Assembly: GCA_012295275.1 (NCBI GenBank)
Contig: CM022676.1
Coordinates: 868,001 to 932,000 of the forward strand
DNA from: Chrysomallon squamiferum
Taxonomy: Eukaryota > Animalia > Mollusca
Direction: 5' to 3'
Length of the DNA: 64,000 nucleotides
Numbering within the stretch: the first letter of the stretch is position 1; every line of letters begins with the position of its first letter. Below the pieces are notes generated by a model. That model made no database searches. It saw nothing but the letters and a program-made list of their open reading frames with translations, and was not told the origin of the DNA. Positions 1 to 64,000 of the stretch are shown here, in pieces. The translations under genes were made by a program, and so were the position numbers.

Positions 1-145
1 AATATATGACTTCAGTAAGCACTAAATGTTTTATAAAACCAGTGATATACCATATTAAAGTTTACGTAACTCACCACACTTGTGTGACTTCAGTAAGCAA
101 TGTGTATTTTACAGAACCAGTGATATACCATGTAACTCACCACAG
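1..145. repeat. Short tandem duplication (~66-77 bp) containing a copy of the SORL1 exon-21 donor
   Basis: tgacttcagtaagc...accagtgatatacca...gtaactcaccaca occurs twice. The second copy overlaps the real donor at 140/141. Confidence 0.75.
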
Positions 146-3100
146 TTGCGTTCATCATCCCCTTCAGGGCAGTCAAGATCACTGTCACATCGCCAGCGCA
201 TTGGAATACAACTACCTTCACTGCATGTCATCTGGTCAGGGGGACACGTGGTGTATGCTACATATCAATTAAGAAATAATGACAACGTTGAAACTGCCAT
301 GGTGAAAACAAGTAATTTCAAATGTACAATAATGAAAAAATTATAAAATGCAAATGACATGAAAAAGTTAGTAAGATTAACTGAAATGTTGTAAGGAGAT
401 CTTATTTTATTTATCAAATCAATTAGTGAGACAAAAATCATAAAATTTGAACATTGACAAAAACAAAGTATCCATAAGTACTATAGAACAAACTAGCCTT
501 GAAAAAGAAAAGTTTTGACAAAAAAGTACTTTACACCTTTCTAATACATGTGTAACTTACGACAATCCATTTCATCACTATGGTCAGGACAGTCATTGTC
601 ACGGTCACACTGCCATGGAAACGGGATGCAGTGAAGGTGGTCAGCACACATAAATTGATCTTCAGAACATTTAGTACCTGAAACATTAAAATTACTCTGT
701 TCTTTACAAGTAACAAAAAAACTAGGATCTTGCAAACAAACTTTTAATTTTGTCTTTCACTTATTTTGTACTACACTGAAACACTTGCTGTTTTGTACAA
801 CTGAAATACTTGCTGTTTTGAACAAGACTGAAATATTTAGTTTTGTACAACATTGAAACACGAGATAGCAACACTTACTTTTAAGTATGAGATACAAACA
901 CTTGTTGTTTTAGTATCAGATTGAAAATTTAAAGTTTTGTACATGATAAAAACATTTACTGTTTTGTACAAGATTGAGACACTTACTGTTTTGAACAAGT
1001 CTGAGACACTTACTGTTTTGAACAAGACTGAGATACTTAGTGTTTTGTACAAGATTGAGACACTTACTATTCTGTACAAGACTGAGACACTTACTGTTCT
1101 GTACAAGATTGAGACATTTACTGTTTTGTACAAGACTGAGACACTGTTCTGTACAAGATTGAGACACTTACTGTTCTGTACAAGATTGAGATACTTACTG
1201 TTTTGTACAAGATTGAGACACTTACTATTCTGTACAAGACTGAGACACTTACTGTTCTGTACAAGACTGAGACACTTACTGTTCTGTACAAGATTGAGAC
1301 ATTTACTGTTTTGTACAAGACTGAGACACTGTTCTGTACAAGATTGAGACACTTACTGTTCTGTACAAGATTGAGATACTTACTGTTTTGTACAAGACTG
1401 AGACACTGTTCTGTACAAGATTGAGACACTTACTGTTCTGTACAAGATTGAGATACTTACTGTTTTGTACAAGAATGCAATTTCCATTTTTATCCATTTT
1501 CTCATTGAAACTGTTACAGCGACACTGTTCATCACCCGATGACAGCTGTACATGCATGGGCACATTGTCAGCACATTTACATGTTCTGTTCGGCCGACCG
1601 TGACCAGACTGTGGAGGTTTGGGTAGACACAGCTGAGTGCAAGGATGGTTGCCACGGCTACATGCACTGCTCACTAAAATGTATTAACATCAATCCAAAT
1701 ACAGTCTAAGATTAATTAATGCTCTGCTAAAGCTGCAGATGGAGAAAGCCACATATATCCATACCATGCTGTTTTGTACGATAGAAACACTTACTGTTTT
1801 GTATAACATAGAAATATTTACTTTTATGTACAAGATAGAAACATTTACTGTTTTGTATGAGATAGAAACACTTACTTTTTTGAATATTTGCAAACAATAT
1901 TCACTTAGTCTACAATTATATAATTAAAACAAAAAATGTGTATATATTTTAACTAATTATGCTGCTGTGATAAGTAAATACTCTGCTGTGATATTTTAAC
2001 TAAGTACACTGCTGTGATATTTTAAATACTCTGCTGTGATATTTTAACTAAGTACACTGCTGTGATATTTTAACTAAGTACACTGCTGTGATATTTTAAC
2101 TAAGTACACTGCTGTGATATTTTAAATACTCTGCTGTGATATTTTAAATACTCTGCTGTGATATTTTAAATACTCTGCTGTGATATTTTAACTGTGTATG
2201 CTGCTGTGATATTTTAACTAAATACTCTGCTGTGATATTTTAACTAAATACTCTGCTGTGATATTTTAAGTACTCTGCTGTGATATTTTAGCTGTGTATG
2301 CTGCTGTGATATTTTAACTAAATACTCTGCTGTGATATTTTAACTGTGTATGCTGCTGTGATATTTTAACTAAGTACACTGCTGTGATATTTTAACTAAG
2401 TACTCTGCTGTGATATTTTAACTGTGTATGCTGCTGTGATATTTTAGCTAATTACCTTGCTGTGATATTTTAACTAATTACCTTGCTGTGCTGTTCTTGA
2501 GACAATCTTCAAATCAGTAACACCAATCTGCTGAGACAGAACTGGATGTATGGCTTCTCCGTTGCTTTTGTCTGCCATCATTACAGCATTCTTACCAGAG
2601 TCAGTCCAGTAAATAAAGGACTGAAAAGAAAAATGTTATCTCAGTAGTTATATAGTGCATGATTGAAAAAATAAAAAACACAAACAAATTCTTTACATAT
2701 TTAGATGGAATATCAGATTTGATAAACAAATGAAATGAAACAAAATTCATATTTTTTGTACAAACAAATTTAAATGAAAAGAATATTAAGAATACTGTTG
2801 AATTGACAAGAAAAAAAAAAAAAAAACAGTATGAATATTATATGAGTAAAATTTGTACAATTATAAAGAGATGTGGCTGACAGGCATGTGTTTATATTAA
2901 TTGTAATTCTGACAATTACTCTCAAAAGTGTGACTTAATTGTTCTGATGTATCATTTCTGAAAAATTATTTAAATAAAGGTGATTTCATTAGTTGCTTAT
3001 TGGTAAAGATAAAACTTTTTTTTCCAGTTTGATATGTTTAACAAAATGCTGTCACTTCAAACAGACACTGACATCAACTGAGTTGATGTTCTACTATGCT

Positions 3101-4406
3101 TTGTGTAAACAATTTGGTGTTCATTTATGTCTGACTGGATCTATACAAAACACAGCAGTATTACATCTAATTCACAGGATTAATTTTCACCAATTATAGA
3201 AATTTAATCAAAGGTTAAGTCATATGGATTTTTCAAAAACAAAATAATAAATTAAATTTACGAAAAGATTGTAAGATTAATCAGGCTGCCTTAAAATGAA
3301 TGAAGATGAGAAACCTGTATGTGATTAACTAGAGAGCTTTATGTATGTACCTTATATATTCCAATAGAAAATGGGTGAGGTAGATTGTACACTCCAGACA
3401 CCAGAACAATCCTGTTTTTCCCATTCATGTCTGATGACATTATCCTGTGCAGTCCAGCGTCTGTCCAGTACAGGCGTTCAGCAACGAGGTCAATGGCCAG
3501 GCCATTAGGCACCTGAACCACAGAACTGTTTATCACTGTCTCAACAGTGCTGCTGCCGTCCATCCACGCACGGGCAATGCGGGGTGTGGTGGCAGACCAG
3601 TCTGTCCAGTACATGTACCTAAAATAAATAAATAAGTAAAATAATTAATCTAAAAATAAGAGTAAATATATATAAAAAAATATATATATATATTAACAAA
3701 TAAATATCAATGAAAAACAATTTGAAACATTTTCTAAAAATATTGATTATGATTTTTTGCCAATTACTTCAAGATACTCAGAATCTGAATGGTTGAAGAA
3801 ATGAATTACTCAAAAACATATATTCTTATCCAAGCTAATTTCTTCACAGGCACATAAATTAAATTAATATCTTAATCAAAATCCATTTCTTACCCATGAA
3901 GTGGATCCAAAACAAGAGATCGTGGACGGTCCAGTTTGTCTGTCCCATTATAAAGAATCCTTCTGAATGTTCCATCTTTACGAGCTACTTCAATTTTATG
4001 AGAGGAAGCGTCAATCCAGAAGATGTTTCCACCTGTCCACTCATAAGCCAGACCTTCAATAGTGGCCATGTTGAAACTGAGGATTGTCTCCCTTTCAGTT
4101 CTGTTTCCACTAAGACACTGCCGCTAAAACAGAAAACAATTTGTGTCATTTAGCAACAATACACTTCCGCACAAGTAAACTTGGAGATTTCTGTGCTTAC
4201 ATTCATTTCAAAAACAAGTACAACATAATGCAAAAGATAGTATCACCAAAACTATTTAAAATAAAATTAAAATAAGAAGAGCAAAGACACTTCAGGTGGG
4301 ACACTAAATATTACATAATTAACACAAACAAAATGATACATCTTGCCCCAGCTGTTTAAACCAGAAATAGAATTCATGTCTGATGGAGAATTTAAACCAG
4401 ATTTGA

Positions 4407-4448
<42 letters not shown>

Positions 4449-7400
4449 TGTGTCTGTGTCTATGTCTATATGTAACTGTTATATATAGTATTGATGATAT
4501 GTCATACAAACCTTGATCACATCCTCCTGTATATCTGCCCAGTATACACAGTTGTCCTTATAATCAAAGTCAATGTACTTGGCAGCAGTGAGTCCTCTCA
4601 CAAGGACCTCATGGTGGTTGTTGTTGAGGTCAATTCTTGAGATTGTTGTTCTTGTTGAATACAGAATAAACTCTTGTTTCTCTGAAAATGTTATCTGTTT
4701 CTATGACTGAATTCTAAAGTGACATTTTGATTATTTTCTGCACAGAGAATAGCATAAATGGCCAAGTGAATGTATCTGGGCTTAAATTCACATATTTAAA
4801 TAAATATTTAACTCCAATCCATCACTGTGTTTCTAGGATTAACATAATATGTTGGCTCACTCAGCTACACAAAGAGAACAGTCTATAACTTACAGAGTAC
4901 CTATGTTGACTATTTCAGGAAAATAATAAGACATGTATATACCAAACAAGAACTACATGTCCCTATACTGACCTGTGACTGGACAGGAATACTTGAGAGG
5001 CATGTACTTGTACTCCACTCCACCCTGACATGTGTCTCCAGCAACCTTACGATACCTGTAGTAAAAGGAAACTGTTTTTACACTAACAGTTATTTATCAT
5101 AAAAGATCATCTCTAATTTCTGTCAACTTTTCTTGTGCTAGCAAATAACTACACAATAATATATGTGTGTGTTTTACACATTATATTTTAGTTAACCATA
5201 ATCTATTTTTCATTTTCCAAACATATATATCTGAAAGCTAACACCGCCTCTACTTAGTTTTACTGCCTGCTTTACTAAATTTACAGATATAACTGTTGTG
5301 GCATAATCAGTATCTAAATGGTTTGAATGTGTATTTAAATCTTACCCTCGTGTGTATGGGTAAAATGATCCTGGAGGGCAGTGTGCTGGCAACTGGTGGA
5401 TCACGGTGAGGTTACTCTGTGGGTCTTGTATACACCGACGATAACCCGGATCCAGCATGAACCCAAAATCACTATAATCATAAATTACAAATAAAACACT
5501 GTAATCGTAAATTATAAATAAATCACTGTATTCATAAATTATGGATGTAAATGACTATAATCACAAATAAACTAGAAGTAAATCTCTAGAAACATAAATA
5601 AACTGGAAGTAAATCATTAGAAACATAAATAAACTGGAAGTAAATCACTAGAAACATAAATAAACTAGAAGTAAATCATTAGAAACATAAATAAACTAGA
5701 AGTAAATCATTAGAAACATAAATAAACTGGAAGTAAATCATTAGAAACATAAATAAACTGGAAGAAAATCATTAGAAACATAAATAAACTAGAAGTAAAT
5801 CATTAGAAACATAAATAAACTAGAAGTAAATCACTAGAAACATAAATAAACTAGAAGTAAATCACTAGAAACATAAATAAACTAGAAGTAAATAACTAGA
5901 AATATAGTCATAAATTAATTTTTTGTCAGAAATAAATCCTTGCGAATTTAACTTTAAATATACTAATATGGATTAATGTCAGCCAAAATAGCTGATTTAT
6001 AATTACAAAGTAACATAGATTCTGAAAATAAAAAAATTAAAAAAAAGAAACAACCTTTCTTTTCTAAACCTTGATTCTAGATTAAAAATATCAGATTCAC
6101 AATTTTGTTAAAAAAGTCAACAAAAATAATCAAATAAACTGTCACCATTCAAAATCCTGTCTTGTACATGAACAGTTCTCTTTGCGAATTACTCTCATGT
6201 AATCTCTGCCATTATAACAAACAGCATCAGCAATTTTTCTTTCATACACCACTCTCCTGCCAAGCAGACATCCGTGTATGTAAGTCTTTGGCAATGTCCA
6301 GTTCCTATAGTCTTCACGTACACATTTCTTAGCTGAAATAATTTAACAACAGAATGCATCAACAAAACTATGTAACATTTTTTTTTCTTTTATTTATTTA
6401 AGTATCATTAAAAACAAAAAAATAACTACAGGTTTTATGTAAATATAGTTTTAAATTATCTGTGTTACTGCAGCAGTCATGCAATGTCTATTTTGTTAAC
6501 AGAGTAATATTTTTTAATAAAAAGAACTCAGTTGAGGAGTTGTAAATTTACCTGGTCTCAGATCAATCTGAGTTAAAATCCAGCTGTGTGGTCCTAAGTG
6601 AGATCCAAATATAGAGAAAATGCTAGTTGTCTCGCCTGGTTCAGTCAGGACACCATAGACTCTAATTTTTGTCTTAGAAAATGTGACATTCCTCCAGGAT
6701 CTTCCCTCATCGTTTGAAACACTGGAAATAAATCAGCATGTATATATTATTAACACTACTACTGAAAAACGTATGCAGTCTGCTGTTTAAAAAATGTTGG
6801 TGTCACCACCTAAACTTTCTCTAAACTTTTCATCTTAAAACACATTAAATTAGAATATTTACTTACAAAATGGTGTCTGTCGCTGCAAACTGTTTGACTG
6901 CAACAATGATGCCACCGTGGTCAGCAAATGTGTACAGGTAGTTTCCTTGCAGGACCTGCACCATAATAATTTAACAAAACAGTAACAAGGTAAACAGAAA
7001 ATTTAACAACCTATTTCATTATCTCAGTGCAACAGTCACACCCAACAATAACAATCACTCTGAAGGACAAAAGATTTAGTAAAAATATATACTTCATTCA
7101 GAAACTATAAACTATCCATTATGTTATAACATGAAACATTTTATTTCCAATTTAAAAAAAAATTAAAATTCTTGATAGTATAGAAAGGTTTTCCTACAAA
7201 AGTGAACTGTTAAGAAATGTGGTACAGCTTGTCACTTTTAAAGTCACCTGGTGCCAGGAAATGCCAGCATCTGCAGAGACAAACACATCTGGGTTTGTTT
7301 TCATGTTTCTGCCTATAACACCTGATGCAAGGATGATTCCAGGAGCAGACTTGCGAGAGAGGATGGGCACTGCCCTGCTGCCAGGGTAGAACTGGTGAAG

Positions 7401-10400
7401 CAGCTGGGTGAGGTGCAGGGAACAGTTATCTAGCTGTAAGAAGAAACAGAGTTATTTTTTTTATAAGCTGTAAACTGTTTCAACAGAGAACAAAACTAGA
7501 ATGGGTTTTGGAGTGAAAATGTGTTTTTGTTCTGTCTTTGTATTAACATACATTAAAAAACAGCTTTAAAAAATTCCAGTCGAAACTATATTTCAAAAAG
7601 AAAAAGTTTTTAAAACATATACCAACCATTAAACCTGAAATATAAACATAATAAAAATAACACAGAGATGCAAACAAGAAGAAATGAAACTGAAATTTTC
7701 TATGTACTAAAGCAGAAACTGAAGTTAAAAAAAAATAAAAAATCAACTTCAAGATCCACACAAACATGTATCCCACACCCTGATGCATGCTGACAAAATA
7801 CAAACCTTTGAAATATTCATATTCTATCTCTATTATCTGATTGCTTGAATATTCAGATGAGCATGGCTTGATTAATACAAACTTGATGCATTGTAATCAA
7901 CATATAATCAGTACAGAGATAAATTGACATACAATCACATAGGGTTCAGTGTGAGTAAATTCTATTACAACCTGGGTCAGCAAAAACCATCATATCTCTA
8001 AAGTATAGCTGCACATCTTCTTTTATTACAGAGATAATAGTTCTCAAGAACTGTTCTTTTGATCAATGTAAAATCCAATATTACTAATAATATAAAATTA
8101 ATTTCATATTAAAGAATATAATTACCATTTTAATAGTATGTTGATAATAAGTAAATAAAAAAATAAATTATCATGCAAGCACTCACATGCTGCAACAAAT
8201 AAAATAATATTAAAAAAAATTATATTTTTGTTGTTGTTGTTATTGTGGGGAAAATAACTTCTGAAATTCATTTACAATTTTTTGTCACATCATCATCATC
8301 ATTATTATTATTATTAACTTATCAGCAATTAATTTCTTTAGCTAGCAAATATAACTTAGATCAATTTGATTTTTATTTCATTTTTGATGTTTTATTATAG
8401 CACAGAGAATGTAGAGAAATTTTCAGTGTAAAAGATAAAAGAAAAGCAAATTAATAATTATTATACAGAAAAGTTAAAATATTTTTTCATTTTATATACA
8501 CATCCAGAAACAACACACATACATACCCAAAAATATAAATATATGCATGCATACATATACACACACAAATCAAAAAAACAACTTAAATGCACATTACTTT
8601 TAATCCTTAAATAAAAACAACTAAAGCATTCAAAAAAAAAAAAAAAAAAAAAAATTAAAAAGAAATGTCTTATTCACCCTAAGGGCAAAACCACACCAAT
8701 GTACATAAAACAAATATCAAAATATATATATATATATATACACAAAACAATAAATAATAACAAACAAAACAACAAAAGCACATGCACATTAAATTCTGTG
8801 TAGACTTTGAGTCTGATCTGAAATTTCTCTACTCTACAACATGCTGAGAAGCTACTTTTTTGTACATTTTTTTTTTCTCTTTGCACATCCAAAACACGAG
8901 TTACCTTATCTTTTGACCAATGCGTGATCTTTTCCTAAAGAAAACAAAATTAAAACAAAAAATGCTAATATTAGTAAACAATATTTTTAAAAAAAGAACA
9001 TCTAATAAATCAGAATTATTGTCAGATATATTAACAAATTAAGTTTATAATGTCTGCTAAATTACAACGATGTGATGGATGCTGTATAGTTAAAACCATG
9101 TTTTCCTTTAAAAATCTTAATAAATCAGCATTGTATGGTAATGTTTGTAAACTGATCAGAAACAAAACATTTTTTACTGGATATCATAATGAAACTTAAT
9201 TAATTCCAATTTAAACTTTTTATTAAACATTTTATTAATATACTTGTGCATCTTTTTAATTTTTAAGTTTTGTCACATTCTGTTAATAAATCAACTTTAA
9301 AGAAATACTGATGTAAATAGCAAGTAAATAAAAATCAAGACTTTCTCATACAGATCATCTTGGATCACTGGTTCTAAATAAAATGTCTCTGTGTTATAAT
9401 CTTTTTGTTATACTTAATTATTTTTTATGTTTTTTATTTTATTTTACTACATTTTTTTGTTAGTTGTTAAACTAACACAGTTGAGATTCTGTTTTCTGTA
9501 ATAACACTGTAGATATGAATTGCAGATACTAAAGAAAATTTAACTACAAGACATATTGTTGTGAGTGTTACAAAATATCCCAAAAGAATAAAATTATTAA
9601 AATTATTTTATACTAATTATTTTATTATATACTTTTTATTAGAAGATAAAAGCAAGATGTTTCACTACTATAACATTAATAGCACTATGTAACAAACAAT
9701 ACTATGTAAGTTTTGTGTAACATTGACAGTGATGAGTAACACTGACAGTAATGTGTAACACTAACATTGATGAGTTACACTAACAATAACATGTAGATAA
9801 TAAAGACGGTTTAACTACAAGACATAGTAACAATTGCCATTAGTGTTTCAAAATATCCCAAAAGAATAAAATTAGCTTACACTAACAATAATAAAAAAAA
9901 AACTATACTTTTTGTTACAAGATGTTTCACTACTATAACACTAATAGTATTATGTAACACAAATAATACTATGTAATGCCAACAGTTTTGTGTAATACTG
10001 ACAGTGACGAGTAACACTGACAGTGATGTGTAACACTGACAGTGATATCTAATGCTAACTAATGTGTAACAAATGTGTAACAATGAGTAACACTAACAGT
10101 GATGAGTAACACTGATGAATAACACTGACAGTGATGAGTAACACTGACAGTGATGAGTAACACTGACAATGAGTAACATTAAGTTGTGTAACAGTAACAG
10201 TTCTGTGTAACACTAACAGATATGTATAACACTAACATTCCTGTGTAATGATCACAGAGACACGTAACACTAGTGATGAATAACACTAACAATAACATGT
10301 GTCACTAACAGTTCTGTGTAACATTGATCTAACAATAATTGTAAAAACAACAGCAATATTTAACAATATGTGTAACAAACATGTTTTCCTTTAAAATGAA

Positions 10401-13400
10401 AGAATTAGTATTTATATTTCTATCAAAATTTGCAAACATATATTTTTATTCCCCAAAAAGCTCTGCAGCAAGTTAGAAGTGAAACAGAAAAAGATGTATT
10501 GAACAGGTGAGGTAAAAAGATTATTACCACTGAGCAGTTAGTGGCGTGTCCAGATACATCATAATCAGGTGCTCTCAGCAGTCTCCATTCCCCTCCCTTG
10601 TCAAACGTGATCAGACTCCTCTGCTTGTTTACATCAAAAGTGTTGTTTATCACCTGCGATGCAATATAGATTCCTCTCATACCATCCACTTTGTGTATAT
10701 CTGCAAATGTCACATTGGCATAGTACCTGTTTCAAAACATAGTAAAAATCATTACTGATTCAATATTGTAAAAGGATTCTTTTTTTTGATTGACAAAAAC
10801 CATTAAACTAATGGGGAGTTTTGGGAATGGTTGATTTATTTTTCTATTATACTGAGATATGTTAGTCAGACAATTCTCATAAAAAAAGCAATGGTAGAAG
10901 ACAAATGACAAAGAGAGTTCTACCTGAGCCAGGTGTCATTGTTGGCTCCCTTTGGATTGAAATAAACGACTCGCTCCAGCGACAGTGAGAACTTGAGTCC
11001 CTGCACCTCAGACACGTACAGGTGAGTTACTGTGCGGTTGTGGTTGACACAGACCATAACCTGAGATTCTGATGCATCAGCAATGTAAAACTCCTGAAAT
11101 AATCATACAAATTACATCTTTATACACCCAGAATGTAACCAGACAGAACACATTTCATACATTACTCTTTTCATTTCCTAGCTGTTCTAATATCAATGAC
11201 TAAACAAACTTGCATAACCTTTCGAACCAATCACTGTTCAGAAGGTCCAACTCCTAAGTGTGGTTAGTTATTACTATAAACAGACATAATAATAATTATG
11301 TAAATTAGTAATAAGTTGTTTTAGGGTGTTACTAGATGAATAAGGTATAATGTGGAATTTCCCAATATTACCACAGTAGTGAGTCTGTCTTATCACTTTC
11401 TCTTTCACAGCATAACTTGTATATCTCAACATGAGATGTTAATTACACATAGTTTTAGAACAAAATAAATCTTGGACAAGATTCACCTCTTCATGCATAT
11501 GGACAGGAAATTCTGCTTTTCTGAAGTCACCTCTGTTATAGGATACCCATAACTGAGTGGCAGGAAGCCGGGCTCCAAGTAAACGCTGTAGTCAAAAAAA
11601 CAAAATAAATATTATTTTAGTCATTTCATAGATAATAACTAATTAATGCAAAATTGTCTGTAATTAAACCTCAGTATTTCCTAAAGATTTTAATTTTAAA
11701 AAAAATAAAAATAAAAATAGAAGTTTAGTAATTTTATATTTAGAGATGTAGCTGTGGATACAGTTTCTTTTTCTTATTAATTTAAGTTACATACTCTTGC
11801 ACACACATATATTCCTGAAAATTATGGAACACATGTTATATAAGGTTAGTAAGAAAAATACTCCACTGTATCTTTCAAACATTCTTTTTGTATGTATGTG
11901 TGTGTGTCTGTGTGTGTGTGTGTGTGTGTGTGCAAGCACGCAGGTTTGTACATGTATATATGTATATATATATATATATGCATTTGAAATATCTTTATAT
12001 ATATATATGTATAAAGATATTTCAAATGAATAAAAATACTCACTACATGTTTTGTGGCAAACAGATACTGATCTCTGACCTGGAAATCTCTTACACCTGA
12101 AATAAGCAGTTGTGACGTTTGGAAATAATCTGTGCTTTTCAAAACATTGTTCCCATCAGAACCGCGGATTTCTTCCACATAGATGTCAGTGTTGTTGTCA
12201 TAAGGCAATACTCCCCTGTAAATAAAACAATGTAAAAAAGAAAGTCTGAATTCTTGTTAATTCGGATTAAGATGGTTTATAAGATTTTATTAACAGCTCT
12301 ACCACAGCTCAGAATGTTCGATGTCAAACTTGTTACAAGCAAAAAATTAAAAGGATGACAAAAACAAAAGGAAATAAAAACGCCTATAACTGTAGTATTA
12401 GGATGATAGTCTTTACTGGAAGCATTAGCAATTAAAGAAAAAGCTGTTGATAGCAAGGTAACAAAATAACTGTAACAAATATCAGAAAAAGAAAACAACT
12501 TTTTTCTTTCTGTGTTTGTGCCAAGTAAGAATTCAACAACAAAACAAAAAGAACACTGTTTAACAAGGACATCAAACCAAAAGGTTGCAGAGACAAATAC
12601 AAGAGAAGTTTGAATTATTCTGCCAGAGACAAAATGTATTAAGACAGCAGCTTACATACCAGTAAAAGGCTTTTATGTGATCATGAATTTCTCGCCATGA
12701 AAATCCAAAATTTTCAGATATAAACAGCTGGAAGAAGAAATAAAAACAGATTTTCACAAAAATTTATGTTACAGTTTACTGAAAATGAATTATTTATCAA
12801 GGTTAAGTTTTTCTGACTATCACATAAGACTAAATAAAAATATATCACTTTTATCATCCACAGAAGACAGCAATTAAAAACAAGACAAAAAATAATATAA
12901 TGCTTTATTTTATTATTATTATATACTAAATAAATATTGTTTTGTCTGTTGATATGGTGACACAGTATTATGTTTTCTATGACAAAAAGATATCACACAG
13001 CATGTCTGACTATTTGTAACATTTTCATAACATCTATTTTCATATAAAATTTATTTTTCACATTTTAATTTACATTTTAAAATTCAAAACTAATTTCCTT
13101 TAAGAAGTTTACTTAACAGTTTCAAACAGAAAATATTTCTCAACAACTATGTTTCACAATATTAATCTAAAACAAATTGTGGGATTTTGACACTAACGTG
13201 TCTGTGTATTGTTAATTAGTGTTTACCTTTTTTGTGTCACTCTCCTCATCCATGATGAGGATGATGCTGGGGTTAGTTTCATGTATGGACACAGTTCTCG
13301 GTTTAAACTGCAGGTGACAGTAGCGTGTCACTGTCAACGCATAGTCTCTCGTTGTGAAGATACACTTGTTGATGATGTCAGTGAACACATACTGCAAACA

Positions 13401-14937
13401 CACCTCAGTTTATTACCATTTGTAATTAATAATCATCAAATTATTTAAACCAGATTCAATATTTATGGTTATATATTACATTGTAATACATTCAAATGGC
13501 CTAAATGTTTTGTTTCTGAATGTTTCTGATAATACAAAGTTCTACATATATTATTTCATACAATGAAATGAAACAAACCCCTGTCAGAAAGTAATCAGTG
13601 TAAGAAACACTCACACACACCTATACACATACATGTATATCTTTTGTCATTTTGTTTTATTGATTTCTAGATATAATAATAAATAAATAAATAAATGTTA
13701 CAGTGAAAATTCTCTCACATTATACATTCCACAAGGCTTGTTATGTTTATCATCAGCAATTTTTGGTGAATATAAACACATTAAATGATTATTTGGAAAC
13801 ACATAAAAGGATATTCTGTATATTTTCCTTCAACCACAAAAGCTATGAATGGTGTATTGTAAACTTAGTAAAATGAGAAAGAAAACAGAGAAAACCAAGA
13901 CAAATAAATACACCTGATTTGATTGAACTGTTTTTCTCATCTAATAGAATTCATATTTTGTTTTCCTAATATAAAGAAATATGCCGAATTCATTTAACAG
14001 ATTTAATCTGAATAGAGATGGTTAACATGGGGATATGTGATGAAATAAGTACAATAAACAGAAATAAAATACAGAAAACAGATCTGTATCATTACAAAAC
14101 AAACATTTTTACATGCAACAAATAAAATAATCATCAATAATTTATTAAAACTTTCTATGATTTAGACATTCTTTCTTCACTGTTTTTTAATAAAATTATT
14201 TAAAATCCATAAAACAAATTTATGATAAATTTGAGGTGCTATCAGCATATTCACAATTATTTACATAAATATAACAAGGTCAAGTTTCAGCTTTGTTAAC
14301 AGAAGAAATAATTTATAGAATTACATTATGTATTTGTTGAGAACTATCACTACTAACAAATAATCAGATTTCTGTGCAAAAAGTATGTTAATATTAACAT
14401 GTGTATTGACAGAGTACAAATAAACACATACTGTTTACTATTTATTAACAACATTTGATTTTTTGTCAACTGATTACACAGATGATGAAGAAATGATGAG
14501 AAAGTATAACTGTATCATCTGCTGTAACAACAGTGGAAAATAAAAAATATTGAATATTCCTCATACATAGGCAGCTTTGTCTGACAGGTGACAGTATTTC
14601 CAAAACATTGTTATTAAGGCTGACATACTCACATGACTGTTGTATAATTTTGTGTTGTAATAACGATCGATAACTGCATTCGCTCCATTTTCCAGCTGAA
14701 ATTTGCTGTTAATTTTAGTGAATGTCTTTCCATAATCCCTCGAGATAAATACATTGCTATCTGACCCCCTCAGTCCATTTTTAGAAAGTGCAAGGATGAC
14801 ATCGCTTCCTTTACCAGCCCAGTGAACTATCAGAGTTGTATGATTGTCATTTAGATGAAACTATAAAAATAACATCAATGGTGATCATAACAGAATCAGT
14901 TTTAAACATACAGAACAGACATCAGTTATTTTATATT

Positions 14938-14979
<42 letters not shown>

Positions 14980-16982
14980 TGTATGACTGAGTAGCCTATA
15001 TTTATATAATCAACATTAGTTATAAATTTCTATCTTTTATGTTCAAAATAAATTGTTCAAAAATTGGTGGTCGAAATAACATTCTAATAAACTTTATAAA
15101 GGTTGTAAACAACAAAATGAAAACATTTCTAATAACCATAAAAATTAACTACTGTAATTATTTTTTCAGAAACTAATGATACAGAATGTCTAAAATGCAA
15201 AAGAGAAATGTACACCAGAAACCTAAGCCAAATGTTCAGTGGGGTGAAAAGAACAGAGATCAGTTTCCAGGATTACTTTTGTTCATATAACAATTCTGGG
15301 TTTTGTATTTTACTAACCAAGGTTACAGGTCAAATCCTCTTATAAAGGAAAACTTAGGCAAAACAGTGGAACTATGTTCATTTAACCAAGCTGCTGTCTA
15401 AATTTACATTAAAAATACATTACTTAAAACTACATTTGTATATTTAATTAATTAAATCTTGATATAATCAACTGTTTATTCTTTATTTTTATTAATAATA
15501 TAGTAATTAGTATGCTCTCTTTAAAACTGTAATTCAGAAATACCAACCTTAAAAATGATATTAAAACCAAACAACATTAAATCAGTAAAATTTATACAGA
15601 AAACATAATTACAAAGTAAGCACTAAAGTAAAATTATGATAAACTTGGACAAAAAGATATTTTTAAATCTGAAAAAAGAAAACATTAAATTTATTATTCT
15701 TTGAATAAACTGAATATTATTGTTTAAATTATAATCAACCATTTCCTTAAAAAAAAATTCTGTAGGTAACAAATAAATAAAGCAACAAAATATATTAAGC
15801 ATTTACAAACCTGTACCCAAACAAAAACTGTGTACCCAAACAAAAACATTTCTTTTTGCGAAGTGTATCTGTAATCATGAATGTCTTTATTTTACACTAG
15901 AACTTACATTATGTATCAAAAATATATTTCAAACAAAACTTTAAATTGTTCACTGAAAAAATAAATTAATGAAAAATGTAAAATCAAATCATTTCTCTGA
16001 GTAGAAGAAACATATTTAAATCATTTACTCGTGGTATCAGTTTTCACTCAGATAAGCAACAATTTTGAGTTGTGCAGAAATAATGATGTCATTGTTGTCA
16101 TATATATATATATATGTTTAAAATATAAACATTAAATGCAATATATATTGCGAGTTTTTGTTTGTTTCTAGTTAGTATGTGTATGCTGTAACATTCTTAC
16201 CTTTTTAATATTGTATGGGTTTTGACCCAGAATGTTGTCAGTCAAAATCCAAAAACAATAACTCCTAACTGGTTAAATATTTTCACAGTCAGCAAACAAC
16301 AGTTTTCTGTGCAGATTATGAGTGAAATTCATTGTGAAACTTTGGAGATACAGGGTTGTTTATATATGGCTAAAAAGTGCCGTATGAAAAACAGTACTTA
16401 TAGTTATACTATAGTTAATTGTTTACTCTTACCGCAAACATGTGTATAGGACGCATTGCTTTATTTGGTAGGTAAAAAATTAAAAAATCCGTAAACAGAA
16501 TTTTGTCCATGATTATGCGCACTTGTTATTTAACGAAGGTGCGTCAAAACCCATACTATATAATTATAAATTAAATTAATAACAAAATAAGCCAAATTTT
16601 TTATGAAATTTAGTGTTTATAATAAGAAATAATAGTTAATTATAATAATCTGCAAAATAATTATCATTATTCTAAAAACAAATTAGCTTCTTATAACAAG
16701 GTGGGTAAACACGGAAGTAAATATGTTTACCTCAGAAAAGCCAGGTGCTTTTGGTTTCTGAGGGGCGTCGACTGATCTTGCATAACGTTTAAGCAAGATA
16801 TCAACCTCGTCTTCTTCGACAATGTCAGCTTGCAAAATCGTTAAAGAACTCTCAGATTCAGGTGGAAAGAATAAACTATCTGCTCTCTGACCAAATCTGG
16901 TAACCTTTCCTTGTGTCGACGATAAAAACATAAACACAAATACACAGCAAAAATATTTCCATTTTTCGTCCGCCATTATCAT
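141..16982 (-). CDS. SORL1: Sortilin-related receptor SorLA (5' part, 21 exons; gene continues beyond the left edge)
   Basis: Phase-consistent GT-AG exons on minus: 16982-16731, 14860-14633, 13391-13227, 12727-12660, 12215-12044, 11585-11487, 11093-10924, 10726-10528, 7433-7248, 6955-6867, 6721-6552, 6332-6146, 5471-5346, 5055-4973, 4681-4512, 4123-3894, 3618-3351, 2620-2482, 1673-1461, 677-561, 257-141. Features in order: signal peptide; furin-like KRYAR/S; VPS10 Asp-boxes ([45 protein letters not shown]); 10CC region ([23 protein letters not shown]); YWTD propeller (MYWTDW, LYWTDA, IYWTDS); EGF; two LDLa repeats ([30 protein letters not shown]). This domain order is diagnostic of SORL1. Confidence 0.95.
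780..1472. repeat. 27/23-bp minisatellite (~25 copies) derived from the SORL1 exon-19 donor junction
   Basis: Unit ttactgttytgtacaagaytgagayac reads ..cttgtacaraaca|gtaagtrtctc on minus. The 23-bp variant lacks gtaa. Copies degenerate toward 780. Confidence 0.92.
1765..1880. repeat. About four degenerate copies of the same 27-bp unit in the upstream intron
   Basis: ctgttttgtacgatagaaacacttactgttttgtataac... matches the 780-1472 unit. Confidence 0.75.
1960..2490. repeat. 26/22-bp minisatellite (~20 copies) derived from the SORL1 exon-18 donor junction
   Basis: Unit ctgctgtgatattttaactaagtaca. The two exon-proximal copies read cacagcaag|gtaatt on minus. Confidence 0.92.
5466..5912. repeat. 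31-bp minisatellite (~14 copies) starting at the SORL1 exon-13 acceptor
   Basis: Unit aaatcaytagaaacataaataaactrgaagt. Exon-proximal copies (aaatcactataatcataaatt) overlap the acceptor tag|tgattt. Confidence 0.88.
9538..10330. repeat. Intronic ~270-bp duplication plus degenerate 19-bp tandem repeat (gatgagtaacactgacagt)
   Basis: 9540-9760 resembles 9810-10040 (taactacaagacata..caaaatatcccaaaagaataaaatta..agatgtttcactactataac), followed by repeated taacactracagtgatg units. Confidence 0.8.
14940..14978. repeat. (TG)n microsatellite
   Basis: Seen directly in the sequence. Confidence 0.95.
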
Positions 16983-17769
16983 TGATTATTGATAGTTTCC
17001 TCCAAACAATACTGTGCACTTTAAACTGAGAATTTTCTATTTCTCTAAGTAGATATACACTATATATATTTATTGACTGCTGCAGTTACATTCTCGAAAG
17101 TAATATATAAACAAATATTCAGACAGAGTCATTCATATCAACATGTACATATATATATATATATATATATACATACAAATGCACATACAAATTACTATTA
17201 TTTTTTTTTAATTGCTCTATTGTATTTTTAAACTTTTATTTTATTGTTATTCATATTTTATTCTTTTAACTGTTGCAGTTATACGGACGAAAATAAATAG
17301 AAAAAATATATAACGTCACATAAAACGTGCACGCACACACATACACACACGTACACATACTGTGACAGATACACACACACAAATAAGTTTGATGTAAACC
17401 GTAAATATATATTTTTTTTAAATTTCACCTCTGACAGAACTAATAATCATTCTAAATTACTAGAGAGATAAATGGCAATGACAAAGGACTAATTTGTGAA
17501 TTAACAGTAATACATGTTCATCCGTTTTATGTTGTATACTTTTTCAACCATCACCACGCCCCAGGCCTTTTTGGTATAAGGGAAATGGAAATATGTTTGT
17601 TATTATTTGTGAGATATATGTTGTTTAATTTATTTATTTTAAATTATTTTTGTCGACAGACGGTGTAACGTGTCATTTGTATGAGCTGTTAGTGGGAAAT
17701 AATCTTTGTGTATAACTTATGCAATATCTACGTCAGTTTCAGTTAATAATTATTTATTTAAAATATTTT

Positions 17770-17814
17770 TCTTTCTTTCTATCTTTCTTTCTTTCTTCTT
17801 CTTCTTCTTCTTCC

Positions 17815-17878
<64 letters not shown>
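17770..17878. repeat. Compound (TTTC)/(TTC)/(TTA)/(TTTA) microsatellite
   Basis: Seen directly in the sequence; explains ORF 17706..18023. Confidence 0.9.
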
Positions 17879-17879
<1 letters not shown>

Positions 17880-18089
17880 TTGTATAAGACAGTGACTCGA
17901 GTGAGAGAGATTGATAATGATAGATACTTTTCAAAACTATGTTGTTGTTTTTTATCCACCAAAGTACATGAAATTTTGTATCTAATAATTTTGTATCTAA
18001 TAGTATTATATTGTTTAATATAATATTAATTCCCATTTCTGCAATACAAACGTAAGAATAATTATCAACAAATCTCTTGAACGAGGGAG

Positions 18090-18182
18090 GACTATTCAAA
18101 AGCCATAACAAAATGGCGGTCAACCTAGCCTGGGTTGTTTATGTTGTCTCCGAACTTGTCTAATGTATTACTAAACGAACAG
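18090..18182 (+). promoter_or_regulatory. Probable non-coding first exon of the zinc-finger gene with a YY1-type motif
   Basis: CAAAATGGCGG at 18109-18119 (YY1 consensus), strong donor cag|gtaagg at 18182/18183, and a matching long polypyrimidine acceptor ending at 19122. The 5' boundary is approximate. Confidence 0.55.
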
Positions 18183-19231
18183 GTAAGGATTGAAATATAC
18201 GAGTTTTAAGCATGTAAATTATAATGAGGTTAAATAAAATAATAAAGGCACGACTATAATATTACATTTTCATATGTTAATGATGATAAAACAAAACTCA
18301 TTTCGGCTGTTCTAGTCATTAGCCTGGGAGTGTCTTCTTACACCAAGCCGTCATACTATTAAGACAAAATGTTTTGATCTTCATGTTATTTCATAGTCAT
18401 TGGTCTCGCAGATATATTCTAATATTATCTGATGAAACAATGTTTTAGCTAAGAACTGACATCTTATCAAAAAGTTTTAAAACTGACAGGCGTTATATGG
18501 GTTAATTTACATTCCCACTGACTGTTGTATTCACAGTATTGTAAGAAAGTTTTTGATTGGTTAATTCATTCTTAATTTCTAGCTAAATGAAACACTTAAT
18601 GTCCCTAATAAAATCCTTAATAATTAGTAACGCCAAAGATATGGTAAAGGATGAACTTGCTCTCTGAATTACTTAATTATTTTTTATGTTTTTTATTTTA
18701 TTTTATTTTATTTTATTTTATTTTATTTTTTTAATGCGATAAAGCAATATCTAAAACTTGTAAAAGTTAAAAGTTCATATAAAAAAAAATACCTAATATA
18801 ATAAATATGAAATAAAACCTTGTTTTAATTATTTAACAAATAATAACGGGAACTTGTATTAATTTTAAATAAATGCAAGTCACTAAAATAATAATTTAAG
18901 AATGACTGTTTGAATGAAAGAGCTATTTGTATGAATCTGCATAGACACACATATATATATATAAATAACTGACTACTTTATCTATAGTAATTAATATAAA
19001 AAAAAAAAAAAAAAAATGAAGATTTCAATAATTTAATATGTTTTTATATAACTACTTTATTACTATTAATTTATTTTAAATTCCTTTCTTCTTTTTTTTT
19101 TTTTTTTTTTTTGAATTTTCAGTTATCATCATCTTCTAGTCAAAAGCATATGGGAATAATATATAATACTTTCTGTAAAATGAAACTGAAGACAGTGAAT
19201 ATATTTACACTCACATCAACTTGATGTATAT

Positions 19232-21807
19232 ATGACAATGGAGAACAGACAAGAATACACCAGCAACCAAAGTGTTAATATTTCCTATGAGACTGCTATG
19301 ACAACATATTATCAGGTTAGTGCTGATCAGCAGCATGGTCCTGTAACTCTTCATGTGGGTGATACTTCACTTCCCATAGTCAGTGATCTGCATGGAGAAC
19401 GACCTGATGTGTTGGCACTGGCAACAGCCACCCTGCTGCAGGGATCTTACTCTGACACACCAGCTTACATGCCAGTTCAGAATCTTGTTCTAAGTCAGGG
19501 TTCACAGTTCTCACAGTTAGGACAACTGATGGAAACCTCATTAACACAACAATCTAGTCAACAGGACAACATTGTTCAAGGCCAGGAGGGAATTATTCGC
19601 ACTCTGACAGCACATGAAGAACTAACAGAGGATCATACAACAGGAAATTCAGGACAGTCGTCTCATGACAACAGAATTTCCTGTCAGTCCCAGGTCTTAG
19701 ACAGTTCGGTACTTCACGTGCAGACAAGTGATGACCTGCATATTCCAACATCTAGCTCCTTCATACAGCTATCCACAATACAACAGGTTGAGCCTGGAAT
19801 AGTATTTGGAAGCCAACAGACCAACACCTCATTAACAGACAGCAGTGTAATGTTGGTAAAACCAACTTATCCATTAGATTCCATGGTTGTTTACTTGGAC
19901 TCATCCACAACATGTCATGAAACAGATACTCATTACAACCAGACACCAACATTTGTTGAAAAGAAAAAACGAGCTGCACGGTCAAAACCACCTGCCAAGA
20001 AGAAAGAATCACAGGCTAATGCTATTGACCTTAAGCCAAAACAAATCCCTACTCTGCCACCTGATGGCATTATTTCTCCTGAGGATCTGAAAGGTATGGA
20101 GATGACATCAAACACAATCATTGCTCTAATGAAAAAGAAATTTAACAAAAAAGGTTTGAAAATCAATGAATGCCCTTACTGCAAGAAAGGTCTTTCATCA
20201 CGTGAGGCACTCAGAACACATCTCAGAACCCACACAGGTAATCTTACCTTTTTCTCTTATACATACTAAGCCAGACCATTTGTCCAGCAAGCTTGGAACT
20301 GTAGATGATCAGGATTTTAAATTTCTGATTTTCAGGACTAAGACTTATAAGACTAAGATATATACTAACATAAATTATAAAATAGAATGAAAAATATAAG
20401 CTGGAAACTGGATAAATGGTCTGATACCTGTATTTTACAACAGGTTGTGTATGTGTGATATAATTTTTATTGCTAAATTTTATTTAATTATCCTAAGTTT
20501 CACACTTGTTTTTCATTTCTGTTGAATTAAATATGTATATACATTATGACAAAAATTATTACAGAATATAGTTTATTTCTGACTAGCATAACTATGTGCA
20601 AATAATACCAAAAATACACTTGCATCACTAGTAATTAAAATACTGAGTTTGAAATACATCAGAAACAATATAGGTAATTAAGAATAAAATAATACAAATT
20701 ATTGTCATTATTGTTTTTATTTCAAAGATTGTGGTAGATTATATAAAGTTAGCTTATTCATTTTAAACAAACATTTCTCTGATGAATATAATTGATTAAA
20801 AACAAAAAAAAGCAAATTACAATTTACTAATAAGAATTGTGTTGCCAAATTTCCTAGGAGAGAGACCATATCAGTGTGAAGACTGTGGAAAAAGTTTCAG
20901 TGACTGCAGTGTTTTTCGACGTCATCAACGCATCCACACTGGAGAAAAACCTTATGTCTGCGATGTCTGTGGCAGAGCTTTCAACCAGTCAACTTCACTA
21001 GAGGCTCACAAAAGGACCCACACAGGAACAAAGAAATATACCTGTGAAGTATGTGGTTTAGGATTTGATAAACTTCAAATGTTATTAGATCATTGCAGAT
21101 CAGAAAAACATGGAAACATAAGGATGTACAAATGTACAAAGTGCTGTGTGGAAGTCCAAGATGAGGCGGCCTTAAAGAGACACATGTGTTCCCATACTGG
21201 AGAACGAGCATATGCTTGTCATATCTGTGGTGCCAAATGGGAAAAGCACTATGGATTGATGGAACATTTACGCATGCATGCTGGAATTAAGCCTTACAGC
21301 TGTCCTGAATGTGAGGAGAAGTTTGTGAGAAAAGGAGATCTTCGCATTCACATGAGTCGACATGTAACAGCAAAGTTCACACCACATAAATGCCCTATTT
21401 GTGGGGAAGGATTCAAGCAGAAAGCCCAGTTGATGGTACATAAACGTATTCACACAGGAATCAAGCCATATGATTGTAAAGGTTGTGGCAAATGTTTCTA
21501 CTCGTGGAAGGATCTTCGAGAACACAGAAGAAAACATTCTGGTAAGCGCATTTATAAATGTGATTGTTGTAACAGGACTTTTGCAGCTTTGAATACTCTG
21601 AAGGTGCATATAAAGATGCATATGAAGAATGGACCTTTAAGCTGCAGTATTTGTTTACAGATCTTTAGCAACACAAATGACTTCATTAGCCATACTAGAT
21701 TTGATCACAGTGTTAAAACAGAAAACTCAAACAATTCCGAATCATCTGATACAGATAACTGTGAACTGCCAATAAAAAAAAAACAACAATGGTTAAAGAG
21801 AAAATGA
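19232..21807 (+). CDS. C2H2 zinc-finger protein, N-terminal part (11 fingers; exons 19232-20237 and 20858-21807; 651 aa as assembled)
   Basis: A phase-1 intron (20238-20857) splits a TG|ERPY linker. Repeated CxxC...HxxxH fingers with TGEKPY-type linkers; Q/S-rich N-terminus. Confidence 0.9.
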
Positions 21808-24800
21808 AAACAAAAAATTCTTATCAGCTGGAAAAGAAATGCAGTTCAGCCAGTGAAGAGTCATCTGATGATTCAAGAAGTGAGCCAGATGATGAATTTT
21901 CATCATCAGAACAGTCAGGTAGTGATTTGGACAAAGACTGTTTATCACCTGTCTTTCAGGATGAAACCAATGATAGTAGTCATCAGTGTTCTGAGCAACC
22001 CACTGAGAACAAAGTGAAAACAAGGGATATTTCCAAAGAAGCAAATAATGAAGACAATAACAAACATCTTAACAAAGATTCAGTTATTCAAAGTGTATGT
22101 TTATTGTCAAACACTGATGCTGGGTCAGCTACACAGAATGACATTCATGTTAATTATGCTCGGAACTTAACAGGTATAGAAACTCTAGTTAGAGCAAGTG
22201 TGTTGTCTGATGCAACCTCCACTGCTACCACTTTACAAACAGAAGTTTCCTTGTCAAAACCAAACTGTACTGATTCATCAATCAGCTTATCACTTCTGGA
22301 AACTGAATGCACTCAGACAGAGTCTGCTGTTGATAAACATCATGTTTATTCTGACAGATCAGCACAGCTAACTCTGCTTGGTGCATATGCCACCTCTGAA
22401 CAGTGTGCATCAGTATCCTGCAGTTCAAATGCTGACATCAAACATGAATATAAGAAGATGGATGCCAATCAAAATTCTGATTATGTTCAGGGTTCTAAAG
22501 GATTTCAGCTTAACAGCAATGACATTACTATTAACCCAGAGCTTGACAGTGTTCAGCATTCATCAGACACTAATAACTGTAGCACATTGGAGAAACAAGT
22601 AAGAATTGAAGCTCACGTACAACACATTTTTGCAAATAATCAGCAGACAGTAGAATTAAGTATAAAACAACCAATTAATGGTCAGCAGTTTGCATCAACA
22701 AATCATGAAAACAAGAAATCTTTATCTGCAGACAACAAAGAAGTTCCTGCTGAGGCAAATTCTGACGCTCCACATTTAAGTGAAAAAAATATTCATGATT
22801 GTCATTCAGAAAATTTAAATAGTGGCAATGTTTTGACAGTTCCAGAATATAGTGAAACATTAGAAAATGATAGCCAACAACAATTCTGTAATGAAATTAA
22901 GACCATGTATTATGAAGCATCAAATACTGAAGAAAATAACTCAGGAGAAACTCATATATTAAGCCTTGGAAGAGTATCATCTACCCCAGAACAGAGCAGA
23001 TTAAAAGCAAACAGCGAGTCACAAGCTGTTACTGTTTCTGAACAATTAGTCAACTGCCAGGATGTTGGATTTTTACCGTTTGGAAAGTATTTGACAGCGC
23101 CTTCTTCAAACAGTTCTCATGGATTAGAAACTATATATTCATCTGTATCACCTATTAAAGATTATGCCAATAATTTATCATTGTATGGATTACAATTTAC
23201 TCAAGGATTTGCTCAATCATCATCAGCTGCATTCATAACAGATAGTGCTACACACGAATCAAAGTTTTCTTTAGATGGAGGTTATAATAATATAGGATAC
23301 AATCAGCTTAATAATGCTTCAGAATTTACAAATCAACATCCAGGACAGTCAGATAATTCAAGAACAGTTCCTACCAGCATTGACTACTCTATAAATCTTC
23401 AGACTTTAATTAACACATCACTTGCTCAAGAAGAAGCCAAAGTGGTCAAAGATGCATCACAAGAAAGACATTTAGAGAAAAGATATTCTAAAAAATTCTG
23501 TAAAAATTTAGAATGTCAGTATTGTGGAAAAGGCTTATCTTCTATTCCAGCTCTGAAAAACCATGAAATGATTCATACTGGAGAAAGACCATACAAATGT
23601 GAATGTGGAAAAAGTTTCATTGACTCAAGCACATTCAAAAGACATCAGCGCATTCATACTGGAATCAAGCCGTACATGTGTGATGTGTGTGGGAAACAGT
23701 TTAATCAGTCCAATTCATACCGGACCCACATGACTTGTCACACAGGTGAGAAACATTACAAATGCAATGTCTGTGGACACAGCTACGACAAGCTCAAGAA
23801 ACTTATGGAACACAATCAACGTGAAAATCATGGTGACTTGAAACAACAGACATGCAGTGTATGCAGTGCAGTGTTCCGCGATGTTTCATCTCTTAACCGA
23901 CACATGTGCAGTCATACAGGTGAGAAAGCATTTAAGTGTGAATACTGTAACAAAACATATGAGAAACAATATCAGTTTACTGAGCACCTGCACTCTCATG
24001 CAGGATTCAAACCTTTTAAGTGTAATATTTGTGGAGATTCATTTCTTCGGAAAGGACAGCTGAAATTTCATGAATATAAGCATCAGTATGGAAGGCAGTT
24101 TGAATGTGATATGTGTCATCAAGCTTTTTATCGGTCAACAGATCTCACTGTTCACAAACGCATCCACACTGGCGAGAAGCCGTTTAAATGTGATCTGTGT
24201 GATAAACCCTTTCGTCAGAAATGGGAATGTAAAAATCACATGTTATGGGATCACTCAAATAAAAAACCATTTACTTGTGAGAAATGTTGCAAGTCATTCA
24301 GAAAAGCTTATAGTTTAAAAGTACACATGCAAAATAAACATGAGAATGATAAAAAGCACAGGTGTTTTGTTTGTAAAAAACGATTCCGCAAACTGGAAAA
24401 TTTGAAGAAACATAGCAAGAAACATCGAAGCTTAAACTGCCGGCTGTGTGGGAAAATGTTTCTCACAGAAAAGAAAACTCAACAGCATTTGCAGAAATTC
24501 CATAAGGATGACAAAAAAGTAATGAAGATAACAAAACGAAAAGAAAAACAAAAGCTTGAATGCATGGACTGTGGAAAGAAATTTTGTTTCAAGTATGATT
24601 TAGAGGAACATCAAAGACTACACACAGGTGAAAGTATTTATAAGTGCACAATATGCAGTAAGATATTTTCCAGAGAATATCATTTAAATATTCACACAAT
24701 GAAACATACTGGTGAGAAACGATTCAAATGTGATGAGTGTGGGGAGCCATTTGCTTCTGGGAAGAATTTAAAAATGCATCGTATTGAGCAGCATGGTGCT

Positions 24801-26981
24801 AGTGATGCTGATATCTTTAAATGTGAGATTTGTCAGCATGAGTTTGCTGATAGGAATACCATGAAGAAACACATGAAATCTCACAGCAAGGAAAAGCCAT
24901 ATGAATGTAAAATATGTGGAAGACATTATCAGTATTCATGGAATTTAAAGATACACGAGAAATCCACTCATACAGGGGATATGCCATTTAAATGTAAGTT
25001 TTGTCAGAAAAAGTTCTCACACAGACGTGACTACAGACACCATGTTAAATCTCATACTGATGACCTCCCTTTCAAATGCAGTGAGCCTAAGTGTGGTAGA
25101 AGTTTTGCTAGCCAGAGAGCACTGCGAATGCATGAACCAGCTCATTCTAGTAAATTCATTAGACATGTTGTACCTTCTTCTCAAGCAGGATTCAGCATTC
25201 CAAATGTGCTGGAGATAGATAGTATTAACAAAACACAGCAAAATACTGTTGCAGCAGAGTCACTATTACAAAATGATTGTAAATTAGTTTATTTAGTAAA
25301 TAACAAAGACAGTGCTCAAAACAACAAAATGGAGACTGCAGATATGAATCTGAGTTGTATTCAGAATGAAACACATATTGCAGTCAGTGATAAATCTGAT
25401 GGAAAACAAACAGGGTGTGTTCCATTGATCCAAACTACCAATTTTCATCATGGTCATCACTTAGCCTGTTCTGGAAGCAGTTGCCTTTCGACTGATGATA
25501 TGGAAAACACCATTGAAAATGATCTTACCAAATCTGTTACAGAGTCGGATAAAAGTTTAGGAACAGAAACATGTCATAATCAGGCCTCGCAGTCTGTCAT
25601 TACTACCAGTTTTTCAGAGATAGGATTTGCATGTGGAAAAGAGAATAAAACCATAACAGATTATCAAGTATCTACTGAATCATCATGTCTTTCTTCTGTG
25701 TTTTTGGAAGGAAATCCTATTAACTATGCTGATGCTTTTCATAATCACAGCAACAGTTTGACATCACAAGCAATTAAGGATCAAATTCTTTTCTCAGACA
25801 AAACCTATGGCTTACCAACATCTGTGACATACTCAGCAGTGTCAGTGCCTTATTACGATCCACAATCAGTCTATCCCCAAAGTGACGACAGTCACTGGAA
25901 CAGACTGTCAGAACTTCAGTCAGTTTACACTTCACTGTACAATGTAACAGATCCTGCTAACATCAGAAGATGTCATACAGGATCTGAAGAACATGAACAT
26001 CAAACAGTGCCTGATTATAGACTTAAGACAGCTGCTCTAGAAATTGATTCTGATCAGAGAGAAAAGGGCATCACTGCAGATAATTCTGTAGATGATTCTA
26101 GAGCTTCATTAAAGTTACAACAAGGTTTTGAGAAATACAGATACTTGATCAATGAGCAGAAATCATGTTTGTCTTCAGAGAACAAACCATCAGTGGTTAG
26201 TTCTGTATCTGAGAATCACATCAGTATACAAACACAATCTGCATGTTCTCATAGCAAGCATACAGCTTGTTCTCTCTGTCAGACGTCAGACATAACCACA
26301 GTCTGTACATCACAGAATGCTTCCTTAATTTCATCAACAAAAAATGAAACATATACATTTCAAAATAACATTATATTTGATAGAACTATTGAAAATTCGA
26401 CATCACTGAAAAAAAGTAAATTTGTCCAAGAACACCGTTTAGATTCTCCAAGCCAAGCCACTAATCACACACCATCAGAGATAAGTGGTTATTTATCCAG
26501 GGAGGAATGTTCAGCAGAGACAGACAGAAATTTGCAAGAACTGTTGCCTGTTGATCAAAATAATCTTCACCACCACCAGGACGAAAATTTTAATCTACAG
26601 GAATCAGCTACTTACATCCTTCATTCTGGCATTCAAGACAGTCATTTCCAAAGCCAACGTGAAAATATTGACATCCACAATAATATTTCTGAAAATTCTG
26701 CACAGATGAATTTAAATGTTACTAAATACAAAGATCTGGATGAAATAAGTTCAGGGAAACCAGCATTGTCTGCTGGTGGGGAAATCCACTTAAACATGCC
26801 TAGTATTGATAGAACAGTTACAAAAGTATCAGATACCAACTATTATTGTTACAACTGGTCAAGAGCAGCTATAACTGCATCCAGTTATTCATTGATTGAT
26901 AAAGATAATACTGAACAAAATGCAGATACCATTCACCTGCAGACCGTCACTGACAGTGAAAAAAATGGCAACAGCACATAG
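21789..26981 (+). CDS. C2H2 zinc-finger protein, C-terminal part (about 19 fingers), probably the same gene as 19232-21807 in the -1 frame
   Basis: 1730-aa intronless ORF with fingers from ~23510 to ~25145. It overlaps the upstream ORF by 19 nt next to an A10 run (21774-21783). The fused product would be ~2376 aa with ~30 fingers. Confidence 0.85.
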   Translation: MVKEKMKTKNSYQLEKKCSSASEESSDDSRSEPDDEFSSSEQSGSDLDKDCLSPVFQDETNDSSHQCSEQPTENKVKTRDISKEANNEDNNKHLNKDSVIQSVCLLSNTDAGSATQNDIHVNYARNLTGIETLVRASVLSDATSTATTLQTEVSLSKPNCTDSSISLSLLETECTQTESAVDKHHVYSDRSAQLTLLGAYATSEQCASVSCSSNADIKHEYKKMDANQNSDYVQGSKGFQLNSNDITINPELDSVQHSSDTNNCSTLEKQVRIEAHVQHIFANNQQTVELSIKQPINGQQFASTNHENKKSLSADNKEVPAEANSDAPHLSEKNIHDCHSENLNSGNVLTVPEYSETLENDSQQQFCNEIKTMYYEASNTEENNSGETHILSLGRVSSTPEQSRLKANSESQAVTVSEQLVNCQDVGFLPFGKYLTAPSSNSSHGLETIYSSVSPIKDYANNLSLYGLQFTQGFAQSSSAAFITDSATHESKFSLDGGYNNIGYNQLNNASEFTNQHPGQSDNSRTVPTSIDYSINLQTLINTSLAQEEAKVVKDASQERHLEKRYSKKFCKNLECQYCGKGLSSIPALKNHEMIHTGERPYKCECGKSFIDSSTFKRHQRIHTGIKPYMCDVCGKQFNQSNSYRTHMTCHTGEKHYKCNVCGHSYDKLKKLMEHNQRENHGDLKQQTCSVCSAVFRDVSSLNRHMCSHTGEKAFKCEYCNKTYEKQYQFTEHLHSHAGFKPFKCNICGDSFLRKGQLKFHEYKHQYGRQFECDMCHQAFYRSTDLTVHKRIHTGEKPFKCDLCDKPFRQKWECKNHMLWDHSNKKPFTCEKCCKSFRKAYSLKVHMQNKHENDKKHRCFVCKKRFRKLENLKKHSKKHRSLNCRLCGKMFLTEKKTQQHLQKFHKDDKKVMKITKRKEKQKLECMDCGKKFCFKYDLEEHQRLHTGESIYKCTICSKIFSREYHLNIHTMKHTGEKRFKCDECGEPFASGKNLKMHRIEQHGASDADIFKCEICQHEFADRNTMKKHMKSHSKEKPYECKICGRHYQYSWNLKIHEKSTHTGDMPFKCKFCQKKFSHRRDYRHHVKSHTDDLPFKCSEPKCGRSFASQRALRMHEPAHSSKFIRHVVPSSQAGFSIPNVLEIDSINKTQQNTVAAESLLQNDCKLVYLVNNKDSAQNNKMETADMNLSCIQNETHIAVSDKSDGKQTGCVPLIQTTNFHHGHHLACSGSSCLSTDDMENTIENDLTKSVTESDKSLGTETCHNQASQSVITTSFSEIGFACGKENKTITDYQVSTESSCLSSVFLEGNPINYADAFHNHSNSLTSQAIKDQILFSDKTYGLPTSVTYSAVSVPYYDPQSVYPQSDDSHWNRLSELQSVYTSLYNVTDPANIRRCHTGSEEHEHQTVPDYRLKTAALEIDSDQREKGITADNSVDDSRASLKLQQGFEKYRYLINEQKSCLSSENKPSVVSSVSENHISIQTQSACSHSKHTACSLCQTSDITTVCTSQNASLISSTKNETYTFQNNIIFDRTIENSTSLKKSKFVQEHRLDSPSQATNHTPSEISGYLSREECSAETDRNLQELLPVDQNNLHHHQDENFNLQESATYILHSGIQDSHFQSQRENIDIHNNISENSAQMNLNVTKYKDLDEISSGKPALSAGGEIHLNMPSIDRTVTKVSDTNYYCYNWSRAAITASSYSLIDKDNTEQNADTIHLQTVTDSEKNGNST

Positions 26982-28428
26982 ATTTTGCTTAATCATTGAC
27001 AAACATAATTAGAAATAATCAGTGTGTATTAGCAGTCTTTAGCAATCATTTTTCCAATCTAAACTCCAGAATTAAAAAAATAATATTAGCCTAATTAAAG
27101 GAACAAATTTTAAATCAGTTTAAAGGAAATCATTAATGAAAGAAAGAAATGTGTATTTTAGTTCTAAAATTTAATAATAAAAATTATTTTCATTTAAAAA
27201 GTATTGAAAGCAAAACCCATAAATGCCTTGAGTTTGTAGGTGTTGTTGACATTCGTGTGTCAGTTTTCAGATGCATTTGCTTTTTATTATAAATACTACT
27301 AATAAAACATGCCAGCTTCGAAAAACAATTTTTAATAATATTCAAATTAGTTCTTTTCAGGAATTTTTTAAAGGCATCTAAATTTTTTAATATTTTATGC
27401 TATTTGTCTTTTAAATAAATAATGTTTTGTACATTCATGAGTTTTCTTTTATTTCTTAAATTTCATTTGAATTTTACTTTAATTGAGTAATAATGCTAAG
27501 CTTCTCATTTCACAACCTCTCTGTCACTTTCACCCAGAAAAAAGAAAACAACAAACAGAATCTGACACTCAGTAACCAATAAAAAATCTAGACAGTTATT
27601 TTCTGTTAGAAATAATGTGTAATGTAACAGATATAAAAATCAGTTAGAGTTGTATCATCTCACTTTGTCATACAATCCAGAAAAAAAATCTGTCTTCAAA
27701 ATAGTTAATCTTTTTGATTGTTTTGAATTTATATTAACACTTTCATTTACAAAAGAAACTTTTTTTATATGTGATTGTTGAACAGATTTCTTCCCACTAC
27801 AAGTGGGCTATAAACAGACATAATCTGTCATATTTACCACGTATTTCCCATTCCAACCACACCACACAAATATAAAATATCCATTGTCATTCTGTAGACA
27901 CAACTCTGTAAAACTCTCTGTAATAGGCAAAACACTTTATTTTTGTTTTCATTATTTATGTATGTATGAATTTATCTAATTACAACACCAAACTGTACAC
28001 AAGATTCATATTTTACCAATTTGATATCAAATAGTCCGAGGTCAATAACAGTTTAATATTAAACCTGGCTCGTGTTTTGTACTATATTATTTTTTTTACT
28101 TCAAAGCTTAACCAGAAGTATGATTTATATTCCTCCTGACATGAGACAGCTAATCCAGTATTGAACTTTTAAGATGAAGGGCAGACAGTCCAAAAAAAAG
28201 AAGTTAGAAATGGTGAATACATAAATTGTGTATATTTTTGCTATTTTATGCAAAAGCACATTTTCAGAATTCTTATTAATCTGTGGTGCAGTTCAGTCTA
28301 AACTGAATAAAATATTTAATTAATTACACAGTAAGGCCTGTATTTCTAAACTGGTTTAATTTTTTTGAAATTAAATAAATTATGCAAATAAATAAATTAA
28401 TTAATTAATTATAATAATAAACCAAAAA

Positions 28429-31400
28429 TCAGCAGTGATGAATAGGTGTGTTTCCGATTTTGAACCAGGGATGTTTAAAAATCTGATTCACTGTTGGTCG
28501 CTCTTCTTTTGCCACACAGAGACACAGCTGCACCAGATCCTTCATCTCCAGTGACAACCCATCTCGGAAACGAGGCTCAAACTTCACCATTTGTTGAGCT
28601 GAGTCAAAAGGAAGACAACCCATCACCATAGCATAAAGGATTACCCCTAGTGACCAGACTGTGGCTGACTGGGCATGATATTTGTGATGCAGCATCCACT
28701 CTGGGGGACTGTACTGTGCAGATCCTGAATATATATATACATATTTCAAATATATAATAATTAGTTTAATAAGAAAGTAATAACTAAAGAAGATCAATAA
28801 AAGACATTTTATATATAATTCTTTTTAGACAATTTTTTTTTTTTACACCCTCTTACAGAGACTATGTGCATGTGTGCAAGCATGTGTATGACTGCATGTG
28901 TGTGTGCATGATGTATTGAGTAAATGCTTTTTGTAAAAAAATCTATAAATTTTTACATTTCATCTGCATATCACAGTTGAAATAAAAAAATGTTCCTGTA
29001 TTTTTTAACGCTTTCTGTAATACGAAAAGTCCTTCACTGAGCTGCCTTACAAACTTGTGGAAAACAGCAAGATTGCATGCATTGTGTTTGGATAATTATG
29101 ATAAATCAAGCATGCCCAGAAAGCATGAAAGGTCATGTTTCTATTGACTTTGACTGGTACGGGTACCAGTGCATCTTGCTGATCAGCCTGTGAGATTATG
29201 TTAAACAAACGCCCTTAGAAAATTATTATATTAACTATTTTGATGTGGTAGGAACAACAAGGATATGTTTCAAGCAGTTATTCTCATTGGTTCAGTGATG
29301 GTCTGTAACCTGTACATAAATGCATATTTAAATCATGTTGCAGTTGACCTAGATAAAAGAAAAAGAAAGAAACAATAGCACTGAATGGTTATTGAATGTT
29401 AATGGATGTGATCGTGTCGTTTTTGTTTGACTAAATTTTTCAGAGGATTTGACAGATGACAGAGAATTATATGAGGATAAAGAGGATTATACAAATTATG
29501 AATCAAAGTCCATTTCAACTTCAGCGATGACCTATTTCATAAATGCATTAATACTCTCCTTTTTTATTCAGTTATTCATTTATTCAGTTTTTCTTTTCTA
29601 GAAATAAATTAACAAAATATTGAATAAATATGTGAATCACATTATTAGTTAGAATAGCAACACTAAAAATGTTCATAAAAAGAGAATCGAAAAATAATCA
29701 CCAGAAAAGTGATACTCACCCAGACCACTGTTGTAATAACCATTTCTGAGGTAGTCACAACAACCAAAGTCGGTCAGAGTTATCTTTCCTGCTTTGTCAA
29801 CGAGAATATTTTCTAATTTCAGATCTCTGTGAAAAACGCCGGCCTGGTGAATTTTTCCAACAATTTTTAATAACTGATAAAAGAAATCTTTAGCGATGTC
29901 TTCTTCCAAGATCCCTTTTTCTGTGATATGATAGAGAAGATCTCTGGCAGTTCGTGGACGGTCCATGACTAGAAAATAACCATCTGCCATTTTGTGATAC
30001 GCCAGCATTGCAATAACACCCGTGACGTGTTGAACTTGTTGTAATAAACAAATTTCTAATGGCACCATGCACCCATTTAGCTGTAATATAATGGCGAGGT
30101 ATATTTTACTAAAAGACCACATGATTCAAATAAAATTTCATGATACATTAACAATATAAAACATACTGTATTGAAACAGAATTCCACAAAATTATGAACC
30201 GTCATCATACCCATGTCTATTTATTTTCTTTCTAACAATAAATAAACAAATATAAAGAGAAAAATAATACATTTGTGAACGATAACCGACAGGTTATCTA
30301 TTTCACTTCGTTTATCATTTTGTGCACGAGGTTTCTATGTTGGAAATAGCAACTAGAAAAAGACAAGTGAATGGTGTGTGCCTATCATCCCACAGAACAA
30401 ATGATTTCACAGTTTCAGTAATAACATAGTCTGCTGGAAGATATTACATGTTTAGGAAATGACGTAATATGACGACAAATTGGAAATAATTTTGATCATC
30501 ATCATCATTTAACAAAAAATTAAATAAAATAACTTACACAGGCCCATTTTTCAACCGTCGTATTTGCAATCATTTTTACTGCCACCTACAATAAATAGTA
30601 TAAGTAATAATAACAAGATATTTTAAAACATTAAATTATTACCAATAAATTAAAATTTAAAAATCTTTGTTATTTATTAAAATAAATAAAGGATTAATTG
30701 GATTCTTGTAAATGAAACTGAAGAGTAATAAGCAATAGAAAGCATTTGAAGGAATTATAAAGTAAAGAAAATGGAAAAGTTTTAAATAAGGACAATATAA
30801 TAATAATAATAATAATAATGTGTGTTGTTGACATAATAATAAATGATGACGATAATAATAATAGAAGCCTGTGTAAAAAGTGTACAAACGTACTCGGTGG
30901 TTATCGCTGGTTCGTACTGATGAGTACATCTTGCTACATGAACTGTTACACATGAGCTGACCAATAATGTAAGCTTCGCAGTAGGAAGCTCCCGTTTTCA
31001 AAACACCTCCATCACATGTCGCTTTCACAGATTTCTTCGCTAAAAAATGTATTGAGTTAACAGTATTAAAGATTCTAAATTTACTGTATCTCTGTTTTCT
31101 AAGACTTTTTTTTCCTTTTTTTTTTTTTTTTTTAGCGTTTTCGCCTTTTAATAACAAAATCATCATATAGCGATTATTATTATTATTATTATTATTAAAT
31201 ATTTTTAAATATTTCTGTTCGCGGACAGTTGGTAGAATTCTTTCATGCTAAGCATTAATATATGTTAAATATTAATCTTAACTAGTTTTATAAATTGTTT
31301 TTATTGTTTTTTAAATTTATTATTTTTTTTTTTCTTTTTTTTTTTTTTTTTTCTTTACTCTACTCTTATTATTTAATCACATTGTTTGAAAATAAATACA

Positions 31401-31663
31401 AATATTAACACTGGTACGTTAAGAACGTGTATTCTACATTAATAATTACTGATAAGCTAATATATGTTTAGTAACCTAACCATAACACAAACTAGCCATA
31501 CCTGCTGCTTAGAAATTAGTAACTTATTGCCTATTTACAGAATAGTATCTACTTAAATATGAGACATACCTTTTGAAGAGAACGGTACGAGAATATTCAT
31601 TGTTGGTCGAACTCGAGATTTCCGTCGTTTTGCCGTAACCTTAAAACATAAAGTATTACCCAT
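28429..31663 (-). CDS. PIM-family serine/threonine kinase-like protein (314 aa, 5 exons)
   Basis: Exons 31663-31570, 31039-30894, 30585-30538, 30080-29720 and 28724-28429 total 945 nt in frame. Kinase motifs VAVK, HRDLKLEN and DFG; PIM-type VPLEI-LL, hinge MDRP (cf. PIM ERP), YSPPEW and SATVWSLG. Confidence 0.88.
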
Positions 31664-32238
31664 TCTGTTCCACCATGCAGTTTGTGTACGACTTGTGTAA
31701 AGAGAAGAAACGTCCTCTAAGTGTAACCAAGACAACAGCACTTCGCTATGTGTAAATTGGTCATATACGTCAGCGTTTCTCATCCCACACATACATGTAT
31801 AACTCCTTCTATTCCTTTTACTTTTCACAAATAATCTAGAATAATTTGCACATTTGCTTCAAAGTCTGCGTGTGTTTGTGCCTGTGTTGTGGGTTTGAGG
31901 TGTTGCAGGAAGAAGATACAAGATATATTATTTGTAAAATTACTGTTTAAAAATAAAATTACATGTTATCTCCTGTTGTTGTTGGTGTGTTTTTTCTTTT
32001 TTCTTCTTTTTGATCTTTTTAATAAATATACTGTGGTGAGTGTTTTGGGAAACGTTGACGACACACGAGTATTTCGTTTATGAAATAATTATAATCCAAT
32101 ATTTGATATATTATCAATACATTCATTGAATGACATTTCATTTTTTTTCTTTCTTTCTCTATTATTATTTCTTTTTTATTGGATTTTTTGGTGAGATATC
32201 TTATTTGGACTAAAAAAATGCAACAAAACAACAACAGC

Positions 32239-32276
<38 letters not shown>

Positions 32277-32651
32277 AAATAACATACACAAAAAACGACA
32301 TATTAAAAACACTGATTTATTAATAATGGAATAATGAAATAAATGATTCTAGTTCTCCGTTTGATAAAATACATACAAAAACATTAAATTTTAAAACTAA
32401 ACTTTGTTTATTTATTTATAAGCCTCATTAATTATTAATCAATGGTACATTCCTGATTACCTGCGAACTCTGAACAAAAAACAATTCATTGGTCATTCAC
32501 GGGTGGTTATCGTTGTGTATCAGCAGTAGAACATGTATAAATACATCTACATTAAAATGGTTTAATATAAATATATCAAATTTTAAAAAATATATATTTA
32601 TAAATAATCCTTTAGGTAAGTATAGAAGTATGAATGTATTATGTATACATA

Positions 32652-33573
32652 CAATGGACTCTGTCAAACCCGGACGGGTTCACGAGCGACAAACGAGACG
32701 CGCCGTTCTAGACGGATTAAATGACATGAAACTGAAGTATGAATGTAACGGCTATCGAGTTTCAGCTGAGAAACAGTATGTCATTGGTGACAGCGTTTTT
32801 TCTCTCCAAAACAAACTCTTCAGACATGGCCACCATGTTTAAAATTGGTTGCAACAATCTGTTTTCGTTAGTAGCAGCGAAATATTTAATTTATTTTAAC
32901 ATTTTCCGAAGTCCAATTTTGGATCACTGTGTGCGTATGTCAGTCCATTTAGGTTTTTTATTTTGCATGACGCTACTCGTTTTCTCTCTGAAGAAATGTT
33001 GGTTTCGTACAGCTGCCCGTAACTTCAATTTAAAATGTCAGATAATGTCGCTCTTCCTAACTTAAACAGTAGATTTTATGAAAACTCTTCTATTAATTTC
33101 GCTATAGACTGCAATGAAAGTTTGATCGTTACCTGTTTTAGGTCGCTCTGCCATTACGATCAATTCAATACGACAATACAAAATGTGCGCCATGCATATT
33201 TATGCCGACATCTGCTTTTGACACTAAATTTAAACGAGTAAATTCACTTAGCAGTCAACATACTAATAATAACCTTGTTCATTTAGCTGCATAAAGTATT
33301 TACAAGAAATATGGCACCAGTTTATTAAGCCTCCTAAAGCGCAAGTTTAACAACTAATCGTACTTGCAAAATTGTGTGCCGAGTTGACAAAGCTAATTGC
33401 TATACAATTGTTCTTTTGTTCTTGAATTTACACCCGGAATCCGAAGCAGACATCATCCGGATTAAACAGGTGTTTATTCATAACGAATAATGATAGCTGG
33501 ACTGGACTTTGAAATGGTGCCGGTTTACATAGAAATCCGGATTAGTCAGAGGCCGGTTTTATAAAGTCCACTG
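32652..33573 (-). mobile_element. Non-autonomous pogo/Tigger-like Tc1/mariner DNA transposon relic
   Basis: TA-flanked imperfect TIRs: TA|caatggactctgtcaaacccgg on the left; ccggttttataaagtccactg|TA on the right. Internal minus-strand remnant KLSLQSIAKLIEE..LGRATLSDIL..YETNISSERKR resembles a pogo/CENP-B N-terminal HTH. Confidence 0.65.
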
Positions 33574-33744
33574 TATGTTTGCATTATATCTGTACACATG
33601 GATTAAATGTTTTTATTAGTTTTATCCTGCAAAGGTTAGTATGCCCCGATCCAGCGAGCCTATGACGAGCTGCATCGGCCATTCGAACTGATTCTGATAT
33701 TTTAAAGCAGTAACCAGTTATTTCTTTCATCCTGCAAACCTAAA

Positions 33745-33802
<58 letters not shown>

Positions 33803-34585
33803 GTTCTTAAATAACCACAATTTCAGAACTGTTTTTTTTTTTTTAAATTATATATATGTATCTGTTCAAAGTTAGTCCTTTAGTGTTTAATTGTATTTAT
33901 TTTACACATATAAAACTATAAAAATAGTTCCATTCAACAAAACTTATTTGCTACTACGTACAGTGATTGCAGGATAAACATATATAACTTCTTAATAACT
34001 AAAATATATAAAATATGAAAGAAATTAATGATTTATATTATGTGATGAAATCTAAAAACTCTTAATTTTTTCATTCTCAGAACAGGAGTTACTGACAAGT
34101 CTTACACAATGATATAACCCTACTCTTCTGAAATAACGGAAAAGCCTTGAATGAACGGTGAACAGTAAATATTAAGTAAGTGTTTTTCATTTATAGTTAT
34201 TTATGCTTGCATGCATATTGAACAATATCTGAAAAAGAAATGAAATTACTAACGCAGAGGACAAACTGCAGTGAGGCCATGTGTCTTTTCAAATATAAAC
34301 ATTATTTTTAATAATAATAATAATAATAATATATTAGAAAACCTTTTTTCACTCTTTTCAGTAATAAAATCAGATTTCACGTAAATATGTCTATAATAGA
34401 TTAAATCCAAAGGATTTAACCAGTATTCTACAAATATAATATTTGTCACATAGTTTTGATATTTGTTTTCATAGAATTCGTTTTTGTGGAATACATCAGT
34501 CCTAATCTTATAAGCTGTTGTCTGAAAAAATGATCTCACCATATTTGTATTCAACAAAATCAAATTTGTTCTTTTATAAGAAACA

Positions 34586-37500
34586 TTAGGACGCCACCTC
34601 CTTCTCGTTTGTATGTAGTAGAGGGCGACCACTTTCTTGCAGCATATTTCCACGTCTAAAAGATGTTTCCAGTTCCAACATGGCGGCAGGTAATTCTTCT
34701 TCCGGTGTGTTCCACACGGCATTGTCTTCAAAGAGGTTTTCTCCGAAAGGTCGGCCGAGCCCAGGCAAATATTTGAGTATTAGACCTGATATAAATTAGT
34801 ATTAAATAATACTAAAATGTTTAAAGACGTGTGTGTATGTGCTCTTATATTTTATATATATATATCTGATTGTCTGTGCGTGTGTGTGTTAACCGAAATC
34901 ATTTGCAAATGAAACGTTCTTAAGATCTGTCACATAATAGAAAATCCAGTGGAAACAAATTAATAAAAAACAAATACTCAAAATAGAAATTCATTTAAAT
35001 TTATTATTTAAAAATAAGATTTTCTTTTTATTTAAATAAGCATGAACTGGCATATATTAATATCATTAGTTTTTAATTGTGAGTCAATAATTACCAGTGA
35101 CAGCTCCACCTACGATAGCAACAGCTAACGTGACTGCCAGGGCCACCATTTGATATCCGGCCTGTACCAGCGCCGACCGACCTAGACTTGGTTCTACGTT
35201 CACGTGTGACAAAATGTCTTCCAGTTCCGTCGAGTTTGGTGGCGGCGCCCTAGCTGGAAACTGTTCGTACAGGCTGAAACAAAAGTAAAGTGCAAACATA
35301 TCGACATAATACTGAAATGATTATTGCGTATATTTGGAAAGCCATAAAAACCTTCTGCAGAATTTTCCTCTTCTTATTTATTTATTTATTTACGTGGGGT
35401 TTTGGATGTTTTTTGTTTTTGTTTTTTTGTGTGGGGGGGGGTGTTCGTATTTTTATTACATCTTTTAGTTACTCTTTATTTTACGGTTTTATAACCAGCC
35501 AAAAGAAATTTAAAATTTATCTTTCCTATCTCAGTTAAGTATTGTAAATCAGTCTCATGAATTTCTTTTAATAAATAATATAAAATTATAAATTTTCTAA
35601 GTGAAATTCGAACCAAACGGCTTAAATTTTACGATTTTTGCTTTAACGTACAAGAGACATATTTAATACTAGCCTTGTTTAGCTGTTTTTAATTATCTGA
35701 TCTAAATTAATTTTATATTTAATGTGTTTAGGTGTACGTGTGTTTAATGGTTGACCGAGTATCCACCCCCAAACAAGACAATGTATCTGTTACAGCATGA
35801 GAAGAAAAATTAAATTAAATTAAAACAAGAGTTTTAACATTAACGCGTACAGAGAATAATTTCTTTCATTAAATAATTTTAAACAATATAATATAAATTT
35901 ATTATGAATAACAATTATTTAGATATTAACAGAAACTACTATGAAACTGAAACAGATACTGAATTTAAAACATCCAAATAATTTATTTTCCTATTTTAAA
36001 AATTTAAAATCAAGTTCGTTATAACAAACAAAAAACTTTTTAATTATATTTTATTAATTTATTTATTTGTTTATTGATTTGTTTGTTTGTTCAAAAAACG
36101 CATTTTTAAAATACTAAAAGGTTATTAAATACTCACCTGTATCCATACTGTTCGGTGGTGGCCAAGGCTGCAGCTACTGCACCAGCAATTCCTGCCATAA
36201 TGGCCGGCATACCGTGCAGATTGTTAACTCCGCATGTGTCGTGAATTTTGAGTTTTTCATTCATCCAGGGCTGCAAAAGAAATTCTGTACATAAGAGAGA
36301 AATGAATATTTTTTTGATATATAATAGATATGCAGTTAATAGATATCTTTCCGAAAACCAACGTCTTTGCGCTATTGGTATGCTGTAAGCAGGAATCGCG
36401 CAAAATGAAGTTGATGTACACTGAAACACGAAAAAAACTTTATGGGATTTTAACAAAACAGGGCAGAATTGATGACTTGTCAAGGGCGGGCCGTCTGCGA
36501 GTGACGTCGCACCAATTAGATATCCATATTTGGATGCCTCATTTCCAAACTGCCAGTTTAGCAGCTCGAACCATTCCTGGGTTAATATTAGTGCCAGGAC
36601 GTATGGAATCGGTTATGGGAACACAACATCCGGCGCCGACGACAAGCCACATGCCCACTTTTATTTCTACATCATCGGCACTCTCGTTTAACATAGCGTC
36701 AACAACATGTAAGGTCGAGCGACAAGACTGGGACAGTCTACTGTTCACAGGTGAGTTAAGGTTTCACCTCTGATGGACACGCAATGGTCTGCAGAGCAAC
36801 GTTTAGACGAGGTTTGCGTTATTCAACGTCAGCCATTTGGAGGCGGAAGTGGGAAAAATGTGGGATCGTAACACAAAGAGGGACGGACCCAGGTATACGC
36901 TACCGAGATAACAACATTCGATCTCAAGTCCCACCATTAGCTCAAGCGCAGTATTACAGCATCACAACGCGCGCCCACATACCAAACGTGCTGTAAGAGA
37001 CATCGTAAGACAACAGAACACTGATGTTCTTCCCTGGCCGCCAGTTTCTCCAGACCAGTTGAACATGTCTCGGATGAAATGGAACGACGTTTACGTGTTA
37101 TCAGAATTAGCAGGGAACGCTTGCCCAGCTGGAACAAGCTTTGATTGAGATTTGGAACTCCAGTCCAGCATCTCTTTTTCAACTGTCTAGTTTTGTCTAT
37201 GCGGCGTCGTTGTCAGGCCTGTGTCAAAGCTGATGATACTCACTTTATGATACTCATTTATGATACTCATTTATGATACTCACTTTATGATACTCACTCT
37301 GTGAATAACGTTTTGTTCCACCGTTATTTTGGGCTGTGGCTTAGTTAAAACGTGATGATTGTGAATTTCAATAAATAAACATTTAAGCATTTAGACTGTT
37401 TGGTTCGAATTTCACTTAACAGAAAATTTATAATTTTATATTTCTTGTTAAAAGAAATTTATGAGACTGATTTACAATACTTAACTGAGATAGGAAAGAT

Positions 37501-39121
37501 AAACTTTAAATTTCTTTTGGCTGGATATAAAAACGTAAAATAAAGAGTAACTAAAAGATGTAATAAAAATAACCGTTATTCTTCTCTTTAAAAATAAATG
37601 TCTACGTGATATTATATTTATGTTTCAATATAACCAAAATTATGAATAATAATTACAAAAAGTTATATATATATTTAAAAGAATTATCGTTCAATTATTA
37701 TTAATGTTCTTATATATGTATAAAGGATTTCTATAGAGACTTGTATACAGTGTAATTGGTTCGAGTTAACACGAGCGGTTGAAATGATTATCATATTAGT
37801 ATTGGTATGCCAGATGTACAACTGCCAGATATAAACATGAAATCACATCCATTAATTTGTTCTGTGCATCTATATTAGTCTTTACTACATTGAATGTTCA
37901 ACGCTAATGTGTTTGTTGTGTTTTAGTGTACAAAAACGTGATATGGTATTTGTAATATACTGCGTACATAGATCCCATAGAGCAAACCAACTCACGCACT
38001 AACCTGCCTGATACATATTTACAACTTAAGGGAATCCCCGTGACAAGCGAGTTACGTATGTATTACCTATTATCCTAATATCACATATCCACACACTCAT
38101 ACACACATACATACACACACACGCATATATATGTAACGTGATTTATATAATGTGATTTTAAGATAATAGGTAATAATATACGCACGTAATTTTACATAAT
38201 ATAATTTTGAAGATTTTATATATATGAAAAACTGATCCCTAATGTACTTACTGTAATATATTTATAACCAACCACTGACAAGATGGCCGCCAGAGAACCA
38301 ATAATAAGTGCTCCAAATGGACCAATCATCATGTCAGCGCTGGTTCCTACAGCCACGCCCCCTGCTAGTGTAGCGTTCTGAATATGAACCTGCAAAACCA
38401 AGAAAATACAATTTATATACGTAAGACTTTAAAAATACACATACAGTGAGAGAACAGATCGCATAAGACTTACCATATCAAACTTTCCGTTTTTGTCCAC
38501 GAGTGATGAAATAGCGAACGTCACCACACAACAGGCGGCCAGCGCGAAGTAGGTGTTGAGGACTGCGCGATGCTGATCGTCACCAGGGGCCAGGGCGCTG
38601 TTGAAGCTGGGCCAGAACATCCACAGAAAGACAGTACCTTTTACAATAACAGTGAACAAAAAATTAACTGAAAAGGTTCAACGTGAAAAAAAAAATATAT
38701 ATATATATACGATTTTTTTTTTTTTTTTTTTTTTGTTAATGTTGTTTGAAAATAGAAATAATACTGATAATTACAAAATTACGAAGAAGAGAATAAGAAT
38801 AAGATATAGAAGAACAGCGCGGATAAGAAGAAGATGAAAACTCAAAATTTAGTGATTAATTCTTACCTATCATAGAGAAGACATCTGAATGGTAAACAGA
38901 CCCTTCCTTCTTGGACTTCTCTGTATCTTTGTGATAGAGTACTCTGGACATAGATAACCCAAAATAAGCTCCAAAAGCATGCACAAACATAGATCCCCCA
39001 ATATCTACAGCCTGAAATAATAAAAGGTATTAATTCCATTTCTTCCTAACTGCACTGATAGTGGCTAATTCTAGCATCATTGTCATGAATGACACAATGT
39101 ACCTCACGTTAATAAACTAAC

Positions 39122-39160
<39 letters not shown>

Positions 39161-39187
39161 ATACAATGAATTGTAATGACAGAATAA

Positions 39188-39236
<49 letters not shown>

Positions 39237-40087
39237 TATTATTATTATTATTATTATTATAACAATAATAATAATAATAACAGATAATACAAATTATTTA
39301 AAAAAAATAAAAAATAAAAAAGAAGGAAAATAGAATAAATTAAGATAAAGAAAACTCTGTATTAATATATGAAACTGCGATTCTAATTAATACTCACCTG
39401 GAACATAACTACACCGAGGTATTCATTAAAGGAAAAGATTACGATTTCTATCATAGTAACGATGACAAGCTGGGTGGGGCTAGTTTTTCCAAGCAATGCA
39501 CCGTACGTGATCAGTACAGCGGCGGAGGCAAAGTCAGCGGTCAGCATACTGAAAACGAATCAGGTTTTATTAAGAATAGAAAATATTTACTTCTTTGTCA
39601 GGAATGAACACATACAAATAATTAGAAAACCGTTATTTAAATAATTAATATAAAAGTGATATAAAGCAGGCCTAGCTGCTGTCTCCGTTGTTGTTATGTT
39701 TATTGCTGTTGTTGTTGTTGTTATATTTATTACTATTGTTAGTTGGTATAACACTAAGTTATATGTGCTGTTTCTAAACTGTCAATCTATTTTTAAATTT
39801 GTAGTGGATGAATTTTACTTTCTGTCAGTGTACCTGGTGATACTGATGTGCAACTTGCCGCCGTGGCCGTGGAAGAATCCTCCCACTAATGTTGCCCACT
39901 GGATTGCGATAGCCGCGAGAAGCATGTTGAGCCCGACAGCGCTGAAGCCGTAACGTTTGAGAAACGTCATCAAGAACCCGAAACCAATGAATATCATGAC
40001 GTGGACATCTTGAAACACTGAAATAACACAACAGTCATAGAAACAGTATTTCCAAAGTATCTATGTGTGCGTATGTGGGGGATAGAT

Positions 40088-40186
<99 letters not shown>

Positions 40187-40189
40187 TAT

Positions 40190-40220
<31 letters not shown>

Positions 40221-40233
40221 CATACATATACAA

Positions 40234-40276
<43 letters not shown>

Positions 40277-40434
40277 TTTATAACAAAAGAAGCATTTAAT
40301 CATACATGTTCACAAACAATGTTTCCAGCAACAGTAGGCGTTGTATATGTTAACTGTGTTAACAAGAAACATTTTTCTTAACCTTGATTAACTTATTTGT
40401 GCTGCCTTCACATCTTTTCTTGTTCTTCTTATTC

Positions 40435-40480
<46 letters not shown>

Positions 40481-41069
40481 GATTATTATTATTATTATTA
40501 TTGTTATTATTAAAATTGTTGTTGTACAGCTGCTGCTGCTTTCATCATTATCAATGACTTTATTATTATTGTTGTTTTTTCTGCTGCTGCTGGTATCTTC
40601 CATTCTTTCTTTTTTTCTTTCTTTTTTGATTGCTACTGTTATTGTTGTTGTCGAGGTTATTATTATCATTTTATTCCAAATGGCATCCCAGCTATGGGTT
40701 ATTTCGGATTCGCAAAGAAACATTTCACCGTGAAATAGAGTGCCTGTGCTAGTTAATAGAGTTATTTCGCTAACAAAAAAACAAAGTGTCTGTTGAGGGT
40801 GAACGACCAGCCATCAACAGAACAAAGAACTGGCTCCGGGCAGTGACACTGTGTGTAAAGATTATATTTGACAACAGGTAAATTACAGCAGGGGTGGTAT
40901 GTTCCAGGACATGTTAGATATTATATAAAATACCGTTTATGAAAGAAGATTTTAAAAAATATAAATATAATCATATAAAAAGTTTTGACCGTATATAATT
41001 ACATTTGTTGGAAAATATCCTTGTATACAGAACTTCTAAATTATATACTCATAATTACAATTTCGCTTT

Positions 41070-41125
<56 letters not shown>

Positions 41126-43889
41126 TAACTATTTATATACATGAACTATATTTAGATTTGCGTTGTCCCAAATTTTTGTGACAATCTTTCGTATTCACAT
41201 TTCACATCTTAAGACAGCAAAGAACAAGTATCCAGGGAAATCGAACACCAGGGGTAAACGGGGTCAGTCAAACAATGAACAGATTAGGTCGCGACTGCTA
41301 ATATCAGTTTCAAATCTGAGTTTTGGTTTCACTGCAGTCAATCTACCGAGTCGCCTACAGATGTGCGGGAAATTTTTAAAAATTACTCTTATTTCATATG
41401 GAGAACATCCCTAAACTTCTGTGGCATCATATAAACAAATAAATAAATCAAATCAAAGAAATATATGCATAAATATAAATCAGTGAGTATTATGATGTGC
41501 AGACACTAGAAATCCCAGCAAAGTCGAAAATTTTCTCGCGCTGTGATTTGACCACTCCATTTGAATGCAGTATATAGTTTTATAGGACTTTTTTAAATTT
41601 ACCTTCCCAGTTATTACAAATTTCTTTCATATTATTATCTAATGTCAAATAAATAGTTATTAAAAAAAGAAAAAAGAACAGTGTTACAACTCTGTAAAAC
41701 TTTTTCCATGGTCTATTTTCAAGAGTATTACTAACATGTTTGAAGATAAGCTTTCATTACAGTGAAAATTAAAACTCAGACACTGATAAAACTTTGAAAA
41801 GAAATATTCTATAGTTATATGTTAAACAGCATAAAGCCAGGCTGACCATTTTAAAAGTCAGCTTATCATGTTTTATGTACTGCTATTGATTACATTGTAC
41901 TCTGTTTGTATGAGAAAACACTGCTCAAGTAATATCACATTTCAACGAGAAAGATATGTAGACAGGTCGTACACTACTTAACGTCGACAGAATCATTTGC
42001 TGTAACATAATTCATAATTATTGTATTGTAATAGTAGTAGCAGTAGTAGTAGTAGTAGTAATATTGGTTGTGGCAGCATTCGTAGTAGTAATAGTAGTAG
42101 TAGCAACTGTAGTAGTACTGGCAATAGTAGAAGTAGTAGTAGTACTAGTACTAGTAGCGGCAAAACACGCATAATGAGTTTTCGACAAGCCCAATCAACT
42201 GAAATAATGTTTTAATTAATGTAGCTTCATCCATACATTGAGGCAAATACAAAGATTAACAAAATAAAGTACACTATTTATTTATTTATTTTTCTTTTGA
42301 ATTCACGGAAGACAGAGAAAACAAATTCCTATAATGTTAAAGAACATCATATTTATAAAAAGCAACAACAACAACAAATAACAACAAAAAAAGATATTGT
42401 ATAATTCCTAGAAACTATTTAATATCTACCGGACATTCAAATAGTTCTGTTGCTTGGCGAAGTTGAAGTGCAATGTTTATTTTGCACACTTTTATCTTTT
42501 TTAAAGGATTAAAATCGAAAAACGAAAACCCACCAACATTTCGTAATCTTTATCGCTATATTTTCATTACATAACTTTATATATCTGTCAGTCTATCTAT
42601 CTACATACCTATATAAGGAAATGGATTCATATAAAAAGATATAGATTATGGATATGGATAAACAGACAGAACGGTAGAAAATATGTACTTGCATGTGTAC
42701 ACTGACACACGTAGCCTGTTCACACAGCAACTCGTCCCAGCTGAGTGAACAACAGCATGAAACTATTGTTAAATTCAATGATTAAACAAATTAAAATGTT
42801 AAAATAATTAAACTGTAAAATAATATTTAATAAATGTGTTTAAATAGATTACATCATGCAAAATTATAACAAAGTATCAGAGAAGATAATATAGCTTCCA
42901 GCCTAACTGAAAAAAACGCATTAAATTATGAATTGCTTCACTTATTGACTCCATTTTTCAAAGGTTTGTTTAGTTAAACTATTTTTATAAACACAATATA
43001 CCACTGCACAGTTCAGGACCCCTTAACAAATGAACGGTAAAACAATTCTCATAATATCAGTATCACCCAACCACATCACGCCAAACACTGTCACGAATTA
43101 CTTAAGGAAGTACAAATGCAGTGAGGTAGTTTGATTACAAACTTGACACGTAGTGAGGAGGAAACTGAAGTCTCAGATTACTGTACGCAGTTCTAGTATC
43201 TGCCTCTCTGTCCTCTTTAAACAAAGGGCTGACATATTATTAATCATACCAGTGTGTTTGTCTGACTTTATTATAAATGATAACCAACCTTATTTAATAA
43301 CCATTTTAATAAAGCTGTAGAAAAATGTTTTTTTCTCACATATTTTCATCTCAGTCCTCATTCACTGGATTTTATAAGCTAAAACAATGACAGTACACAC
43401 ACTGTTGAAAGGAATGTTTTATCTGACTCAGCGTAGCAGAAGTTACTTAACTGCAGACAAATTATGTCTAATATAAATATTGTGATTATTTTAAAATATA
43501 TAAAACATTTTAAGTCCTATTGAAAAGTTTCCTGTGAACGTTTGTCTCTCTATGCTTTTGATTAAAATTTATTTGAGTATTGTTTTTGTCTCTTTTTTTG
43601 TCTTTTTTTTCTTTAAGACGCTATAAAGTCTCTTCCCTTTGTTGCTTGTTATCCAACTTGTAAATCTTTCTTAACGCACGAGTGTCGAAAAGATAAAACT
43701 GATAACGTTCTAAACAAAAACCTTCTTTGGCAAGAGGCAATATCATTAAAGCGTCTAAATTCGCCGATTTTATTTTATTTATCTTCATCTGAATTTCCTT
43801 TATAACAAACTGCTTCCAAATGAAGTGCATACGTGATCGTTTGTAGGTCTCCACACACACACACTCATACACACACACACACACACACA

Positions 43890-43984
<95 letters not shown>

Positions 43985-44489
43985 ACAACACACACAGTCT
44001 GGTTAGTAAAAAGATTACTGGTTGATCACTCGAATGCCAGTTTGGTAATTTAATCTTGGTGGTTTATATTTACGGTGAATACAATATTTTGATTAAACAA
44101 TTTTTAATCTTGCATCTACAGCTACTACTAATAATCAAAATTTCATGTACCTTTCTAAGGTGAAACCAAACACATTTTTTTGTTCGGCCTTTTGTCTTAT
44201 TATTATAATTGCATCGTATATTAGCTCGTCTAAAATCATCTTTCAAAATAAGAATTCATCTTTGTCAGCGTTTTTTTTTTTGTAACGTTATTATAACAAA
44301 TGTATCGCTTCAGCTTTTTTGTATATTTAGTAATTTTTTTTTTTTTTTTTTTTAATCTTTATAAAACACGTCACCCGTTTATGAAAACTGACAGCACTGG
44401 TCTTTATCTAATCTGCTTTTCAACTAAATGTAAAGTAGTTATAATCTGACTAAACAGTATTATCTAACACATCTCCGTAGCATACACAC

Positions 44490-44553
<64 letters not shown>

Positions 44554-44682
44554 GCATACAGACAAAAAGTGAGGTAGAATTATTGTCGGTGATATTCTGC
44601 AGTTTCATCTGAAAAAAATTTATTAAACATTTCTTTCTATCAGTATAACGCATATTAGTATGATTATTATTATTATTATTTA

Positions 44683-44736
<54 letters not shown>

Positions 44737-44998
44737 TCTGTATATACTAGAAATACGACAAATGTTAGAAAATCAATTGTAACTTTTAACATAGGATATT
44801 TGATATTCTGAACTTACTGGGATAAAAATCTGGTAATGGTTGGCTTCTTCCCAATTTTGTTTCATTATTTTTCCGTTCTACAACAGGTCGTGCAGTTTCA
44901 TCGTAATCCACAGAGAGAGCGAATAAAACAATAAACACAATTTCAATAAACAAAAGTAGCAGAGGAAATCGTAAGCGAGTGAAGACCAACGAAGCCAT
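34586..44998 (-). CDS. Rhesus-type ammonium transporter (RhAG/RhBG/RhCG-like, SLC42), 9 exons
   Basis: Exons 44998-44818, 40017-39834, 39548-39398, 39011-38867, 38637-38474, 38389-38252, 36270-36137, 35273-35095, 34785-34586. Hallmark Rh motifs: [73 protein letters not shown]. Both pore histidines are intact. Confidence 0.95.
35448..35627. repeat. Left arm of a ~180-bp inverted repeat (partner 37389-37571)
   Basis: ttttattacatcttttagttactctttattttac...ctttcctatctcagttaagtattgtaaatcagtctca...gtgaaattcgaaccaaac is the reverse complement of 37389-37571, with few mismatches. Confidence 0.9.
36419..37385 (+). mobile_element. Degenerate Tc1-like transposon (transposase pseudogene) in Rh intron 6
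   Basis: Frameshifted Tc1 DD34E motifs: [12 protein letters not shown] (cf. W-xVLFSDESRF), QHHNARPHT (cf. QQDNARPHT), [24 protein letters not shown] (cf. WPxxSPDLNPIE), SMRRRCQAC. Left end TA|cactg; right TIR not found. Confidence 0.85.
37389..37571. repeat. Right arm of the ~180-bp inverted repeat (partner 35448-35627)
   Basis: gtttggttcgaatttcac...tgagactgatttacaatacttaactgagataggaaagataaa...gtaaaataaagagtaactaaaagatgtaataaaa. Confidence 0.9.
40089..40274. repeat. Compound (TA)n/(CA)n microsatellite
   Basis: Seen directly in the sequence; source of the YIYI/CVCV pseudo-ORFs. Confidence 0.95.
43852..43996. repeat. (CA)n microsatellite
   Basis: Seen directly in the sequence. Confidence 0.95.
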
Positions 44999-45431
44999 TG
45001 TGAATCTAACGACACGTACCGCAGCAGACGATAACACCTGTGGGAAATATCACGCGCGCCGCTTTGTTATGACCTTCACCTTACACAGAATAGTTAAATG
45101 GCCATCCAGATGTGATTTTGCTCGCCATTCACTGAAGAGATGTTTGAATTATACAAAATGCTATGAAAATATCTGTAGTAATAAATGTAACGAATTTATA
45201 TTACTGGAATGATATCTTAAATTATGCAACACTTCACAAGTTTTATGATATATCTTTGTTACATTATATGTATCTATGTAGTATGAATTAATTAATTTAC
45301 GGGTCTTTTCTTTATGAATTAATTATTTGCATGTATGTATATATGTATGTCTGTGAATCGATGATTTTCCATCCAGGTGATACTGGAATATTGACTCTCA
45401 TTAATTATTTAGCGATTAATCTTTTTTCAAC

Positions 45432-45486
<55 letters not shown>

Positions 45487-47551
45487 ACACAGAGAGAGAG
45501 AGAGTTGCTTCTTATCAGTTTATTTGACTGGACACGATGTATTTATTACAAAATGGGGGCGTTTCTTGTTTCAGCACGACAGCAAGCTGACATGCAAAAA
45601 AAAAATAAAAAAAAATGCCACAATAAAAAAAATAAAAAAATGCCCCCAAGTGAGCTTTTAGAATCCTTGAACTTCGTGACACGACCTTAACACAGAAGTT
45701 GACATCTCATTAGACGTTTATCAGCTTTCTTATGTAACACGTCAGAATGCTATTTGATTGGTCTTCACGCCGTATTCTGCAGATAAAAAAATATATATAA
45801 TAATAGTAATAACAAACAAAAAAATCGTTAAATGTAAAAACAATAATAATAAAAATAACAGCTACAACAATAACAATAGTAATAAGAAACTATGTAAGTA
45901 AGAAATTAAGATTGTAATTAATATTCAATTATTTTATTATAATTTCCTGCTCATAATTATTATTTCTTGTAATCACTTTTATCTCAATACTCAGTTACTC
46001 ATTTACTAATTTGCTTATCTTAGATAAAAACGCACTGATAAGTAATACTAAACTGACCCATGTGTGAAGTAACCATTCGTTCTAAATGCATGGTACATAA
46101 CATGTCGGTTCAGCGCTGTGGCAAATCCCAGAGCGAGCAAGACCAGATTAGGTCGCTGATAGTAGAACAGTTCCCATTGCTGAACCTGAGGGGCGTATGA
46201 GGCTTACAACATTTGTACAAGCATTTGACAATAGTTGTTGTTGTAGCAGCTGCATTTTATGAAGAATGTTGAGTTATTAAATTATTGGTCCGATTTTAAA
46301 TATTTTAAACTGTCACGTGTTAATTAATATGCTTTTTTCGACATAATACGTTATCATATTTTGTTGCACATGTTGTTCTGTGCGTACAACTTACTTTTGT
46401 TGTTTGTTTTTTTATTTTGTAGGGGGAGGTCGTGGGTTTTTTTCTTTTACGGGCCACAGTGTTTTGTTTCCAACTTTATCAATATCATCACACGACACAG
46501 TATCGACTAAATGAAACCAAAATTTGGTCTAGTTTGAAAATAACTGAGTTTTAGCCATCCGTATCTACTGATGTTTTCATGTTATATGATCTGTCTATAT
46601 GTGTGTCCAAGTTTGCTTTAAAAAGTGTCAAGTTTCGAAGCTTCTTTACCATTCTGTATTAAATAATTCAGGCGAAACAAGGTTTTAAAACAACTGTCCA
46701 CTTCAGTGTTAAGAATCTTGAAATGTAGTCGATTGTTGAAATCTGATCAGAAGATTAAATTTGAAACACGTTTTTCGTACACGTAACTATTCACCCGAAT
46801 AGTCACCCTCCTTAGCAAGCCTCAGAAATAAACTGAAGTTTTTTCAAAATCAGTAGGACACAAAAACCTTTCTGTAACATCGAATAATTGGTTTCGATTA
46901 TTTCATTTTTTATTATTTTTGTTTAATTTATTATTATTATTATTATTACTTAATAACAAAATAATCCGCAGGAACACGTCCCTCCCTGTCCTAGTCTTTG
47001 TGTTAGTTAATGTGAATCAAGTAGAAAATACGAATCATGCAGCTTTATTTACTTATAATTTATGTAATGATGACTCACAAGGAAGTTGCACGCACGCATC
47101 CACACACACATAAAACGACAAAACGCACACAAACACAACGACAATAGTTTTGGACTTTTTGGCTAACGGGAATTAATCTGACAGAAGATATCTGCTCAGG
47201 TATTAAAACTATTTCAAAGTTTACACAGAATATTATTTTTCATGTGTCATCGATTTATTAATGCAGTAATCAGTTTATACTGGAAATTGTAATAACTGAT
47301 TATTATTTAAATTGTTTACTTTCTGAGTTACGTGTTTGTTTTTTCAACAGTTATTTAATATGGTTTTCTTCCATTGTATTTCAACAATTCAAAGCCTAAT
47401 TTCCACGGTATTTTCCAATATATAAATTCGTTATGTTCTTTATGTTCCATTATAACAATACTTTAGGGTCATACTAATTTGAAATGGAAATCGCAGCAGA
47501 CAGTATATTATTACAGTCTATAAAACAATTTTTTTTTTTTTTTTTTTTTTA

Positions 47552-47582
<31 letters not shown>

Positions 47583-48768
47583 ATAATAAAATCCAGTGGG
47601 CGGTTCACATTAACCAGTACATCATTCTAGATTTTTGTGTAAGTTAGTAGAAGAAATTCAAATCGAGCTTTTCGAACTTGGTCCAGAAAATAATAATACA
47701 AATTTACAGAACAGGCTACAAAATAATAGTAAACTGTCTGTGACGGCTGAAAAGATCTGCCTTCACCTCAGTGGGATGTCGCGTTTCACCTGACTGGTAT
47801 TACCTAATAATAGAAGAAGAAAACGCTGACAAAGATGAATTTTTTTGTAAAATAATTTTTGACAAGCCTATATACAATGCAAATATAATAAGTAAGATGA
47901 AAGGCTCAAAAACATAAATTAAAGTAAGAACAGAAGAAAGGATCAAAATGGAAAAAACACTAACGAAGCTGAATAATTACAGAAGGATTTACTGTGATCA
48001 TAAAACGGTTAAATTAAAGCTACTTTTTTCTTTATCATAGACATTTAAAATATTAATATTTTATGTATGTTATTTACACTCCAACACACTAAACGTTCAG
48101 AACAGTCAACTTTAACAGGCCATTCGGCAGACCTCTTTACCTATGTAAAAAGTTTGTTCACATGCTAATACTCTAACTGAAGGGGTGACAATAACCAGAA
48201 TGACTGGGAATGAAAAGAAGCCCAAACGAAGCATTACCTCCTCGTTATCAAATTCTTAAAGAGAGAAAAACAAAGACGCGACATACGACTCTTCATTCTA
48301 GCATCACAAAGGCAGCAACGTCTTCATGCTCCGTTGTATCTTCTGATAACTCGGATGATGCTCAGCCTCGCCACTCATCAAGGGATGAGTTTCAGCTTGG
48401 TGACAGCGCATCTGTGTAGTAATTAATTTATTATTTATTTTTATATTAATTTTAGTCGGAAAAAAAAAAAACGACTTTAATTAAATATAAACAATATGTA
48501 TTTGTATGTATGGAATGTATACGCCGTTTACATTTGTGCGCGCACACACACAACACACACACACACACGATTCTTACAGGCTAGTGCAAGAACGGTAAAA
48601 TATATGAAATCAATTAACTGCCCATGCACGGTCTATTACTGTTATTTGTCATCGCATTTGACTTTCATGTCCAAAAAGAAAAATTCAACGTACAGAGATG
48701 TAGGGTTGTTTTGTTTCATTTTTATTGTTGCTGTTGTTGTTTGATTGTACTACTATTATTATTACTAT

Positions 48769-48800
<32 letters not shown>

Positions 48801-49454
48801 TGGTTATTGAGAATTGATTACTTTGGTAAAAATGCAGATTTTCAACGGCATTCCACCGAAGCAGGATAAAACACATATCTTAAAACAGTAACCACAAAGA
48901 AACCCAAATGTAATAATTACATCTCAAGTTAAAAAGTAACCGTATATAAAAATGAGTTGTCTCCCATGGTACGGTGATGAAGCAAGTGGAAACGTTCCGA
49001 ATCACTGAGTAACGTGCTAAAGCTACTTAATTTCACTGATTATACCGAATTTAAAAAAAAAAATTAATAATAATAATAAAACAATTAATTATTATTTATT
49101 TTTGAAAGAAAGAAATAACACATACACATTTATAAATGCATTTTCATGTTCACACCAAATATACATATATTAAATATCCATATAGTTTTTTTATTAGGCT
49201 AAAGCTGTAGTTAATTCCCTCCCTTGACCTATTTCGATAAGAGCATTGTGCTTTACGTGGAAAATAAACTGAAAGGGAATTGAGTGTGTGTTCCTTCAGA
49301 TGTTTTCATTTATCACTATGCCATAGAAATTAAGTTCTCCGATCCTGTTGATAAACAATAAATATAAACTGATCAATAAGCTTTCTTTATAACACATATA
49401 ATATTAGTCAATTATCCAAACGCTATTTTTTTACAGCTATAAGAAAACTGCAAA

Positions 49455-49652
<198 letters not shown>

Positions 49653-50054
49653 AAGTAGTGAGATAGAAAAAAAAAATGTACAGGACACAAAATTATTCTG
49701 CAGAATTACAGTGTGCTATTTTAACAACAATAATTATCGAAATGCTAGAAAATTTGATATATATACAAGGAATCTTAAAACAGTGAAATTATATTTTAAT
49801 TTCTGCCTTTAGTTTCTAATGTTTAATCTGTTTTGTATTTCCTTGCGTTAAATTGGTTATGATCTAATTAATTTAATAATCCATTTCCTAAATATTTATA
49901 TATAACGGATGTTGCAAACTACAAAATTTCATTTAAGTCAGAATAGTCACTTGCGATGTAAGCGATACAAGTGACTTCTTTAAAAATGTTACGCTATCTG
50001 AAATGACTAACTGAATCACAAATTGTTATAATACCAGTTGAATTCAGCACATGC

Positions 50055-50080
50055 GTATAATGTAGCGCCCTCTTTTGTCC
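50055..50080 (+). promoter_or_regulatory. TCT / 5'TOP polypyrimidine initiator of RPS25
   Basis: ccctcttttgtcc lies ~20 nt upstream of an ATG that is followed directly by a GT donor. This is the standard ribosomal-protein promoter and exon-1 layout. Confidence 0.75.
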
Positions 50081-50092
50081 GAGGTGTCCAAA

Positions 50093-53000
50093 ATGGTGGG
50101 TTGATTATTGTTTGAACTCTTGAAAAATATACATTAATTTCAGTTTAAATTCTTTTAAAGGTTTAAACTTTAATAAAACAGTAAATAATTGTTAATTATA
50201 TGAGTTTATAACAGTAGTTATAAATCTAGAAACATCTGTATTTTAACAGTTAATGTTTGCATGAAACCCACACGTGGTCGGTACTTGAAATTTGTATTAT
50301 TTACCGTACCTTGCGTATATAGAAGTGTTATTAATACACACTCGACTCGTTAATTTTCATTATAAATTCATTTTGTTATGGTAAGTGGATTGTCAAAATA
50401 ATCAGATATTACAGAATATTGATATTCAATGATACTGGTAAAATCTCGGTTTTAATAGCAACACTTGCACTGAGAGAGAGATCATCCGAAATATGTAGGT
50501 ATATGGACAAAAAATTCAATCAACACCAAATTCAACATAAATAACATTGCTGAAAAGAACTCTAAAAACCCTGTAAAAAAACAACAAACGTGATTCTGTT
50601 GAGTATTAAGGAAGTTACAGCATTTTAACGTTTTCAATTAACACTAATTAATTGTTCTATTATTTAGTTCATTTGCATTACAATGGCGTGACCAAAATCC
50701 TATTGTTTTTCACTAAAATGCATGTAACTTTCTTAATCAAATTTTATTAGTGAAATTTGGACTGAAGATAGATGGTAACTAGTTCTCTCAATTCAAGCTA
50801 TTAAAAGTGCAATATAAATAATTAGTAATACAGCAGATTTTAATTCTGACGTTTTAAGAGATCCTGTTTCTCACTTCCTGTTTGGCAAATTGCAAACTTT
50901 CATGATATCTCTCAGTTATGGCACTTTCTTATCTGCCTGGTTTTCAGTGAGGACACAGCAACAGGCTTGGTACTGGGAAGAACAATGACATTTTCTTCAT
51001 CAACCTGAGGGACTTCCACTGGCTGGATAATACATGACATAACTGTGGAAATAGTACTGGTCAGGTTCAGCTGTTCAAAACTTTCATGACAAATGGAATC
51101 AAACATTGAATTCCACAGTATCACTGAGTTTCTTGAACTTGTTGTTGTCAACAAGTTTCTGAATTTGTGATGTAATATAATTCAAAACTGTATTTCTCTG
51201 ATGACCAGTAATATTATTGGGGATATATGATTGAAGTTCTCTAAAGGTCTTCGCACGGCTTTTTTTGCAGCGAAAGACAAAAATAAACAATACTGAATAC
51301 GTGACCATTTAAGAAATTCGCCAAAGAAACTGGAATTCCATTGGGAAAGTTCTCTTCCAAGTGTTGGTTGGCTATACCAGTCCTTGGATTGGGGGATTTT
51401 CTTTTCTGCTTCAAGTTAGGCATCCCGAAAAGAAGGCCAACATAATAAAAATGATTACTAAATTTCAAAATTAGTTCATACCGACTGGCTGAAGGCACTC
51501 GCAAAATCCACAGTCATCCACATATTTACAATCCATTGGGTAATAAAAGTGTGACATAGAGTACAGTCGTATATTTATACAGCATCACAATCTGTTCTAT
51601 CACTCATTTATCAAACATAGCTGAAATTGAGGGTAGAAATCATTTCAGTTTCACTCGAATTTTCATCCGCCATGTTTGATTTTGAAGCCATTTTGATTTT
51701 ACAGCTCGTCTTTCCAGGGTTTATAACTTTTCTCAGCTATGTCAGATTTCAATATAAATTCACATATAATAAAATTAAATATTGTTCTTTGCCTCCATCT
51801 ACCTTAGATTATCCTCCGATATCGAAAACGACAGATTTTAACGTGTTGAATACAAAAAAAAAATCGAACTCTTCTCCAAAACAAACCAGTTGACCGAACT
51901 GAAAAATTCGAAAACGAGTGAGTATACAGGAATTTCCCGCTAATTATACTATCAGGGATAACCGAAACTCCCAGCCCCTGACTAATGAAAAGCGATTTAT
52001 GCAGAGACACCACTCGCCATCAGGGGAGATTCAGGTCACACGGATATAGCAGAAAATGGCAGACGCAGTTCTGGCAGTAATACACATACCTAAAATATGA
52101 ATTGCTGTTAGTAAAGTACAATAAATAATACATACTAATAACTTAATATGTTAATAGCATCTAATTTTTTAAGTTTACTGTATGTGATGGTGCACAGAGA
52201 ATTCAGTGAATTGATATTAGACAAATTTGTATGATTAGATAAAAATTTCATTTATATGGTGATCTGAGAAAACCCTTGACATTACTTTTAATTATTTAGA
52301 AAATAAGACATCTTCAGATAAAATTGCAGAAAACAAACAAAATATCACTATTTCATTGTGTAAAATGGTAATGCATTCATTATTTATTAATCATTTTAAC
52401 CCTCTGTGAAACTAAAAAAGAAATAGTTTCTTTATAAACAGTGACACCCTGCTAAAAAATGTGTCAAATGTGAAAGACCAGCCATCAGTTTTATTAATCT
52501 GCTCGAATCATTGATTTGATTTTTACATTAATTTCTGTAAAGTGTTGATTTTATAAGTTCAGCATCATTTATAGGACATAATATAAAATCCATTAACAAA
52601 GTTGTCTAAAGAAATTTCTATTCTAAATTCTTCACATTGTGGCAAAAAGTGAGCACACTTTGGTTCCTTTGGCAGTCAGTAGGTGCAGCTATCTTGAGTG
52701 TAACAAAAGATCCACAATTTTTGCCTATCAACTGGTTGGTAATCAAATAAATGAGCAAGGCTTTCAGAAGTAAAAGAAACTTCATTTTAAATATAACTGG
52801 GTCCAAGGAGTTATGGTTATATTTGTAAATGTCGGTAATTATAATGTATTTATTTTGTAAATGAAAACCAATATCAAAATTATCTTTTGCCATCTAAACT
52901 AGCAATTAAAAATGGCAGAAGTAACTCAGAACCACTGAACTGAGATGACCTCATGTTAATCAGCTGACCTTTGCATGCCTATTCAGGTTGATTCAGACAA

Positions 53001-54660
53001 GGCTTAATTTTTGAACTGGTAATTTATGATAGTTACTGGGTTTCTTCTTGTAGCATGTTTATGTACTATTACATGGTAATGTTAAATGAATATGCTGGCC
53101 AGAATTGTTAGCTGTATCAGAGATAATTATGTGTAAGTGAAGCTACTTAAATTTTTCTGTTTACACATACATACAGAATACTAAATGCATAATTGAGGAT
53201 TACAGCTTGCACATTATTGATTATTAGTATTGTGGGTATAATACAAATATATGGAAATTTTGGGATATTGGGTTGACATGCTTGAGATTTAAATCTACTT
53301 AACTAAATTATAGGCTAATTGATTGCATGAGACATAACTTTATATAAACATTTAAAGCAGATTAAAATAAAAAAATAAAGTATATTCTTCAAATGGCAGT
53401 ATTTTCAACTGAAGATGTTAAACAGTTTGCATCTTTTTTATTTAGGGAGCCAAAAAGCAGGATCCCAAAGGAGGGTCAAAAAAAGGACCAGCCAAACCAA
53501 AGAAAGATGGAGGAAGTGGGGGTGGAAAAGCGAAGAAGAAGGTAAATCAGAAAAATCTTTTCTGGCAGTTTTTTTTTTTTTTATATATATATATATACAC
53601 ACACATATATATATATGTGTATATACATATATATATATATAAACACACACATATACATATATAACAGGGAAAAAATAAAAGGATTTATTAAAAGAAAATA
53701 TATTTTTGATCAATCCAATATCCAGTAAAGATACAGCCAATTTATAAAAATGTAATAATATATTTTATTATTAAATTTAATAAACTTTTATTCTTTCATT
53801 TGAACATCATGATTGACATTGAATGTTTTGGCTTTTGTAGAAGTGGTCTAAGGGAAAAGTTCGAGATAAACTGAACAACTTGATTTTGTTTGACAAGGGC
53901 ACGTATGAGAAACTGTACAAGGAGGTTCCCAGTTACAAACTGATAACACCCTCTGTAGTTTCAGAAAGGTTAAAAATCAGAGGATCTCTGGCAAAGGCTG
54001 GACTTAGAGAACTTCATTCAAAAGGTTAACACACTTTTCTGATAATAATTTGATGAAGGTGGGGAAATAAATTCTTACTTAAAAATGTATCTTGGTCATA
54101 AAAAATGTAAAATTTTAACTTTATAATTTCTTTATAACCTGTTGAGATTAGAATGTCACCTATGGGTTGAAATTTATATTTTCTTTGAACTTTTTTATAA
54201 AAGGAAAGTGAACAAGAAAATATTCCCAGCATAAGAATTTATCCTGTATATTATTAGATTAATAAATAATTTTAATGAGATTATTCTAACAAAAATTTAT
54301 TGTAAGCACTTTTTGATGAAAGTGATTTTGGCAGGGTTCCTGAATAATTGCTTTGACATTATTATTTTTTGTGAAAACTGAATTTAAAAGTAAATTTATA
54401 CTGTTCATAATATTTATGATGACTTGTCTTATTATGCCTTATGTAATAATTAAAAACAACAACAGTAACAGTAATGTAATAATAATAATCCTCTTAGTGC
54501 ATGCATTAAATGGTAGATAACATTTGAGTGTATTTGTAGGAACATCTTCACTGTCTAAAATAACAGTAATTAATTGTTCATTGCAGGTCAGATACGTCTG
54601 ATCTCCAAACATCACTCACAGCTCATTTATACTCGAGCAACAAAAGGAGAAGAAGCATAA
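50093..54660 (+). CDS. RPS25: 40S ribosomal protein S25 (eS25), 118 aa, 4 exons
   Basis: Exons 50093-50095 (ATG only), 53446-53541, 53841-54024, 54587-54660. Translation [59 protein letters not shown]...[21 protein letters not shown] at ~54673. Missed by the ORF track. Confidence 0.95.
50496..52092 (-). mobile_element. 1.6-kb non-autonomous DNA transposon with short TIRs and a 7-bp TSD (possibly hAT superfamily) in RPS25 intron 1
   Basis: Direct repeat aaatatg at 50489-50495 and 52093-52099. Termini TAGGTATATGGA and, reverse-complemented, TAGGTATGTGTA (10/12 match). A decayed minus-strand reading frame runs from ATG 51673 to ~50912. Confidence 0.65.
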
Positions 54661-55902
54661 AAATGGACTTTAAATAAAATGTTTAAAAAAACAGATCGTG
54701 TTTGTATTAACTTTTGTCTTGTAGGGAAATGCATAAATAAAATGGTGTTAATATTTTTTATAAAATACTAAGAACAAATTGTTAACTAATAACTCTGCAT
54801 ATTAATCTAAGTTAAATTTTCAAAACTGAAATAGTTTGTAATTTAAAGCAAGGCATCCAAACACTTATTTGATCAAGTTTAGATAGTATGGTGTTTGTTA
54901 ATACTGAGAAATAGCCAAGTGCTATCAGAAGTATTTACCAATAACAAAAATTTTAATCAACTGAGTTTTTATATTTTGTTTTATACAAAGTATTTCCAGA
55001 TCTCAGTAGTAATGTCATTCTGAATTCCCAAATGACAGACTTGTGTAATAAGAAACAAGTTTGCATTAGTCTATTTTTTTTTTTTTTTTTTTTTTATTTA
55101 CATTATGATGTGAATACATGTAAAATAAATGAATGGTATGTGAAAGAGTAGTTGGTTCTGTACTGTATACATCTCTAATGTGAAGAGATCTTGTCTTGTG
55201 AGCATTGCCAGTCTATACTAACATGTCTGAGTACATTTAGAATAAGCAAATGAGAAATGTATCAGAATTATGTTGTTTCTAAGAAACTTGAAATTCCAAA
55301 GAGTACAATATCAAAAAAGTAAAGAAAACAAATAACATTTATTTTGTATATTTATATTATTATTATTATTATTATTTTTTTTATCTTTCATTGTATAATT
55401 TTATATACCATTATAGTCGAACTACATGTGCTGATGTCATTAATAACAGCATTAAAACAACTTCACGAACTAAAGTATTTTAACTCATGGATATCTGTAA
55501 TAACTGCCAACCATAACAAACTGACAGTGTTTTCCAGTGATGATCGTAACTGTGGGGTTAAGCTTATCGCCGTCCTCAGCCAGTGTCACGTGCAAACAGT
55601 TTGGTATTTTATTAATGAACGTAAAACAGTTATTTTTATAAAAACATGACCAGTGATATTTTTATATCGTACAGTGGTCAAAGTATTTAACCTTTCGATT
55701 CGCTATATATTGCCTAAACGAGGTCAATGTGACAAGCATCTGCCAGTGTATTGCTGTTGCTATGGTGCTGATCTAGCCACGTGATGTAAGCAAAAGCAAT
55801 GGTGTATTGATTGCTTTGTCCTTAAGTGAGCGTTTTATATGCTAGCCTTCGCAATTTTCAGACAGCTTGTCCGCTAGAGTTTGTATATAACAAAGAAGAA
55901 AA

Positions 55903-58236
55903 ATGGATGTACTGATAGTTCGTTTTACCTTCATCGCGCTGTTATCCCTCATTCCTTCATGCACAGCCAAATGGGTGGAAGGGTACCTGGACACGGATAA
56001 GGTACGTCAGACATTCTTCGATAAACATAAAATCGATTTATTTGTTGCATCATTACACACAGATAAATCATACTTTATAGCAGAAGAGCAGAAATTAAAA
56101 CAGTTTTAATATGTTGGAATGTCTATACTTAGAAAAAACAAAACAAACAACAGCAAAAAAAAAAAAAAGAAAAGAAAAACGATATTGACATATTAATCTA
56201 ATATTATAATTAAACTATAAATTAATACTATTTACCAGTTTTATATTAGCATATAAATACATTGCCTTAATATAGAGATAATTTTCCTGTTATAGGTATA
56301 TATATTTTAATATTCACATTTACTACTACTACTAGTGTAACTTTTAAATCTTATCTTATAGGTATTTTCTAGTGTTTCAAAAACTTGGTATGTTATACAG
56401 AAGTAAATAACAAAACAACATATCATTTGTAATGTAAATGTTAATCCATTTATGTTTCACAGAACTTGAATATTTTGTTATTTTAATAGTCGCAGTTATT
56501 AATAATTTATTGTTAATTTAATAAATTAAAAAAAAATAAAAAAAAAAAATTAAAGAAGGATAATGTAACCATGGTATTAAATAATGCGGTTATAATTGCA
56601 ATAATTATTTGAAATGTCACATTTAGGTTTTAATACTAGAATATGTACAGTGTTTCATACTTTCTATGCTGAGACATCAAAATAATTTAAGTTGAAAATA
56701 AAAATAGGCAGCACTCTGAAATGTTTGTAAATGAACCTATTTTGGTTTGTGTGTGAGTGTGTGGAATCATTCTGTAAAATATAAAGTCTAAAGAAGGCAA
56801 TGGACAATGTTTTATTTCACAATATATATTCTGAATTTACATCTTACACAAATGGACCATTGCATGGTTTCACTGTAGTTATACCTTGACACACCTTTCC
56901 TTTAAGTTATTATAATGTTTTTAGTTGATTTGCAAACTCTTTATACTAACCACATGAGCAGTAATTTGTGCATGTAGACATTTTTTAATAATGAACTCTT
57001 GAAATATGCTTGTTGTAATGTATACTCATGCCTTTATCATCCAAAAATAATAACTGATTTTTTTCATAACTAAACTCATTCTCATATTTTTGCCCTATCA
57101 CTATTTCATTACAAGCTAATTTGGTTAGTTCTTAATTAAACAAAAATAATAACCATATTTTAAATATTTTATAACTAAATAGTTAAATATTATTTATGGT
57201 GACAATAACATTTCATATACAAATATTATTTAAATAGTAACAGTATTACCTTAATAAAATGTATAAATATTTGAAAATAAAATAACAAAATAAATCTAAA
57301 AAAAATAAATTTAAATCAAAAGTTAAATGATAGGACATTTGATTAAAATAACAAAATAAAAATTTACTAATTGTGGTTATTTATATTATTTTATTTTAAA
57401 AATAGCAGTTGTTTCAGAATTATAGTAATAAAGATATTTCTTAATTTGAACACATAATTGCCTGAAATTGTTTATAAGCAAGCAACTAAAAGTTGTGTTA
57501 GTAATAATTTTTATTTTATACACACACACTTAAAAATAAATATATGTGTGTGTGTGTGTGTGTGTGTTAATATTGCAGTGATATATTATTTCTTTTTTTT
57601 TTTAAATTTTTAATGGAAGAGTTTCTCCTAGTCAAAAATTTAGGATCTAAATTTCATATTGATCATAAGAATAATACCAAAAAAAACAAACATTTGTTGC
57701 CAAAAAAATATTATTCAGTGTTTTTTGGTTTTGTTTCTGTCACTTTCAGAACTAATCCAAAAATAAATCTGATCTTTTTCATTCATTCAATAATTTAGAA
57801 TTAATGTGTAAAGTCCCATAATAGCCCATTGTTAATACCTGCATATTTTTCATAAAGATATGATTATTTCTTCCAAACAAATTGTTAAATCAGGTTATTA
57901 TTATCATTTAATTTAATATTCTTTTATTTATTTTGTTTACGATTCTTAATATATTCCATTATGTACTTTCATATTAAAAAATTATCTGACATAAAATCAA
58001 TTAATGTTTCAGAAACCTTATAAGAGAATCTATTTGCACTTCGTGAAGTATATTCTCCAGTGTGAAAACTATTAGTCACAAAATTTACATACATTTGTTT
58101 TTCATATCAACACCTGTAATGTTCACTTTGAATTTACATACTGTTTTCTGAGGAAAAGCTAGTCTACTGTTCACTTTACACTTGAATTTACTCTTTAATT
58201 TAACTTGTTTTATAATATATTTAAAGCTCAGTTGTT

Positions 58237-58268
<32 letters not shown>

Positions 58269-58676
58269 TTCTGTTGTTGTTGTTTTTAGTAATATTCACT
58301 CCAGTCAGTATCTTGCTATTAGAAAAGAAATGAATAAATCATGTTTTTACAAAAAATGTTTAATTCTGACCTTGGTGACACAAAAATTAAAAGTAATTGG
58401 TATCTTAATTAAATACAGTATCATATAAATTGATAAGTTCTTGTAGGGGAGGTTGTGATAGTGATAATCAGTGTAATAAACAAAATGTTTAAATAAATTC
58501 ATTACAAACATGGTTTCTATTACTAGGTGTATTCAACTATGTCTGTAGAGTGTATATTTAGTTTATTGCAACATTCCATAATTTTGTTTATTTTACTTTT
58601 TTTTTTTACCTCAACAACCAAAAGATAAACACAATATATGTGTTTAGTTGTTACATTTGAAAGTTAATAATTAAAC

Positions 58677-58707
<31 letters not shown>

Positions 58708-60636
58708 CAGATATCTGGAAATCTTTTGTAGCAATTGATTATTTGGTATTCTTACTAAAATTTTCAGTTGTTGCAATCATTTGTTATAATTGATGATAAT
58801 AGAAATATTATAAAATACTGAGCATAAAATTTCTTTGTAGTCATTAAAAAATTCAGATGTTTACAAACTTCCTTACAGGAATTTATTATTTATTTCAGGA
58901 TTGGCAGTTTCTAGGGAGATTTTGCTTTTTGTCTGAACAAGGGACGCTGGAATACAATTTTATTTATCCAGTTGTAAGTCTATGCTTAGAAATATTAGTT
59001 AACAATACTTAGCAAGTCACAGTAAATAATTTAATTTAAAGAAAAATAATTTTTAAACTCTTCTCTAGGGTAAAGTCAGATTATAAAAATATTGTTTAGT
59101 TTGATGTTTTACATGAATTAGAAATTATTGTTCTGAATTCTGAGAAATACTTTTTTCTTTTCTTTTTTTTTTGTCCTAATTTGTTTATAAAAATATGAAC
59201 ATACATTTTGACTAATATATTTTATTTTTAATGAAACATTTAGGTTTTTTTGGACTACACTGCTAATTAATCATACACCGATACATGCCTATTTGAAAGT
59301 AAATCTTATTAAAATAAGTACACCAATTCTAAAAAAAAATAATATAAAAAAATAACTTTGTTTCAGTTCAGACAAAAGTTTTGTTTATTGTTGCTGTCAT
59401 GGTTTTCTTCCTTCATGACTTTATTTCTGTTTGTTCAATGTTTTTTTGTCTATTGTTTGTTCGTGATCAGCAAAGAATTGATCTATTTATGGTAACTCGT
59501 CATATTGCTTGATAAATCAGCATGCATGGTGGGGTTCTCAAACATTCATGTCAGGCATGACTGATTTCTGATAACACTATAAGACTGTGTATTATTATTA
59601 GGTTCAATATCTAAATCAGTTTTATAAGTAAAATACAGAAATCAAAATATTGTGTATATATATATGTCATTGCCTTATTTATTGTTTAATATGTTTTAAT
59701 CTTTACATGAAATAATACCTGAAATTTAGTTATTTATTTTATACATATAATGAGGAGGGGATGTGTCTTGTGAGACCATAATGTTGGTATAAATGATAAT
59801 ACATATGTAACCCACTACATACTCACTACAAAAACTCACTAAGGAATAAACAATCAAGAGGGGATTTCAATAAAGGGCTTTAATAGTATGTAATCCCTGC
59901 TACAACATGGTAACTCTGGCACAGTTTAGCAGGCTGATTCAGTCTGAACAGACTAGTACAAGGAAAGCGTTATCACTGGTTGACTTTCATTCAGTATTGT
60001 AATAAGCAATCACAGTGTATGAAGTAATAACACTACACTGTATTCAAAATGTAGATAACAAATAATCAATAAATCAGACATTACATATACCTGAACATTT
60101 GTAGATTGTAAATGTTCCCAGTAACAAGTACACATCCACCTATGTATGTATAGTTACACTGTTGAGTCTCCATAAACATGTATGTTCTTTTATGTGATTC
60201 CTGGAAGCTGTGTTTGTGTTTTGTATGTATATAGTGAAAACTAAACACTGGTTTTGTTTGTATGTAGGTCAACCAGCTATAGAAACATATATTATTTATA
60301 GTTCAGTTTGTGAAAGAAATCAATCGCACATTAAAAGTATATAGCAGTGAATTATTAAATTTCTGCATGGGAATTAAATTAATACATTTATTTCGTTTTA
60401 AGCAAAGTAATTAAAAAAATGAATCAAGAAATGTTCTGTATTTCATGGGACAGGGTTATTAAACATTTTATTGATAATAACTATTTAAAACTTTATTTCA
60501 GGCGTACAGTACAGAAGACATATTGTTATATTATGATACTGACAGCCAGTGGCCTTCTGTTTATCCATCCAGCAAGGTAAATACCAGAATATAACAACTG
60601 TTATAGAGTCTTCTACCTTTTAATTTCTAATTACTT

Positions 60637-60693
<57 letters not shown>

Positions 60694-62307
60694 AGAGCAA
60701 TCATAATTCTAATATTTCAGTTTTGTTCATTATAAAATTGTTGACTAATACTGACATTTATAAAAATAAAGAGAATTCAACAACAGAATTCCTTACCGCT
60801 CACAGAGATTAACATGTTATGGGTTGATGACTTTCTTTAACAGTATCCCAGTAACACAGCTATAAACAACATTATTATCTGCAAGTTAAAATATCATTAT
60901 TTGTTAAGTGCCAGATCTGTGTAGCCAATTAGGAAATCTAACTCCAGAAAAGGGGAAATAATCAATTTTTACTGTCACTCATCAAAACATTTTCATGGAC
61001 AAACTGTGTGCAATAATATTTAAATTCTATTTTTAACTTTAAAATAATTTGTCACAAACTGACAATAACAGATATGTTGCAAAAACTGTTATTTGAATTT
61101 GTATTTGTTAGTATTTGTAAGCAGATGAAATTGAATATACCTCTAATTGACATTTCTCCTTAACACCATTTCACAAATAGTAATGTTAGCATTGAAAAGA
61201 AACTGACATCTGAGGTTTACTGTTGATATGTTTTTTATTTTTATTTTTTGTCTTGATATTTAAGAGAACTGTCACATAATAATCTTTGGTTTGTTGTTGT
61301 TTATATTATGTGTTTTTGTGTGGGTTTTTTTGTTTTCTTTTTAAGAATTGAGGATTTAAACTTGCTCTGATCACAGTAAATGTAAAATACAACTAATTTG
61401 TAAAACTAGGGGAAGCAGTATAAGTAATATAAACAGGTTAATGATACAAAACAGTAGTTCTGCATTCTACTTCATTCTGGGGGTTTATATCCTCATTTTT
61501 TATACAATTTTAATTAATACCAGTGACAAAATATATCAACAAAAGAATTCAGAAAAAATAAATATCTAGCTGAGGCCATTTTTCTACTACCTTCATCAGT
61601 TCACCTTGTCCTCAGTGATTCCTAATTTCAGACTTTGATATGAACTCTTTAGAGATGTTTATTGTGGTGTTATAATTTATTACTGAAATGATAGTCTGCT
61701 CAAATAAAAATGCATGAATAAAATTTTTTTTTTTTTTTTACCATTTATTTGTCCATAACTTCACTTTAAATATTAAATATTTGTTATGTTTAATTGTTGT
61801 CATTATTTTCAGAGTTGTGGAGAAAAGTTTTCAGTTTTGAGTATAGATAATAATCAAGTAATATCACTTAACACAAGTTACACAAGAACATCTTCCTTCT
61901 CTGGATGTAAAATAAGTGTTTACAATGGTGAATCAGTTTATAACTGTACTCAGAGTCGCCGGTTCTCGTCTCGCAGGGAGCGATGGTGGTACATTGCAGT
62001 CTCCAGATGTCATCAGCCATCTGAGAAGGTTTGTTATTACAATTTACAAAATATATCAATTTAATTTTTTCTTTTACAGTCTTGTGAAGAAAAATTTGCC
62101 GTTCTTAATGTTGAAAACTATCAAGTGATCTCACTAAATGACAGTAGGGCTTACATTTCATCTGCATATTCTGGCTGTTTTAAATTTAATAAGACAACAA
62201 GTGATGCGAAGGGAGAACAGTACTGGAACTGCACTGGTAGTAGAACATTTAGGTCAATGCGAGAACGCTGGTGGTTCATTGCTACTTCCCGATGTTACCC
62301 ACAAACG
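55903..62307 (+). CDS. TMEM145: TMEM145/GPR180-family membrane protein, 5' exons (gene continues beyond the right edge)
   Basis: Exons 55903-56001 (signal peptide then AKWVEGYLDTDK), 58899-58973 (DWQFLGRFCFLSEQGTLEY), 60502-60576 (LLYYDTDSQWPSVYPSSK), then alternative exons 61813-62028 and 62080-62307 (..SRRERWWYIAVSRC / SMRERWWFIATSRC). The W-FL-RFCFLS and RERWW-IA-S-C motifs are characteristic of TMEM145. Confidence 0.85.
60640..60688. repeat. (TG)n microsatellite
   Basis: Seen directly in the sequence. Confidence 0.95.
61813..62028 (+). CDS. TMEM145: TMEM145 exon 4A (72 codons, phase 0-0)
   Basis: Acceptor ttttcag|agt and donor aag|gtttgt; SCGEKFSVL...RERWWYIAVSRCHQPSEK. Confidence 0.8.
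62080..62307 (+). CDS. TMEM145: TMEM145 exon 4B (76 codons, phase 0-0), paralog of exon 4A
   Basis: Acceptor cttttacag|tct and donor acg|gtattc; SCEEKFAVL...RERWWFIATSRCYPQT. Confidence 0.8.
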
Positions 62308-64000
62308 GTATTCCAGACTTATAGCAATCTGCACGCATGCTCTTTTCTTATTGGTGCATTATCTATTTATTATTTTATTTTATTTCATTTAGTTGTATTT
62401 CATTTATCTATTGCTCATGCCTTCAGTTTTCATTCTGTTTTAATCTTTCCTTTTTTGCAGCTTTTATAATATAGTTTAGTAATAAATTCTAATATTTGTA
62501 CTCATAAATTTATTGTTGATTATCCTACATTATGTTTCAGTTCAACTTGTGTTTAAATATTGCTAAAAGAACACAGATTAATATTTGATAACTATTTGGC
62601 TTAGCTTACATTAATATAGTAACATAGCAGATAAGCAAACTATGCTAATTTTGCTAGAACAGAAAATTTAAAACATGAATTTCAAATTTTGATTTAAACT
62701 GTTTAATAAGTTAGCTGTAGGGAAACACTATTTTAATGGTTAAAGTTTTTGAAATGTTTATCATTTGTACCCAGCAGATTATGTAACTGTCAATTTTATT
62801 TAACTCGCTTATTTTAGTGTAGTGACTTGCCTTTAATATTTGTTTGTGTAGGGCAATAATATCAATCTTATTTTTCTTAAAAGAAGAAATTGCTTATTAT
62901 GGTTTAATCTTTAAAGCCATTTAATTTTATAAAATCCATCATGCCTCTTATTAAACTGTTACTGTGTACAATAAATCTTATAATATTTTTTCTACTTGTC
63001 ATTAAAATGATTAATAATGATAATATCACTTTGTCAGTAAATTAAAAATTTAGAATATGTTGATGCATTCAAACAAACTTATACAAGCAAGAATTCTAGG
63101 ATTTCTAAAAATCAGAGAAAAGAAAGAATTGATTAAATAACAAGAATGTATTTGACCCAAAGGCCAATAAAACAATAAAATAAAGATAAATATTTTATGC
63201 AGAATGTTTATACAAATTTTAAATATTTAGTTAATATGAATCATAATATCACATTTTATTTTCAGTTGTATATCAGCATTAACTTTTTCTTGTATTTATT
63301 ATGACATTAATCAAGAAATGTACAATTATTTAAAATATGGATATACAGTTTAATAATGTGTATGTGTGTGTGTCTGAAATAGATTTTAATTTAGAAGATT
63401 AACATTTTATTTTTGCTATGTATTTAATAATGATTAAATAACATCTTTGCTTTTAATTAATATTTTCAAACATCAGTTAATATTTAATATATTACTATTA
63501 CTTTTTAATTTCTTTTTAGTGACAGCACCAATAAGATTTTTTTCCCCATGTCATTGCTGATTTTTTATGGCATTGTTATTAAATATTTTTGTTACTAATA
63601 AATATTTTACTTGTAAATATTTTTATATCAAAATTGTTTCAGAAAGCTCTTTACCACACACATGTGTATGTTTCTTGATAAATATTTTTCATTGGACTTT
63701 TTGTTTATTCTGAACAGTCACTCACACACAGACAAACATAGTAACATTATAAATATGATTGCTTGAAATAAATATTTTATAAATTTAATTAAAATCATTA
63801 TCCATATTTTGATATTGAATATATACTGAACAGCACTGAAAAATGCATCCATGGTATTATTTTCAATATTACATGTTTTAATACAAACATTAGAACATTC
63901 AGTTATATACCACAGACAGTAAAAAAAAATGCACTTTTACGACAATGTACTCCTAGATAAAATCACACAAAATTACATACATACATATTCAAAATATATT

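What the first reader, a model, noticed from the sequence alone, without database searches (positions are those of the whole stretch)
61813..62307. Tandem duplicated TMEM145 exons 51 nt apart: candidate sterically enforced mutually exclusive splicing
Seen: two adjacent open exons, 4A (61813-62028, 216 nt) and 4B (62080-62307, 228 nt). Both are phase 0-0 with their own AG/GT sites. They encode the same stretch of the luminal domain: SC.EKF.VL...N.QVISLN...SGC...NCT.SR.F.S.RERWW.IA.SRC. All four cysteines are conserved, roughly half the residues are identical by eye, and the loop and N-glycosylation sequons differ (A: NTS, NCT; B: NDS, NKT, NCT). The intron between them is only 51 nt and has an in-frame stop; the shortest other intron I mapped in the window is 84 nt. 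Established: a donor-to-branch-point distance that is too short blocks joining of adjacent exons, as in the alpha-tropomyosin mutually exclusive exons. Inference: this is an old, conserved exon switch that produces two TMEM145 ectodomains. I am not aware of such a switch in vertebrate TMEM145.
Basis: partly seen in the sequence, partly recalled or inferred. Interest (0 to 1): 0.78.

Follow-up and report, generated by a model that had tools for sequence, protein, structure and literature searches.

The report
Snail TMEM145 swaps its cargo-binding exon
A snail gene for the membrane protein TMEM145 holds two old copies of one exon and its RNA uses one copy or the other, so the gene makes two versions of the outer domain that binds partner proteins in the mammalian counterpart, and the very short gap between the copies likely stops them from being joined together.

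Summary
Confirmed. Exons 4A (61813-62028) and 4B (62080-62307) encode the same half of the TMEM145 GOLD domain (40/70 residues identical), 51 nt apart. RNA contigs show exon3-4B-exon5 (exon3-4B joint in 4 of 4 runs) and exon3-4A-exon5 (1 of 4). No 4A-4B joint was seen, but only one run expressed 4A. Gigantopelta aegis RefSeq isoforms X1 and X2 are exactly the B and A forms, and a third, unnamed snail has the pair. A and B form separate clades (A-A 73-86%, B-B 72-79%, A-B 53-59% identical). A is ancestral-like; B added a 5-residue hairpin insert with a conserved glycosylation sequon. Double inclusion would stay in frame, so decay cannot police it. Any branch point lies at most 36 nt from the donor, so a steric block is the likeliest enforcer, though untested. 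Gene models of two clams and an annelid also carry 2-3 tandem copies of this exon. This is a new member of a known class (tandem-duplicated mutually exclusive exons), already auto-annotated in a relative. I found it neither in print nor in this scan's earlier findings.

The parts
55903..56001 (+). TMEM145 exon 1, coding part (signal peptide and start of the GOLD domain)
   Evidence: ORF and GT donor; RNA joint 56001>58899 in 4 of 4 runs
58899..58973 (+). TMEM145 exon 2 (75 nt)
   Evidence: RNA joints; 20/25 identical to Gigantopelta
60502..60576 (+). TMEM145 exon 3 (75 nt), the common upstream donor for 4A and 4B
   Evidence: PF21892 positions 36-59; joints to 61813 and to 62080
61813..62028 (+). 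Exon 4A: ancestral-type second half of the GOLD domain, 72 aa, four Cys, two sequons
   Evidence: RNA contig exon3-4A-exon5 in run X3; 54/71 identical to Gigantopelta isoform X2
62029..62079 (+). 51-nt spacer intron between the alternative exons; usable branch-point candidates at positions 18 and 36; in-frame stop
   Evidence: sequence; no RNA joint across it in 4 runs
62080..62307 (+). Exon 4B: derived copy, 76 aa, 5-residue hairpin insert with a third sequon (NKT)
   Evidence: exon3-4B joint in 4 of 4 runs; followed by exon 5 in 3 of 3 RNA runs re-laid; 57/76 identical to Gigantopelta isoform X1

Best explanation
This snail TMEM145 gene carries two tandem copies of exon 4, its transcripts join exon 3 and exon 5 through either copy A or copy B, and the 51-nt spacer likely blocks joining A to B because the donor and branch point are too close for the spliceosome to assemble. 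Shown: both exon3-A-exon5 and exon3-B-exon5 paths exist in RNA contigs, and both copies are conserved in three related snails. Predicted (AlphaFold): each copy completes the same GOLD beta-sandwich, supplying one short helix, four strands and all four invariant cysteines. Inferred: steric exclusion is the enforcer, since double inclusion would be in frame and escape decay. Also inferred: B is the major form in the sampled material and A a minor or tissue-restricted form, and the two GOLD surfaces (B has a longer, extra-glycosylated hairpin) differ in which secreted partners they bind or carry.
For: RNA: joint 60576>62080 in 4 of 4 runs, 60576>61813 in 1 of 4, 62028>62080 in 0 of 4. In X3 both 62028 and 62307 are followed by the same 29 loose letters, which I read by hand as the start of Gigantopelta exon 5. 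Gigantopelta XP_041373915.1 (X1) and XP_041373916.1 (X2) share an 86-aa prefix and a 408-aa suffix and differ only by B versus A. Unnamed ENA proteins P0003/P0005 read A, spacer, B in tandem. Trees: A clade 96/86, B clade 100/99. A versus B in the window: dN 0.39, dS 1.71 (LWL85); 9 of 14 four-fold sites differ. 216+228 is a multiple of 3. Usable branch-point candidates sit 18 or 36 nt from the donor, against a ~50-nt steric threshold in mammals (PMC5740500, PMC7969005 passages). Molluscan short-intron modes are 97-105 nt in 4 of 5 species and 269 in Lottia, versus 59 in Drosophila (PMC6157073 supplement rows). Models of both isoforms have pLDDT 84-96 across the exon and match TMEM87A best. 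The GOLD domain of TMEM145 is needed to bind stereocilin (PMC12789471 passages).
Against: All four RNA runs come from one study and are assembled contigs, which drop rare forms. Only X3 expressed A, so the missing A-B joint rests on one run. The A contig has only 28-30 letters on each flank, below the tool's 31-letter bridging mark. The steric threshold comes from vertebrates; no snail minimum intron size was measured, and C. elegans splices ~40-nt introns (PMC4165533 passages). The second snail's spacer is ~90 nt, a normal size, so there exclusion must rest on branch-point position, which I could not see (no DNA; one search found nothing). Orthologous dN/dS could not be computed. No evidence bears on different partners for A and B.
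Confidence: 0.7

Rival explanations
1. The exons are mutually exclusive, but the choice is enforced mainly by splicing factors or RNA pairing; the short spacer is incidental, or a secondary lock in this species only.
For: The spacer is ~90 nt in a relative. Both donors are weak matches to the U1 consensus (A 6 of 9, B 4 of 9). Human clusters use the steric route in only 57 of 629 cases (PMC5740500). Something must still choose between A and B.
Against: At 51 nt no branch point can lie much beyond 36 nt from the donor. In the relative, the last 14 spacer codons are mostly Phe (a U tract), which would leave the last certain adenosine at about nt 47-48 (inferred from protein only). A search for complementary 11-mers gave 4 hits in 3.4 kb, only one touching an exon, with no chance control.
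Confidence: 0.2
2. B is the working exon, and A is a decaying or barely used copy that is spliced in as noise.
For: A appears in 1 of 4 runs and B in 4 of 4. A and B are less conserved to Gigantopelta (76%, 75%) than exons 2 and 3 (80%, 92%).
Against: A is as conserved as B across three species (73-86% versus 72-79%), keeps all four Cys and both sequons, matches the gastropod consensus at 5 of 6 fixed A/B differences and has its own RefSeq isoform. In X3 its contig depth (3.8) is of the same order as B's (2.3-8.65), although contig depth is a poor measure.
Confidence: 0.06
3. A and B are two cassette exons that can also be included together, giving a tandem GOLD half-repeat, as some automatic gene models of clams and an annelid imply.
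For: A+B stays in frame. Gene models of Paralvinella, Mactra and Mya string 2-3 copies together.
Against: No A-B joint in 4 runs. Each copy alone completes the domain (PF21892 1-131 in both isoforms). Those three entries are automatic predictions whose RNA support I did not see, and the Paralvinella model lacks the N-terminal exons.
Confidence: 0.04

Closest known systems
Sterically enforced mutually exclusive exons: alpha-tropomyosin (Smith and Nadal-Ginard 1989; seen only as a reference entry; details recalled), OGDH 4a/4b (PMC7969005 passages), C. elegans let-2 exons 9/10 and egl-15 5A/5B (PMC4165533 passages)
   Same: Tandem homologous exons, used either/or, with a donor-to-branch-point distance under about 50 nt. 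In the worm cases the spacer is simply too short and the exon lengths are multiples of three, as here.
   Different: A different gene and phylum. OGDH uses a distant branch point in a longer intron, whereas here the whole intron is 51 nt (the ~90-nt spacer of the relative may be of the OGDH type). The branch point is not mapped here.
Tandem exon duplication-derived substitutions in general (PMC9741552, PMC5740500; passages and supplements)
   Same: One homologous region of a protein is swapped while the fold is kept; enriched in membrane proteins; often arises convergently in the same gene.
   Different: TMEM145 and GPR180 have 0 hits in the main text and held supplements searched. The nearest entry is a human TMEM87B candidate pair with hydrophobic peptides, apparently not a GOLD-domain swap (not mapped here).
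Gigantopelta aegis TMEM145-like RefSeq isoforms X1/X2 (XP_041373915.1, XP_041373916.1)
   Same: The orthologous A/B switch: the same exon lengths (72 and 76 aa) and the same sequons.
   Different: An automatic annotation only. I found no paper on it.
FGFR1-3 IIIb/IIIc exons (recalled, not tested)
   Same: Alternative duplicated exons encode the second half of an extracellular beta-sandwich that binds partners.
   Different: FGFR ligand switching is proven and is controlled by splicing factors over a long intron. Here, different partners are only a hypothesis.
Mammalian TMEM145 and the GOST family (PMC12789471, PMC11605061, PMC12716839 passages; TMEM87A and Wntless structures)
   Same: GOLD domain plus seven transmembrane helices; the GOLD domain binds secreted cargo (stereocilin).
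   Different: No exon switch was found in the papers searched. The 115 vertebrate-type proteins among the 120 listed each carry one copy, which cannot exclude unannotated alternatives.

Membership tests
Mutually exclusive tandem-duplicated exons | Adjacent homologous exons of like length and the same phase, each with its own splice sites | tested here: met
Mutually exclusive tandem-duplicated exons | Each exon is joined separately to the same upstream and downstream exons | tested here: met
   (A in 1 of 4 runs, B in 4 of 4); Gigantopelta X1/X2
Mutually exclusive tandem-duplicated exons | No joint inclusion and no double skipping | tested here: inconclusive
   None seen, but contigs drop rare forms and only one run had A
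Mutually exclusive tandem-duplicated exons | Both exons are kept by selection | tested here: met
   A-A 73-86% and B-B 72-79% identity, separate clades, A-vs-B dN/dS about 0.23; orthologous dN/dS not computable
Steric (donor-branch point) class | Donor-to-branch-point distance under about 50 nt | tested here: met
   51-nt intron with candidates at 18 and 36; predicted from motif, not mapped
Steric (donor-branch point) class | Lengthening the distance releases joint inclusion | not testable with these tools
   needs a minigene
NMD-policed class | Joint inclusion shifts the frame or adds a stop | tested here: not met
   216+228 is divisible by 3 and both exons are open
U2/U12 incompatibility class | A U12-type splice site on one side of the pair | tested here: not met
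   Donors GTAAAT, GTTTGT and GTATTC do not fit the recalled U12 motif; both exons use the same upstream donor and downstream acceptor
TMEM145 / GOST proteins | N-terminal GOLD domain (PF21892) followed by the 7TM domain (PF10192) | tested here: met
   PF21892 on window exons 3, 4A, 4B; both domains on the orthologous full-length isoforms; fold match to TMEM87A. The 7TM exons lie outside the window.

The most novel reading that the evidence does not exclude
Exon 4 of TMEM145 is a repeatedly duplicated cargo-specificity cassette across Lophotrochozoa. Neomphaline snails (2 copies), clams (Mya 2, Mactra 3) and an alvinellid worm (3) each built arrays of the same GOLD-domain exon, at least partly independently, and splice one in to change which secreted proteins this chaperone or anchor binds, like FGFR IIIb/IIIc. 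It would be the first splicing switch of partner choice in a GOST protein and a natural tool for mapping the GOLD binding surface.
Probability: 0.3. Interest if true: 0.62.

Novelty: new member of a known kind. Interest (0 to 1): 0.42.

Why it matters
GOST proteins are poorly understood, and TMEM145's GOLD domain was only recently shown to bind a secreted partner (PMC12789471). Two natural, selected versions of half that domain on an otherwise identical protein point to the surface that sets partner choice, and allow a clean A-versus-B pull-down. The copies in clams and an annelid suggest this exon is a repeated target of duplication. The 51-nt versus ~90-nt spacers allow a comparative test of the steric rule in molluscs. 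The splicing mechanism itself is textbook.

Tried and rejected
No whole genome is held, so downstream exons and a genome-wide intron length distribution were not available. A scan of metagenome contigs for DNA of the second snail found 609 pattern matches and 0 confirmed. Run X5 (kind not on record) laid only one piece, 60450-60627, and did not cover the exons. Lack of cover of 4A in X1, X2 and X4 proves nothing about absence. Haliotis X1/X2 differ by 4 aa like A/B, but this is a 4-residue insert after the exon, not an exon swap. Most 'two-stretch' hits were arthropod-like proteins with a long loop insert, not duplications. The PDB sequence search gave 0 hits. NG86 was saturated and YN00 failed; only LWL85 gave a dS. 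RNA pairing search: 4 complementary 11-mers, no control, not taken as support. AU tests: B grouped with Paralvinella copy 1 was rejected (p 0.03; the grouping was chosen after I saw the identity table), and B grouped with Mactra copy 1 was not rejected (p 0.235), so independent origin is not proven for the bivalve copies. Rows left out of the trees: P0023 (aberrant model), Mactra's partial middle copy and, the long-branch rows Mya_2 and u69_2. Earlier scan findings: nothing by sequence or place; the word search returned only exon pairs in other genes, which were not used. No complex prediction was run, as no snail partner is known.

Full report
Observation. They share 40 of 70 aligned residues and hit the same part of Pfam PF21892, TMEM145_N (E 2e-19 and 3e-17). 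There is no third copy in the window. Exons 1-3 lie at 55903-56001, 58899-58973 and 60502-60576; exon 5 is beyond the window. The 84-nt comparison intron is real, but I did not map all introns.

RNA. Five public runs hold the stretch, four of them RNA from one study, all kept as assembled contigs. Laid on the gene, the joint exon3>4B appears in 4 of 4 RNA runs, exon3>4A in 1 of 4 (X3), and 4A>4B in 0 of 4. Re-laying X3, X1, X2 and X5 on a shorter stretch showed that in X3 the contig through 4A and the contig ending 4B carry the same 29 loose letters; X1 and X2 carry the same loose end after 4B, X2 with one letter changed. Read by hand, these letters give the start of exon 5 as in Gigantopelta. 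No loose end sits behind exon 3 in those three RNA runs, so skipping of both exons was not seen. This is the assembly bubble expected from either/or splicing. Limits: one study; contigs hide rare forms; only X3 could have shown an A-B joint; and the A contig's flanks (28-30 letters) are under the tool's 31-letter bridging mark, although it matches all of 4A with no differing letter.

Conservation. The nearest named relative is Gigantopelta aegis, a peltospirid (Neomphalina) snail. Its RefSeq isoforms X1 (568 aa) and X2 (564 aa) are identical except for a B-type versus an A-type exon. Unnamed ENA proteins P0003/P0005 read through the tail of A, 30 spacer codons and B in a third organism. Identities are A-A 73-86%, B-B 72-79% and A-B 53-59%, against 80% and 92% for exons 2 and 3. 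In a tree of 32 exon peptides (66 columns) A and B each form a starred clade (96/86, 100/99), and together a clade at 87/81 (86/76; open in the quick tree). The duplication therefore predates these three species and probably happened in their lineage. A is ancestral-like: it has the 66-residue span of other gastropods and matches their consensus at 5 of 6 fixed A/B differences, B at 0 of 6. B has a longer branch, a 5-residue insert and a third sequon kept in 3 of 3 species. Between A and B in the window dN is 0.39 and dS 1.71 (LWL85), consistent with an old duplication under constraint.

Protein consequence. AlphaFold models of the two Gigantopelta isoforms (43-sequence alignments that held both isoforms, so confidence is not independent) give mean pLDDT 78, and 84-96 across the exon. 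The exon covers residues 85-156 of a domain spanning 26-164: a short helix, four strands and all four cysteines that are invariant in the alignment. B's insert lengthens the hairpin between two strands, and its extra sequon lies on that hairpin. Both models match TMEM87A best (E 1e-8, 3e-9), then Wntless. The GOLD domain of TMEM145 is required for binding stereocilin (PMC12789471, passages). That A and B bind different partners is inference.

What keeps them apart. Joint inclusion would be in frame, so decay cannot remove it, and the splice sites give no sign of a U2/U12 mismatch (U12 motif recalled). The spacer's usable branch-point motifs are at positions 18 and 36, under the ~50-nt threshold used for mammals (PMC5740500 and PMC7969005, passages). 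Short-intron modes in five molluscs are 97, 99, 101, 105 and 269 nt, near human (89) and far above Drosophila (59) (PMC6157073 supplement rows; the column header was seen for another section of the same table). A 51-nt intron is thus likely unspliceable here. Against a simple reading, the second snail's spacer is about 90 nt. Its last 14 codons are mostly Phe, so its branch point may still lie within about 48 nt of the donor, but this is inferred from protein alone. A steric block explains why both are not included; it does not explain how A or B is chosen.

Wider picture. A profile search listed the best 120 of 471 hits. Three of the 120 carry repeats of this exon: Paralvinella palmiformis (annelid, 3 copies), Mactra antiquata (3, one partial) and Mya arenaria (2). 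An unnamed contig protein, P0069, shows two more. These are automatic models that string the copies together; whether they are mutually exclusive is untested. Their copies do not group with snail A or B in the trees, but support is weak and only one of two AU tests rejected a shared origin. Single-copy proteins in other species do not exclude hidden copies, since an annotated isoform shows one exon at a time.

Print and novelty. Searches for TMEM145 with 'mutually exclusive' (3 unrelated papers by listing), TMEM145 alone (25 of 91 listed), mollusc exon duplication, Gigantopelta with alternative splicing, GOLD/GPR180 isoforms and 'transmembrane protein 145' with exon showed no description of this switch. 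TMEM145 is absent from the main texts and held supplements of two human catalogues; large supplement files may have been cut. PMC11605061, PMC12716839 and PMC4165533 were seen as passages. The scan's earlier findings hold nothing on this sequence.

Verdict. A real, transcribed, conserved mutually exclusive exon pair in the GOLD domain of TMEM145 in Gigantopelta-like snails (about 0.93 for either/or use; about 0.7 with steric enforcement included). It is a new member of a well-known class and is already present as automatic isoforms in a relative. The added interest comes from the swapped region being the partner-binding domain and from the same exon being multiplied in clams and an annelid. 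Interest 0.42.

Noticed in passing
proteins P0018/P0038 (Mercenaria) and P0020/P0039 (Ruditapes); not in the window: RefSeq isoforms X1/X2 of TMEM145 in two venerid clams swap an equal-length homologous segment of 33-35 aa in the last transmembrane helices, and the two types match across the genera: apparently a second, separate exon switch in the same gene.
   Followed up: partly
proteins P0027/P0042 (Ptychodera flava); not in the window: Isoforms X1/X2 swap a homologous segment of about 24 aa right after exon 4, possibly a third alternative-exon site in TMEM145.
   Followed up: no
proteins P0174, P0009, P0175, P0069; not in the window: Two to three tandem copies of the exon-4 peptide in gene models of Paralvinella, Mactra and Mya and in an unnamed contig.
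   Followed up: partly
beyond window 62307 (exon 5, RNA loose end): Run X2 differs from X1 and X3 by one letter in the second codon of exon 5, which would change a residue; an allele or an assembly error.
   Followed up: no
window 36760-37145: Remnant of a DDE transposase (weak Pfam DDE_3 hit, E 0.007, below cutoff) within the span of the Rh-type ammonium transporter gene.
   Followed up: partly
window 21765-26978 (+): A single stop-free stretch of 1738 codons encoding a many-finger C2H2 zinc-finger protein.
   Followed up: no
window 840-1920: A degenerate short tandem repeat (recurring 9-codon unit in translation) inside the SORL1-like gene, open in several frames (gene name from recalled motifs).
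   Followed up: no
arthropod-like proteins P0103, P0118, P0128, P0140, P0156: The same hairpin region that B lengthens by 5 residues carries very long Thr/Ser-rich inserts in these TMEM145 proteins, suggesting a tolerant, exposed loop.
   Followed up: no
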